Virus record (IMG/VR): IMGVR_UViG_3300006793_000026
Span: 4,956 to 68,955 of that record
From: a virus
Direction: 5' to 3' (one strand)
DNA: 64,000 nucleotides
Positions within the stretch are counted from its first letter, which is position 1. Each line of letters begins with the position of its first letter. Below the pieces are notes generated by a model, which was not told the origin of the DNA, searched no databases, and saw only the letters and a list, made by a program, of their open reading frames with translations. The translations under genes and the position numbers were made by a program. This document shows, piece by piece, positions 1 to 64,000 of this stretch.

Positions 1-123
1 CTGCCTACTCCGGCTAATCCGTATGCTGCGGTCGGTTGGTTACTCAATGAGGACTTCAAACGGTTTATGGCTCCCGGCAGAATTAGGCCATCACAATATC
101 AAGGCTATTATGCCACGCTGTAG
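1..123 (+). CDS. 3' end of an ORF truncated by the window edge
   Basis: Frame 1 is open from base 1 (LPTPANPYAAVG...YYATL) to TAG at 121-123, followed by an SD-like GAGG before ATG 135. Confidence 0.5.
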   Translation: MPTPANPYAAVGWLLNEDFKRFMAPGRIRPSQYQGYYATL

Positions 124-134
124 AAAGAGGTAAG

Positions 135-800
135 ATGTATTTCCCACATAACATAATTGACATTGGTCACCAAGATCTCATATGTGAGACTAAGAAGACT
201 GGACGCACGTACGAGACTCCTGATGGGAAGAAGTATCCTTCGATTACCACGGTCTTGTCGATCCTATCAAAGGATGCGATTGAAGCATGGCGCAAACGCG
301 TTGGCTACGAGAAGGCCAACAAGATCTCAGCTCAGGCTGCACGTCGTGGTACACTGACTCACGATGCACTTGAGTCACTCGTTAAGAATATTGAACCAAC
401 TCTTGAGACTCCGCTCATTGAGTTCCTCTATAAGCAAGTCGCATACGTCCTCGAAGAGCGATTGACCGAAGTCAATGCCATCGAAGCTGCATTATACTCC
501 CACTATTTGGGTGTGGCCGGACGTGTCGATCTCATCGGTGAGTTTGATGGTAAGCGGTCGATCATCGACTTTAAGACATCATCGAAACCGAAGTCACGTA
601 AGTACATCGATAACTATTTCATGCAAGAGTCATTCTATGCCATTGCGTGGGAGGAGTTAACCGGTGAACCTATCAGCCAACTCGTTACGATTATCGCTAA
701 CGAAGAGACCCCACGGCCTCAGGTCTTTATCGAGAAGCGTAGCGATTGGCAACAACCCCTGATGGATACGATCAACTTATGGAGAGAACAGAATGGCTGA
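135..800 (+). CDS. PD-(D/E)XK (Cas4-like) exonuclease of T4-like phages
   Basis: YPSITTVLS, RGT..H, AGRVD and IIDFKTS motifs, and Q...Y helix. Confidence 0.85.
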   Translation: MYFPHNIIDIGHQDLICETKKTGRTYETPDGKKYPSITTVLSILSKDAIEAWRKRVGYEKANKISAQAARRGTLTHDALESLVKNIEPTLETPLIEFLYKQVAYVLEERLTEVNAIEAALYSHYLGVAGRVDLIGEFDGKRSIIDFKTSSKPKSRKYIDNYFMQESFYAIAWEELTGEPISQLVTIIANEETPRPQVFIEKRSDWQQPLMDTINLWREQNG

Positions 801-966
801 TTCATTTGCAAAACTAGCTGAGTACATACGCCTCGTCGACGAGTTTAACCTGAAGTCGAGCCGTGAATATAATGGACAAGACTCACGCAAGATACGTAAT
901 ACCGAACTGCGTGAGATCGTAGAACGTATTGAAGACACCAAAGAGGAAATCATCAATGGATTGTAA
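793..966 (+). CDS. small hypothetical protein (57 aa, MADSFAKLAEY...INGL)
   Basis: Read by hand. GGAG SD upstream; fills the gap between the exonuclease and guaC with overlapping ends. Confidence 0.6.
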   Translation: MADSFAKLAEYIRLVDEFNLKSSREYNGQDSRKIRNTELREIVERIEDTKEEIINGL

Positions 967-2035
967 GCTCGACTATAAAGACGTGTTGATCGTACCACGT
1001 GCGTCAGACATTGATTCACGCAAAGAGGTCGAGACCTATAACCTCGATACAGGATTCGGACCTATCTGTGCTGCAAACATGGATGGCGTTGGTACGTTTG
1101 AGATGGCAGAGGTCTTAAGTCAGTATGACTGTCTTACGTTCCTTAACAAGTCGTACAGCATCGATGAAATCTTTGAGTTTGCCAAGGCATCACCCAGCGT
1201 ATTCAGACACTGCGTAGTTACGGTCGGTACAAGTAACCGCGACATTGAGAATCTATATGCCCTTTCTGAAACGATGACACTTCCATATATCTGCGTCGAT
1301 GTCGCGAATGGATACCTCGAGAAGCTATTGACTGTGGTCGAGGAGCTGTCTCATACGTTCGAAGAGTCATTTATCATCGCGGGTAATGTAGTGACTGCGT
1401 CACAGACTGAAGCTTTGATACGAGCTGGTGCTAATGCTGTCAAGGTAGGAATCGGTCCTGGGTCAGTGTGTACGACTCGTATTCAAACCGGTGTTGGTTA
1501 CCCTCAACTGTCTGCGGTACAAGAGTGTGCGGCCGTGGCTGATCCGTTAGGTGGAATGATCATCGCGGATGGCGGTTGTACCACACCGGGTGATGTGTCA
1601 AAGGCGTTGGTTGCTGGTGCTGATCTGGTTATGCTCGGTGGCATGTTGGCTGGCCACGACGAAGGTGGTGGTGAGGTTATCACACGATACTTCAAGACCG
1701 GTGAGGTTCGTGCTCAAACATACTTCCATGGTGATGTGGATGTGTTCGAGTGTGGATGGGATGATGTGATCGAAGAACGTCAGTTCGTTAAGTTCTATGG
1801 TATGAGTTCACGTGCTGCAAACGACAAACACAATGGTGGTCTTCGTGAGTATCGTTGTGCTGAAGGTCGTGAGGTCATTGTACCATATCGTGGATCTGTC
1901 ATCAACACTCTCGATGATCTGTTCGGTGGAATCCGTTCGACATGTACGTACGTTGGTGCACGGTCAGTCGGTGACCTACCAAGACTAGGTCGGTTTGTTC
2001 GATGCGGCGATACACACAATCGGGTATACGAATAA
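956..2035 (+). CDS. guaC: GMP reductase (auxiliary metabolic gene)
   Basis: [35 protein letters not shown] (catalytic Cys), [20 protein letters not shown]; likely start ATG 956. Confidence 0.92.
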
Positions 2036-2041
2036 TATCAA

Positions 2042-2118
2042 GCGCCCATAGCTCAGCTGGCCAGAGCGTCCGACTTTTAATCGGAATGTCGTAGGTTCGA
2101 ATCCTACTGGGCGTACCA
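2042..2118 (+). tRNA. tRNA-Lys(TTT)
   Basis: Acceptor stem GCGCCCA/TGGGCGT, D-arm GCTC..GAGC, anticodon stem TCCGA/TCGGA with loop CTTTTAA, GGTTCGAATCC T-arm, encoded CCA. Confidence 0.95.
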
Positions 2119-2147
2119 AACTTTTTGCAAAAAGTGCACATTAACTG

Positions 2148-2176
2148 TGTACAAGACCGCCAAAGTGTGGTATACT
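2148..2176 (+). promoter_or_regulatory. early (sigma70-type) promoter
   Basis: TGTACA-17nt-TATACT; one of nine copies with identical spacing. Confidence 0.85.
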
Positions 2177-2205
2177 GTATATATAATAATAATGAGGATT
2201 ATATT

Positions 2206-2435
2206 ATGGCCAAATTTTACTGTCAAGCGAACAGCCGGAGTCAAAAAGAAGTAGCGATCTTTGAGATGCTCGAGAAAGCCAGTGACTATCTTGTTGAGAC
2301 TCTTGGTCTCCAAGACTATCTTAAAGAAGTCCGGATCGAACGGATGAACGGCTGTGTACAAACACGGTCGATCCACAAACACCTGAAGGTAGGAAGTGGG
2401 CAGGCGTAGCAAGCCTAGAGGATTTCTTTGCGTAA
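2206..2435 (+). pseudogene. early ORF (MAKFYCQ...) joined out of frame to the C-terminal remnant ...VDPQTPEGRKWAGVASLEDFFA*
   Basis: The annotated frame stops at TAG 2407-2409; an overlapping frame ends in an SLEDFF clamp-binding-like tail at TAA 2433-2435. Confidence 0.5.
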
Positions 2436-2440
2436 TGAGT
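2406..2440 (+). repeat. 35-bp direct repeat, left copy
   Basis: GTAGCAAGCCTAGAGGATTTCTTTGCGTAATGAGT; 34/35 identical to 3184-3218. Confidence 0.95.
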
Positions 2441-2448
2441 AATTCCTT

Positions 2449-2456
2449 TATAAATA
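2449..2456 (+). promoter_or_regulatory. T4-type late promoter
   Basis: TATAAATA upstream of the kinase ORF. Confidence 0.8.
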
Positions 2457-2490
2457 TTTAGCATTCACATATACTAAGAAAGGTATCGTC

Positions 2491-3159
2491 ATGAAGACGC
2501 TTATGGATTATCTAAAAGAAGGACCAAATGATCCTTCAATATTTAAAGCAATATTTTTGGCGGGTGGTCCTGGTTCAGGTAAATCATTTATGGTTGGCGA
2601 AACTGCTTTAACAGCTCATGGATTTAAAATTGTGAATTCAGACGATATGTTTGAAGCAGCCATGAAAAAAGCTGGATTGACAATGGATCCTGAAACTATC
2701 TTCTCTGCACAAGGACAAGCAATAAGAGACAGAGCAAAGAAACTAACGGGAATGCGACTCGATCAATGGGTTGAAGGTCGTATGGGTTTGGTTATTGATG
2801 GCACAGGAAAAGATGCTGAAAAAATCAAAGGGCAAGCACAAGAATTGCAATCGCTAGGATATGAAGTGGCAATGATATTTGTAAACACAGATTTGGAAAC
2901 TGCCCTTTCTAGAAACCAAGCAAGACAGCGGTCATTGCCTGATGCAACGGTTAAAAAAATGTGGAAAGATGTTCAAAATAATATTGGAAGATTTCAGGGG
3001 CTGTTCGGACAAAATCTTTTAATTCTCGATAACTCTGAAGGAGAACAGTGGAAAAAATCTGCACAGGCTGGTTATAAATGGGGTAAGAAGTTTGCTGAGA
3101 AACCTGTGAGTCGAAGAGCAATGCACTGGATCTCTTCTTTTAGGGATAAACAAAAATAA
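2491..3159 (+). CDS. P-loop kinase (zeta-toxin/AAA_33-like fold)
   Basis: FLAGGPGSGKS Walker A, VNSDD, LVIDGTG, RNxxRxR lid; AT-rich codon usage. Confidence 0.8.
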   Translation: MKTLMDYLKEGPNDPSIFKAIFLAGGPGSGKSFMVGETALTAHGFKIVNSDDMFEAAMKKAGLTMDPETIFSAQGQAIRDRAKKLTGMRLDQWVEGRMGLVIDGTGKDAEKIKGQAQELQSLGYEVAMIFVNTDLETALSRNQARQRSLPDATVKKMWKDVQNNIGRFQGLFGQNLLILDNSEGEQWKKSAQAGYKWGKKFAEKPVSRRAMHWISSFRDKQK

Positions 3160-3183
3160 AGCTAACGGAAAAAGATTACAAGT

Positions 3184-3218
3184 GTAGCAAGCCTAGAGGA
3201 TTTCTTTGCGTGATGAGT
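3184..3218 (+). repeat. 35-bp direct repeat, right copy
   Basis: GTAGCAAGCCTAGAGGATTTCTTTGCGTGATGAGT. Confidence 0.95.
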
Positions 3219-3353
3219 GATGAGTTGAAGGAAATGTACCGAGTGTACTACGAGAACGTACGTCGGTGTCAGGAGATGTGTAACCACGATATTGTGGATG
3301 GTTATTGTTTCCTATGTAATAAGTTTTTTGATGGAGAAGAGAATGAAGTTTAA
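3213..3353 (+). CDS. small Cys-rich protein (46 aa, possible Zn finger)
   Basis: Read by hand: MSDELKEMY...CNHDIVDGYCFLCNK...; start in a TGATG overlap, end overlaps the next ATG. Confidence 0.55.
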   Translation: MSDELKEMYRVYYENVRRCQEMCNHDIVDGYCFLCNKFFDGEENEV

Positions 3354-4020
3354 GGGATACGAATACCCCAAAGGGGAGAAGCACACTGCTGAGTCCATCT
3401 ACAATGAATGGAATAACAAAGGTGCTCAGATCTTGGACCTACTCGAGCGTATCGATGCTCCTGAGACTGGTTCGGCTATTCAGGCCGGTGCCAACTGTGG
3501 TTACTTCCCGGTTCAGTTGGCCAAGGCGTTTGACCACGTGGTTACGTTCGAGCCACTGCCCGAGCTGTATAAGCTTGCCAAGAAGAACATCGAGAAGCAC
3601 GGTGGTGACAACATCACTCTGTTGAATATGGGACTTGGTCGTGAGGCTGACTCTGCATCAATCACGTTCACCGAAGAGGGTAACTGTGGTGCAACAGGTC
3701 TCACTGCAGATGCAGATGGTGAGCTAGAGCTCATGAGCATCGACAACCTTTATCTGAGTGACTGCCTGCTAATCTGGCTTGACATTGAAGGTATGGAAGC
3801 CGAAGCACTACGTGGAGCTGAGAATACCATTAATCGCTGTCGTCCATTGATCGTGGTCGAGAATAAAGGTCTCATTCACGGGTTCGATAGTGAAGGCGAA
3901 GGCCAGGAACTGCGTCAGGGTAACTCATACTTCAGACGTTGGTTTGAGAAAGAGTATGGCTACAAGCGTATTACTCGCCTGATGCGTGATGATGTGTTTA
4001 TCCCAGCGGAGTACTTGTAA
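3343..4020 (+). CDS. FkbM-family SAM methyltransferase
   Basis: AIQAGANCGYF, VVTFEP, LIWLDIEGME, RPLIVVE motifs; likely start ATG 3343. Confidence 0.85.
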   Translation: MKFKGYEYPKGEKHTAESIYNEWNNKGAQILDLLERIDAPETGSAIQAGANCGYFPVQLAKAFDHVVTFEPLPELYKLAKKNIEKHGGDNITLLNMGLGREADSASITFTEEGNCGATGLTADADGELELMSIDNLYLSDCLLIWLDIEGMEAEALRGAENTINRCRPLIVVENKGLIHGFDSEGEGQELRQGNSYFRRWFEKEYGYKRITRLMRDDVFIPAEYL

Positions 4021-4484
4021 TGCGTCTATCGAAGAACTTTATGTTGGCTGAGTTCGAGAAGTCACAAACAGCTATTCGACTCGGCTATAACAACGAGGTA
4101 CCTCCTCAACACCTACCGAGCCTTCGGTCACTGGTTGACAACGTGTTACAGCCAGTCCGTGATGAGTTCGGTCCAGTCCAGATCTCGTCAGGCTATCGTT
4201 CGAAGTTCTTGAACACCGCTATCGGTGGTTCGACGCGATCACAGCATTGCAGCGGTCAAGCGGCCGACTTCGAAGTACCAGGTGTATCGAACTATGATCT
4301 GGCAACATGGATCCGTGACAATCTCACCTTCGATCAGCTGATCCTTGAAGGTCATCGTAAGTATGTCATAGGATCTGGATGGGTTCACTGTTCGTTCACT
4401 GACTTCGGGCCCAATAGAAAGGACGTACTGACAGCTACGTTCGTCAATGGTAAAGCAACATACACAAGAGGATTATCAGAATGA
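4020..4484 (+). CDS. peptidase M15A (endolysin-like Zn peptidase)
   Basis: LSKNF, ISSGYR, SQHxxGQAAD, WVHCS: all Zn ligands are intact. Confidence 0.88.
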   Translation: MRLSKNFMLAEFEKSQTAIRLGYNNEVPPQHLPSLRSLVDNVLQPVRDEFGPVQISSGYRSKFLNTAIGGSTRSQHCSGQAADFEVPGVSNYDLATWIRDNLTFDQLILEGHRKYVIGSGWVHCSFTDFGPNRKDVLTATFVNGKATYTRGLSE

Positions 4485-4690
4485 ATATGCTACTCGACTT
4501 CGCACTAGACTATCTGGGCTTTGCACTCATGGTATGTGGTTTTATCCTTGGTGCTCGTACGTTGACAAGTATCGTCATGGACCTCAAGAATGCAGTTCAG
4601 TCATGGAGAGACATTGATCTTGAGGATTGGGTTGACCTTGTCGTCAGTGCGGTGTTTCTACTCGTAGGACGCTTATTGACTCTGTACTAA
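4481..4690 (+). CDS. small two-TM membrane protein (holin candidate)
   Basis: Two hydrophobic stretches; overlaps the M15 stop. Confidence 0.5.
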   Translation: MNMLLDFALDYLGFALMVCGFILGARTLTSIVMDLKNAVQSWRDIDLEDWVDLVVSAVFLLVGRLLTLY

Positions 4691-4698
4691 AATAACTG

Positions 4699-4727
4699 TG
4701 TACAAACGATCCAAAGCGTGGTATACT
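4699..4727 (+). promoter_or_regulatory. early promoter
   Basis: TGTACA-17nt-TATACT, with ATG 6 nt after the -10. Confidence 0.85.
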
Positions 4728-4733
4728 GGTTAT

Positions 4734-5375
4734 ATGATGAGAAACCTTGACAACAAGACGAAGATCGGTTTGGCTATATCAGTCGGCCTACCGATCTATA
4801 TGAGTATGGCCACACTCGTTAGTGCCTTGGCTGAAGAAACACCAAGAGAACCAGACCACGTGGTCATCATGTCAGAAGGTGTGATCGAGCCATCCTCGGA
4901 GGTATCTGCTACGGTTGACTACGTTCCTATGGTATACCACTATAACGACACGAACCGTCGTCTGTATCAAGAGACCGATATCATCAGTGAGATCGGCGAA
5001 GATGTAGATGACCGTGAAGAGTTGCTATGTATGGCAATCAACATTTACCATGAAGCTCGCGGATCAACCACCGAAGACCAGATTGCTGTGGCTGAAGTCG
5101 TCAAGAACCGCACAGCGGATTGGCGTTGGCCTGACACTGTATGTGATGTCGTATGGGACAATAAGCAATTCTCATGGACACACGATGGACTCAGCGACAT
5201 GCCACGTGAAGATCGTGCATGGGAAACCAGCCAGTACATTGCCTGGCTCAGCCTGAACAATATGGTCGAGAATCCAGTCGGTAACGCCAACCACTACCAT
5301 ACAACTGAGATTGATCCGTACTGGAGTGTTTCGGCACGACAGCAGGTTGGCTCACATTTCTACATGGAAATGTAA
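4734..5375 (+). CDS. SleB-like cell wall hydrolase (Hydrolase_2) with N-terminal signal/TM segment
   Basis: CMAINIYHEARG, VAEVVKNR, PDTVCDVV, QFSW, HYH, GSHFY. Confidence 0.88.
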   Translation: MMRNLDNKTKIGLAISVGLPIYMSMATLVSALAEETPREPDHVVIMSEGVIEPSSEVSATVDYVPMVYHYNDTNRRLYQETDIISEIGEDVDDREELLCMAINIYHEARGSTTEDQIAVAEVVKNRTADWRWPDTVCDVVWDNKQFSWTHDGLSDMPREDRAWETSQYIAWLSLNNMVENPVGNANHYHTTEIDPYWSVSARQQVGSHFYMEM

Positions 5376-5383
5376 ATTAGTTG

Positions 5384-5412
5384 TGTACAATACCATCGAA
5401 ATGTGATATACT
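5384..5412 (+). promoter_or_regulatory. early promoter
   Basis: TGTACA-17nt-TATACT. Confidence 0.85.
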
Positions 5413-5438
5413 GGTATTATGATTGAATAGGAGTTACT

Positions 5439-6554
5439 ATGGCAGCAAAGAAGAAGAACAAGAAGTCTACCGGACCGACACTCTCTCGTAAGTACGATAC
5501 TAAGTATATCGGTAACGAGATGGAGTTCGACAAGGTTAACTTCGACACTCTGAGTGAACGTGACCGCCGACTGATGCAAAGTCAGGCACTCAACTGGTAT
5601 GCGTACATGTATGACGTCAAGAAGGATTACCGTGACGTCATCAAGGCGTACGCCAAAGAGTTGGGTTGGTCTGCCGCAGACATCACAGGTCTCAATGGTA
5701 TTCAGTTCGAGAACGAACACACTGGCTTCATGAAGCTGGTTCGTATGTACCAACTCGGATGGAAACTCGATGAGCGTGAGGCTGGTCACGTGAGTAACCT
5801 TATGGCCAGACTCAAAGGACTGGTCACCGAAGCTCGTAAGTCAGTGGCTGATACAAAGCCACGTGCTGTTCGTAAGGTATATGACTCTGACACACAGATC
5901 CTCTACGAACTCGAGTATGACTTCGAGGATGTGGTTATCGAGAACAAAGAGATTCCTGAGTTCAATCTCTATGATCGTATTCGTACCTTCAATCCATCAC
6001 GTACCATACTCAATGGTGTTGTTCGTGAGTGGTTAGAAGGTCGTATCGCTGAAGCCAAGACCGCTGAGTCCAAAGAGACCTATGGTGTTCGGTTCCAGAA
6101 GAAACTAGTCAAAGCGTACGAGGCCATGGTCGTTGATCTGGATCGTTCGTTGGTCACTCCGAAGCGTGTGTCAAAACCCCGGGTCAAGAAGAAGACCCCC
6201 GCGGTTCGTCAGATACGTGACCTCAAATATCTCAAAGAGTCGTCCGAATACAAGGTGGTGTCTATCAATCCTGAGAAGGTTGTGGGCGCAAACAACGTCC
6301 TTGTGTTCAACACTAAATACCGAAAGCTCATATGGTACTTCAGTACTGGCGGGTTTGAGGTATCGGGTACTTCGTTGAAGGGTGCGAATAGTTCCGCCCA
6401 GAAGACCCTCCGTAAGCCTGAAGAACAGCTTCAGGCCTTCCTGAAAACTGATGCTAAGACCAAGTTGACAAAGGCTTTTGCGACCATCAAGTCAAGTGAG
6501 TCACAAGCATCCGGTCGTCTGAATGACAACTGCATAATTATGAAAGCGTTCTAA
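5439..6554 (+). CDS. conserved basic hypothetical protein of T4-like phages
   Basis: 371-aa ORF with AGGAG SD; C-terminal SINPEKVVGA..VFNTKYRKL..KTLRKPEEQL..GRLN block. Confidence 0.75.
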   Translation: MAAKKKNKKSTGPTLSRKYDTKYIGNEMEFDKVNFDTLSERDRRLMQSQALNWYAYMYDVKKDYRDVIKAYAKELGWSAADITGLNGIQFENEHTGFMKLVRMYQLGWKLDEREAGHVSNLMARLKGLVTEARKSVADTKPRAVRKVYDSDTQILYELEYDFEDVVIENKEIPEFNLYDRIRTFNPSRTILNGVVREWLEGRIAEAKTAESKETYGVRFQKKLVKAYEAMVVDLDRSLVTPKRVSKPRVKKKTPAVRQIRDLKYLKESSEYKVVSINPEKVVGANNVLVFNTKYRKLIWYFSTGGFEVSGTSLKGANSSAQKTLRKPEEQLQAFLKTDAKTKLTKAFATIKSSESQASGRLNDNCIIMKAF

Positions 6555-6781
6555 TGGTAAGTTTATTAATATTTGGCCTGTGTGTGATTGGGAGTACGTG
6601 TATCTCCAAGATACTGTCTGGGTGGATTTACCACTTCGATCTTCAACGGACCCTGGACGAGAATGATGTTGAAGTTGAAGATGCAGTTGTGATGACACCT
6701 GTATCACCAGGTATCTTACTTCTTGACCGGTTCATCGTCTTCTCGTTGTCGTTCATCAGCCTTTCACTGTTGTGGAAATAG
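6554..6781 (+). CDS. small membrane protein
   Basis: Two hydrophobic ends; TAATG coupling. Confidence 0.55.
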   Translation: MVSLLIFGLCVIGSTCISKILSGWIYHFDLQRTLDENDVEVEDAVVMTPVSPGILLLDRFIVFSLSFISLSLLWK

Positions 6782-6782
6782 T

Positions 6783-6872
6783 ATGAATAGTTTTGAAGCC
6801 ACAATGGCTGTCTTCGCAGTCGTCCTAGTTATCTATGGCGTGATATTCGCTACATTTGGAGTTATAATATGA
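6783..6872 (+). CDS. 29-aa single-TM protein
   Basis: Read by hand: MNSFEATMAVFAVVLVIYGVIFATFGVII; ATGA overlap with gp33. Confidence 0.5.
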   Translation: MNSFEATMAVFAVVLVIYGVIFATFGVII

Positions 6873-7144
6873 AACTACGTAAGGTTGAAATTGAACGCTT
6901 GACCGATGAGTCAGACGCAAAGCTACTGACAAAGAAGCAGTTCAGCAGCTTGGTCGTCAACATCAAGAAAGAGTATGAGGTCGGGACAATTGAAGCTGTG
7001 CTTCAGGTATGTGAAGAACGTTCTATCGATCCTGAAGACGTAAAGAATCTAATCGATCCTACCGTACGTGGGATGATTGAATAGGAGGCATTGGCTCTCA
7101 ATCTGTTGAGAGGTAGTAAGGCATCACTCGGTGCATTTCTGTAA
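6869..7144 (+). CDS. gp33: late transcription co-activator gp33, with in-frame TAG at 7082-7084
   Basis: FSSLV..IEAVLQVCEE.SIDPE core; the frame continues past TAG as EALALNLLRGSKASLGAFL*; gp33-gp59-gp32 synteny. Confidence 0.8.
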
Positions 7145-7151
7145 TTGACTG

Positions 7152-7180
7152 TGTACAATCCCTTCAATATGTGATAGAAT
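7152..7180 (+). promoter_or_regulatory. early promoter
   Basis: TGTACA-17nt-TAGAAT, with ATG 6 nt after the -10. Confidence 0.85.
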
Positions 7181-7186
7181 AATAGT

Positions 7187-7777
7187 ATGACGCCTTTCGA
7201 AGCATACCGTATCTATATTGCTGTGTCCACTCATTTTTCGAGTGACAGTTACGACATTCACAAGTACAACGGACGTGCGAATGTCAGTGAGTCCTCATTC
7301 TTGAGGAGACGTGATGCTTCGTTCTTTTACCGTGCCCCGAAGATATACAAGACGCAAGACAAGTGGACAAAGGCCATCGTTGCGTGTACACTTCAGGACA
7401 AGGGTTATGTTGCTGATGTGTTGAGTTCAGATGACATAGTAGACGAGTTCATGGTACGACGTGAGAATATGTCACGCCATTATCAAGACGATCTTCGTGA
7501 TCTCCTTGACATCACTCGTAAGCTTGACCATCTGTTCATACAGGATTATGATACCACCGATCCGGTCATCATATCGAAGATACATCACGGCGAAATCAGT
7601 TATGAGTCAGCGGTTTTAATGGATATGGTTTTCCGTTGGCTCAACAAGGCTCGTAGTAGTGACACACTGCTCTGGCCAACCACACGTAAGAAGTTGATCA
7701 AGTACCGGTCATTCTTCAATATCGATGTGGATAAATATAAAGACCTTACTGCTAAGGTCATCAAAAATCATATTTAG
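7187..7777 (+). CDS. gp59: helicase loader gp59
   Basis: FEAYRIY...HF..DSYDIHKYNG...F.RRRD..FF N-terminus, and synteny. Confidence 0.85.
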   Translation: MTPFEAYRIYIAVSTHFSSDSYDIHKYNGRANVSESSFLRRRDASFFYRAPKIYKTQDKWTKAIVACTLQDKGYVADVLSSDDIVDEFMVRRENMSRHYQDDLRDLLDITRKLDHLFIQDYDTTDPVIISKIHHGEISYESAVLMDMVFRWLNKARSSDTLLWPTTRKKLIKYRSFFNIDVDKYKDLTAKVIKNHI

Positions 7778-7800
7778 TCGATAGTTAAAAGGAAAATAAT

Positions 7801-8699
7801 ATGTCGTTTGCTTCAATGAAGAAGTCACGTCAAGCTGAACTTGACAAGCTGAAGTCTCAAATCGAGTCTACCAATAAAGGTGGTGCTGGTAACCGAGACA
7901 ACTTCTGGAAACCAGAGCGTGATAAAGCTGGCAATGGCCAGGCTATCATTCGCTTCCTCCCCGCAGCTGAAGGTGATACCACACCCTGGATTACCTATTA
8001 TGACCACTGGTTCAAAGGACCTACAGGTCAGTATTACACAGAGAAGTCGTTGACCACAATCGGTCAGGATGATCCAGTCTCTGAGTTCAACAGCCGTCTC
8101 TGGAATTCAGGTGTCGATGCTGATAAAGATCAGGCACGTGCTCAGAAGCGTAAAATGCACTATGTTGCGAACATCCTTGTGATCAAAGACTTTGCCAATC
8201 CCGAGAATGACAACAAGACATTCCAATACCGGTTTGGTCCAAAGATCTTTGACAAGATCAAGGATGCAATGAACCCCGTCTTTGACGGTGATGAGCCAGT
8301 CAATCCGTTTGACTTCTGGGAAGGTGCAGACTTCCACATGAAGATTACAAACGTAGAGGGTTGGGTCAACTACGATAAGTCACACTTCCGTGACAAACGT
8401 GTCCTGTCAGAGGATGATGCAAAACTCGAAGAGATCTACAATGGCCTGACTCCATTGTCTTCGCTCATCGCACCCGATAAGTTTAAGTCGTATGCTGAGT
8501 TGAAGGCTAGTTGAACCGTGTATTGTGTATCGAAGCTGAAGAGCCAGTACGGCCATCGGCTCCTGCACCAACGGTCAGCCGAGATCCTGATGAGTTTGCA
8601 CCGACACGTCCAGCCCCATCTGCAGATCCTGCACCTGCAGCGGATGATGACGATGATGATACATTGTCGTTCTTCCAAGGTCTGGCTGACGAGGACTAA
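7801..8699 (+). CDS. gp32: single-stranded DNA-binding protein gp32, with a frameshift near 8508-8511
   Basis: DKAGNGQAIIRFLP, ANILVIKD, FDFWEGADF, NYDKS, FKSYAEL; the acidic tail DDDDDTLSFFQGLADED lies in the 8511-8699 frame. Confidence 0.92.
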
Positions 8700-8704
8700 T
8701 ATCA

Positions 8705-9418
8705 ATGGCGTTACCTAAGCTAAACAGTACACTACTGTATAAGACCACAGTACCTTCGACAGGTGAGACTGTTGAGTTCAGGCCCTTCCTTGTTGGTGAG
8801 GAGAAGCTCTTTCTTATTGCGTCACAGTCTATGGCACCGCGAGTGTTGTATGATGTAATCAAGAGAGTTGTATCACAATGTGTTACGACCGAAGGCTTTG
8901 ATGTGACCCAACTGAAGGGCTACGACCTCGACTACATGTTTCTACAGTTACGTGCTAAATCTGTAGGAGAACAAGAAACGCTCAATCTGTCATGCGGCTC
9001 GTGTGATACCAAGAACGTATACGACATAGATTTCGAGAATGGCGTATACGTATCCAAAGGACCTGAGAGTAACAAGGTCGATCTTGGTGGTGGTATCACG
9101 CTCGGGCTTACTGAGCCAGGCATCGACGATGTTATTGAGATCCAAGAGGTACTCGAAGATCAGGCTGAACTGGCCTTCGCAATGCTAGACTTGGTGATCG
9201 ATAAGGTATACACGGTCGATGAGGTGATGGTATTCCATGATGAGACTCTCGAAGAGCGTCAGTCATTTATTCAGTCTATGACAGCTGATCAGATGCAATT
9301 GATATTGGCATTCATTCAAGAGATACCTCAAGTGTCTATGGACGTTTCGTTTGTATGTGGTAACTGCGGTAAGCACAACCAGACGGTACTCAAAGGTGTA
9401 TCTGATTTTTTCGCATAG
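8705..9418 (+). CDS. gp26: baseplate hub subunit gp26-like
   Basis: MALPKL, PSTG..FRPFLVGEEK, FLQLRAKSVGE, two CxxC, ends GVSDFF. Confidence 0.85.
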   Translation: MALPKLNSTLLYKTTVPSTGETVEFRPFLVGEEKLFLIASQSMAPRVLYDVIKRVVSQCVTTEGFDVTQLKGYDLDYMFLQLRAKSVGEQETLNLSCGSCDTKNVYDIDFENGVYVSKGPESNKVDLGGGITLGLTEPGIDDVIEIQEVLEDQAELAFAMLDLVIDKVYTVDEVMVFHDETLEERQSFIQSMTADQMQLILAFIQEIPQVSMDVSFVCGNCGKHNQTVLKGVSDFFA

Positions 9419-9600
9419 GCCTGGGATATAACAATCTCGAGAACTACTACAAGACCAACTTCGTTATGAAGCACAAGATGAATTGGTCGTTCCAAGAGAT
9501 TGAGTCTCAGGCACCATGGGAACGCGAAGTCTATATCCAGCTTTATATCGATGATTTGAAGAAGGAAGAAGAGCGTATGAAAGAATCTGGACAGATCTAA
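9412..9600 (+). CDS. gp51: gp51-like baseplate hub assembly catalyst (no own start codon; -1 frame of gp26)
   Basis: LENYYKTNF..MKH..WS..EIE...PWEREVY..EEE signature read by hand. Confidence 0.8.
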   Translation, partial: RIGLGYNNLENYYKTNFVMKHKMNWSFQEIESQAPWEREVYIQLYIDDLKKEEERMKESGQI

Positions 9601-9604
9601 AGAG

Positions 9605-9629
9605 AAAGGCCCCTTGCGGGGCCTTTTTT
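9605..9629. terminator. bidirectional intrinsic terminator
   Basis: AAAGGCCCC-TTGC-GGGGCCTTTTTT between convergent genes. Confidence 0.9.
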
Positions 9630-9630
9630 A

Positions 9631-10803
9631 TTATACCTCGTTACCTTCGTACGCCAATCGTATATCTTGGCGGTTGAGGGTTTCGATCTCCTTGAACTGT
9701 AAGGTCATGTTCGTAGCAGGGAATCCACCATCCGGACGTTGAGCCATTGAACGGTTTGGGTCAAAGTCAGTTGCGACACCGGCCAGGATACACTCCTTGT
9801 AGAAGAGACCCGATCCAGCAAGTGAGACCATTTCACCGTCTTCGTTGACACGCCATGCGGATAGACGGAATGTGTTCGGGTGGATGAAGGCTACACTGAC
9901 GTCAGCGATTTCACCAGCGGTCGTGCCAGGTACCAGAAGGTCCGTGTTCGACTCGGTAGTTTCGGTCACAGCACCGGTGATTTCGTAGTCAGACGGAAAT
10001 GCATCCTTGGCCTTGATCGATACAGGATACATGACAGTACGGAAGAAGCGGATGATGGCCGAGACTTGTTGTCCTTCAGCTGCAGAAGTAGGTACGAAGT
10101 TAAACGCGAATTCGTGCGCACGTAGGTTCACCTTCTGGAACAGTGAGATCGCATGAGGATCTTTGGTAATACCAACAGTGGCTGATACAGTGTTCGACAC
10201 CTTCTTCACGACAGGTATATCCTTGGACAGACCGATGGCTGTTGCGATAGTACCAATGCTCGGTGTGTTACCAGATCTCATATCAGATACGGTCGATGCC
10301 ATCTGAGTCATACCTTGATCAGCCGCAGCTGTTAGGCCAGACATGATACCACCTTGAGAATTCTGAATGGCCGAAGCAGCTGCACGACCCATGACACCAA
10401 GTTCGGTTTCGTCAGTCTGAATTGAATCGTTTTGTGACATGGTAGGCATATACAACCAGATGGTCTTGGTAGTGATACCGGTCTCTTGTTCACGAATGAC
10501 TTCGACACCCCGCTCAAGTCCAAGTGTATTGGCCGCAGTCAGGGTCTTGGTCTCCTGGGCTTCAATCTTCAGCCAGTATGCAGTACGATCACCCCGTGGG
10601 TTATCAGGAGAACGATCGAGTGGGTAGTACAGTGACTCCTCACGACCGGGCATACTTGCACCGGTTCGGGCATTCGGATTCAGGAGACCATTGATACGGT
10701 TCACTCCGGTGTTGATCTCACCTATGGCACGATTCTTACCATCCTGGATTGCACCCTGAAGCTTATTGCCCAGACGTTCTTTTGCTTTACTGAAGAGTCC
10801 CAT
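9631..10803 (-). CDS. gp48: baseplate tail-tube cap gp48-like
   Basis: LYYPL, IWLYMP, P..LF.....R.H.F.F.F.P.S..E, P..F, C.L, M.L.F.E...L motifs. Confidence 0.8.
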   Translation of the reverse strand: MGLFSKAKERLGNKLQGAIQDGKNRAIGEINTGVNRINGLLNPNARTGASMPGREESLYYPLDRSPDNPRGDRTAYWLKIEAQETKTLTAANTLGLERGVEVIREQETGITTKTIWLYMPTMSQNDSIQTDETELGVMGRAAASAIQNSQGGIMSGLTAAADQGMTQMASTVSDMRSGNTPSIGTIATAIGLSKDIPVVKKVSNTVSATVGITKDPHAISLFQKVNLRAHEFAFNFVPTSAAEGQQVSAIIRFFRTVMYPVSIKAKDAFPSDYEITGAVTETTESNTDLLVPGTTAGEIADVSVAFIHPNTFRLSAWRVNEDGEMVSLAGSGLFYKECILAGVATDFDPNRSMAQRPDGGFPATNMTLQFKEIETLNRQDIRLAYEGNEV

Positions 10804-10814
10804 TCGATACCTCG

Positions 10815-10842
10815 TATAAATAAATGCTATGGAGTATTTATA
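10815..10842. promoter_or_regulatory. pair of opposed late promoters
   Basis: TATAAATA at 10815-10822 (+) and TATTTATA at 10835-10842 (-). Confidence 0.85.
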
Positions 10843-11294
10843 TGGCGTTCGGTAAGCAGACTCACAAAGGCAAGTACAGAGTCAAGAACCCCTCGAAGTA
10901 CATAGGCGACATCGATGATGTGGTCTACAGATCTTCGTGGGAACGTGCTGCATTTCTGTGGTGCGATCGTCAGCCACACGTCAAACAATGGAACAGTGAA
11001 GGTATAGTCATTCCGTATCGTAGTTCGGTTGATGGTAAACCCCATCGGTACTTTGTGGACCTGTACCTTGAGATGGCCGATGGTAGGAAATGGATCATTG
11101 AGATCAAACCATCCAAGGAGACCAGACCCCCACGTAAGTCTGCTAACCGACAGAGGTATATGACAGAGTCATTGACCTACATCAAGAACCAAAACAAGTG
11201 GGACGCAGCGCGACAGTTTGCGAAGAAGCAAGGGTGGACTTTTATGATCTGGGATGAGCACTTCCTGAAGAGCAGTGGGATATTAAAGTTCTAA
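10842..11294 (+). CDS. gp4: head completion nuclease gp4 (TnsA-like)
   Basis: NPSKYIGD, YRSSWE, W.SE..IPY, HRYFVD, IEIKP, N..KW.AA; likely start ATG 10842. Confidence 0.9.
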   Translation: MAFGKQTHKGKYRVKNPSKYIGDIDDVVYRSSWERAAFLWCDRQPHVKQWNSEGIVIPYRSSVDGKPHRYFVDLYLEMADGRKWIIEIKPSKETRPPRKSANRQRYMTESLTYIKNQNKWDAARQFAKKQGWTFMIWDEHFLKSSGILKF

Positions 11295-11725
11295 TGGCAA
11301 AGCTAATCGATTACTGGACTAGGGGCAAAAAAATGAGATTCAGTGGTAGTACCAATCTAACACCGTACAGCATATACGCGTTTGAGTTCAAGAATCCGGC
11401 AGATGACATTGAGTTGCTACCCGCAGCGTTCTTGTTCGTACCCGCACCTGGTCGTGATCCTCGACGTGGTATCTATGGGATCAATCTCATGGCACTGACA
11501 GATCCGAAGCTACGGGTTACGGTAGTCAATGAGTATTTGACGATCAATGCGTACAAGGATCAGAAGTATCGTGACATGCAAATGCGACGTCTGTTTTATC
11601 GTGTATACCGTTACCACGCATCCTACAGCCCGGCCTATAAATACATTCCATGGGCACGAGTAAAGAACGGACTCTTTGTTGAGTTAGACCCCATTCGGTT
11701 AAGAGAGATAACGAGAGAACCATGA
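11294..11725 (+). CDS. divergent DNA end-protector gp2-like protein
   Basis: Lies after gp4; YAF...LPAAFLF..GIYGINL..L..LR resembles the gp2 core. Confidence 0.5.
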   Translation: MAKLIDYWTRGKKMRFSGSTNLTPYSIYAFEFKNPADDIELLPAAFLFVPAPGRDPRRGIYGINLMALTDPKLRVTVVNEYLTINAYKDQKYRDMQMRRLFYRVYRYHASYSPAYKYIPWARVKNGLFVELDPIRLREITREP

Positions 11726-12393
11726 CCCTTGACGTAAGAAGATTTATGCATACGCTGAGTAAGCACGGCGGACCTCAGTATACTAACAGATTCCAGGTAC
11801 GACTACCGGTCATTAACCTGCCCTTGATCGAAAAGGCATTGGGTTATGAAGATGCCAATGGATCGGAGCTCAATGTACTGTGTAAGAGTGTGCAAGTACC
11901 AGGCTTTGATCTTGAGATGAAGGCCGAACGGAAACATGGGTCACGCGCACCGCTCGCGCACGCAACCGGATTCCAGATATCAGAATCACGGTTAGTCTTT
12001 ACGGATACAGCGAACGGATTAATACGTACGTACTTTGAGAATTGGTTTGATAGTATCGTTGATGAGCATGGTCGGGTAGCGTACTACAGTGATTCGGTCA
12101 AGGATATACATGTCGACACGTTAGACAAAGAAGGGAATGTCACAATGACAACTCGCCTGATGGATTGTTTCCCGAAGACAAGAGTATCGTATGAACTGTC
12201 GAACGCAAACTCGGACACACCACTTGAATTAACCGTGACACTACAGGTCGCAAACTACGAAATGAAAACCGGTACCGAAGCCAAGGTCAATAAAGCCATA
12301 GGGAAGATCACCAAGGCCAATCGTATCATTCGAGACATCACCGACATAGACATCGCAGGCTCGGTCGCAAATAGTGTAAGGAGATTATTCTAA
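11722..12393 (+). CDS. tail-tube initiator gp54-like (gp19-family)
   Basis: NRFQV, LCKSVQVPG, YFENW, YY.D, L..CFP, LTVT. Confidence 0.7.
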   Translation: MTLDVRRFMHTLSKHGGPQYTNRFQVRLPVINLPLIEKALGYEDANGSELNVLCKSVQVPGFDLEMKAERKHGSRAPLAHATGFQISESRLVFTDTANGLIRTYFENWFDSIVDEHGRVAYYSDSVKDIHVDTLDKEGNVTMTTRLMDCFPKTRVSYELSNANSDTPLELTVTLQVANYEMKTGTEAKVNKAIGKITKANRIIRDITDIDIAGSVANSVRRLF

Positions 12394-14087
12394 TGGCAGA
12401 CCTTCAACAGGTTATTGATGTACTGAATATACACAATAACGAAAGAAGAGCAACCGAAGAACTACAGATCGGGCGTGACATCGATAATAATATCATTATG
12501 CGCGAAACCAATACGCTGCTCAATAGTCAACTTGAAGCGCTCAATGCGGTCAATGAGTCTATTATAAGGTTAGGTGCGGTACTGGTTGGTACGGCGGACT
12601 CCATGTCAAAGATGAATGTAGCTCTTGCGAAGGGTAATCAGCTTGATAAGCGTGGTAATAGCGAAACAGACGAAGGTCTTGAGAGTATAACAAAAGCTCA
12701 GAACAAATCGGGTACGTTTCTTGGTAGACTTTTCAATCTCGAGAAAAAACGCGAACGGGACGCGCAACTCGTGAGAGAGTCACGTGATACAGGGACGGTG
12801 AAACCAAAGGTTATAGGGGATAAGAAGGATAGCGAAGATCGCAATACGCCTGGTGGTTTCATAAGGAAGGTACTGGGGATGATCTCAGGTCTTGTGCTGG
12901 GGGGCATTGCGGCTGTCCTCGGTTCAGAGCTCTGGCTAGCGCTGAAAGGGATTACGGATGGGGCTGTGTTCGAAGGGATCCGTGATAAGATAGCGATGGT
13001 CGGGCGTGGTATTACAACGTTCGTGTCTCTGTTCGCGAATGCAGGAAAGATGATAGCGGCGGTCGGCGCAGGCTTCAGCCTCGGCATATCCAAGGTAGGA
13101 AAGGTATTCCCGATCGCTGGGCGAGCGCTGCGCATGGTCGCGGGTGGTATTAAAACGTTCGGGTCTCTGTTAGCGAAGGTAGGAAAGGTAATACCGATCG
13201 CTGGTAAGTTCCTGCGTGTGATCCCCGGACTCGGCCAGGCGATAACTCTCATCACGTCCGTATTCAGCGGGATCTACGCGGGTATAAGGACGTTCATGGA
13301 AACCGGTGATATCGTAGAGGCTCTGAAGGCCGGGCTCTCAGCAGCGATCAGTACGTTCATTAATGGGTTCGTTGATCTGGCCGGATTCATATTCGGTATG
13401 GACCCGGAACAGACCGCTGCCATAAAGACCCGGGTCGAAGAGATCGTATCCGCCACTGTGGGTTTCGTCGTTGATTTCTTACAGGGGACATATGATATCG
13501 TAAAGAGTCTGGTAGGGAAGACGTTGGATCTCTTTACTGAATCACAGATCGAAGCGGATCGTGCAATGGCTGAGGCCGAAGAGGCCCGGGTACGGCAGCG
13601 TATGCATAACCTTGCGCGAATACGTCGCGATCGCCGTACAGAGGCCGAACAGGCAGAGCTCGAATCATTGCAAGAAGCGTTACCTGAGGCCACAAGACGT
13701 GCTGAGATCGCAAGGCTCCGTGGTCGTATGGAAGACTCTGGTTATGATATGAGTTCTGATCAGTATACGATGAATGAGTTGATGTCTATGACGGACGAGG
13801 AGCTGGCCGCAGCTGGTCTTATGGAAGCGTATCAGACCCGGCAGGGGAATACGGCTTATAGGATTAAGAAGCGTGGTGAGCTGCGTGTGGCCAATCAGCC
13901 GACGGATGTTGAAGCTGCTAATGATAATGCGGAAGCAATGCGACTGGCTGCTGCGGCTGCTGGATTGGGTGGATTGGGTGGTGGCAATGTGGCGATCTCT
14001 GAGAATAATACGAACATACAGTCTAATATGAGTCTTAACCAGCAGGGTGGTATGAGCTCTACGAACGATCAGATAGGACCTGCGTAA
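12393..14087 (+). CDS. tape-measure-like protein (gp29-like)
   Basis: Helical protein with G/A/I-rich amphipathic repeats; located in the baseplate cluster. Confidence 0.65.
   Translation: MADLQQVIDVLNIHNNERRATEELQIGRDIDNNIIMRETNTLLNSQLEALNAVNESIIRLGAVLVGTADSMSKMNVALAKGNQLDKRGNSETDEGLESITKAQNKSGTFLGRLFNLEKKRERDAQLVRESRDTGTVKPKVIGDKKDSEDRNTPGGFIRKVLGMISGLVLGGIAAVLGSELWLALKGITDGAVFEGIRDKIAMVGRGITTFVSLFANAGKMIAAVGAGFSLGISKVGKVFPIAGRALRMVAGGIKTFGSLLAKVGKVIPIAGKFLRVIPGLGQAITLITSVFSGIYAGIRTFMETGDIVEALKAGLSAAISTFINGFVDLAGFIFGMDPEQTAAIKTRVEEIVSATVGFVVDFLQGTYDIVKSLVGKTLDLFTESQIEADRAMAEAEEARVRQRMHNLARIRRDRRTEAEQAELESLQEALPEATRRAEIARLRGRMEDSGYDMSSDQYTMNELMSMTDEELAAAGLMEAYQTRQGNTAYRIKKRGELRVANQPTDVEAANDNAEAMRLAAAAAGLGGLGGGNVAISENNTNIQSNMSLNQQGGMSSTNDQIGPA
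13092..13204 (+). repeat. internal direct repeats in the tape measure gene
   Basis: AAGGTAGGAAAGGTA(T/A)T(C/A)CCGATCGCTGG at 13092 and 13176 (27/29 identical); related ACGTTCG.GTCTCTGTT near 13017 and 13155. Confidence 0.75.
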
Positions 14088-14920
14088 TGAGTTACTTCAA
14101 GAACTTTAGTTTGATACCATATAAGTTTGGTACGAACGCTGATACCACAGAGTATACGAACATCAGTCAGTACAGTACCATACTGGATCAGATTGAGGAT
14201 AACAGTTCGGCGTATCAGTTGGTACAGTTACGTGATGGTGAGAGGCCAGATCAGTTAAGTCAAAGGTTGTATGATACTGTTGATTTGCACTGGACCTTCT
14301 TCTTGTTGAACCCGGGGTTAAAGGATCATGGTTGGCCATTGAGTCAGCAGGACCTGTTGGTACAGATGGACAAGGACTTTCCGGGTGTTTGTATGGTGGT
14401 CTTTGGCAGTAAGGTATCAGGCGAGACCGGTAATGAGATGCATATACTGGTGGGATCGTTTGACGTAGGTGATACTGTTGTGGGTCAGGACAGTGGTGCG
14501 ACCGGTGTGGTCTATGCGAAGAACGTATTGATGGGTCAGGTGTTCGTAAAGGATATTGTGGGTACGTTTGATGTGAACGAGACCATACGATCTGGTGATC
14601 ATGACGTAACGGTGAGTATACTACACGATCCGGCGTATCTGGGTTTCAGTCATGTTGAGGACGGGAATGGGGACAATGTGGACGTTGACTATTCGGTTGA
14701 CTTCAGAGGTCGTGGTCCGGAGGGTGATGATGACGCACAGGGGGGTGTGTTCGATGATCCGGATAACCCGGACGTGTATACCCATTTATCGCCATACAAT
14801 ATGGTATCTTTCTATGAGGAATATGTGGACCTGAATGATGAGTTACGACGGGTGAAGGTACTGACACCTGGTATTGCACGGCAGGTCACTAAGCTATTAA
14901 GAGAGTCGTTAGATGCCTAA
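14087..14920 (+). CDS. gp53: baseplate wedge gp53
   Basis: MSYFKNF..I.Y, GERPDQLS..LY....HW.F.L.N, WPLS, N...R.VKVL.P. Confidence 0.88.
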   Translation: MSYFKNFSLIPYKFGTNADTTEYTNISQYSTILDQIEDNSSAYQLVQLRDGERPDQLSQRLYDTVDLHWTFFLLNPGLKDHGWPLSQQDLLVQMDKDFPGVCMVVFGSKVSGETGNEMHILVGSFDVGDTVVGQDSGATGVVYAKNVLMGQVFVKDIVGTFDVNETIRSGDHDVTVSILHDPAYLGFSHVEDGNGDNVDVDYSVDFRGRGPEGDDDAQGGVFDDPDNPDVYTHLSPYNMVSFYEEYVDLNDELRRVKVLTPGIARQVTKLLRESLDA

Positions 14921-16214
14921 TTACGCTGCAGCACCGAATGCCTTTATCCCGTACGAGGATTCTATTGTATTACGTATCGAGCGTGATGCACCTATTGAGA
15001 TGAACATCACGAACAGCTGTCCTGAGGTGAACATATACGAGGACATTAACCTACCCTACCTGACAGGTACCATTGCTGTGATCGATAGTGCTGGTATTGG
15101 GTCATTACAGTTCGGTGGTACAGAGAAGATCATACTCAAGTTACAGAACAACACAGACGCCAAGGTCGTGACCAAGGAGTTTGTTATCTACCAGGTGACA
15201 GATCATAAACGTCAAGAGAACGGTATGGTCGTATCCTTTATCATTCACATTATGGAGACTCATGGGTATCAGAACCATTTCCGTCATGTGAGTCGAGTAT
15301 ACGATACCAACCACAGTAATATGATACGTAGCATCTGTGCGACGGATCTTGATGTTGATATAGGTGATATGGACATTAGTTACCAGAGTTCGAAGTTGAT
15401 TGTACCGAACCTACGTCCATTACAGGCGTGTCGGTGGATCCTGGACCAGACCACCACCTCAGAGGGTAAGCCATTCTTCTTCTATAGTTCACTGAAAGAA
15501 GGGTTACACCTCAAAAGTCTTGAGAGTCTCTATGACAGTGAGAACGTACTCAACACGTCCTTCTCATTACGACCGGCCGGTGTCAGTGACTTTAATGACA
15601 ACGCTAACCAGATACTGAGTCACGTACAGAAGAGTAATGACCGTATCATTGACGCTCAACATACCGGTATCCTTGATGCGTTACGGTGTACTGTGGATCC
15701 ATTCAAGAACGAGGTACGGTACTTTGACTATAGCCATAGAGAGTACCACGAGAACAAAGAACCTGAGTTGGGTTATGATGGTCTGCCGTATGATAAGAAC
15801 TTTGAGATACGTGGCCAGGCGTTCGTGACCACACTGAACACAAGTCTTTCGTTTGGTGATGAGAGTACCGCGTACGAAGAAGAGACCGAGTTGGCCGATT
15901 ACCGGTTGGGTCTGAACAGTAAGGCCGATAAGTACTTCCTTGACAAGAGCTGTTCCGAGATTGCGATTAATGGATGGCACATGTTCTCACAGGATATGAA
16001 CACCTCCATTGGTCGGGTGATCGATATAAATATTCCTATAACAAGTCCACAGACAACTGAGGTTTCGATTGATGGGATGATTGACCAGAAGTACTCAGGT
16101 AAGTTCCTCATCACGGCCGTACGTCATAAGTTCAGTGTCCATACAAATAACTATGTGTGTTCCCTGGGTTTGAAACGTACAAGTAACCAAGGTGAGTTTG
16201 ATGGTACACGATAG
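14913..16214 (+). CDS. baseplate hub gp27-like
   Basis: IYEDI..PYLTG.I..ID, G.E.I, IVPN..P, FFFY, SGKFLITAVRH. Confidence 0.75.
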   Translation: MPNYAAAPNAFIPYEDSIVLRIERDAPIEMNITNSCPEVNIYEDINLPYLTGTIAVIDSAGIGSLQFGGTEKIILKLQNNTDAKVVTKEFVIYQVTDHKRQENGMVVSFIIHIMETHGYQNHFRHVSRVYDTNHSNMIRSICATDLDVDIGDMDISYQSSKLIVPNLRPLQACRWILDQTTTSEGKPFFFYSSLKEGLHLKSLESLYDSENVLNTSFSLRPAGVSDFNDNANQILSHVQKSNDRIIDAQHTGILDALRCTVDPFKNEVRYFDYSHREYHENKEPELGYDGLPYDKNFEIRGQAFVTTLNTSLSFGDESTAYEEETELADYRLGLNSKADKYFLDKSCSEIAINGWHMFSQDMNTSIGRVIDINIPITSPQTTEVSIDGMIDQKYSGKFLITAVRHKFSVHTNNYVCSLGLKRTSNQGEFDGTR

Positions 16215-16222
16215 GATCCATT

Positions 16223-18931
16223 ATGAAAAATGATACGTACTATGGGAATACCTCACATTGGGGTATCGGTGTCTGTGAGGATATAAGAGATCCATTACAG
16301 GCAGGTCGGGTTCGTATACGTATCTTTGGTATCCATACACCTGACAAGACACTCATACCAACACGGGATCTTCCATGGTCTCAGGTTATGACACCGGTCA
16401 ACAGTGCCAGTATCTCTGGTACAGGGACATCACCTGTCGGTATGCAGGTTGGGTCTATGGTCTATGGTATCTTCCTGGACAGTAGCTATCAACAGTTCCT
16501 GGTACAGGGTACGATGCCTGGTATTAAGAGTACCACAGACGTACAGTACGTGAACTCGGAATCTTCGGTACAGAACACTGACATTGAAGAGTTAGGTCTC
16601 AGTCCACAGGAACAGGTATATAACATCGCACGGGCTCAGGGGTTGAGTGAGAACCAAGCCTCTGGTCTCTTGGCCGCACTTGATACCCATGCAGGTTATG
16701 ACCCATTGTACGAAGGTGATAATGAGTATGGTATTGGTCTATGGGACAGTCGAGAGAAAGAATCATTAAGAGAGTTCGCAAGTTCTCTTGGTACCACACA
16801 CGAAGACTTTAAGACTCAGGTATTGTTCCTTGTTGAACAGGTACGTGGTATTACTTCCTATACGGTTGAAGACAATAATGGTGGTACTGTACAGAGATCG
16901 GTTGATACACCGGGTGATGCCGCAGCTGCTATTACCCAACAGAAGTTCTTCAAGGATCCTGAAGAGAATCGGGAACAGACAACCACGAGCGCAAATCAGG
17001 CCGCGGCTGCTTATAGTTCGAACCGTAATGAGGATGACACCGGTTCTTATCCAATCGCGATACCCGCCGAGGAACTGGATACTGGCTCGAACATACAGTC
17101 CGAAGAACATATTACCTATTTCTTTGAACAGGCCAGAGATGCTCGTCAGACGCCTGAATCACGGGTGGTTGGTCTTGTGGTAAATGCTGCACACCCTATC
17201 GATTATCCATACATATTAGGATTCGGTGGTGATGTAGGTGCCAATGCTGTTGAGGCTCTGAACGAAGCTGCTGGTGATGACAAAAACTATAAGACTCACC
17301 TTCTGATTGGTACTGATGGTAAGTTGATCGTGGTCAAACCCGCTACCGAAGGTCTTGATGCTGGGTTAGGTGGTACGACAACCGAAACCATTGAACAACC
17401 TGAAAGACTGATTGACCATATTGGGTCACTGTTCCGTCTGGGTGGTGGTGAGACCGGTAATGATGATAACCTTGACTTCGATATGGAATTCGAACTCAAA
17501 CTGATGTCCATGCTCAAAGAGTATCGGGATGATGGTAACCCTGTACCGACCCTGACCAGTGGTACCCGTACAGAAGAAGAGCAACGTATCGTCTCTAACC
17601 AAACCGAATACTTCGCCGCTACCCGTAACAAGTCTCGACACGAACGTTTCCAGGCAGTTGATTTCAACACTGTGGACGTAGTACGTATGAGAGATGGGGG
17701 TTACCTCGAAAGACACGGGTTACATCAGAGATATGGTGATCGAGATCCGGTACACATTGAAGAGATTGGTACCTTCCGTGATCCTCATACCGAATGGCCA
17801 TACGACGGGTTTGGTGTTACGATCCGCACAGTCCTTGACGCAAAGGTCCTTGGTGTAGAATTCGTAGGTACATGGGATCCCAATGAGGACTCCGGATACG
17901 CATCGAACTATACTGACGCTCAATGGGAAACCTATAAGATACTTGTACGTTCCTTCCTGTCCGTGTTCCCTTCTGCGTGGACCAAAGGGTTTGGTGCTCT
18001 TGAGCCACATCAGAACGAAGGTCGGAAGTCTGCTAATGGTTTCTATACTCCGTACTTCGATGTCGAAGGCTATTCTGCATCTGTGTTCTCTGATCAACGT
18101 GGTATACCTTCTGAGTCCCTGCAACCGACCGAAGAAGCTCCGAAAATTTCTGACCCCTCAAAGGTACCGGAGACCACGAGTCCTGAACCGGAAATAGCTA
18201 CGACACCATCTGATACATCTGATGCACAACCAGCACCGGAAGGAAAGATAGAACTTCCGAAACTGGATCCATTTAACTTCCCGACGATACCGACCCCGGA
18301 TGTGGGCGGACTGGGGAACATTGGTAACCTCGGTGACCTATTACCGGATGTTGGTGACTTTGGCGGACTGGGTGACGCAAGTGGTCTGGGTGATCTGATC
18401 GATCTGGGTTCGCTAGTATCTGATCCGGCATCGAAGGATGTAACTGCTACTGGTGGTAACGCTGATACCCTGAACAATGAACCTGGTTCGTACTATCTGG
18501 ACTTTAATAACTTTACGGGTCTACCATCTCCGGTGATTACGGTCAATGGTGATGCGACTGGTTCTGTTACGCTGAACGAACTGGGCAGTGGTACTCTGTC
18601 ACTCTCGATACCGGCAGGTGGTGGTTCGACCGTTACAGCAAATACAACATCAACCGGTCAGACAGTCATCTGGTCTCTTGATGCTACAACATTCGCTGGG
18701 GTTGAGTTGGTTCTGACCTGTACTGATACTGTCGCGACCGAACGTCACATTGTGAAGCTTCTGATCACCCATGACGGAACAACCGCTGTTGCGACCGAGT
18801 ATGGTACTGTGTTTACCAATACAAGTCTTGCGACATTCGATGTGGATATAAATAGTGGGAATGTCCGGTTACTGGTTACTGCCGCTAGTGCAAACAGTAC
18901 GGACTATGTAATCAACGTAACAACATTATAG
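16223..18931 (+). CDS. gp5: gp5 N-terminal part: OB-fold + lysozyme-like + amidase/M15 + fibre-type C-terminal domain
   Basis: GVCEDIRDPLQAGRVRIRIFGIH...DLPW..V...G..V.G.FLD OB-fold; domains detailed in the findings. Confidence 0.85.
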   Translation: MKNDTYYGNTSHWGIGVCEDIRDPLQAGRVRIRIFGIHTPDKTLIPTRDLPWSQVMTPVNSASISGTGTSPVGMQVGSMVYGIFLDSSYQQFLVQGTMPGIKSTTDVQYVNSESSVQNTDIEELGLSPQEQVYNIARAQGLSENQASGLLAALDTHAGYDPLYEGDNEYGIGLWDSREKESLREFASSLGTTHEDFKTQVLFLVEQVRGITSYTVEDNNGGTVQRSVDTPGDAAAAITQQKFFKDPEENREQTTTSANQAAAAYSSNRNEDDTGSYPIAIPAEELDTGSNIQSEEHITYFFEQARDARQTPESRVVGLVVNAAHPIDYPYILGFGGDVGANAVEALNEAAGDDKNYKTHLLIGTDGKLIVVKPATEGLDAGLGGTTTETIEQPERLIDHIGSLFRLGGGETGNDDNLDFDMEFELKLMSMLKEYRDDGNPVPTLTSGTRTEEEQRIVSNQTEYFAATRNKSRHERFQAVDFNTVDVVRMRDGGYLERHGLHQRYGDRDPVHIEEIGTFRDPHTEWPYDGFGVTIRTVLDAKVLGVEFVGTWDPNEDSGYASNYTDAQWETYKILVRSFLSVFPSAWTKGFGALEPHQNEGRKSANGFYTPYFDVEGYSASVFSDQRGIPSESLQPTEEAPKISDPSKVPETTSPEPEIATTPSDTSDAQPAPEGKIELPKLDPFNFPTIPTPDVGGLGNIGNLGDLLPDVGDFGGLGDASGLGDLIDLGSLVSDPASKDVTATGGNADTLNNEPGSYYLDFNNFTGLPSPVITVNGDATGSVTLNELGSGTLSLSIPAGGGSTVTANTTSTGQTVIWSLDATTFAGVELVLTCTDTVATERHIVKLLITHDGTTAVATEYGTVFTNTSLATFDVDINSGNVRLLVTAASANSTDYVINVTTL
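18847..18854 (+). promoter_or_regulatory. late promoter for the fibre gene
   Basis: TATAAATA about 100 nt upstream of GTG 18950. Confidence 0.6.
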
Positions 18932-18949
18932 ACACGGGGAAAGTGAACT

Positions 18950-21073
18950 GTGGCAAACGATAAAGATTTCAAGGTCAAGAATGGCCTAGTCGCTGGTGGT
19001 ACAATCGAGACCACTGTCGGAGGTGTTAAATTTCCTGATGGGACAACACAGACCACAGCGGCTACAACAAGTACAGAGGTGAATGACCTGACCTCTGCTG
19101 TGACATGGGCTAACGTACCAGCTGCGAATATAACACAGGTGAGTGTTACCCAACACCAAGCGGCTCTGAGTATTACTGAGTCCCAAATCTCTGACCTCCA
19201 AGATTATCTGACAAGTACTGACCTGAGCTCGTATGCACCTTTGGCATCACCGGCTTTGACCGGTACCCCGACTGCACCAACCGCAGGTTCTGGAACGAAT
19301 ACGACTCAGATTGCTACAACCGCCTTTGTGTCAGTTGCTATTGCGGATCTTGTCGACTCGGCTCCGGGTACTCTTGATACACTGAATGAACTAGCCGCAG
19401 CTCTGGGTGATGATCCTAACTTTGCAACAACCGTTACTGACTCGATTGCGCTAAAGGCACCTCTTGCTTCTCCTGCTCTTACTGGTACACCAACAGCACC
19501 GACCGCTACAGGTGGTACGAACACAACCCAACTTGCAACAACGGCTTTTGTTCAGTCAGCGGTCGGTGCGGCAGGTGGTGGTGACGTATCCAAGGTTGGC
19601 ACCCCGGTCGATAACCAGATTGGCGTATGGACCGGTGACGGTACGATTGAAGGTGACTCAGACTTTACGTGGAACGGAACCACGTTATACGTATCGAATA
19701 CCAGTACGTCATCTCCGGCCATGACTTTATCCACAGCGAATGATACGTCAGACGCTGCGCCTATCCTTGACTTTGTACGTACGTCTGCATCTCCTGATGA
19801 TGGTGACTATATTGGTCAGATCAAGTTTAAAGGTGACAACGATACTTCGGGCGAAGTCGTATACGCTAAGATTACTGGTAAGGCCTCGGACGTAACTAAC
19901 GGAACCGAAGACGGCCTTATTGAGTTTGCGGTGAAGTCAAATGGTTCGAATGTCATTGCGGCACGTCTAACTAACAATGACCTCAAGTTGCTCAACGGTC
20001 ATGGTATTACAATTGACAGTCCGGGTACTCTGACCGTTGCCGGAACAAATGTCATTACCGAATTGGGTACGAAGGCCGATCTGGCTTCACCTACTTTGAC
20101 CGGTACTCCAACCGCACCAACCGCTGCAGCTTCGACTAACACGACACAGATTGCTACAACAGCATATGTTCAGGGTGAGATCTCTGGTCTTGGTGGCGGA
20201 ACAGGTAACGTATCAAATACCGGTACTCCGGTTGATAATCAGATTGCGGTATGGACAGATGCCACGACAATCGAAGGTGATTCTGAGCTAACTTGGGATG
20301 GTAATACACTGAGCATTAACACCACCGGGGCCCCGAACGTTGTGATTGATGGAGGCGGTCCTCAGACTATTCAATTTAAAGAGAGTGGTAGCACAACTAA
20401 CTCTCCGCAAATCGTTCACCGTACAAGCCCTGATACCATAGGTATTGAGAAGGCGGTCGACAATACTAAGTTATTCACGTACGATATAGACGATGACTGG
20501 GCCTACTTTAAAGGTAATGTTGGTATTGGCGTTGAAGGTGCAACCGAAGCTCTCGAAGTGGTCGGTACTATTACTGCGACAACTGGTTTACATCTTGACG
20601 ATAATGTTGATATTACCCTTGGGACCGGTAGCGATATTCAGTTCCGGTTTGATTCCTCGAACCTTTATACTGACATTGATGTAGGTGATTGGTACGTTCG
20701 TGATGGTACAACCACAAGGTTTACGTTTGCACGTACGACCGGTGACTTTACCGCAACAGGTAACGTGACTGCTTACTCTGATCGTCGCCTTAAGAATTGT
20801 ATTGTACCGCTTAGTGTGACCGAAGCTATTGATAAGATCCGGCCTGTTCGTTACAATCGCCATGACCTCAATCGGTTTGAGTTTGGGTTTATAGCACAAG
20901 AAGTGCGTGAGTTATTCCCCGAAGTGGTGCATGAGAATGATAATGGATTGCTATCTATTGACTATAGTAAGCTGAGTGCTGTAGCCATTCAGGCTGCAAA
21001 GGAGAATAAGGCGAAGATTGAAGATATGCAAAAACAGATCGATGAGTTAAAAAAACTGATGAAGGGGCTGTAA
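18950..21073 (+). CDS. tail fibre with C-terminal intramolecular chaperone (peptidase S74)
   Basis: LASPALTGTPTAPT repeats, LDTLNELAAALG, SDRRLK, GFIAQEV, IDYSKL, coiled-coil end. Confidence 0.88.
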   Translation: MANDKDFKVKNGLVAGGTIETTVGGVKFPDGTTQTTAATTSTEVNDLTSAVTWANVPAANITQVSVTQHQAALSITESQISDLQDYLTSTDLSSYAPLASPALTGTPTAPTAGSGTNTTQIATTAFVSVAIADLVDSAPGTLDTLNELAAALGDDPNFATTVTDSIALKAPLASPALTGTPTAPTATGGTNTTQLATTAFVQSAVGAAGGGDVSKVGTPVDNQIGVWTGDGTIEGDSDFTWNGTTLYVSNTSTSSPAMTLSTANDTSDAAPILDFVRTSASPDDGDYIGQIKFKGDNDTSGEVVYAKITGKASDVTNGTEDGLIEFAVKSNGSNVIAARLTNNDLKLLNGHGITIDSPGTLTVAGTNVITELGTKADLASPTLTGTPTAPTAAASTNTTQIATTAYVQGEISGLGGGTGNVSNTGTPVDNQIAVWTDATTIEGDSELTWDGNTLSINTTGAPNVVIDGGGPQTIQFKESGSTTNSPQIVHRTSPDTIGIEKAVDNTKLFTYDIDDDWAYFKGNVGIGVEGATEALEVVGTITATTGLHLDDNVDITLGTGSDIQFRFDSSNLYTDIDVGDWYVRDGTTTRFTFARTTGDFTATGNVTAYSDRRLKNCIVPLSVTEAIDKIRPVRYNRHDLNRFEFGFIAQEVRELFPEVVHENDNGLLSIDYSKLSAVAIQAAKENKAKIEDMQKQIDELKKLMKGL

Positions 21074-21074
21074 T

Positions 21075-21716
21075 ATGGGATGGAAGGACGTATTATTCTT
21101 ACTAGTGGTTGGTATCGCTTTTTGGTGTACAAGCATTATTGCTGAGGCCGTGGCTCAAGACGAAAAAGGTCACCACATAGGAATTGAGAAGTTTGTGTGT
21201 ACAAACAGTAACGGACCAGCGGTAGGTACTGTTGTAGAGTTTGATGACTTTATTCTAACTGCAAATCACGTAACCAGCAGTTGTACCGATGGCCAACAAG
21301 AAGGATGGGAACGGTTTCCAACGTGGGACTTGGCAATTAAGTTAAAGACATCTATCGAAAACATAAAGGTACCCTTTCAGTGTATGTACCAACCGGAAGG
21401 ACGTAACGTAGCGTTCATCGGTTATCCGGCTAACTGGATCGGAATGCATAATTCTGAGGTCGCGGTTGGGGTTATTATGTCAGAAGACCCGCAGTTCATG
21501 ATAGCCAACGGGAGTCTACTCGTAAACGATGTTCAGCTCGCCTGGACTGATCGAGTACGTCCGGGCTACTCTGGTGGTGCGGTGGTTACTGGTGACCACA
21601 CGTTTGCGGGTATTGCTATCGCTGTTCAAAATAGCCGTGAACGTGGCAAACCTCGGGGTGCATTCTTTGTTCCGACTCATACTATTTGCGCAGCTTTTGA
21701 TACCTTGTATAAATAG
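21075..21716 (+). CDS. secreted trypsin-like serine protease
   Basis: N-terminal signal peptide; ILTANHV (His), WDLAI (Asp), PGYSGGAV (Ser). Confidence 0.75.
   Translation: MGWKDVLFLLVVGIAFWCTSIIAEAVAQDEKGHHIGIEKFVCTNSNGPAVGTVVEFDDFILTANHVTSSCTDGQQEGWERFPTWDLAIKLKTSIENIKVPFQCMYQPEGRNVAFIGYPANWIGMHNSEVAVGVIMSEDPQFMIANGSLLVNDVQLAWTDRVRPGYSGGAVVTGDHTFAGIAIAVQNSRERGKPRGAFFVPTHTICAAFDTLYK
21708..21715 (+). promoter_or_regulatory. late promoter
   Basis: TATAAATA followed by AAGGA SD. Confidence 0.85.
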
Positions 21717-21734
21717 TCATTAAAGGATGTTACT

Positions 21735-23714
21735 ATGGCGAATGACAAAAACAAGGGACTCAGACCAACTGCGGGTTTCCAGGATCCGACAGGGGCATAT
21801 CCTCGTATTGACTCACGGGATGGTGGCGGCTCTGATGTTAACCTTGGGTCTGTCGAACGTACAGTAACGAACAAGAACAATCGAGTCGGCCGTAAGTCAC
21901 TGACTGACTCGGCGTATTCGTCGAAGACTATCATACCTTCACCGGCTCAGTTCAATCCACAATATCCACATAACAATATCACGAAGACGCCCGGCGGTCA
22001 TGTCATTGAGTATGATGATACACCTGGCTTTGAACGTATTCACATACGACATGCGAATGGATCGGCAGTTTCACTTTTAGCGAATGGTGATACCGAGATA
22101 ATTTCTGAAGGGTCATCGTATTCCATTACGGCCAAAGACCATAACGTCATCGTTCGTGGTGTCTGTAATATTATTGTTGAGTCTGATGCGAATATACGTG
22201 TTAAGGGTGATACGAATCTCGAGTCCGACGGTGACCTTAACCAAGTGGTACGTGGTAACTATAACCTTGAGGTCAATGGTAATCACACCACTCGGGTTCA
22301 TGGGTACCTTGATGAGAAGGTTACAGGTTATCGTCTTGAAGAGACACGTGGTAACTCTGAGTACCGTCACTTGAATAACCATAGAGAACGTGTCGTTGGT
22401 ACACAAACGATCGAACTCGGCGGTAATTACTCATTCACCGGTGAGGGAACATATTTCTGTCGGACGTATGGTGAAGTTCAAATGTCATACCATGGTGGTC
22501 TTGTTACACTCAATGGTTACAATCAGGCGTCAACCGATCCTGAGACTGGAGAGGTTGTCGAAGCCGTTCCAGGTCTTGGTAAAATGGTCTCGAACGAATT
22601 CTTTGGTACGGACGCTCATCTTGCGACAATCAAGACATCCGGTGATGTGGACTTTGGTGGAACCGTAGTCGGTGGTTCAACGGCCGACTTTACTGGTCAG
22701 GTTACAGCCCCGACACTTCATGGTGACCTCGAAGGTACGGCTAAGAAGTCTGAATACGCTGATACGGCCGGTGCTGCTCCTGACGGTGCGGCATCTCCAA
22801 CTTCACCTTCTCCGGACACACCTGAAGAGTTTGATGAACGTCTGGTGGATCCAGAGTCTGTGCTGACGGTTACTGACGTTACGGGAACATCAGTTCCGTT
22901 AATTGTTGCGCTCGATCGTTCGGCCGTAAATGACTCACACGGTACTCGTAAGTTGTCCACGTCCGAGGTTACGTCACGTTGTCGTAATACAACACTCTTC
23001 AAGAATGGAACTTGGTTGGTCGATCAGATCGGACTTGGTTCAGTCAAAGAATCGATTCAGACATCGTCGGCTCAGAGCGCAAAACGTACTGGAGCAAAGA
23101 CCACGTTTGCGTCAGGTAAACGCGGTCTACCGAATACGAAGAACTCAAAGAACTTCCAACGTGTTGTTGGTGATGTTAATAATGTTATCGTTCCACCATA
23201 CGTCAAAATCACCGAGACGCCAGACCCATCGAAACGTCTGAGTTCGTCTTACTACGTATCTCATATGTTAGGTGGTGACTCAGAGGCGGCACAACTGGCT
23301 GGTCAGGTTGGTATGACTGATGTCGAGATCGCAAACAACATGCAGATCCTGGCGTATACCGCACTTGAGAAAATACGGAAAGAGTTCGGTGACATCTTCA
23401 CTATCTCTGAAGGTCTGTACGTTAAGTACGAAAATGAAAAATACGATGAGGACAGCTTCGCCTACGACCGTATGATCGGCCTTGGTTGTGGTATCCAGTT
23501 CCCAGAGAGTGACAACTCAATCTACTTTGATGTTGCCCAATGGTGTATGAACAATCTCATCTTTGAGAAGGTCGGGTTGAGTTATATCGACTATGATCCT
23601 GACGAAGTTAATGAGCCAACACTTCTCATATCGGTACGTACTGGCTCAAATAGTAAAACAACTTTCACTGAGTTCAATCACGTGAAACAGAGCGATAAGC
23701 TGGAGGAATACTGA
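21735..23714 (+). CDS. gp5: gp5 C-terminal part (beta-helix spike) with a degenerate M15-like C-terminal domain
   Basis: GFQDP.G.YP, YPHN...T.GGHVIEYDDTPG.ERI...H, V.G..N..V.G repeats. Confidence 0.85.
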   Translation: MANDKNKGLRPTAGFQDPTGAYPRIDSRDGGGSDVNLGSVERTVTNKNNRVGRKSLTDSAYSSKTIIPSPAQFNPQYPHNNITKTPGGHVIEYDDTPGFERIHIRHANGSAVSLLANGDTEIISEGSSYSITAKDHNVIVRGVCNIIVESDANIRVKGDTNLESDGDLNQVVRGNYNLEVNGNHTTRVHGYLDEKVTGYRLEETRGNSEYRHLNNHRERVVGTQTIELGGNYSFTGEGTYFCRTYGEVQMSYHGGLVTLNGYNQASTDPETGEVVEAVPGLGKMVSNEFFGTDAHLATIKTSGDVDFGGTVVGGSTADFTGQVTAPTLHGDLEGTAKKSEYADTAGAAPDGAASPTSPSPDTPEEFDERLVDPESVLTVTDVTGTSVPLIVALDRSAVNDSHGTRKLSTSEVTSRCRNTTLFKNGTWLVDQIGLGSVKESIQTSSAQSAKRTGAKTTFASGKRGLPNTKNSKNFQRVVGDVNNVIVPPYVKITETPDPSKRLSSSYYVSHMLGGDSEAAQLAGQVGMTDVEIANNMQILAYTALEKIRKEFGDIFTISEGLYVKYENEKYDEDSFAYDRMIGLGCGIQFPESDNSIYFDVAQWCMNNLIFEKVGLSYIDYDPDEVNEPTLLISVRTGSNSKTTFTEFNHVKQSDKLEEY

Positions 23715-24154
23715 TGGCACGTAAGTACGCAAACGATGACGCAAATCTAAATACTGGTTCTATCTTTACCACTCGGAACCGTGACTATTCTGATATCAAC
23801 ATGCTGTTTGAAGCCAATCCAAATACAGGTGACATCTATAAAGTAAAAGACGCTGCAGCTGTTAAGCAATCAGTAAAGAATATTGTCCTTACTAACTTTC
23901 ATGAACGACCATTTCAGCCGTTCCTTGGTGGTAATGTGCGAGCCCTTCTTTTTGAAAACATAACGGCATTCACAATCAACGAAGCCAAGACAGCATTGGC
24001 TAAAGCTATTGCTCGCCATGAACCTCGTGCGCAGGTAACTAGTATAAATATAGCAACCGGTACTGCAAATACAATTGCAGTGAATATAGTATTTCGGGTA
24101 AAAGAAACCCAACAAGTTGACACGATCAACATAAGCTTAGAGAGACTACGATAA
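23714..24154 (+). CDS. gp25: baseplate wedge gp25
   Basis: YSDI, D..AVKQSVKNIVLT...ERPF.P..G, EPR, LERLR. Confidence 0.92.
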   Translation: MARKYANDDANLNTGSIFTTRNRDYSDINMLFEANPNTGDIYKVKDAAAVKQSVKNIVLTNFHERPFQPFLGGNVRALLFENITAFTINEAKTALAKAIARHEPRAQVTSINIATGTANTIAVNIVFRVKETQQVDTINISLERLR

Positions 24155-25951
24155 ATGGCCACACGTATCAATCCAAGCCAGCTTGACTTTGAACAGATTA
24201 AGGCTGCGCTAAAGCAATATTATAAGGACTCAGGTGAGTTCAATGACTATAACTTTGAAGGTTCTGGTCTGTCTGCGGTTGTCGACGTCCTTGCTTATGA
24301 CACCCACATGAAAGCGCTAACTGCTAACTTTGCGTTGAACGAAGCGTTCCTTGACTCAGCGCAACTTCGTGGTTCGGTTGTGTCACATGCCAAGTCACTT
24401 AACTATCTTCCAGGTTCTCGTAACTCATCAACCGCTGTCCTCAATGTGGCCATTGCTGGCGCGGATCCTCTGATTACTTACAACCTACCAAAATACTCAT
24501 TGTTCTCATCGACCATCGATAACGTTGCTTATACGTTTTATACCCTTGACGAGTATGATACTAATCAAGCTGCTGGGTTTATCTTTAGTAACGTCAACGT
24601 GTACGAAGGCCGGCTGCTCACAAAACGTTTTATTGTTGATGCTGATACCTCGGCCAACCCGATCTACGTAATACCTGATGACAAGATGTACGTCGGATCA
24701 CTTGATGTTCAAGTGAGAGATGGTCTGGGTTCTGAGTCTATTACTCGTTACCGTCGGGCTTCACGTGTTGAAGACTTTGCTTCTGATCAGAATGTTTACT
24801 TTATCTCTGAAGCAGCAAATGGTTATTACGAACTGACATTTGGTGATGGTCTTATCGGTAAGGCTCCAGGTGAAGGTTCGGTTATTGAGGTCAAGTATCT
24901 TCAGTCGAATGCTGCTACGCCTAACGGTGCTGCTACGTTCTCGACATCTGATACTATTGCAGGCCTTACGTTGACTCCATCGATTGTACAGGTTGCGACA
25001 GGCGGTGCCGAAAAGGAAACACTTGAGTCTATTCGCTTTAATGCTCCTATGAGCTATGCATCTCAAGACCGAGCTGTCACTGAGTCTGACTTCACTGCAT
25101 TAATCAAAAACGCTGTTACGTATGTCGAATCGTTAAACGTCTATGGTGGTGAAAAAGCAGATCCGCCTGAGTTCGGTAAAGTGTTTATCTCGGTCAAGCC
25201 TTTTGGCGTCGATGCAATGACTGACGCTCAGAAGTCTCAACTACTAACTAATACCTTGAACGATCGTGTCATTTTATCAGTTACTCCGGTACTCATAGAT
25301 CCCATCATTCAGTACCTTGAAGTCACATCGAACTTTGTTTATGACGACGCGAAGACGCCTCTGACCGAACAGACTCTTGAGTCAAACGTGGCTGGGGTCA
25401 TTGAGACATACGGTGAAGAAAACCTACTTGGTTTCCAATCGCCATTCCGCCGTTCAGTTCTGACGTCTACGATTGACGCGTCAAATGATTCTATTCTTTC
25501 TTCGGATGTGGTTGTACGTCTTCAGGGTCGCGTTAAGCCGACTGCTGCGCAGCTCGGCGTTAATACACGTTACGATGTTGAGTTCACTAATAAGTTTGCT
25601 GAGCCATCGAGTGCAACGTATATCGTCGACTCTGATCCTTTTATTTACAGCGTCGAAGGTGTTGCGTATACGTGTTTCCTTCGTAACAAGACCGGCACGA
25701 AGCAACTTGAGATCTACCGTAGATCAGCTGCGGGTGAGTCTATTATTGTGGTTGATGATGCTGGTATTATCGATTACACACGGAACGTTATTAGTCTGAC
25801 ACCATTTGCACCAAGTCAAGTACAAGATTCTGACATTGGTATTCGTATTTCAATATTACCTGCGTCCCAGAATAAGATTAATCCAATACGTAATATACTA
25901 CTACGTTTAGACACAACTAAAACACGAGTGACTGCAGAAAAAGATGGCTGA
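24155..25951 (+). CDS. gp6: baseplate wedge gp6
   Basis: LDFEQIK, DYNFEGSGLS, NEAFLDSAQLR.SVVSHAK, FGDG..G, RAVT..D. Confidence 0.93.
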   Translation: MATRINPSQLDFEQIKAALKQYYKDSGEFNDYNFEGSGLSAVVDVLAYDTHMKALTANFALNEAFLDSAQLRGSVVSHAKSLNYLPGSRNSSTAVLNVAIAGADPLITYNLPKYSLFSSTIDNVAYTFYTLDEYDTNQAAGFIFSNVNVYEGRLLTKRFIVDADTSANPIYVIPDDKMYVGSLDVQVRDGLGSESITRYRRASRVEDFASDQNVYFISEAANGYYELTFGDGLIGKAPGEGSVIEVKYLQSNAATPNGAATFSTSDTIAGLTLTPSIVQVATGGAEKETLESIRFNAPMSYASQDRAVTESDFTALIKNAVTYVESLNVYGGEKADPPEFGKVFISVKPFGVDAMTDAQKSQLLTNTLNDRVILSVTPVLIDPIIQYLEVTSNFVYDDAKTPLTEQTLESNVAGVIETYGEENLLGFQSPFRRSVLTSTIDASNDSILSSDVVVRLQGRVKPTAAQLGVNTRYDVEFTNKFAEPSSATYIVDSDPFIYSVEGVAYTCFLRNKTGTKQLEIYRRSAAGESIIVVDDAGIIDYTRNVISLTPFAPSQVQDSDIGIRISILPASQNKINPIRNILLRLDTTKTRVTAEKDG

Positions 25952-26909
25952 TAAGCGTGACAATATAATTCGAGACCAGAAGCCTGGTAGCCGTAAGTTG
26001 GTACACTCACCAGTTGCGGCTGTTACGCCTTCTTATTATCAACAGGAATACCCTCAACTGGTAGAGTTCCTTGAGAAGTACTTCGAATATATTGAAGACA
26101 CTGCTGGCTTCGGTGATCTACTTCAGAAACTAAAGGACATCCGTAACATTGATGTCACCGAAGAGGCATACGCACAAATACTGTCGTCAAAGGAATACGG
26201 TGCTGCCCTACCAGACCTTTCTAGTATCGATGAGACGGCGGCGGTTCGCCTCTTTGAATATTGGTACAAGGCAAAAGGTACACGGGCTGCGGTCGAGATG
26301 TACTTTAGGATTTTCCTTAACACGAATGTTGAGGTTGTATATCCACGTGAGAATATGCTGATCGTGGATGGTGGTGACTGGGACGAGAGTCAAGTTCGTT
26401 ACACCACAGTCAAAAGTCTTATTGATGAGCCACGTGCAGTTATACAAGATGACTTCTATTATCAAGCGTTCTCGTATCTGATACGGTCAGGACAGTCGAT
26501 CGATGATTGGGGTGACACATTTTACCGGGCTGCTCACGCTGCTGGCTTTAAGGTGTTTGGTGAAGTCGAGTTGTCAGGTGTCATTGGTAACTTCAACAAC
26601 ATCGCCACTAACTCACCTACGATTCAGCCTGGCTTCCAGACACTTGATGCTGAGATCCTTATTCTCGGTGCTGCTGCTCATGCGATGGGTGTATCACCAC
26701 AAATCATTACGAAGGCCTTTAAGATCCTTGGACGTGTCGGACAGGTCGATGACTTCACATTTGCTGAGATCAATAATAACTTACAACTGTCCACATATCG
26801 TGTGTATGACTTCCATGAGACGCCAATCAGTGACTTTGATCCTGTTGGTGCGGAATCGCGTTACACAACATTACATAGACCGGCTAGAATTATTGTCGAG
26901 GCCGTATAA
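25944..26909 (+). CDS. baseplate wedge gp7-like (short)
   Basis: YP..VEFLEKY, Y.AKGT, F.R..LN, IQDD.YYQ.FSY, H.AG...FGE. Confidence 0.75.
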   Translation: MADKRDNIIRDQKPGSRKLVHSPVAAVTPSYYQQEYPQLVEFLEKYFEYIEDTAGFGDLLQKLKDIRNIDVTEEAYAQILSSKEYGAALPDLSSIDETAAVRLFEYWYKAKGTRAAVEMYFRIFLNTNVEVVYPRENMLIVDGGDWDESQVRYTTVKSLIDEPRAVIQDDFYYQAFSYLIRSGQSIDDWGDTFYRAAHAAGFKVFGEVELSGVIGNFNNIATNSPTIQPGFQTLDAEILILGAAAHAMGVSPQIITKAFKILGRVGQVDDFTFAEINNNLQLSTYRVYDFHETPISDFDPVGAESRYTTLHRPARIIVEAV

Positions 26910-26916
26910 GAAAGCG

Positions 26917-26924
26917 TATAAATA
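26917..26924 (+). promoter_or_regulatory. late promoter
   Basis: Intergenic TATAAATA. Confidence 0.85.
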
Positions 26925-26955
26925 AGAATAACTATTCACACCCACGGAAAAGATT

Positions 26956-28503
26956 ATGACAGCTATTATAACCAATCAGTTCAGGATCCAGAACCTGCAA
27001 TACGCTAAGCGCGATATTGATTCTGGTATTGACGATATATTTCTCGCCGTCGGCCGAGCTTCTGCTTGGGATAACGACACAAACCCACCAGCTCCAAACA
27101 TCGATCCACAGGATGAGATGAACGCACGCCTTAACTTCCAGTCGATGAAGAAGGTTGCGGACATCATTCCTTGTGTTGCTCGGTACAACTGGACAAGCGG
27201 TAACACATATGTTGCTTGGGACAATAACGACCCAACGCTGGCGACTAAGCAGTTCTATGTATTGAACCAGTCGACCTTTAATGTGTATATCTGCCTTCGT
27301 GCCGGTTCGGGTGCGTCTACAGTTGAACCTACAGGTACATCAACAGGCAACCCGTCTGAAGGTGCTGATGGTTACGTGTGGAAATACCTTTATACCATTA
27401 CGGGTGCTCAAGGTGATAAGTTCCTGACTTCTGACTTTATGCCAGTCCTTCGTGACTCGAGTGTTGCTGCAGCAGCAACCGCTGGTCAAATCTGGGACTA
27501 CAACATTGTTGAAGGCGGTACTGGTTACGGTTCTGCTCCGACTGTTACTATCGAAGGTGATGGTTCTGGTGCGACTGCTACTGCAGTAATCGCCGGTGGA
27601 GTTTTGACCGGTATCACGGTTACCGCTGTCGGTTCTGGCTACACATATGCCCGAGCAGTACTGACCGGTGGTTCTGCTTCAACCGAAGCTTCTATTACAC
27701 CTGTCTTGTCACCAGTCTCTCTTGGACGTGAACTGACCGGCGTTGCTGTTACGAATGCTGGATCCAGCTATCCTGCCAGTTCAACTCTAGCTTTGACCAT
27801 TGTGGGTGATGGTTTTGAAGCTGCTGCGAGTGCGTCAACTGATGGATCTGGTACAGTTAGCTCTGTCAGCGTCAGCGACGGTGGATATGGTTACACTAAC
27901 TTAAGTGTTACTGTGGATCAGTCGACTGCAGGTACAACCGCTGTCCTGACTCCTCAGTTCTCTGCAGTCAAGGGCGGGTTTGGTTATGACCCAGTCGTTG
28001 ATCTTCAGGCACATTATCTTATGTTCAACGTCATCCTTCAGGTTGCTGATGGTATTGACCAAGGCGGTGACTTCGTTATCAATAACGACTATCGTCAGTT
28101 GGCTCTTATCAAAAACCCACTGGATACGTCAGGTACTCAGTTGAAGTACGCATCTGATACAGGTACTGCAATGCCGTTCGTAACCGTTACCGGTGGAACG
28201 TGGATTCCTGATGACCTTATCACGGGTGGAACATCAACTGCTCAAGCGTATGTCTTGTATTACGATTCAGCTAATACACGGGTCTACTATGTTCAAGACG
28301 AAACGACTGGCTTCGATGCGTTCTCGGACGGTGAAGCGCTGTCTGGACCAGGTGGTTCGAGTGGTACTATTGACACTGGTGGCCACATCGGTGTCCGTGA
28401 CATTGATAACTTCTCAGGTCGTATGTTGTACCTCGAAAACCGTGTTGCGGTTTCCCGTGCTGCTGACCAAACAGAAGACATCAAACTCGTCGTACAATTC
28501 TAA
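26956..28503 (+). CDS. gp8: baseplate wedge gp8
   Basis: MTAIIT.QFRI, R..W..G..Y, VY.C, DGY.WKYLY, DYRQ, Y.ENR..R...Q.EDIKLVV.F. Confidence 0.9.
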   Translation: MTAIITNQFRIQNLQYAKRDIDSGIDDIFLAVGRASAWDNDTNPPAPNIDPQDEMNARLNFQSMKKVADIIPCVARYNWTSGNTYVAWDNNDPTLATKQFYVLNQSTFNVYICLRAGSGASTVEPTGTSTGNPSEGADGYVWKYLYTITGAQGDKFLTSDFMPVLRDSSVAAAATAGQIWDYNIVEGGTGYGSAPTVTIEGDGSGATATAVIAGGVLTGITVTAVGSGYTYARAVLTGGSASTEASITPVLSPVSLGRELTGVAVTNAGSSYPASSTLALTIVGDGFEAAASASTDGSGTVSSVSVSDGGYGYTNLSVTVDQSTAGTTAVLTPQFSAVKGGFGYDPVVDLQAHYLMFNVILQVADGIDQGGDFVINNDYRQLALIKNPLDTSGTQLKYASDTGTAMPFVTVTGGTWIPDDLITGGTSTAQAYVLYYDSANTRVYYVQDETTGFDAFSDGEALSGPGGSSGTIDTGGHIGVRDIDNFSGRMLYLENRVAVSRAADQTEDIKLVVQF

Positions 28504-28518
28504 GTGAAAGAATAATCA

Positions 28519-31500
28519 ATGGCTATCGATCTCAGTCTCGCACCTTACTATGACGACTTTAACGACGACAAGGGCTTTCACAAGCTCTTGTTCCGTCCAG
28601 GTCGTGCTGTACAGGCTCGCGAACTTACACAACTTCAAACGATCCTTCAAAATCAGATGGCACGGTTTGGTCAGAATATCTTCCTCGAAGGTACTGTGGT
28701 CATTCCAGGCGGTGTTACGATCGATACCAACTATGAGTATGTTAAACTCAGTGCCGGTGTCTTGGCCAACCTACAGGTAGGGGCGACTCTTCAAGGCTCG
28801 AGTGGTCTGACTGCTGTCCTTCTTCAGGCGGTTGCGGCTGATGGCAGTGATCCTGATACGATCTACGTTCGTTATACGGGTGGCGGTTCAGGTAATGGTG
28901 GACGTTTTGGTGCAGGTGAAACAATCACTTTTCAAAACCCAGCCGTTGTTGATGGTGGTAATGCAGTCACTGGTTCGGTTACTGCAGCGGTCTCAGCACC
29001 TTCTGGTGTTGGTACTAAAGTCAACCTCGATAAGGGTATCTACTTTATCAAGGGTTACTTTGTCGTTGCGACGTCTCAGTCACTCATCGTTGAGAAATAT
29101 GGTATTCCATCCGGCACGGTTAAGCTTGGCTTGATTTCTTCAGAAGAGATTGTTGACTCTGCGGCTGACTCATCACTTCTTTCAAACGCGATCGGTTCAT
29201 CAAACGCAAATGCTCCTGGTGCCGATCGTTATAAGCTTGCACTCACGTTGGCTCTTGAAGCAGACGTCGACGCAAGTACACAAGACTACTTCACTATTGC
29301 TACGATTAAGAATGCAGTCATCGTTGAAGCCCTGACACGTACACAATACGGTCTACTGGGTGATGAGCTTGCACGTCGTACATATGATGAGTCTGGCAAC
29401 TATACAGTCAACCCATTCATTGTTCGTGTTGAGCCATCGAGTACCAGTGGAAAGTTGAACTTTGTTGCTGATCCTGGTCGTGCATATGTCCGTGGTTACG
29501 AAGTTAACAAGACAACCTCAACGACCATCGAGGGTAACAAAGCCGAAGTAACAGGTGAGCGTAACAGTTCACGTACGGCTACTCCTTTGGGTAACTATGT
29601 TCGTGCTGAAGCACCAAACGGCAGTGACAATACTGGCTTGCCAAACATTGGTACCTTCGCACAAGTCAACTTACGTAACTCAAGTGATACCGTCGTTGGT
29701 ACTGCTAGAGTTCGTGCAGTTGAAAAAGAGTCTGCTTCAGTATATCGTTATTACCTGTTTGATGTGTCCATGTCTTCAGGAAGCTTTAGTGCAGTTCGTG
29801 ACCTGCAGGCTACTGGCTTTGAAGCGAACCTTGTTGATGCAAGCGGAACAGAGCTTACGACTGATAGTGCAGTATTACATGACACTGGTACAAACGCATT
29901 GTTGTTCTACCATCCACAAGATCGTGTTAAGCAACTGTCCGACGTGTCTATTCGTGTTCAACGTTATGTGACATTCACAACTGACGGATCGGGTTCGGTT
30001 ACTGTCGACTCTGGATCATCTGATGAGAAGTGGGCAAATAGCTCAGACTGGATTCTGGTCAAAGACTCTGATGGATCGGTTGATGCATCTGGCTCTATCG
30101 GTACTGTTGGCACTGACGAAGTTACAATCACAGGTCTTGATGCGTCTGCTGGTTATAAGATGATTGCATACCTCGATAAGGATGCTCCTGTCCAAAGGCC
30201 TAAGACGAAGACTGATGTTGTTGACGAAGTCATTACACCTGTCGGTAATGTGGTTACACTTGCTGATGGTGGTACTGCGGCACACGATATCTATCAACTC
30301 GTCTCTGTTAAGGACGTTGGCGCTGGTGATGCGGACATTACAAGTCGTTATGTTCTTGACAACGGACAACGGGATAACTATTATGGCATTGGTAAGCTTA
30401 CTCTTAAGGCGACTGCGGTTGCACCTACTGGTAACGTCAAAGTTTCTTTTAGCTACTTTGCTCATGCTGCCGGTGACTATTTTGCTGTCGACTCTTATGA
30501 CAATCTTGTTGCTGCTGGTTCCTACTCTGATATACCTACGTATGTCAGGCCGGACGGTTCGTCAATCTTCCTTGCCGATGTCTACGACTTCAGACCAGTC
30601 ATAAACGACGCTGGAACAGGTTACACCGGAGCAGGTGCTGTTGTTCAAGATCTTCCACAGATCAACGAAACGATTCAGGCCGATGTCGAGTACCACCTTC
30701 CGCGTATCGATATTCTGTACATTGCCTCAGATGGTGAGTTCGGGTTTGCAAGTGGTATCCCATCACTGAACCCAGTCCCACCACAGACGCCTGCAAACGC
30801 TATGGCAATCTATCACATCTTGTTTAACGCTGGTACGTTTGACGAGACTGACGTAACTATGGCCTTTGTCGACAATAAACGTTACACGATGCGTGACATT
30901 GGTCGTATCGAAGAGCGTGTTTCACGCGTCGAAGAGTGGTCAACATTATCACTTCTTGAGTCTGAGACTGCTACACTCGATGTCCTCGATGAGGATGGTA
31001 ACAACCGATTCAAGTCTGGTTTCTTTGTTGATAACTTCGAAGACCATCTGTTCGCAGACTTTAATAACGCAGCATATCGTGCATCGATTGATCCACGTGT
31101 TGGTGAAGTACGTCCGACATTCCAAGAGGATAATATCCGTATGGTTTATCAGTCGTCACCGACTGACGGTAGTACATCAACAAACGTTGTCATCAAAGGT
31201 GACTTCCTGTATATGGATTATACCGAGTCGGTTGAAGTCAGCCAGTTACAAGCGTCGTCTGCGGTTAACGTGAACCCATACGCGGTTATCACCGGAACAG
31301 GTATGATCACCTTGTCTCCAGAGTCTGACGAGTGGAGAGACATAAATACAGATACACGGTCTGTGTCTCAGGTTGATACCGAGAGAGTGGTGTCACCTGC
31401 ACAAGAACAGAACTTTAACAACTGGGAATGGAACTGGGGTGGTTTCACTGAGCCTGAGCCAACCATCAATACTAATACTGGCGGCGGTGGCGGCGGCGGT

Positions 31501-31548
31501 GGAATTGACAATACTCTCGGATCCGGTGTACGGTTCAGAGCAAGATAA
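28519..31548 (+). CDS. VrlC/DUF4815-like virion structural protein, N-terminal part
   Basis: PYYDDF, LFRPG.AVQARELTQLQ.ILQ.Q, APGADR, RT.DESG.Y, YTMRDIG, RFKSGF.VDNF. Confidence 0.85.
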   Translation: MAIDLSLAPYYDDFNDDKGFHKLLFRPGRAVQARELTQLQTILQNQMARFGQNIFLEGTVVIPGGVTIDTNYEYVKLSAGVLANLQVGATLQGSSGLTAVLLQAVAADGSDPDTIYVRYTGGGSGNGGRFGAGETITFQNPAVVDGGNAVTGSVTAAVSAPSGVGTKVNLDKGIYFIKGYFVVATSQSLIVEKYGIPSGTVKLGLISSEEIVDSAADSSLLSNAIGSSNANAPGADRYKLALTLALEADVDASTQDYFTIATIKNAVIVEALTRTQYGLLGDELARRTYDESGNYTVNPFIVRVEPSSTSGKLNFVADPGRAYVRGYEVNKTTSTTIEGNKAEVTGERNSSRTATPLGNYVRAEAPNGSDNTGLPNIGTFAQVNLRNSSDTVVGTARVRAVEKESASVYRYYLFDVSMSSGSFSAVRDLQATGFEANLVDASGTELTTDSAVLHDTGTNALLFYHPQDRVKQLSDVSIRVQRYVTFTTDGSGSVTVDSGSSDEKWANSSDWILVKDSDGSVDASGSIGTVGTDEVTITGLDASAGYKMIAYLDKDAPVQRPKTKTDVVDEVITPVGNVVTLADGGTAAHDIYQLVSVKDVGAGDADITSRYVLDNGQRDNYYGIGKLTLKATAVAPTGNVKVSFSYFAHAAGDYFAVDSYDNLVAAGSYSDIPTYVRPDGSSIFLADVYDFRPVINDAGTGYTGAGAVVQDLPQINETIQADVEYHLPRIDILYIASDGEFGFASGIPSLNPVPPQTPANAMAIYHILFNAGTFDETDVTMAFVDNKRYTMRDIGRIEERVSRVEEWSTLSLLESETATLDVLDEDGNNRFKSGFFVDNFEDHLFADFNNAAYRASIDPRVGEVRPTFQEDNIRMVYQSSPTDGSTSTNVVIKGDFLYMDYTESVEVSQLQASSAVNVNPYAVITGTGMITLSPESDEWRDINTDTRSVSQVDTERVVSPAQEQNFNNWEWNWGGFTEPEPTINTNTGGGGGGGGIDNTLGSGVRFRAR

Positions 31549-31566
31549 TATTGGAGAATTATTAAA

Positions 31567-33618
31567 ATGGCACTAACACCACGCGTAACGACTCGGGTTC
31601 TCCCAGGTGGCATTCGTGAAACGACTGAGTCACGTATTGTCAACACGACATTGATTCCGTTCATTCGCTCGCGGAAGGTCTTCTTTAAGATGGAAGGTCT
31701 TTTGCCAAACACTAAGCATCGTCCATACTTTGATGGTATCGACGTCTCTGTTTGGTGTCGTGAAGAAACCTTTGTTCGTGTTGCCACTGATGGCTCACTT
31801 ACTCTTAACGTTCCTGATCCATCAGTATTGTCTACTCACCCTGAGGGTTCGAGTGACTTGATATCTGATGCAAACGGTACGATCGAAGGTTCGTTCTTCA
31901 TCCCGAATACTGACGCCGTACGGTTTGGTACTGGTACACGCGAGTTTAAGGTCCTTGACTTTGCTGCTACGACTGATGCGAATGCTGTCTCCAAAGCGTT
32001 TGCGTCATACACTGCGACAGGTACACTCGATACACAGCAGACCACTATCACAACGATTCGGCCGGTGGTCACGCAACCACCACGGTTCATCGATCCAGTT
32101 GCTCAGTCATTCTTAATCGAAAAGCAGTCTGGTGCATATGTTACTTCGGTCGATGTGTACTTTAAGACAAAGGCTGCGGTTACGCCTGTACGTCTTCAGC
32201 TTCGTGAGATGCAAACAGGCCTTCCTACGACGAATGTCGTTCCAGGTGCTGAGAAGATGTTGGCTCCGGCTTCGGTCAACGTGTCAGCGGACGCAAGTAC
32301 TTCAACAACCTTTACGTTCGATGCGCCGGTTTATCTTGAAGGTTTCCGTGAGTATGCCATCGTCGTACTAGCAGAGTCTATCGATTATGAGATCTGGACC
32401 GCAGTAACTCAAGAGTTCTTGGTTGGTTCGACCACAAGCCGTATTACTAAACAGCCATCACTCGGTTCGTTCTTCAAATCTCAGAACGGTTCGACATGGA
32501 CACCTGATCAATCGCGTGATCTGAAGTTCCAGGTCAAGCGTGCAGCATTTAATATTGGCTCAACGACTAACGCATACTTTGAGAACGTGCCGACACAGGA
32601 ACGGGCTCTTGAAGCTCAGCCGATTGAAACGACTGATACCGAAAGTACTGTACGTGTCTATATGCCTAACCACGGTTACACAGTGGGCTCAAACGTACTG
32701 CTGAGTGGCTGCGTTGATACGAATGGTATTACTGCAGCCCAACTGAACACAGCACTCACTGTTACTGACGCCGGTGACTTTGATAGTTTTGTGGTTAATA
32801 CTGCGGGTACTGCAACCTCTACCGGTCGTGGCGGTGGAACAGCGGTCAATGCCGAGACACAGCTTCAGTTCGATATCATCTATCCTAACGCAAACCAACT
32901 GTTACATCCAAATACAGGTGTCGAATGGGGTTCGAAGTTTACTTCAGGATCTTCGCCGACTCAGGTCGAGACTGACTTTGCGAAAGATACTGGCTTCGGT
33001 GGTATCACAGTTAATGCGAATAACCCTCTTGATGACCCACAAATGATTGCCTCACCACAGAATGAAACCGATCAGCTCGGTGGTGATAAGTCAATGACAT
33101 GGAGAGCAGCGCTATCGTCAGATGATGATTACGTCGCTCCGATCATTGACCTTGGTCGTTTGTCAGGTACATTGATTCGTAACCGTATTGATAACCCGGT
33201 TGCCGCGGCAGCTGACACTGGTGAGAACATTCCTAATAACTATGTGGCTGAGACTGATGCACGTAGCGGTACAGCTGCAGCGAAACATATCTTTGTTCCT
33301 ATCACACTGGAAGAAGAAGCCATTGGTCTGAAAGTGCTCTTTGCAGCGAACCGTCCGGCTGATACATACATCGATCTATACTGGCGTGTTGCCGAGTCTG
33401 GTTCTGATGTAGCGCTGAACGACACTGACTGGACATTGGCAACTATCGACCAGGCAATGCCAACCGATAATAACCCAGATACGTTCCGTGAATATGAGTA
33501 TACTATCGAAGTTGGTGTAGCGTTCACGCGTTATCAATATAAGATTGTGTTCCGTTCACAGACAACCTCTGCAGTACCACGTATCTCTGATTATCGTAGT
33601 ATCGCACTTGCTACGTAA
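31567..33618 (+). CDS. VrlC-like virion structural protein, C-terminal part
   Basis: IPFIRSR.V, DP.AQSF, SVD.YF, GS.FKSQN..TW..Q..DLKF, P.I.D.R.IAL. Confidence 0.85.
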   Translation: MALTPRVTTRVLPGGIRETTESRIVNTTLIPFIRSRKVFFKMEGLLPNTKHRPYFDGIDVSVWCREETFVRVATDGSLTLNVPDPSVLSTHPEGSSDLISDANGTIEGSFFIPNTDAVRFGTGTREFKVLDFAATTDANAVSKAFASYTATGTLDTQQTTITTIRPVVTQPPRFIDPVAQSFLIEKQSGAYVTSVDVYFKTKAAVTPVRLQLREMQTGLPTTNVVPGAEKMLAPASVNVSADASTSTTFTFDAPVYLEGFREYAIVVLAESIDYEIWTAVTQEFLVGSTTSRITKQPSLGSFFKSQNGSTWTPDQSRDLKFQVKRAAFNIGSTTNAYFENVPTQERALEAQPIETTDTESTVRVYMPNHGYTVGSNVLLSGCVDTNGITAAQLNTALTVTDAGDFDSFVVNTAGTATSTGRGGGTAVNAETQLQFDIIYPNANQLLHPNTGVEWGSKFTSGSSPTQVETDFAKDTGFGGITVNANNPLDDPQMIASPQNETDQLGGDKSMTWRAALSSDDDYVAPIIDLGRLSGTLIRNRIDNPVAAAADTGENIPNNYVAETDARSGTAAAKHIFVPITLEEEAIGLKVLFAANRPADTYIDLYWRVAESGSDVALNDTDWTLATIDQAMPTDNNPDTFREYEYTIEVGVAFTRYQYKIVFRSQTTSAVPRISDYRSIALAT

Positions 33619-33824
33619 TGAGAAAAGTAGAAGGTCATTCTAGCCTTCGGCGGTCAACAAACGGGTCAGTCATATCAGTAGATAAGACTGCCCTGGCCAG
33701 AGCCAAGGCTCAGAAGGCAAAAGATGAAGAACTAAAAAGGCTAAGAGTTGAAGTCGACCAACTCACAAGCCTTATAAATAGTATAAACACACAATTGCAA
33801 GAGTTGAAAACCAATGGCAGATAG
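33618..33824 (+). CDS. small coiled-coil virion-associated protein
   Basis: KVEGH..L.R...G.VI motif; translationally coupled at both ends. Confidence 0.7.
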   Translation: MRKVEGHSSLRRSTNGSVISVDKTALARAKAQKAKDEELKRLRVEVDQLTSLINSINTQLQELKTNGR

Positions 33825-35925
33825 AACAATTACGGATACCACCCTTATCGGTGACTGGGCTGATCAATATAACCTACTCGTTGGTGATGTAGGTGACATT
33901 GATACAGTTACGACAACTGCGTCGGACCTAGTCGGTGCGGTGAATGAGATTGATGGGGAGATTGGTACACTATCGTCCTTGACAACTACAGCAAACTCTA
34001 ATCTTGTTGTGGCTGTTAATGAGCTCGATGGTGAAATCGGTACCCTTGCTTCTTTGACGACAACAGCTAACTCAAACCTCGTTGCTGCCATTAACGAGGT
34101 TGATGCTGACTTGGCGCTAAAAGCTAGTACAGACTCTCCTGCCTTTACAACTGCTGCGACCCTCGACGGTGCAGATCTTGCGACAGAAACCTACGTAACG
34201 ACACAGCTGGGTAGCTATGCAACTCTTGCTTCACCGGCTCTGACAGGTAGCCCTACTGCTCCAACACAAACCACCGGTGATGCGTCGACAAAGATCGCAA
34301 CGACTCAGTTTGTTCAGTCCTCAGTCGCTTCTCTTGGCGGCGGTGACGTATTGAAAATCGGTACCCCTGTCGATGATCAACTGGCTATCTGGACCGGTGA
34401 CGGTACGATCGAAGGTGACTCCGGTCTAACGTGGACTACTTCTACTTCAACACTTGCTATCGGCGGTAATAAAGTATGGAATGCAGGAAATGATGGTGCA
34501 GCTTCTGGTCTTGACGCTGATCTCCTTGATGGCGAGCACGGCGCATATTATCTTGACTTCGATAACTTCTCGAACCTTCCTGATCCTGCTATCACTCTTG
34601 GAGGTGACGCGACGGGTAGTATCACGCTTACTGATTTGGTTGGTGGAACGCTTACTGTTACGATCGTTGACGACTCACACAACCACGTAATTGGTAACGT
34701 TGATGGTCTGCAAACAGCCCTTGATGACAAAGCTGATTTGGCTTCTCCTGCTCTGACAGGTAACCCTACCGCAACAACTCAGACTACAGGTGATGACTCA
34801 ACGCGGATCGCAACAACTGCGTTTGTTCAACAAGAGCTTGATGCTCAGGTCCATGACGCTGCTGACATTACAACAGGTACACTCAGTGCTGACCGTATAC
34901 CGAGTCTTGCAGCCTCTAAGATTACGAGTGGGACATTTGCAGTAGCACGTATCCCATCACTCTCTACTGCTAAGATTACAACGGGCACATTCGCTAACGC
35001 ACGTATTGCCGAGTCTAGTGTAACACAACACCAAGCAGCTCTATCGATTACCGAATCACAGATTAGTGACCTTGCCGATTATGGTGTCATTACGTCTGGC
35101 ACGTCTGCGCCATCTTCAACACCAGGTGCTGTCGGTGATGTCTTTGTTGATACAACCGGTGACGTTGTCTATGTCGCTAGTGGTAACGCAAGTTCGGCGG
35201 ACTGGATTCAAGTCTCTGGATCGGGTGGCGTTGGTGACCTAGGTGATACTACAATCTCAGGTGGTTTGACGACCGGTGACTTCCTCCGTTACGACGGTGG
35301 AGCATGGGTTGATACTCACTTAATCGCTTCTGATATCCCATCACTTGCAGCTTCAAAGATCACCTCAGGAACGTTGGCCGATGCTCGTATCTCTGAATCA
35401 AGTGTAACACAGCATGAAGCAGCCTTGTCTATTGCACCAAGTCAGCTGTCTGGTAATATTGCCCTTGGTGCTGACACGTCCGGCAACTACGTTGCTACTG
35501 TGGCTGGTACGACCAATGAGATCGAAGTCACTGGTGGATCTGGTGAGGGAACCGCTATTATCGTCGGTCTTCCGAATGATGTAACGATTGGTAACGATCT
35601 GACTGTTACCGGTAATATTGCAGGTGATACTATTCAGGCACGTGCTGCAGCATCAGCGAACACATCGAGTACTCTTGGTGTAGGCGATGAGAACTCGGTT
35701 GTTATTGCAACTGGTACTATTACAGTTCCATCAGCCACGTTTACTGCCCGTGACGTCATCATCATTACAGCGGGCTCATCGGATCGCACTATCAACCGTG
35801 GGTCTGGATTGGCTATGTATCTTAACGGTACGGATGAGTCGACTGTCACGCTGGCAGCTAACGGTATGATGAGTGTCGTATTTGAGACTGCTAGTAAGTG
35901 TATTATTTCAGGTAACTTTGTATAA
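33814..35925 (+). CDS. tail fibre / fibritin-like protein
   Basis: L.TTANSNLV.A.NE repeats, LDADLLDG, LASPALTG.PT, IPSLAASKITSGT repeats; TATAAATA at 33773. Confidence 0.8.
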   Translation: MADRTITDTTLIGDWADQYNLLVGDVGDIDTVTTTASDLVGAVNEIDGEIGTLSSLTTTANSNLVVAVNELDGEIGTLASLTTTANSNLVAAINEVDADLALKASTDSPAFTTAATLDGADLATETYVTTQLGSYATLASPALTGSPTAPTQTTGDASTKIATTQFVQSSVASLGGGDVLKIGTPVDDQLAIWTGDGTIEGDSGLTWTTSTSTLAIGGNKVWNAGNDGAASGLDADLLDGEHGAYYLDFDNFSNLPDPAITLGGDATGSITLTDLVGGTLTVTIVDDSHNHVIGNVDGLQTALDDKADLASPALTGNPTATTQTTGDDSTRIATTAFVQQELDAQVHDAADITTGTLSADRIPSLAASKITSGTFAVARIPSLSTAKITTGTFANARIAESSVTQHQAALSITESQISDLADYGVITSGTSAPSSTPGAVGDVFVDTTGDVVYVASGNASSADWIQVSGSGGVGDLGDTTISGGLTTGDFLRYDGGAWVDTHLIASDIPSLAASKITSGTLADARISESSVTQHEAALSIAPSQLSGNIALGADTSGNYVATVAGTTNEIEVTGGSGEGTAIIVGLPNDVTIGNDLTVTGNIAGDTIQARAAASANTSSTLGVGDENSVVIATGTITVPSATFTARDVIIITAGSSDRTINRGSGLAMYLNGTDESTVTLAANGMMSVVFETASKCIISGNFV

Positions 35926-36380
35926 TGAGTATACTCCTTCACATGGTGGCTAATACACTACATCTCGGCGGAGATCGTGTGCGTATAGACAGTGCTACTA
36001 TTACTGATGATGCAATCACTGATACTACAGCCGATGTAAAATCTACGATTCGGTTACAATCTGATGGTACAGTTGACTATCTCAGAACTGCGAACTCGAA
36101 TAGTAGTAATGTATATAACTGGGTCTTACCGGTAGAAAACGCCGGAAACTATCACGTCAGGGGTACGGTTACAGATTCACCCGCGAGTGCGTCTATTGAT
36201 TTACCTTTTGGTTGGCGGGCTCTGACCAGTTCAACTACGTATGGTATCTTTAAAAATACTGTCGGGTCTAATTACGATGACTCATGTACTATGTTACTTG
36301 AACTTTCAGATGATGGTGGTTCAACCACATTAAAAAGCGCCTCGGTTACGTTTAGACTGCAGGTTGAGAAAGTTATATAA
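35925..36380 (+). CDS. fibre-associated hypothetical protein
   Basis: Coupled to the fibre stop; beta-rich. Confidence 0.6.
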   Translation: MSILLHMVANTLHLGGDRVRIDSATITDDAITDTTADVKSTIRLQSDGTVDYLRTANSNSSNVYNWVLPVENAGNYHVRGTVTDSPASASIDLPFGWRALTSSTTYGIFKNTVGSNYDDSCTMLLELSDDGGSTTLKSASVTFRLQVEKVI

Positions 36381-36400
36381 ATAGTCATAAAGGATAACAC

Positions 36401-37150
36401 ATGGCGACTCCATCAAACCGTACTGACTTTAAAGAATTCGTTCTACGCTTCCTCGGTAAGGATGTGTTGGAAATTAACGTATCCGATGCTCAGGTTGAAG
36501 ACCGTATCGACGATGCCATTCAGTACTGGCAAGAGTTCCACGGTGACGCTGTCGTCGAAAGTTACTTTAAGACTCAATTGACTCAAACTGACATTGACAA
36601 CCAGTATATTACGGTTGGTAATGAGGTTGCTTATATCACGAAAGTCCTTCCTATCAATAACCGTTCTGGTTTTGACAGTGGGATGTTTAACATTGAATAC
36701 CAAATGCACTTGAACGACCTGTTCGACCTGTCATTCTCTGGTGGTGTTACGACATACGTTCAAGCTAAACAGTACCTTGGATTTCTTGATGACGTCTTTC
36801 AAGGCGTTGATCACTTCCAATACTCACTGTATGAAAACAAGGTATCGCTTCAAATCGACTGGGATAAAGACGTAAAAGTTGGTGATCACTTAATAACACG
36901 TGGCTATCGTTTCGTTGATCCTGATACAGCAACAAAGGCCTGGAATGACCGTTGGTTAAAAGCGTATGCTGCAGCCTTGATCCAAAAGCAGTGGGGTATG
37001 AACCTCATGAAGTTTAATGGTGTCTCTCTCATCGGCGGTGTTACCATGGATGGCTCGAGTATATTCAACGAGGGTAAAGAGCGTCAGGCTGAATTGGAAC
37101 AAGAAGTGAAGAACAGATACGAACCTCCTGTTGACTTCTTTATTGGGTAA
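36401..37150 (+). CDS. gp13: neck protein gp13
   Basis: LR.LG..V.EINV...QVEDRID.A, W.K.Y..ALI..QWG.NL.KF, GGVT..G; TATAAATA at 36376. Confidence 0.93.
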   Translation: MATPSNRTDFKEFVLRFLGKDVLEINVSDAQVEDRIDDAIQYWQEFHGDAVVESYFKTQLTQTDIDNQYITVGNEVAYITKVLPINNRSGFDSGMFNIEYQMHLNDLFDLSFSGGVTTYVQAKQYLGFLDDVFQGVDHFQYSLYENKVSLQIDWDKDVKVGDHLITRGYRFVDPDTATKAWNDRWLKAYAAALIQKQWGMNLMKFNGVSLIGGVTMDGSSIFNEGKERQAELEQEVKNRYEPPVDFFIG

Positions 37151-37155
37151 GTGAT

Positions 37156-38007
37156 ATGGCAATAAATCCTTACTTTACAGAAAGCGGTGGCGTTACGACT
37201 CAGAAGAGCCTTTATGAGGATCTTATCATTGAGGCGTTGAAGATATACGGCCAAACCTTTCATTACATTCCACGAGAAGTGTTGAACCACGACAAGCTCT
37301 TTGGTGAAGACCAGCTTGCACGTTTCGATGACGCATATGAAATCGAAATGTATATCGAGAATGAAAGCTTCGGTGATGGATCTGACCTGTTCCAGAAGTT
37401 TGGTGTTGAGATCCGCGATGAAGCAACAGTCGTCGTATCCAAGTCAAGATGGCTTCAAGAGGTCGTAACAGATGGCGGTGAGTCATTGACTCGACCAAGA
37501 GAAGGTGACCTTGTATACTTTGACTCTGCCAAAGCTTTGTTTGAGATCACGTTCGTTGAACACGAGAAACCATTCTATCAGTTGAACAACCTACCTGTAT
37601 ATAAACTAAATATCAGTCCGTTCGAGTATAGTGGTGAAGAGATGGACCTTGAGGCTATCGGGGTCGATGAGAAAGAATATGCATCGACGTATGTCGTTAC
37701 TGTAGCTGACGCTGCTGGTTACGCTGACGGTGAGACTGTGACTCAGACTGTTGGAACTACGACGGTCACCGGTGAGATCCAGTCGATCTCAGGTAATGAG
37801 ATTACTGTATCGAATGTATCGAATGATACATCTAGCTTTATCATCTTCTCGGCAGGTTCTGATCTTGTAGGTGCAACAAGCTCAACTGCCTCGAATGTTA
37901 CTGAGGTGGCTGCTCTTGAAGATCGCTACTCTGACAATAACGATATTGAATCTATAGCAGATGACATTACGGCGTTTGATGCATCGAATCCGTTCGGAGA
38001 CTTTTAA
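37156..38007 (+). CDS. gp14: neck protein gp14
   Basis: LYEDLIIE, Y.PRE, F..FG..IRDE, RP.EGDL, FEI.FVEHE.PFYQL, NPFG. Confidence 0.93.
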   Translation: MAINPYFTESGGVTTQKSLYEDLIIEALKIYGQTFHYIPREVLNHDKLFGEDQLARFDDAYEIEMYIENESFGDGSDLFQKFGVEIRDEATVVVSKSRWLQEVVTDGGESLTRPREGDLVYFDSAKALFEITFVEHEKPFYQLNNLPVYKLNISPFEYSGEEMDLEAIGVDEKEYASTYVVTVADAAGYADGETVTQTVGTTTVTGEIQSISGNEITVSNVSNDTSSFIIFSAGSDLVGATSSTASNVTEVAALEDRYSDNNDIESIADDITAFDASNPFGDF

Positions 38008-38771
38008 TGTACGGTCAGTATAGTTACAACTCACATATTCGAAAGCTAGTGGCACTGTTCGGTGACATGTTTAATAACATTTCAACGGCTCGTCAGGATA
38101 CGTCAGGTAACTTGACAAACCAAAAGCGGGTACCGCTGGCGTACGCACCACGTGAGTCATTCCTTGCAAGGCTTGAAGAAAACCCAGACCTGACTGATGA
38201 TCGCGTAGCCATATCGCTACCTCGTATGTCCTTTGAGATTACGGGTACTTTGACCTATGATGCACTGCGACAGCTGCCAAAAAATAATGTATGTCGTGTT
38301 ACTGACTCGAACGGTAGCCCGACAAAGATATATGCACCAGCTCCGTATATTATACCGTTTGAGCTGAACGTATATTCGAAAAACCAAGATGAGGCTCTGC
38401 AGATCGTTGAGCAGATCATACCATACTTTAAACCTTCGATCCGCCGTACGTATTATCCAATTGATGGTGAGACGTTTACTGACGAGGTTATCTTCCGGTT
38501 GGTCTCGGTTACCAAGGAAGACACATATGCAAACGACTTTACTAATAACCGTAAGATCATCTATACTATCATGTTTGATGCTCGTATAAATATCTTTGCA
38601 CGGGTAGACACTGACGCGTCGGTTATTCTTAACTCTATTGTTAACTTTACGACTGATGCAACTAAGGATACTAATGACCTTACGATTACTCAGTCTGTCA
38701 ATCCACAGAGTGCAACGGTACCAACTGATACACATACGATTGATATCACCTATAATTACGGATTCGAGTAA
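38007..38771 (+). CDS. gp15: tail sheath stabilizer gp15
   Basis: FG..FN, VPLAYAP, LPRMSFE, PY...F.L, QIVEQI.P.F.P. Confidence 0.93.
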   Translation: MYGQYSYNSHIRKLVALFGDMFNNISTARQDTSGNLTNQKRVPLAYAPRESFLARLEENPDLTDDRVAISLPRMSFEITGTLTYDALRQLPKNNVCRVTDSNGSPTKIYAPAPYIIPFELNVYSKNQDEALQIVEQIIPYFKPSIRRTYYPIDGETFTDEVIFRLVSVTKEDTYANDFTNNRKIIYTIMFDARINIFARVDTDASVILNSIVNFTTDATKDTNDLTITQSVNPQSATVPTDTHTIDITYNYGFE

Positions 38772-39259
38772 TGAACGAAGAAATGCTAGACGAAGGGTTT
38801 ATTGATAGCCTCAGGAAAATTATTGGTCCTGATAACTCTAACCTTATGGATGGCATAATTAAGTTCTTTGCTCAGACACTGACTCTTAAGAAGGCTGATA
38901 GAGCAGCGTCTCTTGAGAAAATGTCTAAAGCGTTTAGTGATACGTATAATAGTGAGTTCAAAAACATTGAAGCTGCGGTGACAAACCCTAGTCCTGAGAC
39001 ATTAGCAAAGGCTAGTAAGTCTATGGCTAAGTTGTCGACTGATGTTCTTCGTATGATAGGTCTTGGAGCTTTTGCGGCAGTTCCAATACCAGGCACTGGA
39101 CCGGCAACGGTTCTTGTTGCACATATGTTGTTAAAGAAAGTGACGGGTGATAAACTCGGTCTCATCCCTCCTTCGACGTATCAAACATTTCGTAAGTACC
39201 AAGAACTAAGTAAGCCAAAGACCGAGCGTAAGTCATTTAAAGAGTTCCGACGTGGATAA
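38771..39259 (+). CDS. hypothetical protein inserted between gp15 and gp16 (possible internal head protein)
   Basis: 162-aa coupled ORF; internal TATAAATA at 38585; N-terminal LDE and C-terminal KSFKEF. Confidence 0.6.
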   Translation: MNEEMLDEGFIDSLRKIIGPDNSNLMDGIIKFFAQTLTLKKADRAASLEKMSKAFSDTYNSEFKNIEAAVTNPSPETLAKASKSMAKLSTDVLRMIGLGAFAAVPIPGTGPATVLVAHMLLKKVTGDKLGLIPPSTYQTFRKYQELSKPKTERKSFKEFRRG

Positions 39260-39689
39260 CAAAGAAACTGCTAAGAAGATGATCGCCGAGATTAATGAGG
39301 CGGATGATCTCGAGAAGGATTACACTTTCTCGCGTGATACATATCATGAGCTAATTCAGGTATCCATTGATGCGATCCAAGACCTACAGCAACTCTCGAA
39401 GGATTCTGAACATCCTCGGGCGTTTGAAGTCTTGTTTAATGGTATCAAACATACCGCCGACATCAACAGTAAGTTAGTTGATCTACAACGTAAAGTTCAG
39501 GTCATTCAACAGGATGGTAAGACGACTGAACATCAGCCAGGAAGACAGGTTCTCAGTGAGGAAGATCCTTCCGCGCAGATTGCATTCCAAGGTACAACGC
39601 GTGAGTTGTTATCTGCTATTGATAATGTCAAAGCTGATATCATAGATGCCGAGTACGAAGATAACGATGACACAGAAGACCCATCATAA
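39252..39689 (+). CDS. gp16: terminase small subunit gp16
   Basis: DY..SR, SEHPRAFEV, F.G.T.EL. Confidence 0.9.
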   Translation: MDNKETAKKMIAEINEADDLEKDYTFSRDTYHELIQVSIDAIQDLQQLSKDSEHPRAFEVLFNGIKHTADINSKLVDLQRKVQVIQQDGKTTEHQPGRQVLSEEDPSAQIAFQGTTRELLSAIDNVKADIIDAEYEDNDDTEDPS

Positions 39690-41319
39690 TCGCCAGATAA
39701 AAGACGCCTATCTCGGAAATCCCAACATCAAACGTGATGGGGTTGAACACTCGTTTACGCAAGCTGAACTTGAAGAGTACCTAAAGTGTAAGGCAGATCC
39801 TGAGTACTTTGCCGAGAAGTACATTAAGGTTATCCATATCGATCACGGTCTTGTGCCATTCAAGCCATATCCGTATCAGAAAGAGTTGTTCAAATCGTTT
39901 AACGAGAATCGATTCTCGGTTGTCCTTGCGTGTCGGCAGTCGGGTAAGTCTATCTCGACCTGTGCATATCTGCTATGGTACTCGCTCTTTCATTCTGAAA
40001 AGCTCGTGGCAATCCTTGCCAACAAGGCCGCAACCGCGAAGGAGATGTTATCTCGTATTACCTTGATGCTTGAGAACCTACCATTCTTCCTGCAGCCTGG
40101 CTGTAAAGCGTTGAACAAAGGTAGTATCGAGTTCTCAAACAATACTCGTATGGAAGCTCACGCAACGTCGTCGTCTTCTATTCGTGGTAAGTCTGTCAGT
40201 CTTCTATATCTCGATGAGTTTGCGTTTGTCGATAATGATACTGAGTTCTACACTTCAACATATCCAGTTGTTTCGTCAGGTAAGACCTCACGTGTTATTA
40301 TCACATCGACCGCCAATGGCATTGGCAATATGTTCCACAAAATATACGAAGGTGCTGTACAAGGTACCAACGAATTTAAGGCATGTCGCGTTGATTGGTG
40401 GGACGTTCCTGGCCGTGATGAGAAGTGGAAAGAACAAACAATCTCGAACACCTCACAGGAACAGTTCGAACAGGAATTCGGTAACTCGTTTGGTCGGGGT
40501 ACTGGTAAAACACTTATTGCTCCCGCTGCACTCTTGGCACTCCGGGCGATCAACCCCGTTGAGATCAAAGGTGATACACACATATACTCGCGTCCTATTG
40601 AAGGTCATCAATACGTGATGACAATTGATACTGCTAAAGGTCGTGGACAAGACTACTCTGCATTCTCGGTTATTGATGTTACCGAGGTACCATTTAAGCA
40701 GGTTGCGGTCTTTAGAAATAACATGGTCTCGCCACTTATATACCCTGACTTCGTTTACAAGATGGCTGTTTATTACAACAATGCTTATCTTGTGGTCGAA
40801 TCAAATGACCAGGGATCTATGGTATGGAGAGCATTACGTTACGAGTTTGAGTATGAAAATATGTATGTTGGTAAGGTTGCCAATGGTACTACGTTTGGCC
40901 TTGAACAGACTCGTAAGACAAAAAGAATTGGTTGTTCGAATCTCAAGGATCTTATCGAAGAGGGTAAGCTTGAGCTCCAAGACGCTGAGACCATTCGTGA
41001 ACTAGGTACGTTCGAAGCTCGTAAGACATCTTACGAAGCCTCGCCTGGTAACCACGATGACTTGGTCATGACTCTTGTCATGTTTGGGTTCTTCGCGACA
41101 ACTAATATGTTTGGTTATGTGGCTGATGAAAACCTTCGCGATATGATGTTACAAGAAAAAGATCGCCTGATTGCGGACTCGGTTCCCTTCCTTGGTTCTA
41201 TTCAAGATGGAGACCTAGATCGTGACGTCGTATTCCAGGCACAAGAAGACGACTATGGTGATTTTGCAGTCCAATTCAAACGGGACGATGTATTCGGTAT
41301 AATTATCGAAGAGTCATAG
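39667..41319 (+). CDS. gp17: terminase large subunit gp17
   Basis: YLGNPN, RQSGKS, ILANK, LDEFAF, STANG, D...G.GQDYS, HDDLVM. Confidence 0.96.
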   Translation: MTQKTHHNRQIKDAYLGNPNIKRDGVEHSFTQAELEEYLKCKADPEYFAEKYIKVIHIDHGLVPFKPYPYQKELFKSFNENRFSVVLACRQSGKSISTCAYLLWYSLFHSEKLVAILANKAATAKEMLSRITLMLENLPFFLQPGCKALNKGSIEFSNNTRMEAHATSSSSIRGKSVSLLYLDEFAFVDNDTEFYTSTYPVVSSGKTSRVIITSTANGIGNMFHKIYEGAVQGTNEFKACRVDWWDVPGRDEKWKEQTISNTSQEQFEQEFGNSFGRGTGKTLIAPAALLALRAINPVEIKGDTHIYSRPIEGHQYVMTIDTAKGRGQDYSAFSVIDVTEVPFKQVAVFRNNMVSPLIYPDFVYKMAVYYNNAYLVVESNDQGSMVWRALRYEFEYENMYVGKVANGTTFGLEQTRKTKRIGCSNLKDLIEEGKLELQDAETIRELGTFEARKTSYEASPGNHDDLVMTLVMFGFFATTNMFGYVADENLRDMMLQEKDRLIADSVPFLGSIQDGDLDRDVVFQAQEDDYGDFAVQFKRDDVFGIIIEES

Positions 41320-41332
41320 GAATTGTACAACG

Positions 41333-41340
41333 TATAAATA
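41333..41340 (+). promoter_or_regulatory. late promoter
   Basis: Intergenic TATAAATA. Confidence 0.85.
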
Positions 41341-41430
41341 CTTTATTACAATTCGTTGCAACGTGAAATTCTTATTATGACTCATCGTTATATTGCCATA
41401 TCATATAAAGCTAAAATAAGGAAAAGCTAA

Positions 41431-43128
41431 ATGCCCTTGAATCGAGTATCTCCTGGGGTCAGTGTTGCCGAGATCGATCTTACGACTCGCGCGCCAGCTG
41501 TCTCCACCTCTATTGGTGGTTTTGTTGGTAACTTCCGTTGGGGTCCAGTTGAAGAAATTACAACTGTATCTTCTGAGAATGACGTTCTCAATAAGTTCGG
41601 AACACCTACTGCCGCTACAACAATCGACTTCCACGTCCTTGCACAGTTCTTAAGCTACAGCAACAATGCTGAAGTTATTCGTGTCATCGACGGTGACGGT
41701 AACAATGCAAACGCCGGTGGCGATGATGACTGTGTTGTTAAGAACCGTACCAACTATGACGCACAGACATTCACACTTGGAACCGAAGGCCACTGGGTTG
41801 CTAAATACCCTGGCGCTCTCGGTAACTCTCTGAAGGTTGAAGTCTTCGGTTTTAAAACCGACACTGGAACAACACAAACTAACTTTGATGCATGGACATA
41901 CAACGGACGTTTTGATGGTCCTCCAGCAACGTCAGATTATGCATCTACACGTGGTTCATCTAACGACGAAATCCACGTCATCGTAATCGACGAAGATGGT
42001 CTCATCAGCGGAACCCCTGGTTCTGTCCTGGAAGTCTTCCCGTATCTTTCACAAGCATCCGACAGTAAAGACGCGTTCGGTGCTGCTAACTACTATAAGA
42101 CTGTCATCAATGAAAACAGTTCGTATATCTGGTTTGGTGCGACAGACTCTACTAACTTTGCTAACGCTGGTTCGCCGGCTACTTCTGCACTTAACTACGA
42201 AGTCACTCCTGCGAGCGGTGTTGTTTCAACAGCGTTGACTGCGGGTGCAGACTCTGGTGCAATTGACTCTGCAGAGTATGCAACTGGTTTTGCACTGTTT
42301 GACGATCCAGCTCAGTCTGACGTCTCTATCCTCATTGGCCCTGACTTCCCAGTCGGTTCTGGTGTAACGATTGCTAATGACATTATTGCGACAGTCGAAG
42401 GCCGTAAGGATTGTGTATGTACTATCTCACCTGAGCGTACTGACGATACTGCAGCAGAGATTAAAGCATTCATGGATCAGGTCACCTCTTCCACATATGC
42501 AATCTGTGACTCAGGTCGTCTGACTGTCTTTGACCGTTTCAACGACGCTCTGATTAACATCCCAGCATCTGGTTCGGTTGCAGGTCTTATGGCTGAAACT
42601 GACCGTACACGTGGATCGTTCTTCTCACCTGCTGGCTTCCGTCGTGGTCAAGTACGTAACGTTGTCAAGCTTGCTTACAACCCTGTCGAAGCTGATCGTG
42701 ACACATTGTACAAAGCCGGCATTAACCCAATCGTTTCTTTCCCAGGTGAAGGTACGGTTCTGTTTGGTGACAAGACTCACACCGGTCGCCCATCTGCTTT
42801 CGATCGTATCAACGTACGTCGTCTCTTTATCCTTCTTGAGAAGAGCATTCGCATTGCAGCTCGTGACACCTTGTTTGAGTTCAACAACGAGTTCACAAGA
42901 GCTCAGTTCACAAGCATCGTTGAGCCTTTCCTACGTACCATACAGGGTCTGCAAGGTATCACCAACTTTGCGGTTGTCTGTGATGAAACCAACAACACTG
43001 GTGACGTTGTAGATCGTAACGAGTTTGTTGCAGACATCTATGTTCAGCCTGCACGTTCGATTAACTACATTCAGCTTAACTTCGTTGCGACACGTACTGG
43101 TGTTGCTTTCGAAACCGTTATATCTTAA
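41431..43128 (+). CDS. gp18: tail sheath gp18
   Basis: SPGV...EIDLT, F.WGP, SPAG..RG, GDKT, FDRINVRRLF, CDETNN, PARSIN. Confidence 0.96.
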   Translation: MPLNRVSPGVSVAEIDLTTRAPAVSTSIGGFVGNFRWGPVEEITTVSSENDVLNKFGTPTAATTIDFHVLAQFLSYSNNAEVIRVIDGDGNNANAGGDDDCVVKNRTNYDAQTFTLGTEGHWVAKYPGALGNSLKVEVFGFKTDTGTTQTNFDAWTYNGRFDGPPATSDYASTRGSSNDEIHVIVIDEDGLISGTPGSVLEVFPYLSQASDSKDAFGAANYYKTVINENSSYIWFGATDSTNFANAGSPATSALNYEVTPASGVVSTALTAGADSGAIDSAEYATGFALFDDPAQSDVSILIGPDFPVGSGVTIANDIIATVEGRKDCVCTISPERTDDTAAEIKAFMDQVTSSTYAICDSGRLTVFDRFNDALINIPASGSVAGLMAETDRTRGSFFSPAGFRRGQVRNVVKLAYNPVEADRDTLYKAGINPIVSFPGEGTVLFGDKTHTGRPSAFDRINVRRLFILLEKSIRIAARDTLFEFNNEFTRAQFTSIVEPFLRTIQGLQGITNFAVVCDETNNTGDVVDRNEFVADIYVQPARSINYIQLNFVATRTGVAFETVIS

Positions 43129-43138
43129 GGAGACCTAA

Positions 43139-43672
43139 ATGACTCTCAATATCAACAGCTTTAAGTCTCAGTTGGTTGATGGCGGCGCGCGCGGTAATTT
43201 ATTCCGCGTCGTTGTCAACTTCCCGGGATTCGTCGGTGGGGACGTCGAAAAGACTTCGTTCCTATGTCGAGCGACTTCAATCCCAGGTGCCCAGGTCGGA
43301 ACGGTCAACGTTCCATTCCGTGGTCGTCAGCTTAAGCTTCCGGGTGATCGTACATTCGCACCTTGGACTGCTACATTCTATAACGATGCTGCCTTCGACG
43401 TACATACAGCGTTTGTTCGCTGGCAGGACGGCATGAACGGCTTCTCTACAAACACTGGCTTCACTAACCCTGAGTCTATGTTTGTGGACATCAAAGTTCA
43501 ACAACTTGACCGTAAAGAGAATGTCATCAAGGAGTTCCTTATTGAGGACGCTTGGCCATCACTCGTAGCTGCGATCGATCTGACATATGAGCAGACAGAA
43601 CAGATCGAACAGTTCCAGGTGACCTTCGAGTACCTTCAGTGGACTACCATTGACACGACCGGACAGGTCTAA
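43139..43672 (+). CDS. gp19: tail tube gp19
   Basis: GGAR.NLF, VPFRGR.LK.PGDRTF..W, QLDR, WP, IE.F.V.F.Y. Confidence 0.95.
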   Translation: MTLNINSFKSQLVDGGARGNLFRVVVNFPGFVGGDVEKTSFLCRATSIPGAQVGTVNVPFRGRQLKLPGDRTFAPWTATFYNDAAFDVHTAFVRWQDGMNGFSTNTGFTNPESMFVDIKVQQLDRKENVIKEFLIEDAWPSLVAAIDLTYEQTEQIEQFQVTFEYLQWTTIDTTGQV

Positions 43673-43679
43673 AAAACGT

Positions 43680-43720
43680 TATAAATAAGGGTGTGAGGAT
43701 TCTTCTTCACATCCTTATTT
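43680..43720 (+). promoter_or_regulatory. late promoter overlapping a 17-bp hairpin (terminator-like)
   Basis: TATAAATA 43680-43687; stem 43683-43699/43704-43720. Confidence 0.8.
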
Positions 43721-43736
43721 TGATGAAAGAGTTATA

Positions 43737-45548
43737 ATGGCAATCGATCCACGACATACACAAAAAGGAAATAAAGAACTCGATACCGAAGCGGCCAGAA
43801 AGGAACGTAAGGATAATGAGTTCTTTGGCTTTGAAGTAAAAGGTGACAAGTCTGCACCTGACTCGGCCAAGTCCTTTATTCCTCCACAGGAAGAGAACGA
43901 TGCATCAGAAGTTATGTACGGCGGTGCCGGTGGCTTCTATGGTCAGACACTTGATACCCGTGGTGATAACTATGCCAGTGAACGTGACCTTGTTGCTAAG
44001 TACCGCAACGCTTCAATGCAGCCTGAAGTTGATGCTGCTATCCAAGAAATTGTAAACGAAACCATCGTCAATAACGATGAAGATCTACCGCTTTCCCTCA
44101 ACCTTGACCATCTCGATCTCGATGACGACGTGAAGGATAAACTTCACGATGAGTTCTCTGAGATCTTGAAAAAGCTTGACTTCCGTAAGTACGGTTCAGA
44201 TATCTTCCGTCGTTGGTATGTTGACGGCAAAATCGTTTACCACATTGTCATCGACCTAGACAATCCAAAAAAAGGTATCATAGATTTACGACCGATCAAT
44301 CCTACTCATATTCGTAAGATTAAAGAGATCGAAAAGGAAACGGACCCACGTACGGGTGCTGAGTTCATCAAGGGTATTGATGAGTATTACATCTATGCTG
44401 AGGATCAATATAAAAATAACAGCTCGGCTAATACGTTTGCGTCACAGGTAAGTGGGTCAGCTACGAGCGGTCTTAAACTTGCTAAGGACGCAGTTGCATA
44501 TGTCACCTCCGGTTTGACCGATGCATCAAAGACCGTATCATTATCTTATATCCATAAGGCACTACGCTGTATCAACCAACTTCGTATGATGGAAGATGCA
44601 CTGATTGTGTATCGTACTGTTCGCGCGCCGGAGCGTCGTATCTTCTCGATTGACGTCGGCGATATGCCGAAGAAGCAAGCCGAAGAATATATCTCTAACT
44701 TGATGTCGAAGTATAAGAACAAGATCACATATGATGCCGAGACCGGTGAGATTAATTCTAACCGCCATCATCAGCATATGCTCGAAGACTTCTGGCTTCC
44801 TAAGACTGCTGGTGGTAAAGGTACAGAGGTATCTACACTTGCCGGTGGTGAAAACCTTGGTAACATTACCGATGTTGAGTACTTCCAGCAACGTCTGTAT
44901 AAAGCGCTAAACGTTCCTATCGGCCGACTAACACCGAGTGAACAGTCATTCTCTATCGGTAGGAACGGCGAGATTGACCGTGAAGAGATTCGCTTCCAGA
45001 AGTTTATCGATCGTCTACGCGTTCGGTTTGCGCAGTTGTTCAAAGAACTACTTCGTACTCAGCTACTTTTGAAAGGTATTATGAAAGAACACGAATGGGA
45101 AGATGTTCGTGAAAATCTCATTGTTGACTATAACCGTGATAACTACTATTCAGAACTGAAAGACGCTGAGATCTTAAAAGAGCGTATCACGATGCTCAAA
45201 GATCTTGGGTTCAATCCAACTGAGTTCTTCTCGCGTGAATATATCCGTAAGCATGTCCTTAAGCAGACTGACGAAGAGGTCGAAAAGATTAAGGCTGAGA
45301 TGCGTCAAGAGTATATCAACAATGACAACCTGTTCAAGAAGATGGGTGGTGAAGGTGATGATATTGGTGCCGATGACTTCGGTGGCGGTGGACTTGACGC
45401 TATAGGTGACGACTTCGGTGATCTCGGTGGAGACGCCGGTGCCCCTGAGGGTGACGAAGAGTTCGAAGTCGGTCAACCAACCGGAGCGGCAACCGATATC
45501 GAAGATGAGGATGACAGTATTCCTGAAATTGATATTGATAATCTATAA
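43737..45548 (+). CDS. gp20: portal protein gp20
   Basis: PEVD.AI..IVNE, WYVDG, NQLRMMEDA..YR..RAPERR.F, EDFWLP, L.GG.NLG; acidic tail. Confidence 0.96.
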   Translation: MAIDPRHTQKGNKELDTEAARKERKDNEFFGFEVKGDKSAPDSAKSFIPPQEENDASEVMYGGAGGFYGQTLDTRGDNYASERDLVAKYRNASMQPEVDAAIQEIVNETIVNNDEDLPLSLNLDHLDLDDDVKDKLHDEFSEILKKLDFRKYGSDIFRRWYVDGKIVYHIVIDLDNPKKGIIDLRPINPTHIRKIKEIEKETDPRTGAEFIKGIDEYYIYAEDQYKNNSSANTFASQVSGSATSGLKLAKDAVAYVTSGLTDASKTVSLSYIHKALRCINQLRMMEDALIVYRTVRAPERRIFSIDVGDMPKKQAEEYISNLMSKYKNKITYDAETGEINSNRHHQHMLEDFWLPKTAGGKGTEVSTLAGGENLGNITDVEYFQQRLYKALNVPIGRLTPSEQSFSIGRNGEIDREEIRFQKFIDRLRVRFAQLFKELLRTQLLLKGIMKEHEWEDVRENLIVDYNRDNYYSELKDAEILKERITMLKDLGFNPTEFFSREYIRKHVLKQTDEEVEKIKAEMRQEYINNDNLFKKMGGEGDDIGADDFGGGGLDAIGDDFGDLGGDAGAPEGDEEFEVGQPTGAATDIEDEDDSIPEIDIDNL

Positions 45549-45594
45549 AACTTAAATCGTATAAATACATTATTGGGACAAATAGGAACCTATT

Positions 45595-46038
45595 ATGAAC
45601 TTAAGACTCGTTAAAAACGTCGAAGGTACAGAGTTCTATCGTAGAGATATGAGCAAAATAGCTTACTGGCTTATAGGTGCTGGCAAGAAGATAGTCGGTA
45701 CTCTTAGTTTCTCGGGTGGTGGTCTAACAGATGATCCTTACTTTAAACTGGATATGGCGGAAGACCCAAAAGATGGTGAGGAGCTTCGGCAGTCAGAAGT
45801 TATTAAGATGTTTGGCCAACCCCAGACAGGTCAAAACGAAATGAAAGAATCAATTGAAATGAGTGAAGACACACGTAATGAAGCTACTGTCAGTAGCGTT
45901 ATAAATATGATAAGGCAAGGCAATAACTTAAAAGCCGAAGAAGCCTTTAAAGTTGTTATGGACCAGAAAATCGGTGCAGCAGTCAGAGCTAAGACTCCTG
46001 AAGTTGCACAGTCTATGTTCAACAGTAAAGAAAGATAA
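45595..46038 (+). CDS. prohead core protein (gp67-like C-terminus)
   Basis: Between gp20 and gp21; A...F...M..K......VA.SMF; TATAAATA at 45560. Confidence 0.6.
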   Translation: MNLRLVKNVEGTEFYRRDMSKIAYWLIGAGKKIVGTLSFSGGGLTDDPYFKLDMAEDPKDGEELRQSEVIKMFGQPQTGQNEMKESIEMSEDTRNEATVSSVINMIRQGNNLKAEEAFKVVMDQKIGAAVRAKTPEVAQSMFNSKER

Positions 46039-46044
46039 GAAGAT

Positions 46045-46677
46045 ATGAAACTTATTACCGATGCAAATCTTATCACCGAAGCTAAAGTCGATGAGCGCAC
46101 CGGTGATGTTTATATCGAAGGCGTTTTTATGCAGACGAAGCCTAACCGCAATAAGCGGAAGTACTCGTTGGATCTGCTAAAGAATGCCGTTAATGAATAT
46201 GTAGAGAGACAGGTTAAGACTGGTCGGGCCGTCGGTGAACTGAACCACCCCGACTCACCTATTGTCGACTACAAAAATGTTTCTCATCGCATCCTTTCCC
46301 TAGAATGGCAAGGAGAAAATGTGATGGGGAAAGCGCTTATATTGAATACACCTAGTGGACAGATCGTTAAGGGTCTGCTCGAAGGCGGTGTTCAGCTGGG
46401 CGTTTCTTCTCGTGGTATGGGTACTTTGGGACAGCCCGACAAGGATGGTATTGCACCAGTCAATGATGACTTTAACCTTGTTACCATCGATATCGTTCAA
46501 GACCCTTCAGCACCAGATGCTTTTGTAAATGGCATCAACGAAAGTGTTGAGTGGTATCAGAACAATAAAGGTGTATGGCAGTCGCGAAATGTTGAAATAA
46601 AAGAAAATGAGACTGAGCTTGTAAGTGAAAACACGAAACTTCGTGATATGAAACAGCTCCTCTCGAGTCTTATTTAG
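46045..46677 (+). CDS. gp21: prohead protease gp21
   Basis: IEGVFMQ, NRN.R.Y, GELNHP, GVSSRGMG, DIV.DPSAPDA.V. Confidence 0.95.
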   Translation: MKLITDANLITEAKVDERTGDVYIEGVFMQTKPNRNKRKYSLDLLKNAVNEYVERQVKTGRAVGELNHPDSPIVDYKNVSHRILSLEWQGENVMGKALILNTPSGQIVKGLLEGGVQLGVSSRGMGTLGQPDKDGIAPVNDDFNLVTIDIVQDPSAPDAFVNGINESVEWYQNNKGVWQSRNVEIKENETELVSENTKLRDMKQLLSSLI

Positions 46678-46687
46678 GAGCATTATA

Positions 46688-48091
46688 ATGCAACACAAAA
46701 GTAAACTTGATCAGCTCCTTGAAAATACTCAAGGAGCACTAAGCGAAGACGAAATCGAAGTCTACGGTGGTGAAGGCGAAGCTGACGCTGATATGGATAT
46801 GGGTTATGAAGATGACGAGGCAGTTGACCTCGACGCTAAAGCACCAGAATCCGCTGGAAAAGACGATCATGACTTTAAAGTCATGACCGGAGATGACGAT
46901 CTCGATGGACTAATTGATCAACTCAAAAATATTGTCGATGAGCTCGAAGGTATGGAAGATGACCTTGGTGCTGGCGATGACGAAATCGAAGTCGATGTTG
47001 AATCAGGCGACGATGAAGTAGACCTCGAGTTTGAGGACGAAGTTGAAGAAGCCAAGTGTGGTCAGCACGACGAAGACTACGGTCTAGACGAAGCTACTGA
47101 CACTGCGTCTGGTGCTGGTGATGTTGCCCCTGAGGGTGGTAAAGCATCGGGTCCAGAAGCTAAAGAAGGTGGTTCTGCTGGTAAAGCTGACGATTCTAAA
47201 GTAGCTAAAGCTGCTGATGATGAAGAAGCTATCGATGATACTATCGATGCTATTGAAAAGTCTGCCCCTGGCAAAGACAATACCGCACAGACTGGTAACA
47301 AGGTTGACGTCAAGAAAACCAACCCAGCTATCGCTGGAACTGGTGAAGGTGTCGCCGAAGTCAAAGTTGAGAACGTTGAAGTCGACCTCTCGAAAGAGAT
47401 TGCTGCAATCGTTTCCCTTGATTCTACTCTTTCTGAATCTGCACAAAAGAAGACTGCAAAGCTCTTCGAAAACGCAGTAAACAAGAAAGTTTCGATGATT
47501 AACCGGGAATTGAGTGCACAGTACACCGAACTCGTTGAGAGCCGTTGTGCTGACTTTGAAACTCAGCTGGTAGAAAAAGTTGATCAATACTTAGATTATG
47601 TTGTTGAAAACTACATGACTGATAACGCCCTTGCAATTGAAGAGGGTTTGAAAGTTCGTGTATCAGGTTCATTCCTCGAAGGCCTTGGCCGACTGTTTGA
47701 AGAGCATTACGTCTCTGTCCCATCTGGAAAAGTTGATCTTGTTGAGAAACTTGAAGGTGAGATTGAACAAGCCGAAGCTAAACAAAACAAATTGTATGAG
47801 CACGCAATCAAGCTACGTCGTGAGAATATCTCGCTCCGTAAAGCTTCTGCAGTCCGTAAGCTGACTGAAGGTATGAGTGCTGTTGAGGTTTCTAAGTTCA
47901 AGACTCTTGTTGAGAGTGTTGAGTACAAGAGCCAAAACCAATTTGTCAAAGCTATTGAAGCTGTAAAAGCAACACACTTTATCAACGAAGATGTTGCTAC
48001 ACCTGAACCGCAAGAGTTTGAAACCCTTGCTGAAGAAACTAAAGCCTCATCTATGGATAAGTACGTAAGTGCAATCCGTAGGTTCAAATAA
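46688..48091 (+). CDS. gp22: prohead scaffold gp22
   Basis: Highly acidic; LSE....K...LFE.AV, VD.YLDYVVE, AIE.G, F.EHY..VP, M..Y..AI. Confidence 0.9.
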   Translation: MQHKSKLDQLLENTQGALSEDEIEVYGGEGEADADMDMGYEDDEAVDLDAKAPESAGKDDHDFKVMTGDDDLDGLIDQLKNIVDELEGMEDDLGAGDDEIEVDVESGDDEVDLEFEDEVEEAKCGQHDEDYGLDEATDTASGAGDVAPEGGKASGPEAKEGGSAGKADDSKVAKAADDEEAIDDTIDAIEKSAPGKDNTAQTGNKVDVKKTNPAIAGTGEGVAEVKVENVEVDLSKEIAAIVSLDSTLSESAQKKTAKLFENAVNKKVSMINRELSAQYTELVESRCADFETQLVEKVDQYLDYVVENYMTDNALAIEEGLKVRVSGSFLEGLGRLFEEHYVSVPSGKVDLVEKLEGEIEQAEAKQNKLYEHAIKLRRENISLRKASAVRKLTEGMSAVEVSKFKTLVESVEYKSQNQFVKAIEAVKATHFINEDVATPEPQEFETLAEETKASSMDKYVSAIRRFK

Positions 48092-48111
48092 TCTAACTAG
48101 GAAAAAGAAAA

Positions 48112-49443
48112 ATGAAAACTACAGATCTTTTGATCGAAAAGTGGTCGCCGGTTCTGGATGCTCCAGAAGCTGGTCAGATCCAAGATCACTACCGTAAGAG
48201 CGTAACTGCTCAAATCCTCGAAAACCAAGAGAAAGCCTTTGCTGAGCAAGGCATGATCAACGAAGCAGTTCACGGTTCTTCTGTCTCTAACGGCGGCGTT
48301 GAGAACTGGAACCCAATCCTGATCAGCCTCGTACGTCGTGCGATGCCTAACCTGGTTGCTTATGACATTGCTGGTGTTCAGCCAATGTCTGGTCCAACTG
48401 GCCTGATCTTCGCAATGAAATCACGTTACGGTGCTAACAACTCTGGTGTTGAAGCTCTGTTCAACGAAGCTGACACAGACTTCGGTGGTGCAGGTACGCA
48501 CGCTGGCGATTCTTCTTCGCTGGTAACTGGTGCTGGTGGCGCAACTGACGTTGGTGCTGGTGGTTCTGGTACAGGTGACGACATTGCTGATAACTTTGGC
48601 TTCGGTACCGGTATTGCTACCGGAACTGGTGAGGACCTTGGTTCTGGTTCGACTATGAACGAAATGTCTTTCTCAATCGAAAAAGCAACCGTTACTGCGA
48701 AAACACGCGCGCTCAAAGCTGAGTACACGATGGAAATCGCACAGGACCTGAAAGCAATCCACGGCCTCGACGCTGAAGCTGAGCTTGCTAACATCCTGTC
48801 GACTGAAATCTTGGCTGAAATCAACCGTGAAGTTGTTCGTACGATCAACTCGAAAGCTAAGCTCGGTGCACAGACTGCTAACGTCACGACTCCAGGCGTA
48901 TTCGACCTGCACACTGACGCAGACGGTCGTTGGTCGGGTGAGAAGTTTGCTGGTCTCCTGACACAGCTTGACTTCGAAGCCAACCAAATCGCGAAAGAAA
49001 CACGTCGCGGTAAGGGGAACTTTGTTCTTTGTTCGTCGAACGTTGCAACTGCTCTTCACATGAGCGGCATGCTTGCGTACACTCCAGCCCTTAACACGAA
49101 GCTGGACGTTGACGATACAGGTAACACCTTCGCAGGTGTCCTGAACGGCAAGATCAAAGTTTACATCGATCCATATGCGACTGTTGATTACGCAACTGTT
49201 GGTTACCGTGGTACGAGCCCGTATGACGCTGGTATGTTCTACTGCCCATACGTACCTCTGACGATGGTTCGTGCTGTTAACGAGTCTACCTTCCAGCCAA
49301 AAATCGGATTCAAAACCCGTTACGGTATGGTTGCTAACCCGTTTGCTGAACCTGCAGCTGCAGTTGACAACACTGGTGCGGACCGTAGCAACGTCTACTT
49401 CCGTATCTTCCGCGTTGCAAACCTGCTGAACGCTGGTGCATAA
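48112..49443 (+). CDS. gp23: major capsid protein gp23
   Basis: KW.PVL, LISLVRR.MPNL.AYD..GVQPM.GPTGLIFAM, HGLDAE.EL, YCPYVPL, FQPKIGFKTRYG. Confidence 0.98.
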   Translation: MKTTDLLIEKWSPVLDAPEAGQIQDHYRKSVTAQILENQEKAFAEQGMINEAVHGSSVSNGGVENWNPILISLVRRAMPNLVAYDIAGVQPMSGPTGLIFAMKSRYGANNSGVEALFNEADTDFGGAGTHAGDSSSLVTGAGGATDVGAGGSGTGDDIADNFGFGTGIATGTGEDLGSGSTMNEMSFSIEKATVTAKTRALKAEYTMEIAQDLKAIHGLDAEAELANILSTEILAEINREVVRTINSKAKLGAQTANVTTPGVFDLHTDADGRWSGEKFAGLLTQLDFEANQIAKETRRGKGNFVLCSSNVATALHMSGMLAYTPALNTKLDVDDTGNTFAGVLNGKIKVYIDPYATVDYATVGYRGTSPYDAGMFYCPYVPLTMVRAVNESTFQPKIGFKTRYGMVANPFAEPAAAVDNTGADRSNVYFRIFRVANLLNAGA

Positions 49444-49466
49444 GTCTAACGACTTATAACTAACAG

Positions 49467-49498
49467 GAAGGGTCCTCTCACGAGGGCCCTTCTTTTTT
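49467..49498 (+). terminator. intrinsic terminator after gp23
   Basis: GAAGGGTCCTC-TCAC-GAGGGCCCTTC-TTTTTT, followed by late box 49500-49507. Confidence 0.9.
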
Positions 49499-49530
49499 AT
49501 ATAAATACATGTACAGAACATAGGTGACAT

Positions 49531-49983
49531 ATGATTAATCAGACGTATACGACAGCAACTAGCTTTGGGATGTTTATTCCAGGTGAAGAGTATGCTGGTC
49601 TTCAAATGAAAATAACTAGCTTTGGGATTCCACAAGTTAGTGCAGCTGCGGTTGAGCAAGGTACTCGTGTACTTCAGGCGAAGCACGCTGCATCAAGGGT
49701 AAAATTTGAGCCTCTACGTGTAAGTGTATTGTCGGACGGTGGACTGTCGAATATAAAGCCAGTCCATAATTGGCTTATAAATAATGTTATAGAGAATGAC
49801 ACAGTTACAAAGGACATTCGCGTCATTGGGTATTCTGCATCTGAGGTCCCTGTATTTACGGTCGATTTCCATGATGCGTTTCCAACCAGTATTGACATTG
49901 ATAAGTTTGATTCAATGGATTCAACCGACGCGTTAATTAAAGCACAACTCGAATTCGCGTATGACCTTTATACTTATGGATGA
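49531..49983 (+). CDS. gp3: tail tube terminator gp3-like
   Basis: F.IP, F.PL.V, W, F.DAFP.S, F.Y; gp23-gp3-uvsY synteny. Confidence 0.75.
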   Translation: MINQTYTTATSFGMFIPGEEYAGLQMKITSFGIPQVSAAAVEQGTRVLQAKHAASRVKFEPLRVSVLSDGGLSNIKPVHNWLINNVIENDTVTKDIRVIGYSASEVPVFTVDFHDAFPTSIDIDKFDSMDSTDALIKAQLEFAYDLYTYG

Positions 49984-49987
49984 TTAA

Positions 49988-50434
49988 ATGAAAGTTGAAG
50001 ACCTTCTTTTAGAATGGAAAAAAGACTCAGAGATCAACAAGTCAAAGCTAGATGATGAGTCAATTAAAACAGCGATGCTCCACGCCAAGTACCTGGAGAT
50101 CCATTCTGCTGTTAAAATCCGATACAACAAGTTACGAGCAAGACTCAAAGATCTTGAGTTTGAAAAACGTCGTTGGCTGAAAGGTACGATGACAAAAGAA
50201 GAAATGGACGATCGCGATTGGGACTATGACCCCTGGAAGGGAATGTCTAAACCGATGAAGTCCGAAATGGATGATCACCTGTTTGCTGATAGTGATGTCA
50301 AGAAGGTGGTTGAAAGATTAAAAGACACAGAGGTTCTCCTTGAAACCCTTGAGTCAATAATGCAGAATATACAATGGAGACATCAATCGATCAAAAACTC
50401 GATTGACTTTATGAAGTTCCAAGCCGGTGGGTAA
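49988..50434 (+). CDS. uvsY: recombination mediator UvsY
   Basis: W.KDS.I, LH.KY, W..DP, I..R...IKN.I....F.AG. Confidence 0.88.
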   Translation: MKVEDLLLEWKKDSEINKSKLDDESIKTAMLHAKYLEIHSAVKIRYNKLRARLKDLEFEKRRWLKGTMTKEEMDDRDWDYDPWKGMSKPMKSEMDDHLFADSDVKKVVERLKDTEVLLETLESIMQNIQWRHQSIKNSIDFMKFQAGG

Positions 50435-51948
50435 TGACCGAAACAATAGTCCTCTCTTATAAGAACCAAGCGAAGATTCGTATAGACTCTACTGACGGTG
50501 GAATTCTACACGAACTGCAAGAACATTTCTCGTTTTATGCTCAGGGTTATAAGTACATGCCGGCATACAAGTCCGGCATGTGGGACGGTAAGATTCGTTT
50601 GTTCGATATGAGAACGCAGACGTTACCAGCTGGTTTGTACCATGCTATACAGGAATTCGCGGCTAATAAGTCCCGGCAATACACCATCGCCCTTGAGAAT
50701 AACAGTTATTTTGGCACAGTAGGATCTGCGGACAATGTCTCGTATGACGAGTTCTACGCCTTCGTTCAAGGCCTAAATCTTTCAGCCGACGGTAAACGTA
50801 TTGAGCCGCGTAATTATCAGATCCAGTCTGCATATAGTGCAATCAAAAACTATAGACAGCTAATACTGTCACCGACTGGAACAGGCAAGTCTCTTATCAT
50901 GTACATGATCATGAGATGGGTACTTCACTGTATGGACGGTGAAAGGTTTGTCATTATCGTTCCTACGACTACGTTGACCCACCAATTGATCAGTGACTTT
51001 GAGGATTATGCCGCTCTTGACGAAGAGTTCGCGGTCGGGGATATGTGTTACCCTATCTTTGCTGGGCAGGATAAGAAGGCACCACAGCAAGTTATTGTAT
51101 CAACATGGCAGTCGTTGGCTAAGTTTGATCGTACATGGTTGATGGAAGTAGGCGGTGTTATTGGTGACGAAGCACATACGTGTTCGGCCAAGATATGCCA
51201 GGGCATCCTCGACAAGATGACTAATGCTCAGTATCGTATTGGGACGACCGGAACCCTCGATGGTTCAAAGGTGCATGAGATGGTTCTTGAAGGTATCTTC
51301 GGCCCTACAATTGTGGCTACCACGACGAAGGAACAGATCGACGAAGGTAACCTGGCACAGCTTCAGATCAATGTGATGAAGCTACAATATCCTGAAGAAG
51401 AACGCAGATTTGCTAAGTTCAAATACGCAGATGAGATACAGTATATTGCTAAACATGAAAAGCGCAATCGGTTTGTAGCTAAGCTTGCGCTGAATACAGA
51501 AGGCAATACCTTGGTGATGTTTCGATTTAAAGAGCATGGACAGCTTCTGTATGATATGATCAAAGAGAAGTCAGGTGATAGACGTAAGGTCTTCCTTGTG
51601 CACGGTGAGATTGATGGTGCATATCGTAACGAAATCCGTGGCGTGGTTGAGAAAGAACAAGACGCGATCATTGTTGCGTCCATAGGTACATTCTCGACAG
51701 GTATAAATATAAAGAATTTGCATAACCTGGTATTTGCCACACCTCATAAAGGCAGAATTAAAGTATTACAGTCCCTCGGCCGGGCGTTACGTAAATCAAC
51801 AGATGGACGAGAAACGATCATGTATGACATATGTGATGACCTCTCATGGAAAAAGCGTAAGAACTTTGCGCTTGTTCATTCGATCGAAAGAATCAAACAG
51901 TTTAGTGCTGAAAAGCTAAGTTATAAAATATACGATATAAAATTATAG
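50434..51948 (+). CDS. uvsW: DNA helicase UvsW
   Basis: WDGKIRLF, SPTGTGKS, DEAH, GTTGT, FSTGINIKNLHN, QSLGRALR. Confidence 0.95.
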   Translation: MTETIVLSYKNQAKIRIDSTDGGILHELQEHFSFYAQGYKYMPAYKSGMWDGKIRLFDMRTQTLPAGLYHAIQEFAANKSRQYTIALENNSYFGTVGSADNVSYDEFYAFVQGLNLSADGKRIEPRNYQIQSAYSAIKNYRQLILSPTGTGKSLIMYMIMRWVLHCMDGERFVIIVPTTTLTHQLISDFEDYAALDEEFAVGDMCYPIFAGQDKKAPQQVIVSTWQSLAKFDRTWLMEVGGVIGDEAHTCSAKICQGILDKMTNAQYRIGTTGTLDGSKVHEMVLEGIFGPTIVATTTKEQIDEGNLAQLQINVMKLQYPEEERRFAKFKYADEIQYIAKHEKRNRFVAKLALNTEGNTLVMFRFKEHGQLLYDMIKEKSGDRRKVFLVHGEIDGAYRNEIRGVVEKEQDAIIVASIGTFSTGINIKNLHNLVFATPHKGRIKVLQSLGRALRKSTDGRETIMYDICDDLSWKKRKNFALVHSIERIKQFSAEKLSYKIYDIKL

Positions 51949-51958
51949 GAACGTGAAT

Positions 51959-52465
51959 ATGAGTGAAGATACTGAAAAAAAAGAATGGCCTGAAGTATAT
52001 GATGAGCGGATGATTAAGATCCTTACTCTATCGTCCGGTGAAAAGATTATTACGTACGTAAGAGAACTCGGTGAGTACGGACAATATATTTGTGAGAGAC
52101 CATTTACGGTTTGTGCGGATCTTAAAGAGGGTGAGTACTTCCTAACCCAGTTCTGTCCATACGCAGATACTTCAGTACCATTTGTATTCCAGACAGCAGG
52201 AGTTATTGGAGTTGCCAATACGACAGCAGACTCTCGAGCTCATTACTTCCGGTGTATTAGAGAAGAAGTTGTGGCTGAAGCTGCACAAAACGGAACTATT
52301 GATGAGAATGCAGACTTTGGTGTTATGATGGAACAGTTACAGGAACAGTTATCGACTGCACTTGGTCCTAAAAATGACGTCGGGTTTTTTGAATCTTCCT
52401 CTGACACTGATGGTGATAACGTTGTAGATCTCTCTAATTGGTCACCTGATACTAAACCTAACTAA
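51959..52465 (+). CDS. hypothetical protein (Sm-like N-terminus, usual uvsW-downstream gene)
   Basis: IKILTLSSGEKII motif; alternative GTG start at 51953. Confidence 0.65.
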   Translation: MSEDTEKKEWPEVYDERMIKILTLSSGEKIITYVRELGEYGQYICERPFTVCADLKEGEYFLTQFCPYADTSVPFVFQTAGVIGVANTTADSRAHYFRCIREEVVAEAAQNGTIDENADFGVMMEQLQEQLSTALGPKNDVGFFESSSDTDGDNVVDLSNWSPDTKPN

Positions 52466-52468
52466 TAC

Positions 52469-52730
52469 TATAAATACTAATTCAGGTGCCTTGATGCTAT
52501 ATCAAGTGCACCTGCAATGGTAACTCTATTCTATTACCCCAACTCTATATACTATACCCCTGACCGTATCAGAGATAAGTAACTGAATAACCAGAATAAC
52601 AGTAGTTATTTAACGTTGTCTTGAAGGTATCTTTACGATTATGTTCGTTACACGATTATGTATACAAGTTTGCGCCAAAAAACCGCAGTTTTTACCCAAC
52701 TATTTTATTACAAATTCGTAATACTCCAGA
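52469..52730 (+). ncRNA. candidate late non-coding transcript
   Basis: Orphan TATAAATA 52469-52476, then a hairpin at 52483-52514; no ORF until the next early promoter. Confidence 0.35.
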
Positions 52731-52743
52731 CCGCAATTAACTG

Positions 52744-52772
52744 TGTACAAACACGGTAATTCGTAGTATAAT
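52744..52772 (+). promoter_or_regulatory. early promoter
   Basis: TGTACA-17nt-TATAAT. Confidence 0.85.
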
Positions 52773-52803
52773 GTATATAAGGTTATACACAAGGAAAAAA
52801 AAT

Positions 52804-53214
52804 ATGATACAATTAATGGGATGGGTAGTCGCCATCGTAGGCTTAGCAGCGCTTGGACATCTTATATCCCAACTCGCAAAAGCTACATGGGATGTAATGA
52901 TTGCTGGATTCAGAGGTGCTTTCGGGCTCATGGTACTTCCAGCATTGATGATTATAGTCGCGATTATGTTCTTCCATCGTCGTAAGGTCAATTACGATAC
53001 GTCTGAATCATGGGATGTGGTATACCGCTTTCTTGTGATTACAATGCAACTTGCATTATGCATACTTTTAATTATGGTAGGAACCGCGATAATCACAGGA
53101 TTCCAGTCGGGTGAATACGTACTTTGTTTCCAGGATCCAACAACTCCCGGCAGAGAGGTGCTTATGAAAGACGAATTTGGTAAGCCGTTTTGTATGAAAG
53201 ACTGGAGAGGCTAA
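52804..53214 (+). CDS. three-TM membrane protein
   Basis: AAGGA SD; three hydrophobic helices. Confidence 0.65.
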   Translation: MIQLMGWVVAIVGLAALGHLISQLAKATWDVMIAGFRGAFGLMVLPALMIIVAIMFFHRRKVNYDTSESWDVVYRFLVITMQLALCILLIMVGTAIITGFQSGEYVLCFQDPTTPGREVLMKDEFGKPFCMKDWRG

Positions 53215-53221
53215 TTAACTG

Positions 53222-53250
53222 TGTACATTACTTTAAGAACGTGTTATAAT
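53222..53250 (+). promoter_or_regulatory. early promoter
   Basis: TGTACA-17nt-TATAAT. Confidence 0.85.
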
Positions 53251-53287
53251 AATATTATGATGAACACTTACATACATGGATCACAAT

Positions 53288-53848
53288 ATGGCACGATCTA
53301 AAAAGAAGCCTGAGCACTACGTCGATAACGCTAAGTTTACCCAAGCAGTCCATGAGTACGTTATGGCCTGCCGCGAAGCTGAAGAGTGTGGTGAAGACGT
53401 ACCACCTGTCACTAACTATATCGGTGAGTGTTTTTACAAGATTGCAACCGGACTAACATACACTCGTAAATTTATACGTCGTACCTACAAAGAAGAACTG
53501 GCGATGGATGCGATTGAAGACTGTCTCAAGCGTATACGTAATTACAATATCGATGCATCAACACGTACTGGTAAACCAAATGCGTTTGCGTACTTTACCC
53601 AGATTTGTTATTACTCGTTCCTTCGTACCGTTGAACGTCATAACAAAGAGTTACGTAAGAAGCTTCGGTTTATCGAGAAGACCGCAATCGAGATTGGTGC
53701 ATCAACTGAGTACGGTGACACTAACAAAGTCCTAGAATATCTTGACGAGGTACGAGCTCCATGGGAGAACGCAGTACCACAGCCAAAAAAAGAAGAACCA
53801 AAACCTAAGGTTGAAAAGGCCAAAGGTCTGGAGAAGTTTGCCAAATGA
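53288..53848 (+). CDS. gp55: late sigma factor gp55
   Basis: HYVDN..F, YIGECF.KIA, D.IE.C, NAFAYFTQICYY.FLR. Confidence 0.93.
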   Translation: MARSKKKPEHYVDNAKFTQAVHEYVMACREAEECGEDVPPVTNYIGECFYKIATGLTYTRKFIRRTYKEELAMDAIEDCLKRIRNYNIDASTRTGKPNAFAYFTQICYYSFLRTVERHNKELRKKLRFIEKTAIEIGASTEYGDTNKVLEYLDEVRAPWENAVPQPKKEEPKPKVEKAKGLEKFAK

Positions 53849-54912
53849 CACGTGTTGCTATTCTCAACGATACTCATGCCGGTGCTCGTAACTCGTCGGG
53901 TATCTTTATCGGCTATCAAGAGCGTTTCTATACTGACATATTCTTTCCGTACCTTCGTGAACACGGTATCGATCGTATCCTACACCTCGGTGACTACTAT
54001 GAACATCGTAAGTTTGTAAACTTCAAGGTCCTAAATGCTAATCGTACTCACTTCCTTGAGAAGTTGCGTGAGTACAATATTACTATGGACATAATTCCAG
54101 GTAACCATGACGTCACGTATCGTAATACAAACGACCTATGTTCCCTCAGTGAGCTGATGATTGGCTTTGACGATGTGGTTAATATTCACATGAAGCCAAC
54201 CGAACTGAAGTTTAGTGAGACCGATCAGAAGATCCTTATGCTTCCATGGATCAACAGTGAGAATGAACACTATACCCTCAAATGTATCGAACAAACCGAT
54301 GCCAAGATCTGTTTAGGTCACTTCGAGTTCTGTGGCTTCGAGATGTATCGTGGTGCTATCTGTCATGAAGGTATGGATATGAAGCCATTCGGCAAGTTTG
54401 ACTCGGTGTACTCTGGTCACTTCCATACGAAGTCGTCTAATGGTCATATCATGTACCTCGGATCGCAAATGGAATTCACCTGGGCTGACTGTGAGGACCC
54501 TAAGTACTTCCACATTCTTGACCTTGAAGACGGTCAATTGACAGCAGTAAATAATCCACTCACGTTGTTTACCAAAGTAACCTATGACGACGAATCCTTC
54601 GAATATGCTGACTTTGACTATAGTATCTTCGATAGACAGTTCGTCAAGGTTGTGGTTGCAAACAAAACTGATCGTCATCAGTTTGAAGACTTTATCGCCA
54701 ATGTCCAGCTACGTAAGGTATACGACCTCAAAATCGTAGAGTCATTCGAAGGTGTTAAGGTGACTGATGACGACGAGTATACACATTTCGAAGAGACAAG
54801 CGAGTTGATATCACAATATGTGGATGCGATCGACACTCTACTTGATCGTGACCTACTTAAGACCCAACTAAAAGAACTATATAATGAGGCACTCCATGCA
54901 GAACAACTTTAA
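53845..54912 (+). CDS. gp47: recombination nuclease gp47 (Mre11-like)
   Basis: DTH.G, LGD, GNHD, PWI, GHFE, SGHFH. Confidence 0.94.
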   Translation: MTRVAILNDTHAGARNSSGIFIGYQERFYTDIFFPYLREHGIDRILHLGDYYEHRKFVNFKVLNANRTHFLEKLREYNITMDIIPGNHDVTYRNTNDLCSLSELMIGFDDVVNIHMKPTELKFSETDQKILMLPWINSENEHYTLKCIEQTDAKICLGHFEFCGFEMYRGAICHEGMDMKPFGKFDSVYSGHFHTKSSNGHIMYLGSQMEFTWADCEDPKYFHILDLEDGQLTAVNNPLTLFTKVTYDDESFEYADFDYSIFDRQFVKVVVANKTDRHQFEDFIANVQLRKVYDLKIVESFEGVKVTDDDEYTHFEETSELISQYVDAIDTLLDRDLLKTQLKELYNEALHAEQL

Positions 54913-55267
54913 GTCAGGCGTCAAATATGACGGAGGAAAACCTATGATGAGTCTAGTACCGCCTAGAGCATTGCGTGAAACAGCTAAGGTCCTTACATTT
55001 GGGGCACAAAAGTATGCACCTGACAATTGGCGTAAGCTCGATAATCTACAAGGTCGTTACCTTGATGCTGCACTGCGTCATATTAACGAGTTTCAGACTG
55101 GTACAATGGTCGACGAAGAGTCGGGTTGTCCTACTCTGGCCCATGCCATTTGTGACCTCATGTTTGTCCTTGAGGATCTTCTTATGGAAGAGTCAGAGCC
55201 AAAGACCGATCGGGAGACCGACGTTAACAATACCATTATGAAGTTAAGCGAACTACTGGATGATTAA
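54896..55267 (+). CDS. dATP/dGTP diphosphohydrolase-like protein (DUF5664)
   Basis: G.K.D.GKP..SL.P, V.TFGA.KY..DNW, RY.DA..RH, D.ESG...LAHA. Confidence 0.8.
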   Translation: MQNNFKSGVKYDGGKPMMSLVPPRALRETAKVLTFGAQKYAPDNWRKLDNLQGRYLDAALRHINEFQTGTMVDEESGCPTLAHAICDLMFVLEDLLMEESEPKTDRETDVNNTIMKLSELLDD

Positions 55268-55268
55268 T

Positions 55269-56993
55269 ATGTCAATTGTGTTTAAGACCCTACGATGGAA
55301 GAACTTCTTATCGACAGGTGACAATTTTACCGAGATCAATTTCCTTAAGTCACCGAAGACCCTTATCGTAGGTGAAAACGGTGCTGGTAAGTCTACTATG
55401 CTTGATGCGTTGAACTATGTACTGTTCAACAAACCTCACCGTAATATTAATAAACCGCAACTTATTAACTCGATCAATGAAAAGGGTCTTGTGGTTGAGA
55501 TCGAGTTTACGATCGGCCGTAATGACTATAAAGTTATTCGTGGTCATAAACCAGGTATCTTTGAGATTTATCACAACGGTAACCTCATTAATCAAGCTGC
55601 TTCGGTTCGTGATTATCAGGTCCACCTTGAACAGACCATCCTGCGCCTTAACTACAAGTCATTTAACCAAGTGGTTGTTCTTGGATCGTCATCGTTCGTT
55701 CCGTTTATGCAGTTACCTACTGGTCAGAGACGCCAGATCATCGAGAATCTACTTGATATAGATATCTTTACCAAGATGAACCAACTGCTACGTGAGTCAC
55801 ATAGTATTCTGAAAGAACAACATCGTGATAATACTACCAAGTTAGAGGTGATACGTAACAAGATCAATGTTCAAAAGAAGTACATTCACGACCTTGAGCA
55901 ACTTAATAAAGGTCTGATTGACGAGAAGAGAGCTGAGATCGACAAACTGTTTATCGATCATGATAACTATGACGCATCAGTTGCCAAGATACAAAAGAGA
56001 GTTGATGCTGGTAACGATGAATATGTACGTCGTATGGACTCACTTCAAAACAAAATGGACGCTGAACGCAAGACGCTTTCAGGCCTCGACGGCGAAATCA
56101 AGACATCGAAGAAGACTATTAAGTTCTTTGAGCAAAACGATACGTGTCCTATCTGTACTCAAACCGTTGAGCCTGAGCTATCTAAATCTGAGATCAAACG
56201 CCACCACGATTGTATCGAAGAGTTGACTAATCAGAAGACCAACATCGGTGGTACCATTGATGTTATTGCAGGTAACATGGATAAGTTAAATGCAGTACGT
56301 ACTAAGATCGTTGAAGAAGAGAACAAACTACGTAGCTATCAAGAAGAGATGCGTATCATTACTCGTCGTATCAACGGGTTGAATCAAGACATTGCTAACC
56401 TTCAAGAGAAGGGTGGTGACGTTAAAGCTGCTACTCGTGACCTTCGTGGCTATGAGGCTGATCAAGAAGACATCAACCTTGAAATACGTGACATCAATGA
56501 ACAGATGAACTATAACGCTCTGAAGTTCGAGATGTTAAAAGACACCGGTATCAAGACGAAAATCATTCGTAAGTACAGACCAGTCATTAACAAACTGATC
56601 AATGAGTACTTACAAGTTCTCGACTTCTTCGTACAGTTCACTCTTGATGAGAACTTCAAGGAGATTATCAAGTCAAGACATAGAGACATATTCTCTTACT
56701 CGTCATTCTCAGAAGGTGAGAAGTCAAGAATCGATTTGGCATTACTCTTCACATGGCGACAGATTGCAGCTATGAAGAACTCGATGTCAACCAACCTACT
56801 TATCCTTGATGAGACATTCGATTCTAGTCTCGATACTGATGGCGTTGACAACCTACTCAAGATCCTTGACACTCTTGAAGAGGGTACTAACGTGTTTGTT
56901 ATATCTCACAAGAAAGATATGTTAGACTCTAAGTTCCCACGTAAGCTGAACTTCAAGAAGATTAATAACTTTAGTGTCTGTTATGAGGATTAA
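55269..56993 (+). CDS. gp46: recombination ATPase gp46 (Rad50-like)
   Basis: WKNFLSTG, GENGAGKST, CPIC hook, FSEGEK, LILDE.FD, VISH. Confidence 0.95.
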   Translation: MSIVFKTLRWKNFLSTGDNFTEINFLKSPKTLIVGENGAGKSTMLDALNYVLFNKPHRNINKPQLINSINEKGLVVEIEFTIGRNDYKVIRGHKPGIFEIYHNGNLINQAASVRDYQVHLEQTILRLNYKSFNQVVVLGSSSFVPFMQLPTGQRRQIIENLLDIDIFTKMNQLLRESHSILKEQHRDNTTKLEVIRNKINVQKKYIHDLEQLNKGLIDEKRAEIDKLFIDHDNYDASVAKIQKRVDAGNDEYVRRMDSLQNKMDAERKTLSGLDGEIKTSKKTIKFFEQNDTCPICTQTVEPELSKSEIKRHHDCIEELTNQKTNIGGTIDVIAGNMDKLNAVRTKIVEEENKLRSYQEEMRIITRRINGLNQDIANLQEKGGDVKAATRDLRGYEADQEDINLEIRDINEQMNYNALKFEMLKDTGIKTKIIRKYRPVINKLINEYLQVLDFFVQFTLDENFKEIIKSRHRDIFSYSSFSEGEKSRIDLALLFTWRQIAAMKNSMSTNLLILDETFDSSLDTDGVDNLLKILDTLEEGTNVFVISHKKDMLDSKFPRKLNFKKINNFSVCYED

Positions 56994-57081
56994 TACGTCT
57001 CAACCTGATAGGTATAAGAATAAAAATGTCACAATTGGACAATAAAATTGTCTATATTAATACAAGTGACTATCGTGATTG

Positions 57082-57357
57082 TATAAATAAATACAATCGG
57101 TCATTAATAGCAGATGATCGATTACTAAAAGTGTTATACCCCAACCAAGGATCGGACTCCTCCCTATATTATTACCTCACTATTGGCTGAACATTTTTAT
57201 GTATCGTCCTGAATTGAACTGACATTATTGTGAATTGAAATATAACGGAGTTGACGGAAAACGATATTATCCATGGGGACCAAGCGGATAATATCCAGTG
57301 TAACACCTTTACTCGTACCGAGTCGGGAAGAGGGGACAAAAAAGGTTCCCTCTTTTT
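57082..57357 (+). ncRNA. candidate structured late non-coding RNA
   Basis: TATAAATA 57082; 5' hairpin; long-range stem 57126-57139/57298-57311; perfect 10-bp stem 57263-57272/57286-57295; terminator 57327-57357; no + strand ORF in the track. Confidence 0.6.
57327..57357 (+). terminator. intrinsic terminator
   Basis: GAAGAGGGGAC...GTTCCCTCTTTTT. Confidence 0.8.
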
Positions 57358-57368
57358 GCACTTTATGG

Positions 57369-57397
57369 TGTACAAACCCTCCAAAACGTGATATGAT
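57369..57397 (+). promoter_or_regulatory. early promoter
   Basis: TGTACA-17nt-TATGAT. Confidence 0.8.
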
Positions 57398-57433
57398 ATA
57401 ATTATAGTTGAATAACAATGGAGCTACTATATA

Positions 57434-58102
57434 ATGACCCAACTATCTCAAGACGTGATCGGTGTACTTACCAACTTTGCGTCTATTAACCCAAACTTCG
57501 TATACGAGTCTGATAAACCACTCGGTACGATTTCACCTACTAAATCGATTGTCGCTCAGTATACGGGTGACGCAGAAGTCTTTCCGGTTGACTTTAGTAA
57601 GTACGGTATCTACGACCTTAACGAGTTTCTTACGGCTCTCGGCCTGGTCGGTGATAACGCCAACCTAGACTTCTCTGAAAAGTCTGTTTCGATAAATGGT
57701 GATTCTGGATCCATTGAGTACTTCTTCTCACGTCGTGAGACTCTTAACGTCTCTGTTGTATCGATCACAATGCCAGGTGAAGAACTTAAGTTCAACATCA
57801 CACAGGCCGAGCTCGGCCAACTGAAAAAGGCATCATCTGTATTTGGTCACAAGAAGGTACAAATCTCATCGACTGACGGTGTCGTCACTGCTCGGGTCTG
57901 CGATCCAGCAAACGCTACTGCAGCATCGTTCTCTCTGACTATCGAAGGTGCAACTCAAACCGAAGACGTTAAGTTCGTCCTCGATATTGATAACCTCAAG
58001 TTGGTAAAAGGTGACTATGAAGTGACTTATGCAAAGGCAGGTATTACACTCTTCGATAACGCAGCTGAAAACATGCGTTACTGGATTGCTGTTGAACGAT
58101 AA
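57434..58102 (+). CDS. gp45: sliding clamp gp45
   Basis: L.NFASIN, GIYDLNEFL, NLKL..GDY.V, YWIA.E. Confidence 0.93.
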   Translation: MTQLSQDVIGVLTNFASINPNFVYESDKPLGTISPTKSIVAQYTGDAEVFPVDFSKYGIYDLNEFLTALGLVGDNANLDFSEKSVSINGDSGSIEYFFSRRETLNVSVVSITMPGEELKFNITQAELGQLKKASSVFGHKKVQISSTDGVVTARVCDPANATAASFSLTIEGATQTEDVKFVLDIDNLKLVKGDYEVTYAKAGITLFDNAAENMRYWIAVER

Positions 58103-58128
58103 ACCTCTCTTTGTGAAAGACACATATA

Positions 58129-59064
58129 ATGATGAATGAACTATGGGTCGAGCGGTATCGCCCGGCAACCGTCGCTGACACTATCCTCCCAGCGGCCCTA
58201 AAGAAAACGTTCCAAGGCATGGTCAACAATGGCGAGATCCCTAACATGATCTTGTCAGGCTCTGCGGGTCTAGGTAAAACTACTTTGGCCCGTGCCTTGT
58301 GCAACGAACTCAACCTTGACTATATCTTTATCAACGGATCCGATGAACGTAATATCGAAACACTCCGTAACAAGATACGTCAATTTGCATCCACCGTTTC
58401 TCTGGCCGGTGGTATGAAGGTCGTCATCCTTGATGAGGCCGATTATCTAAACCCACAGTCAACTCAACCAGCCCTTCGTGGTTTTATGGAAGAGTTCCAC
58501 AACAACTGTCGGTTTATTCTTACGTGTAACTTTAAGAACAAGATCATTGACCCACTCCACTCTCGGTGTGCAGTCTATGACTTTACGTATGACAGTAAGG
58601 GTCTTCCTCAGCTGTGCGCGCAGTTCTTTAAGCGTCTGACAAATGTCCTCGATGAGAACACAATTCCATATGACAAGAAGACTGTCGCTGCTCTGATTCA
58701 GAAGCACGCACCTGACTGGCGACGTTGCCTTAACGAATGCCAAAGGTACTCTGCATCCGGTCAGATCGATGAGGGTATCCTTGCCAACATGGAACTTGAG
58801 AACTTCGAGGTGCTCATCAACGCACTCCGTACCAAACAGTTTAAGACCATGCGTAAGTGGGTGTCTCAAAACATCGACCTCAGCCCTGTGACTGTGATGC
58901 GTAAGCTGTATGATACCATGAGTACGTACGTTGAGCCTGAGTCAACACCACAACTGATTCTCATATTGGCTGAGTATGATTACAAAAATGCCTTTGTGGC
59001 TGATCACGAACTCAACTTGGTGGCTTGTCTCACTGAAGTTATGGGTGGTATCAAATGGAAGTAA
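58129..59064 (+). CDS. gp44: clamp loader large subunit gp44
   Basis: LWVE.YRP, G.GKTT, ILDEADYL, QPALRGF.EEF, PLHSRC, PD.RR. Confidence 0.95.
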   Translation: MMNELWVERYRPATVADTILPAALKKTFQGMVNNGEIPNMILSGSAGLGKTTLARALCNELNLDYIFINGSDERNIETLRNKIRQFASTVSLAGGMKVVILDEADYLNPQSTQPALRGFMEEFHNNCRFILTCNFKNKIIDPLHSRCAVYDFTYDSKGLPQLCAQFFKRLTNVLDENTIPYDKKTVAALIQKHAPDWRRCLNECQRYSASGQIDEGILANMELENFEVLINALRTKQFKTMRKWVSQNIDLSPVTVMRKLYDTMSTYVEPESTPQLILILAEYDYKNAFVADHELNLVACLTEVMGGIKWK

Positions 59065-59136
59065 GAAATATTATTCTAATATTATGTCAAAACTGTGTAG
59101 AAAGGCGACTGACAATGTTGTCAGCTGAGTAAAAAT

Positions 59137-59547
59137 ATGTTATTTGATTACTTAAATAATATAAATAATGGTAATGGGGATATTATGTCCACGGCTGATG
59201 ACGAGAAAGCATACTCTGCTTTTATGGTCAACCGCGGTTTATCTTATTTCCCAGACACGGTTCTACATGCTAATTTGATGAATATACACCACCATACCGA
59301 CAGTCGGTTACAGTATGACTTTTTGAGGTCCTCGATCAGAAAGAAAAAGAGATATTCAAAGTGGTTCAAGAGCAGTGAAGATCAAACGTTGACGGTTATA
59401 ACTGAATACTATAACTGTTCAATGCAAAAAGCTAAGGAGTATAGCAATATACTATCAGACGAAGACATAAAGGCCATTTCAGAGATGATCGATCGGGGTG
59501 GCTTTAGTCGTAAGAAAGCAAAAAAAAATGATCGACGATCGAATTGA
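59137..59547 (+). CDS. gp62: clamp loader small subunit gp62
   Basis: FDYLN.IN, Y..F.VNR.LS.F.DT, QYDF....RK.KR.SKW, YY. Confidence 0.9.
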   Translation: MLFDYLNNINNGNGDIMSTADDEKAYSAFMVNRGLSYFPDTVLHANLMNIHHHTDSRLQYDFLRSSIRKKKRYSKWFKSSEDQTLTVITEYYNCSMQKAKEYSNILSDEDIKAISEMIDRGGFSRKKAKKNDRRSN

Positions 59548-59938
59548 ATGGTCCCCCAAGGACATGTTAGAGATTACTCTGAACGAACCCGATGACTTCC
59601 TCAAAGTAAAAGAGACCCTCACTCGGATTGGCATATCATCTAAAAATACGCGTAAGCTGTATCAATCATGCCATATCTTACATAAACAGGGACGATATTT
59701 TATTTGTCACTTTAAGGAACTTTTCATGCTAGATGGGAAGTCTGCAAACTTCTCGGAAGAAGATCTGTTCCGGCGTAACACAATCGCTACTTTGTTAGCT
59801 GATTGGGGCCTATGTGAGTTAATGAATGGGTATCCTGCGAAGGATGAGCGAGCGCCTATGCGTTCAATCAAAATTATATCACATAAAGCTAAGCGAGACT
59901 GGGAACTAGTTCCAAAGTATCGTATTGGTAATTCGTAA
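59528..59938 (+). CDS. regA: translational repressor RegA
   Basis: PDDFLKV.ETLTRIG, LYQSCHILHKQG.Y...HFKELF.LDG, RRN.I..LL..W, W.L.PKY.IG. Confidence 0.95.
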   Translation: MIDDRIEWSPKDMLEITLNEPDDFLKVKETLTRIGISSKNTRKLYQSCHILHKQGRYFICHFKELFMLDGKSANFSEEDLFRRNTIATLLADWGLCELMNGYPAKDERAPMRSIKIISHKAKRDWELVPKYRIGNS

Positions 59939-59970
59939 TATAATATCATCGAAGTGACTCGTCAGAGTAA

Positions 59971-59996
59971 GGGGTCAGGGATTCGTCCTTGACCTC
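59971..59996 (+). terminator. UUCG-capped hairpin after regA
   Basis: GGGGTCAGGGA-TTCG-TCCTTGACCTC, with a U-tract a few nt downstream. Confidence 0.6.
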
Positions 59997-60038
59997 AACA
60001 CCTTTTTGTAAAAGGTATTGGAGTGTGCAAATTAACTG

Positions 60039-60067
60039 TGTACAATAACGTAGATGTGTGATACTAT
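60039..60067 (+). promoter_or_regulatory. early promoter of gp43
   Basis: TGTACA-17nt-TACTAT. Confidence 0.8.
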
Positions 60068-60093
60068 AAACTATATGATGAAAAAGGTAATCT

Positions 60094-62610
60094 ATGTCCA
60101 ATGAGTTCTATACATCCGTAGTTCGTTACGGTAAAAATATCCTATACCGTGGTTACAAGAATGGTCTTCGTGTTCAGGAGAAGATTCCGTTCAAGCCGCA
60201 TCTTTATATGCCAAGCATCAAAGGCGATACTATGGCCCTCGATGGCCGTAAGGTTGCTCGTGTCGACTTCAACAGTATGACCGAAGCCCGTGACTATATC
60301 AAACAGTATTCCAACATACCAAACGCGCAGATCTACGGCACGCAAGACTTTGGTGCTCAGTTTATCAACGAGAAGTTTCCGGGTGATCGTGTCGAGTTTA
60401 ACCCCGACCTTGTCAACATCATGTACTTCGACATCGAGGTGTATTCAACCGACGGATTCCCACATCCTGAAGAGGCTGCTCACCCTATCGATGCTGTATG
60501 TTTCAAGTCATCACGGTCTGGCATGTACAGTCTCTTCACTACAGTCGAAGGTCCTGTCGAGATGGAGCCTCTCCTTGAGAAAGGTATCGAACGTGGTAAT
60601 ATTCACGTACGTAAGTTTGACTCAGAATACCTCATGTTGTCGGCCATACTTCGTTGGTGGAACGAGGAACAAAACAGTCCGGATATTATTACCGGATGGA
60701 ACATCGAAGGTTTTGACGTACCATACTTCATCAACCGTACTGCTAAGATCCTTGGCTCAGAACGCGTTAAAGACTGGTCACCTTGGGGTCTAGTCCGTGA
60801 GAAAGAGGTTGAGTTTCGAGGTCGTAAGCAAACATTCTATACAATCGACGGTATTGCCCAGGTCGACTATATGAAGGCCTTCATTAAGTTTGGTTACTCA
60901 TATGGTTCACAGGAGTCATATCGTCTCGATCACATTGCCTCGGTTGTACTTGGTGAGAATAAACTTGACTATGATGCTCAAGCCGGTCTTCATGGTCTAC
61001 GTGACCAAGATCCTGCTCGTTACCTTGCATACAACATCAAGGATACGTGGCTCGTCGAGAAGCTCGAGGATAAGATGGGCCTGATCGACCTCGTCATGAC
61101 CACCGCATACAAAGCCGGGGTAAACTATATCGACTGTTTCGGTACGACTCGTATATGGGATACTATCATCTATCGTAAGCTGGCTCAACGTAATGTTGTT
61201 GTACCTCCGTCGAAAGAGAACGTCAAGGCCTCGTTTGCGGGTGGTTACGTCAAACCTCCTCAGGTCGGTATGCACGACTGGGTTACCTCATACGACCTTA
61301 ACTCTCTATATCCTAACATCATTGTCCAGTGGAACATGTCGCCTGAGACTATCATCGATGGTATGTATGGTGACCTTAATCCTGATATCTGCCTTGATCC
61401 TGAGTTCAAGGTTGATAGTCAGTATTGTGTCGCTGCCAATGGTGCTCAGTTCCGCCGTGATAAACAAGGCATCATTCCTGAGATTATTATTGACTACTAT
61501 GCCGAACGTAAGGCCATCAAAAAGCAGATGCTCGAGGCACAGCAGGCCAAAGAGTCGTGTGACAAAGGCGATCTGTACAAGATGGAAAAGCGTGTTGCCC
61601 GACTTAATAACGCACAGATGACTGTCAAGATTCTACTCAACTCTCTTTATGGTGCTATGTCTAACCGATACTTCCGTTACTTTGATCTACGTATCGCCGA
61701 GGGTATCACACTGTCTGGCCAGTTGGCTATTCGTCAGTCCGAGCAGTCTATCAATAATATCCTTCAGAAAGGTTTTAACGACGACAAAGACCGCGTCATT
61801 GCTATCGATACTGACTCTAACTATGTCAACCTTTCTGACTTTATTACGCCGAAGGTTAAGGATCCTATTACATATCTTGACAAGGTATCCGAGACAGTTA
61901 TCATTCCAGCTATCGTCAAGGGTTACGACCGCCTCTTTAATCAACTTAACTGCTATGTCCCGCGTCTTGTTATGGAACGTGAGGTCATTGCGGACAAAGG
62001 TTTCTGGACTGCTAAGAAGCGATACGTCCTCAACGTCCATAACTCGGAAGGTGTTCAATACGCACAGCCTAAGCTCAAGATCATGGGTATCGAGGCAGTT
62101 AAGTCTTCAACACCTCAAGTGTGTCGTGGTTGGCTTAAGAACTCTTTCAAGGTAATTATCGAGGAGGGTGAGACTGCCCTTCAAGATTACATTCAAGCAC
62201 GTCGAGATGAGTATATGGCTCTTCCACCCGAAGAACTTGCCGCTCCTCGTGGCGTCTCTGAGATCCGTAAATATATGACACGTGATGGCGGTTACAAGAA
62301 AGGTACTCCTCAGAACTCACGTGCCGCCATCGTGTATAACAACCTGATCAAGACCAAAGGCCTCGAGAAACAACATGAGCTTATTGGCGACGGTGACAAA
62401 CTCAAATACCTCTACCTTCGTATGCCAAATCCAACTCACGGTAACGTTGTCGGTTTCCCCGCCTTCCTTCCGCGTGAACTCGAACTTGAAGACTATATCG
62501 ACTATGACACTCAGTTCCAGAAGACCTTTGTTGATGTTCTAGTTCCTATCGTCGATGCTCTTGGTTGGTCTATCGAAAAGAGCTCATCCCTCGAAGACTT
62601 TTTTGTATAA
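60094..62610 (+). CDS. gp43: family B DNA polymerase gp43
   Basis: DIEV, GWN..FD, YN..D exonuclease motifs; YDLNSLYP, K..LNSLYG, DTDS, KKRY; C-terminal SLEDFF clamp motif. Confidence 0.97.
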   Translation: MSNEFYTSVVRYGKNILYRGYKNGLRVQEKIPFKPHLYMPSIKGDTMALDGRKVARVDFNSMTEARDYIKQYSNIPNAQIYGTQDFGAQFINEKFPGDRVEFNPDLVNIMYFDIEVYSTDGFPHPEEAAHPIDAVCFKSSRSGMYSLFTTVEGPVEMEPLLEKGIERGNIHVRKFDSEYLMLSAILRWWNEEQNSPDIITGWNIEGFDVPYFINRTAKILGSERVKDWSPWGLVREKEVEFRGRKQTFYTIDGIAQVDYMKAFIKFGYSYGSQESYRLDHIASVVLGENKLDYDAQAGLHGLRDQDPARYLAYNIKDTWLVEKLEDKMGLIDLVMTTAYKAGVNYIDCFGTTRIWDTIIYRKLAQRNVVVPPSKENVKASFAGGYVKPPQVGMHDWVTSYDLNSLYPNIIVQWNMSPETIIDGMYGDLNPDICLDPEFKVDSQYCVAANGAQFRRDKQGIIPEIIIDYYAERKAIKKQMLEAQQAKESCDKGDLYKMEKRVARLNNAQMTVKILLNSLYGAMSNRYFRYFDLRIAEGITLSGQLAIRQSEQSINNILQKGFNDDKDRVIAIDTDSNYVNLSDFITPKVKDPITYLDKVSETVIIPAIVKGYDRLFNQLNCYVPRLVMEREVIADKGFWTAKKRYVLNVHNSEGVQYAQPKLKIMGIEAVKSSTPQVCRGWLKNSFKVIIEEGETALQDYIQARRDEYMALPPEELAAPRGVSEIRKYMTRDGGYKKGTPQNSRAAIVYNNLIKTKGLEKQHELIGDGDKLKYLYLRMPNPTHGNVVGFPAFLPRELELEDYIDYDTQFQKTFVDVLVPIVDALGWSIEKSSSLEDFFV

Positions 62611-62639
62611 GCTATAAATAATTATCATAAGGATATACT

Positions 62640-63119
62640 ATGAAACCAATGAATCAAGATCCCAACTTCTTCACAAAATCCTCAGATTGGGTGTCGAATA
62701 TCAATTATATGCATCGCCACTATGGTGTCCATCAGGCTACTGAGTCATTTGATTCTGAAAAGCTACGGGCATTACTTGACTTCCGCGTACGGTTTATCGA
62801 AGAAGAGTTTACCGAGTTGGTCAAGGCCTCAGATACTGGTGACTCAGAAGAGGTGGTTGACGCTTTGATAGACCTTTGTGTTGTGGCGATCGGTACACTT
62901 GATATCTTCGGTGTTAATGCCGACGAAGCGTGGCAGCAGGTTAACAACGCCAATATGGCCAAAGAGGTCGGTGTCAAAGAGTCAAGGCCTAACCCACTTG
63001 GTCTACCTGACCTCGTAAAACCTGAAGGCTGGACTGCACCATGTCACGAAGGTAACCATGGTCGCCTACCTGAGATTGGTCCACGTGAAAATGACGTTGG
63101 TCAAGGTGAACTATTTTAG
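62640..63119 (+). CDS. MazG-like nucleotide pyrophosphohydrolase
   Basis: FIEEE..EL, EEVVDALIDL, AW..V..ANM.K, KPEGW..P; late box at 62613. Confidence 0.82.
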   Translation: MKPMNQDPNFFTKSSDWVSNINYMHRHYGVHQATESFDSEKLRALLDFRVRFIEEEFTELVKASDTGDSEEVVDALIDLCVVAIGTLDIFGVNADEAWQQVNNANMAKEVGVKESRPNPLGLPDLVKPEGWTAPCHEGNHGRLPEIGPRENDVGQGELF

Positions 63120-63153
63120 TTGCAAAAAATGTAAAAAAAATGCGAAAGGGCTA

Positions 63154-63182
63154 TGTACAACGTGGCCCTTTTGTAGTATACT
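63154..63182 (+). promoter_or_regulatory. early promoter with the -35 enclosed in a hairpin
   Basis: TGTACA-17nt-TATACT; arms AAAGGGCTA/TGGCCCTTT (63145-63171). Confidence 0.85.
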
Positions 63183-63188
63183 GTATAT

Positions 63189-63383
63189 ATGATAAACAAA
63201 AGTGAACGACAGTATGAATCAGATATCCAGTCCGCTGGTGATCAGATTCGAATCGAGGGACTTGTCAGCGGTAGCGCCAAGTACGTCGAAGTGTGTGATG
63301 AGTACAATGTTTCGGCTGAAGATGTTGAGTCGTATATCTTAGATAGTGAATGCACATATGCACAATGGTTTGATGGAGTATAA
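63189..63383 (+). CDS. small acidic hypothetical protein (leaderless start)
   Basis: ATG 6 nt after the -10; 64 aa. Confidence 0.6.
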   Translation: MINKSERQYESDIQSAGDQIRIEGLVSGSAKYVEVCDEYNVSAEDVESYILDSECTYAQWFDGV

Positions 63384-63384
63384 T

Positions 63385-63966
63385 ATGAGTAAGATAATTT
63401 TAACTGACTGTGATGGCGTCATCCTTGATTGGGCCCCAGCGTTTATGAGCTGGATGCGTGACCGCGGTTACGTGGCTGTGAGTAGTGCAGATTCGTACTA
63501 TAATATTCATGACAAGTTCGGCATCGACCGGGCTGAAGCCAAGAAGCTTGTTAACTACTTTAATCAGTCTGCTCGTGTTGGGTATATCGACGCTCTTCGT
63601 GATTCTGTTTATTACGTCAAACTTCTTCACGAAAAGCACGGTTATACGTTCCATGCTATCACGAGTATGCATACCGATCCATATGCTCAAAAGCTACGTA
63701 TCATGAACCTCAAAGCATTGTTTGGTGAAAATACATTCTCACGATTTACAATCCTTGGTTGTGGTGATGATAAAGACGAAGCCCTTGAACCATACCGTGG
63801 CACCAACTACTGGTGGATCGAAGATAAACCTGAAAATGCCACAGCTGGTACTGCGGTAGGCCTTCGTAGTATCCTTGTTGACCATCCACACAATCAGGAT
63901 TATCGTGACTGCCCACGTGCATTCGATTGGGAAGACATTTATGAACTCGTCTACTATGGTGTGTAA
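63385..63966 (+). CDS. HAD-superfamily phosphatase / 5'-nucleotidase-like (T4 30.2-like)
   Basis: ILTDCDGV, AITS, K, WIEDK.EN motifs; GGAG SD before ATG 63385. Confidence 0.82.
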   Translation: MSKIILTDCDGVILDWAPAFMSWMRDRGYVAVSSADSYYNIHDKFGIDRAEAKKLVNYFNQSARVGYIDALRDSVYYVKLLHEKHGYTFHAITSMHTDPYAQKLRIMNLKALFGENTFSRFTILGCGDDKDEALEPYRGTNYWWIEDKPENATAGTAVGLRSILVDHPHNQDYRDCPRAFDWEDIYELVYYGV

Positions 63967-64000
63967 TGGAAAATCTACTTTATGGACCAGCGATACTTGC

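Follow-up and report, generated by a model that had tools for sequence, protein, structure and literature searches.

The region between gp46 and gp45 in the uncultured marine T4-like phage analysed here raises the question of what, if anything, its additional DNA encodes. In the stretch of 64 000 nt under study (the window), gp46 is a 577-amino-acid ORF (55260–56993, + strand) for a Rad50-like recombination nuclease subunit, with tblastn matches to gp46 in relatives; gp45 (57434–58102, + strand) encodes the sliding clamp, as judged by Pfam PF09116 on an identical protein and by tblastn matches to the annotated sliding clamp. The two genes are separated by 440 nt (56994–57433), including about 370 nt of extra non-coding DNA before gp45, and the region has a GC content of 35% against 46% for the whole window. 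At 138 of 147 gp46–gp45 loci compared the gap is shorter than 100 nt; another six have 193–212 nt with a small CxxC...CPWCG ORF, and relatives with 62.5–63% gp45 identity carry a 78-aa membrane ORF at this junction and lack the candidate RNA element described below. We tentatively read the region, with opinion not quite evenly divided, as a stand-alone late-transcribed non-coding RNA gene of ~263 nt (57095–57357); the gene would lie in a non-coding module of ~370 nt that one narrow lineage carries as an insertion at the gp46–gp45 junction.

The gap is non-coding. The original prediction had described it as free of + strand ORFs; a 54-aa ORF on that strand (ORF54, 57026–57190) does overlap the unit, but its reading frame is not conserved, the ORF being 54, 30 and 33 aa long in three variants. 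The comparison rests on two full sequences, the window and the related L002, with partial read-derived variants besides. These two differ by indels of 1, 2, 1, 10 and 1 nt, though their gp45 proteins are 99% identical; more 1-nt indels occur among the read-derived variants, and stops are present throughout all three + frames in both full sequences. By reading, the weak SD-like AGG upstream of ORF54 is lost in L002. Searches of the region against Pfam and PHROGs returned nothing below E 0.01 (best E 0.013 and 0.037 respectively), and a minus-strand ORF search had itself as its sole match. Of the eight phmmer matches to ORF54 among 1.84 billion representatives at E ≤ 0.001, seven were multi-stretch alignments in proteins of 480–1305 aa, which we read as spurious, and one was the 33-aa variant of ORF54 itself. 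Both ORF54 and the minus-strand ORFs (70 and 81 aa) were rejected as genes on the basis of frame-breaking indels, stops, no family matches and homologues in close variants only; translation of the minus-strand ORFs, which had been named as a possible explanation of the region, is ruled out by the indels and homology searches. A remnant of the relatives' 78-aa or CxxC ORFs is also unlikely, with no similarity detected by eye (without formal alignment).

Direct reading located each of the sequence elements of the original prediction, all on the + strand. The unit opens with a T4-type late box, TATAAATA (57082–57089), which is kept in L002 and would place the RNA start near A57095; the distance from box to start is taken from the available part of a review of T4 late transcription (PMC2988020). 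The window contains 23 copies of TATAAATA versus 2.0 expected. All but one are on the + strand, and 19 of these 22 lie no more than 140 nt from an ORF start; the intergenic exceptions are the boxes at 57082 and 52469, both with strong hairpins at +1/+2 (−11.3 and −18.9 kcal/mol). At 57082 this hairpin is ATCGGTCAT/ATGATCGAT (arms 57096–57104 and 57114–57122 within an element spanning 57095–57123), present in the minimum free energy (MFE) fold and beginning at +1/+2 of the presumed RNA, the energy being that of its first 45 nt. It is followed by a long-range closing helix (57126–57139 with 57298–57311) in which 13 of 14 positions pair; the 12 Watson–Crick pairs and one G.U first described are there, but an A × C mismatch (57130/57307) had been omitted. 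The 5' arm of this helix overlaps the motif TACCCCAAC (57137–57145). Further in, the inner helices ACTCC/GGAGT, TATATT/AATATA and TCAC/GTGA are all present, the first as part of helix H3 (GACTCC/GGAGTT, 57155–57160 with 57247–57252), which is predicted independently in the window and L002 and overlaps a CTCCTCCC run (57157–57164).

The centre of the unit is a core (57194–57250) that is largely unpaired in the MFE fold; it holds a TTATGTA (57197–57203) and two exact 9-nt direct repeats of TGAATTGAA (57210–57218 and 57231–57239; 21 nt start to start). Downstream are a perfect 10-bp hairpin (57263–57272 with 57286–57295) whose 13-nt loop contains GGGG; a small hairpin, ACTCG-TAC-CGAGT (57311–57323), which is in the MFE fold and invariant in L002; and an intrinsic terminator (57324–57358) with a 10–14 bp stem and five U (−16.0 kcal/mol in the window, −19.2 in L002). 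The TGGGG (57274–57278) and CCCCA (57139–57143) of a putative pseudoknot are both present, and L002 retains GGGG and CCCC with loss of the U-A pair. The terminator was missing from the output of a simple terminator scanner; as modelled, it would also end transcripts arriving from gp46. With late box, 5' hairpin and terminator in place, the predicted layout of a self-contained late transcription unit is borne out at the level of sequence.

A second ORF-less late unit, with the same layout, is found at 52469–52745; it is followed by an early promoter, then by a gene for a membrane protein and after that by gp55, which encodes the late sigma factor. Late box and +2 hairpin recur in both, along with the motif (U)UACCCCAAC, and each places a UUAUGUA within A/U-rich sequence that is unpaired. 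Exact copies of TACCCCAAC occur in the 64 kb only at these two units, and their UUAUGUA sequences account for two of the three + strand copies of TTATGTA in the window, where this heptamer is rare (4 versus 9.8 expected). Homology of the two units is unproven, because blastn between them aligns only a common early-promoter block (E 0.003) besides short motifs, and nhmmer with the 52469 unit as query matches only itself. Together the two units hint at non-coding late transcripts beside the genes of the late-transcription machinery, of which none is described for T4 in the available portions of the reviews.

The reading that competes best with an RNA gene is that the gap is a mostly functionless spacer, the decaying remnant of DNA shuffled into a variable spot, in which the gp47–gp46 terminator and the gp45 early promoter are the only working parts and the presence of the late box and inner helices is coincidental. 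We consider this unlikely, while leaving it a substantial share of belief. It agrees with the variability of the junction among relatives, in gap size and in the small ORFs that it carries, and with the low GC content; by arithmetic from base composition, TATAAATA would occur by chance about 5% of the time in 440 nt this AT-rich. The order of stem-loop, early promoter, SD and ATG is moreover that of the PeSL, which is linked to indels in T4-like phages according to the accessible part of PMC4122927.

Folding energies bear on this reading in both directions. The + strand of the whole unit is more stable than shuffled controls (z −2.9; 0/200 shuffles as stable; minus strand z −1.4), a value of −2.9 or below being reached by 2 of 45 arbitrarily chosen 276-nt segments of this genome, but the 186-nt domain enclosed by the closing helix (57126–57311) is not when taken alone (z −1.24). 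Likewise, the two-sequence consensus fold of 57095–57358 from the window and L002 gave z −4.6 (0/150 column shuffles) and a structure conservation index (SCI) of 0.77 versus 0.64 shuffled (3/150), and the alignment of 57123–57326 alone gave z −0.81 (30/150) and an SCI of 0.63 versus 0.62 (72/150). Since the inner domain alone folds like shuffles, the fold signal is carried by the 5' hairpin and terminator; the large structured domain originally proposed is not upheld, and its behaviour is what a spacer would give. Against a spacer, two helices are each improbable by chance: shuffling 57123–57326 300 times produced a perfect 10-bp helix five times and a 13-pair helix twice. That another late unit without an ORF shares the layout of the first also counts against it.

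Divergence between the window and L002 is similarly uneven. The whole element has 33 mismatches in 271 sites, fewer in proportion than the 4-fold sites in gp46, gp45 and gp44, with 94 among 453 (Fisher p = 0.003). The 5' half (57095–57193) changes at the neutral rate (19/97, p = 0.89), as, approximately, does the spacer 5' of the unit (56994–57081; 17/88 sites, 19%), which contains the ORF54 start (57026); both fit a functionless spacer. The region of the closing-helix 5' arm is the fastest-evolving part, with 13 mismatches in 40 sites over 57114–57153. The 3' half falls below the 4-fold sites (14/163, p = 0.0003), and the core has no mismatch in 40 sites (57194–57233), which has a probability of 6e-4 at a neutral rate of 17%; the 4-fold-site divergence used for comparison is roughly 17–21%, and neither value is that of unconstrained spacer. 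L002 has its 10-nt insert at the 5' edge of the core.

Pairing is preserved in several helices, as is the sequence of the core. All 78 cells are paired across the window and L002 in a set of five helices (39 pairs), and the five changes in them are all interconversions of G-C, G.U or A-U: G-C/G.U swaps that keep pairing in the 5' hairpin and in the terminator, and a G.U to A-U change in H3, among others. G.U swaps thus preserve the 5' hairpin, a feature for which the spacer reading has no use. Double-sided covariation was not found in these five in-register helices, where the comparison comprises two full sequences and the shuffle control is uninformative. The 10-bp hairpin (57263–57295) is invariant in L002, and a variant from run X22 combines 57272 C>T with 57286 G>A, a compensatory C-G to U-A replacement within it. 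By hand, the closing helix of L002 shows a double change from A-U to G-C (57309 T>C matching 57128 A>G) and a 57307 C>T that mends the A × C mismatch; the helix re-forms there in a shifted register (GAAGTG/CACTTC plus TTAC/GTAA). Separate MFE folds of the two sequences give the same helix set. Mapped on the MAFFT alignment, the full set of MFE pairs from the window includes 29 that changed, and 22 of these lose in-register pairing, partly through misalignment; for the AU helix and for TCAC/GTGA the alteration in L002 is real. The anti-SD-like motif of the original prediction is not stable, the run length shifting among variants (CTCCTCCC, CTCCCCC and CTCCCC).

Among the matches listed, the element appears confined to one narrow lineage, the window type and its close variants. 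It was unmatched in a blastn search (distant setting) of 50,697 phage records; IMG/VR pattern scans found it only in the L002/L003 contig, and scans of GTDB genomes did not find it. A clade-leader pattern picked out 17 stretches, of which only three (L003, L173 and L176) were real relatives, and a related-locus search of IMG/VR with P0002, a gp45 relative of 82% identity, returned none. nhmmer over 164 loci and the window gave no look-alike of the element and no second copy. Transcription of the unit is weakly hinted at by a single 222-nt contig from the X24 RNA-library run, which lies within it (approximately 57109–57320), may derive from DNA and leaves strand and ends unseen; coverage in this run was 9 of 30 bins, and 57071–57192 was uncovered in runs X11 and X13.

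Under the RNA gene reading, we infer transcription from the late box, the ends and stability of the RNA and any action in trans. A gp55-type late RNA polymerase would initiate about 6 nt past TATAAATA; the hairpin at the extreme 5' end and the strong terminator hairpin would bracket and stabilise the transcript; and the long-range helix and 10-bp hairpin would frame the unpaired A/U-rich core (57194–57250) with its two UGAAUUGAA repeats. This core may then be where the RNA acts in trans, contacting another RNA or a protein during late infection. If the gene is real, the few non-coding RNAs known to be encoded by phages gain a late one restricted to a single lineage, and the gp46–gp45 junction of T4-like phages can host an RNA gene as an alternative to small protein genes. 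Its practical value is limited, given an uncultured phage and a very narrow distribution of the element.

The unit could instead act in cis, the late box feeding gp45 mRNA by partial read-through of the terminator and the 5' structure tuning stability or termination. gp45 is a co-activator of late transcription, and the available part of the review indicates that gp45 and gp55 are required throughout it (PMC2988020); the late box shares the strand of gp45, whose ATG is 351 nt further downstream, and the unit at 52469 precedes gp55 in a comparable arrangement. We nevertheless hold a late leader to be improbable. Transcripts from the late box would have to pass a conserved terminator (−16 to −19 kcal/mol, five U) before reaching gp45, and no candidate antiterminator was identified. 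As originally proposed, gp45 has its own conserved early promoter: a sigma70-type sequence is present on the + strand (57369–57402; TGTACA, 17 nt, TATGAT with TG, and an overlapping TATAAT), the motif also precedes gp45 in distant relatives, and GTGTACA..TATAAT has three copies in the window versus 0.01 expected. This promoter and leader (57358–57433) are separately and perfectly conserved, with 0 mismatches in 76 sites against L002. Because gp45 is served by this promoter, the unit cannot be regarded just as the leader proximal to gp45. The X24 contig stops at 57320 without joining gp45, a weak point given that contigs show no ends.

The shared features of the two ORF-less units allow a more specific proposal, which we regard as a long shot: that they are diverged sibling late decoy RNAs, placed ahead of gp45 and gp55, that could soak up a RegA-type repressor or a host RNA-binding protein and so reset late translation. 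According to the accessible text of PMC3014915, UUAUGUA belongs to both the SELEX consensus for T4 RegA (AAAAUUGUUAUGUAA) and the rIIB operator; the motif was chosen after the fact, and the specificity of T4 RegA may not be that of the RegA of this phage (59498–59938).

There is a slender chance that the conserved core works as DNA, the TGAATTGAA repeats binding a phage or host protein for regulation, replication or recombination. These are exact 9-nt repeats inside 40 invariant bases, their 21-bp spacing is about two helical turns, the core is unpaired in RNA folds and the region is AT-rich. However, there are two copies only, TGAATTGAA is not enriched elsewhere (21 matches with ≤1 mismatch versus 24.3 expected), no candidate binding protein was identified, and the flanking helices show G.U-type changes that are explicable only at the level of + strand RNA. 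A MITE bounded by the 14-nt inverted repeat was also considered and rejected: a 12-mer arm has 12 matches (≤2 mismatches) versus 7.2 expected, which is chance level, no second copy was found by nhmmer (window and 164 loci) and no flanking duplication was seen. The 6S-like decoy of host sigma70 RNA polymerase favoured in the original prediction is barely credible, its size range, late timing and closing helix being the only points of agreement, since the MFE and centroid folds are multi-branched (closing helix, inner arm and 10-bp hairpin), giving a three-way junction with a floppy interior rather than a rod with central bubble, the interior helices are not conserved and Rfam yields no 6S match at E ≤ 10.

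Three known systems invite comparison. The last part of the gap resembles the promoter-early stem-loop, or PeSL (Comeau, Arbiol and Krisch, 2014; PMC4122927), as far as the accessible part of that paper describes it: a stem-loop (57324–57358), a sigma70-like early promoter (57369–57402), an SD (GGAG, 57420–57423) and a start codon (ATG, 57434) follow one another over 57324–57436, at a junction where relatives differ by insertions or replacements. Measured against the same portion of the paper, this likeness explains only the last ~110 nt and leaves over the late box, 5' hairpin, core and 10-bp hairpin; of the two halves of the motif, repetition within the 64 kb examined was seen for the promoter alone (three copies). 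Like 6S RNA (Rfam RF00013 and relatives), which is of comparable or somewhat larger size, the unit is non-coding with its ends joined by a helix; unlike 6S RNA, it has neither a model match nor a predicted rod or central bubble. A cmscan of 56900–57500 on both strands with 4227 Rfam families at E ≤ 10 gave four unrelated matches (E 4.3–10, far below gathering) and no 6S; the Rfam gathering scan of the whole window gave one tRNA only, and ARAGORN reported no tRNA or tmRNA genes in 52300–57600. Bacterial trans-acting sRNAs are transcribed from promoters of their own, keep a conserved single-stranded segment and end in a Rho-independent terminator hairpin with a U tail. Complementarity of the unit to + strand transcripts of the window, in 10–13-mers, equals the shuffled expectation (k = 11: 4 versus 4.7). 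Although ~263 nt is long for this class, the unit is, to judge from its sequence, like a trans-acting sRNA in being ORF-less and bounded by a promoter and an intrinsic terminator.

The window comes from a T4-like phage and belongs to an IMG/VR virus record of 68,955 bases, approximately 38% complete. No deposited phage has a sliding clamp (gp45) more than 37% identical to the one encoded here; the closest are those of marine and aquatic myoviruses. The sequencing runs containing this stretch are metagenomes of marine or estuarine origin. The gap of interest lies between the end of gp46 (56993) and the start of gp45 (57434), which is followed by gp44, gp62 and regA. The original prediction for the intervening 440 nt (56994–57433) was largely correct in its observations: all listed elements of the candidate late RNA (57095–57357, + strand) were found where described, and the closing helix (57126–57139/57298–57311) has the 12 Watson–Crick pairs and one G.U reported, but with an extra A x C mismatch.

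The late box TATAAATA is a genuine signal of this phage, with 23 copies in the window against 2.0 expected, 22 of them on the + strand. Nineteen of these 22 precede an ORF start by no more than 140 nt; one of the remaining three is intragenic and two are intergenic (57082 and 52469), both followed by strong hairpins at +1/+2. The late-box region at 57078–57096 also repeats, in direct orientation and with 84% identity over 19 nt, the sequence at 57047–57065; this upstream copy has CTATATTA in place of TATAAATA and is diverged in L002, the one full relative, an 8.6-kb IMG/VR contig with a gp45 protein 99% identical to that of the window.

The gap had been described as lacking a + strand ORF; a 54-aa ORF (ORF54, 57026–57190) does overlap the unit, but the gap is non-coding. 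Comparison with L002 revealed indels of 1, 2, 1, 10 and 1 nt, with extra 1-nt indels among read-derived variants; stops are abundant in all three + frames, and ORF54, 54 aa long in the window, has only 30 aa in L002, while a third variant, P0042, has 33 aa. Pfam and PHROGs searches gave no convincing match, and a minus-strand ORF of 81 aa matched itself alone. phmmer against 1.84 billion representatives returned P0042 and seven multi-stretch matches in unrelated long proteins, which were judged spurious.

Substitution between the window and L002 was measured against 4-fold sites of gp46 (52/198 mismatches), gp45 (20/117) and gp44 (22/138), giving a baseline of 94/453. The element has 33/271 mismatches (Fisher p = 0.003); its 5' half (57095–57193) is neutral (19/97, p = 0.89) and its 3' half (57194–57357) conserved (14/163, p = 0.0003), with no change in a 40-nt core (57194–57233) or in the 76 nt of the gp45 promoter and leader (57358–57433). 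The invariant core is unpaired in the predicted fold and contains two TGAATTGAA repeats, 21 nt start-to-start.

Minimum-energy folds computed separately for the window and L002 contain the same helices: the 5' hairpin, the closing helix, (G/A)ACTCC/GGAGTT, a short AU helix, the 10-bp hairpin, ACTCG/CGAGT and the terminator. Across the five in-register helices (39 pairs) all 78 cells are paired. Each of the five changes affects one side only and interconverts G-C, G.U or A-U, a kind of change that keeps pairing solely in the + strand RNA. No double-sided change occurs there between the two sequences, a number with which a shuffle control of helix maintenance is uninformative. Aligned by hand, the lower closing helix of L002 has an A-U to G-C double change at 57128/57309 and a change at 57307 that repairs the A x C mismatch, and its upper half pairs in a shifted register. 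A more divergent variant from sequencing run X22 carries both 57272 C>T and 57286 G>A, so that the uppermost pair of the 10-bp stem is U-A there instead of C-G. When every pair of the window fold was mapped on a MAFFT alignment, 22 of the 29 changed pairs were broken, a count partly due to misalignment; the TATATT/AATATA and TCAC/GTGA helices are genuinely altered.

Structure in the unit is partly beyond chance. The + strand folds at −71.3 kcal/mol (z −2.9, 0/200 shuffles as stable; minus strand z −1.4), a z reached by 2 of 45 arbitrary 276-nt windows of the genome, and the consensus fold of 57095–57358 on the window/L002 alignment gives z −4.6 (0/150) and an SCI of 0.77 versus 0.64 (3/150). 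Control windows 46701–46976 and 48101–48376 had unusually good folds (z −3.4 each). Shuffles of 57123–57326 yielded a perfect 10-bp helix in 5/300 and a 13-pair helix in 2/300. The large structured domain originally proposed was not borne out: because the 186-nt domain (57126–57311) alone reaches z −1.24, and the interior (57123–57326) on the alignment z −0.81 with an SCI not above shuffles (72/150), the thermodynamic signal is that of the 5' hairpin and terminator.

We tentatively favour a stand-alone late RNA of approximately 263 nt, in which the terminal hairpins would stabilise the molecule and the conserved single-stranded core would be the working part. The neutral 5' half and weak interior fold also suit an inserted, largely functionless spacer in which the terminator and promoter alone matter; with the core unchanged, we consider this less likely. 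The RNA-seq metatranscriptome run X24 contains a 222-nt contig at depth 5 inside the predicted RNA (57165–57320 plus 56 L002-like letters upstream, approximately 57109–57320 in all), a weak hint of transcription given that strand, ends and level are not visible and library DNA is possible. A second X24 contig, read with the same caution, lies within gp45; a late gp45 leader made by terminator read-through is doubtful, gp45 having its own early promoter. The two repeats of the core might suit a binding site at the DNA level, which is improbable beside the strand-specific pattern of helix changes. The 6S-like decoy first proposed found no support and is barely tenable, having failed both tests that could be run, an Rfam model match (the sole gathering-level match in the 64-kb window is a tRNA gene, 2042–2115) and predicted fold shape. 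A late non-coding RNA is plausible but unproven.

A second ORF-less late unit (52469–52745) has its TATAAATA directly after the stop codon of a 170-aa ORF, a 5' hairpin at +2 (−18.9 kcal/mol) and a fold of z −3.5; it is ORF-free over 294 nt and then meets an early promoter of the gp45 type, downstream of which are a membrane-protein gene and gp55, the late sigma. It also carries a weak hairpin that resembles a terminator and has an A-rich loop. No other ORF-free stretch of the window is as large or as AT-rich as these two units; overall homology between them was not demonstrable by blastn of the units or nhmmer. They have TACCCCAAC, TATACCCC and TTATGTAT in common, TACCCCAAC matching exactly in these units only, and hold two of the three + strand copies of TTATGTA. 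The T4 gp45 and gp44 genes are RegA targets. In the window phage the gp45 and gp44 start regions (57425–57437 and 58124–58136) have ATATAATGA in common, spanning the ATG, which could be its RegA operator; gene 44 is described as a T4 RegA target in PMC3014915. Since UUAUGUA lies, as described there, within the T4 RegA SELEX consensus and the rIIB operator (PMC3014915), both units might be decoys, a speculative reading.

Among 147 loci with usable sequence 5' of gp45, the gap is below 100 nt in 138, 130 nt in one and 193–212 nt in six, which code for a small CxxC...CPWCG protein; gaps of 440–445 nt are confined to the window and L002. nhmmer with the element found no other match in 164 loci or the rest of the window, and phage, IMG/VR and GTDB searches gave no further carrier. 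Three loci with 62.5–63% gp45 identity have a 78-aa predicted membrane protein at this spot (L084 2701–2937; L164 1238–1474; L165 178–414). At 37–40% identity, L093, L090, L017, L046, L037, L015 and L091 have a small conserved, zinc-ribbon-like CQxC...CPWCG ORF, below the 60-aa ORF cut-off, immediately 5' of the gp45 promoter. That early promoter (GTGTACA..TATAAT) is common to distant relatives. From this distribution of gaps and the shared promoter, the unit is a lineage-specific insertion 5' of a promoter that is conserved, and the site takes differing cargo. GTGTACA followed after 14–22 nt by TATAAT occurs three times in the window (52743–52772, 53221–53250 and 57368–57402) against 0.01 expected, and is kept before gp45 at 38–63% gp45 identity (L084 2938–3000; gaps of L093, L090 and L015). 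The layout here, a terminator followed by an early promoter, SD and ATG, is like that of the PeSL composites, which Comeau et al. link to modular shuffling (PMC4122927).
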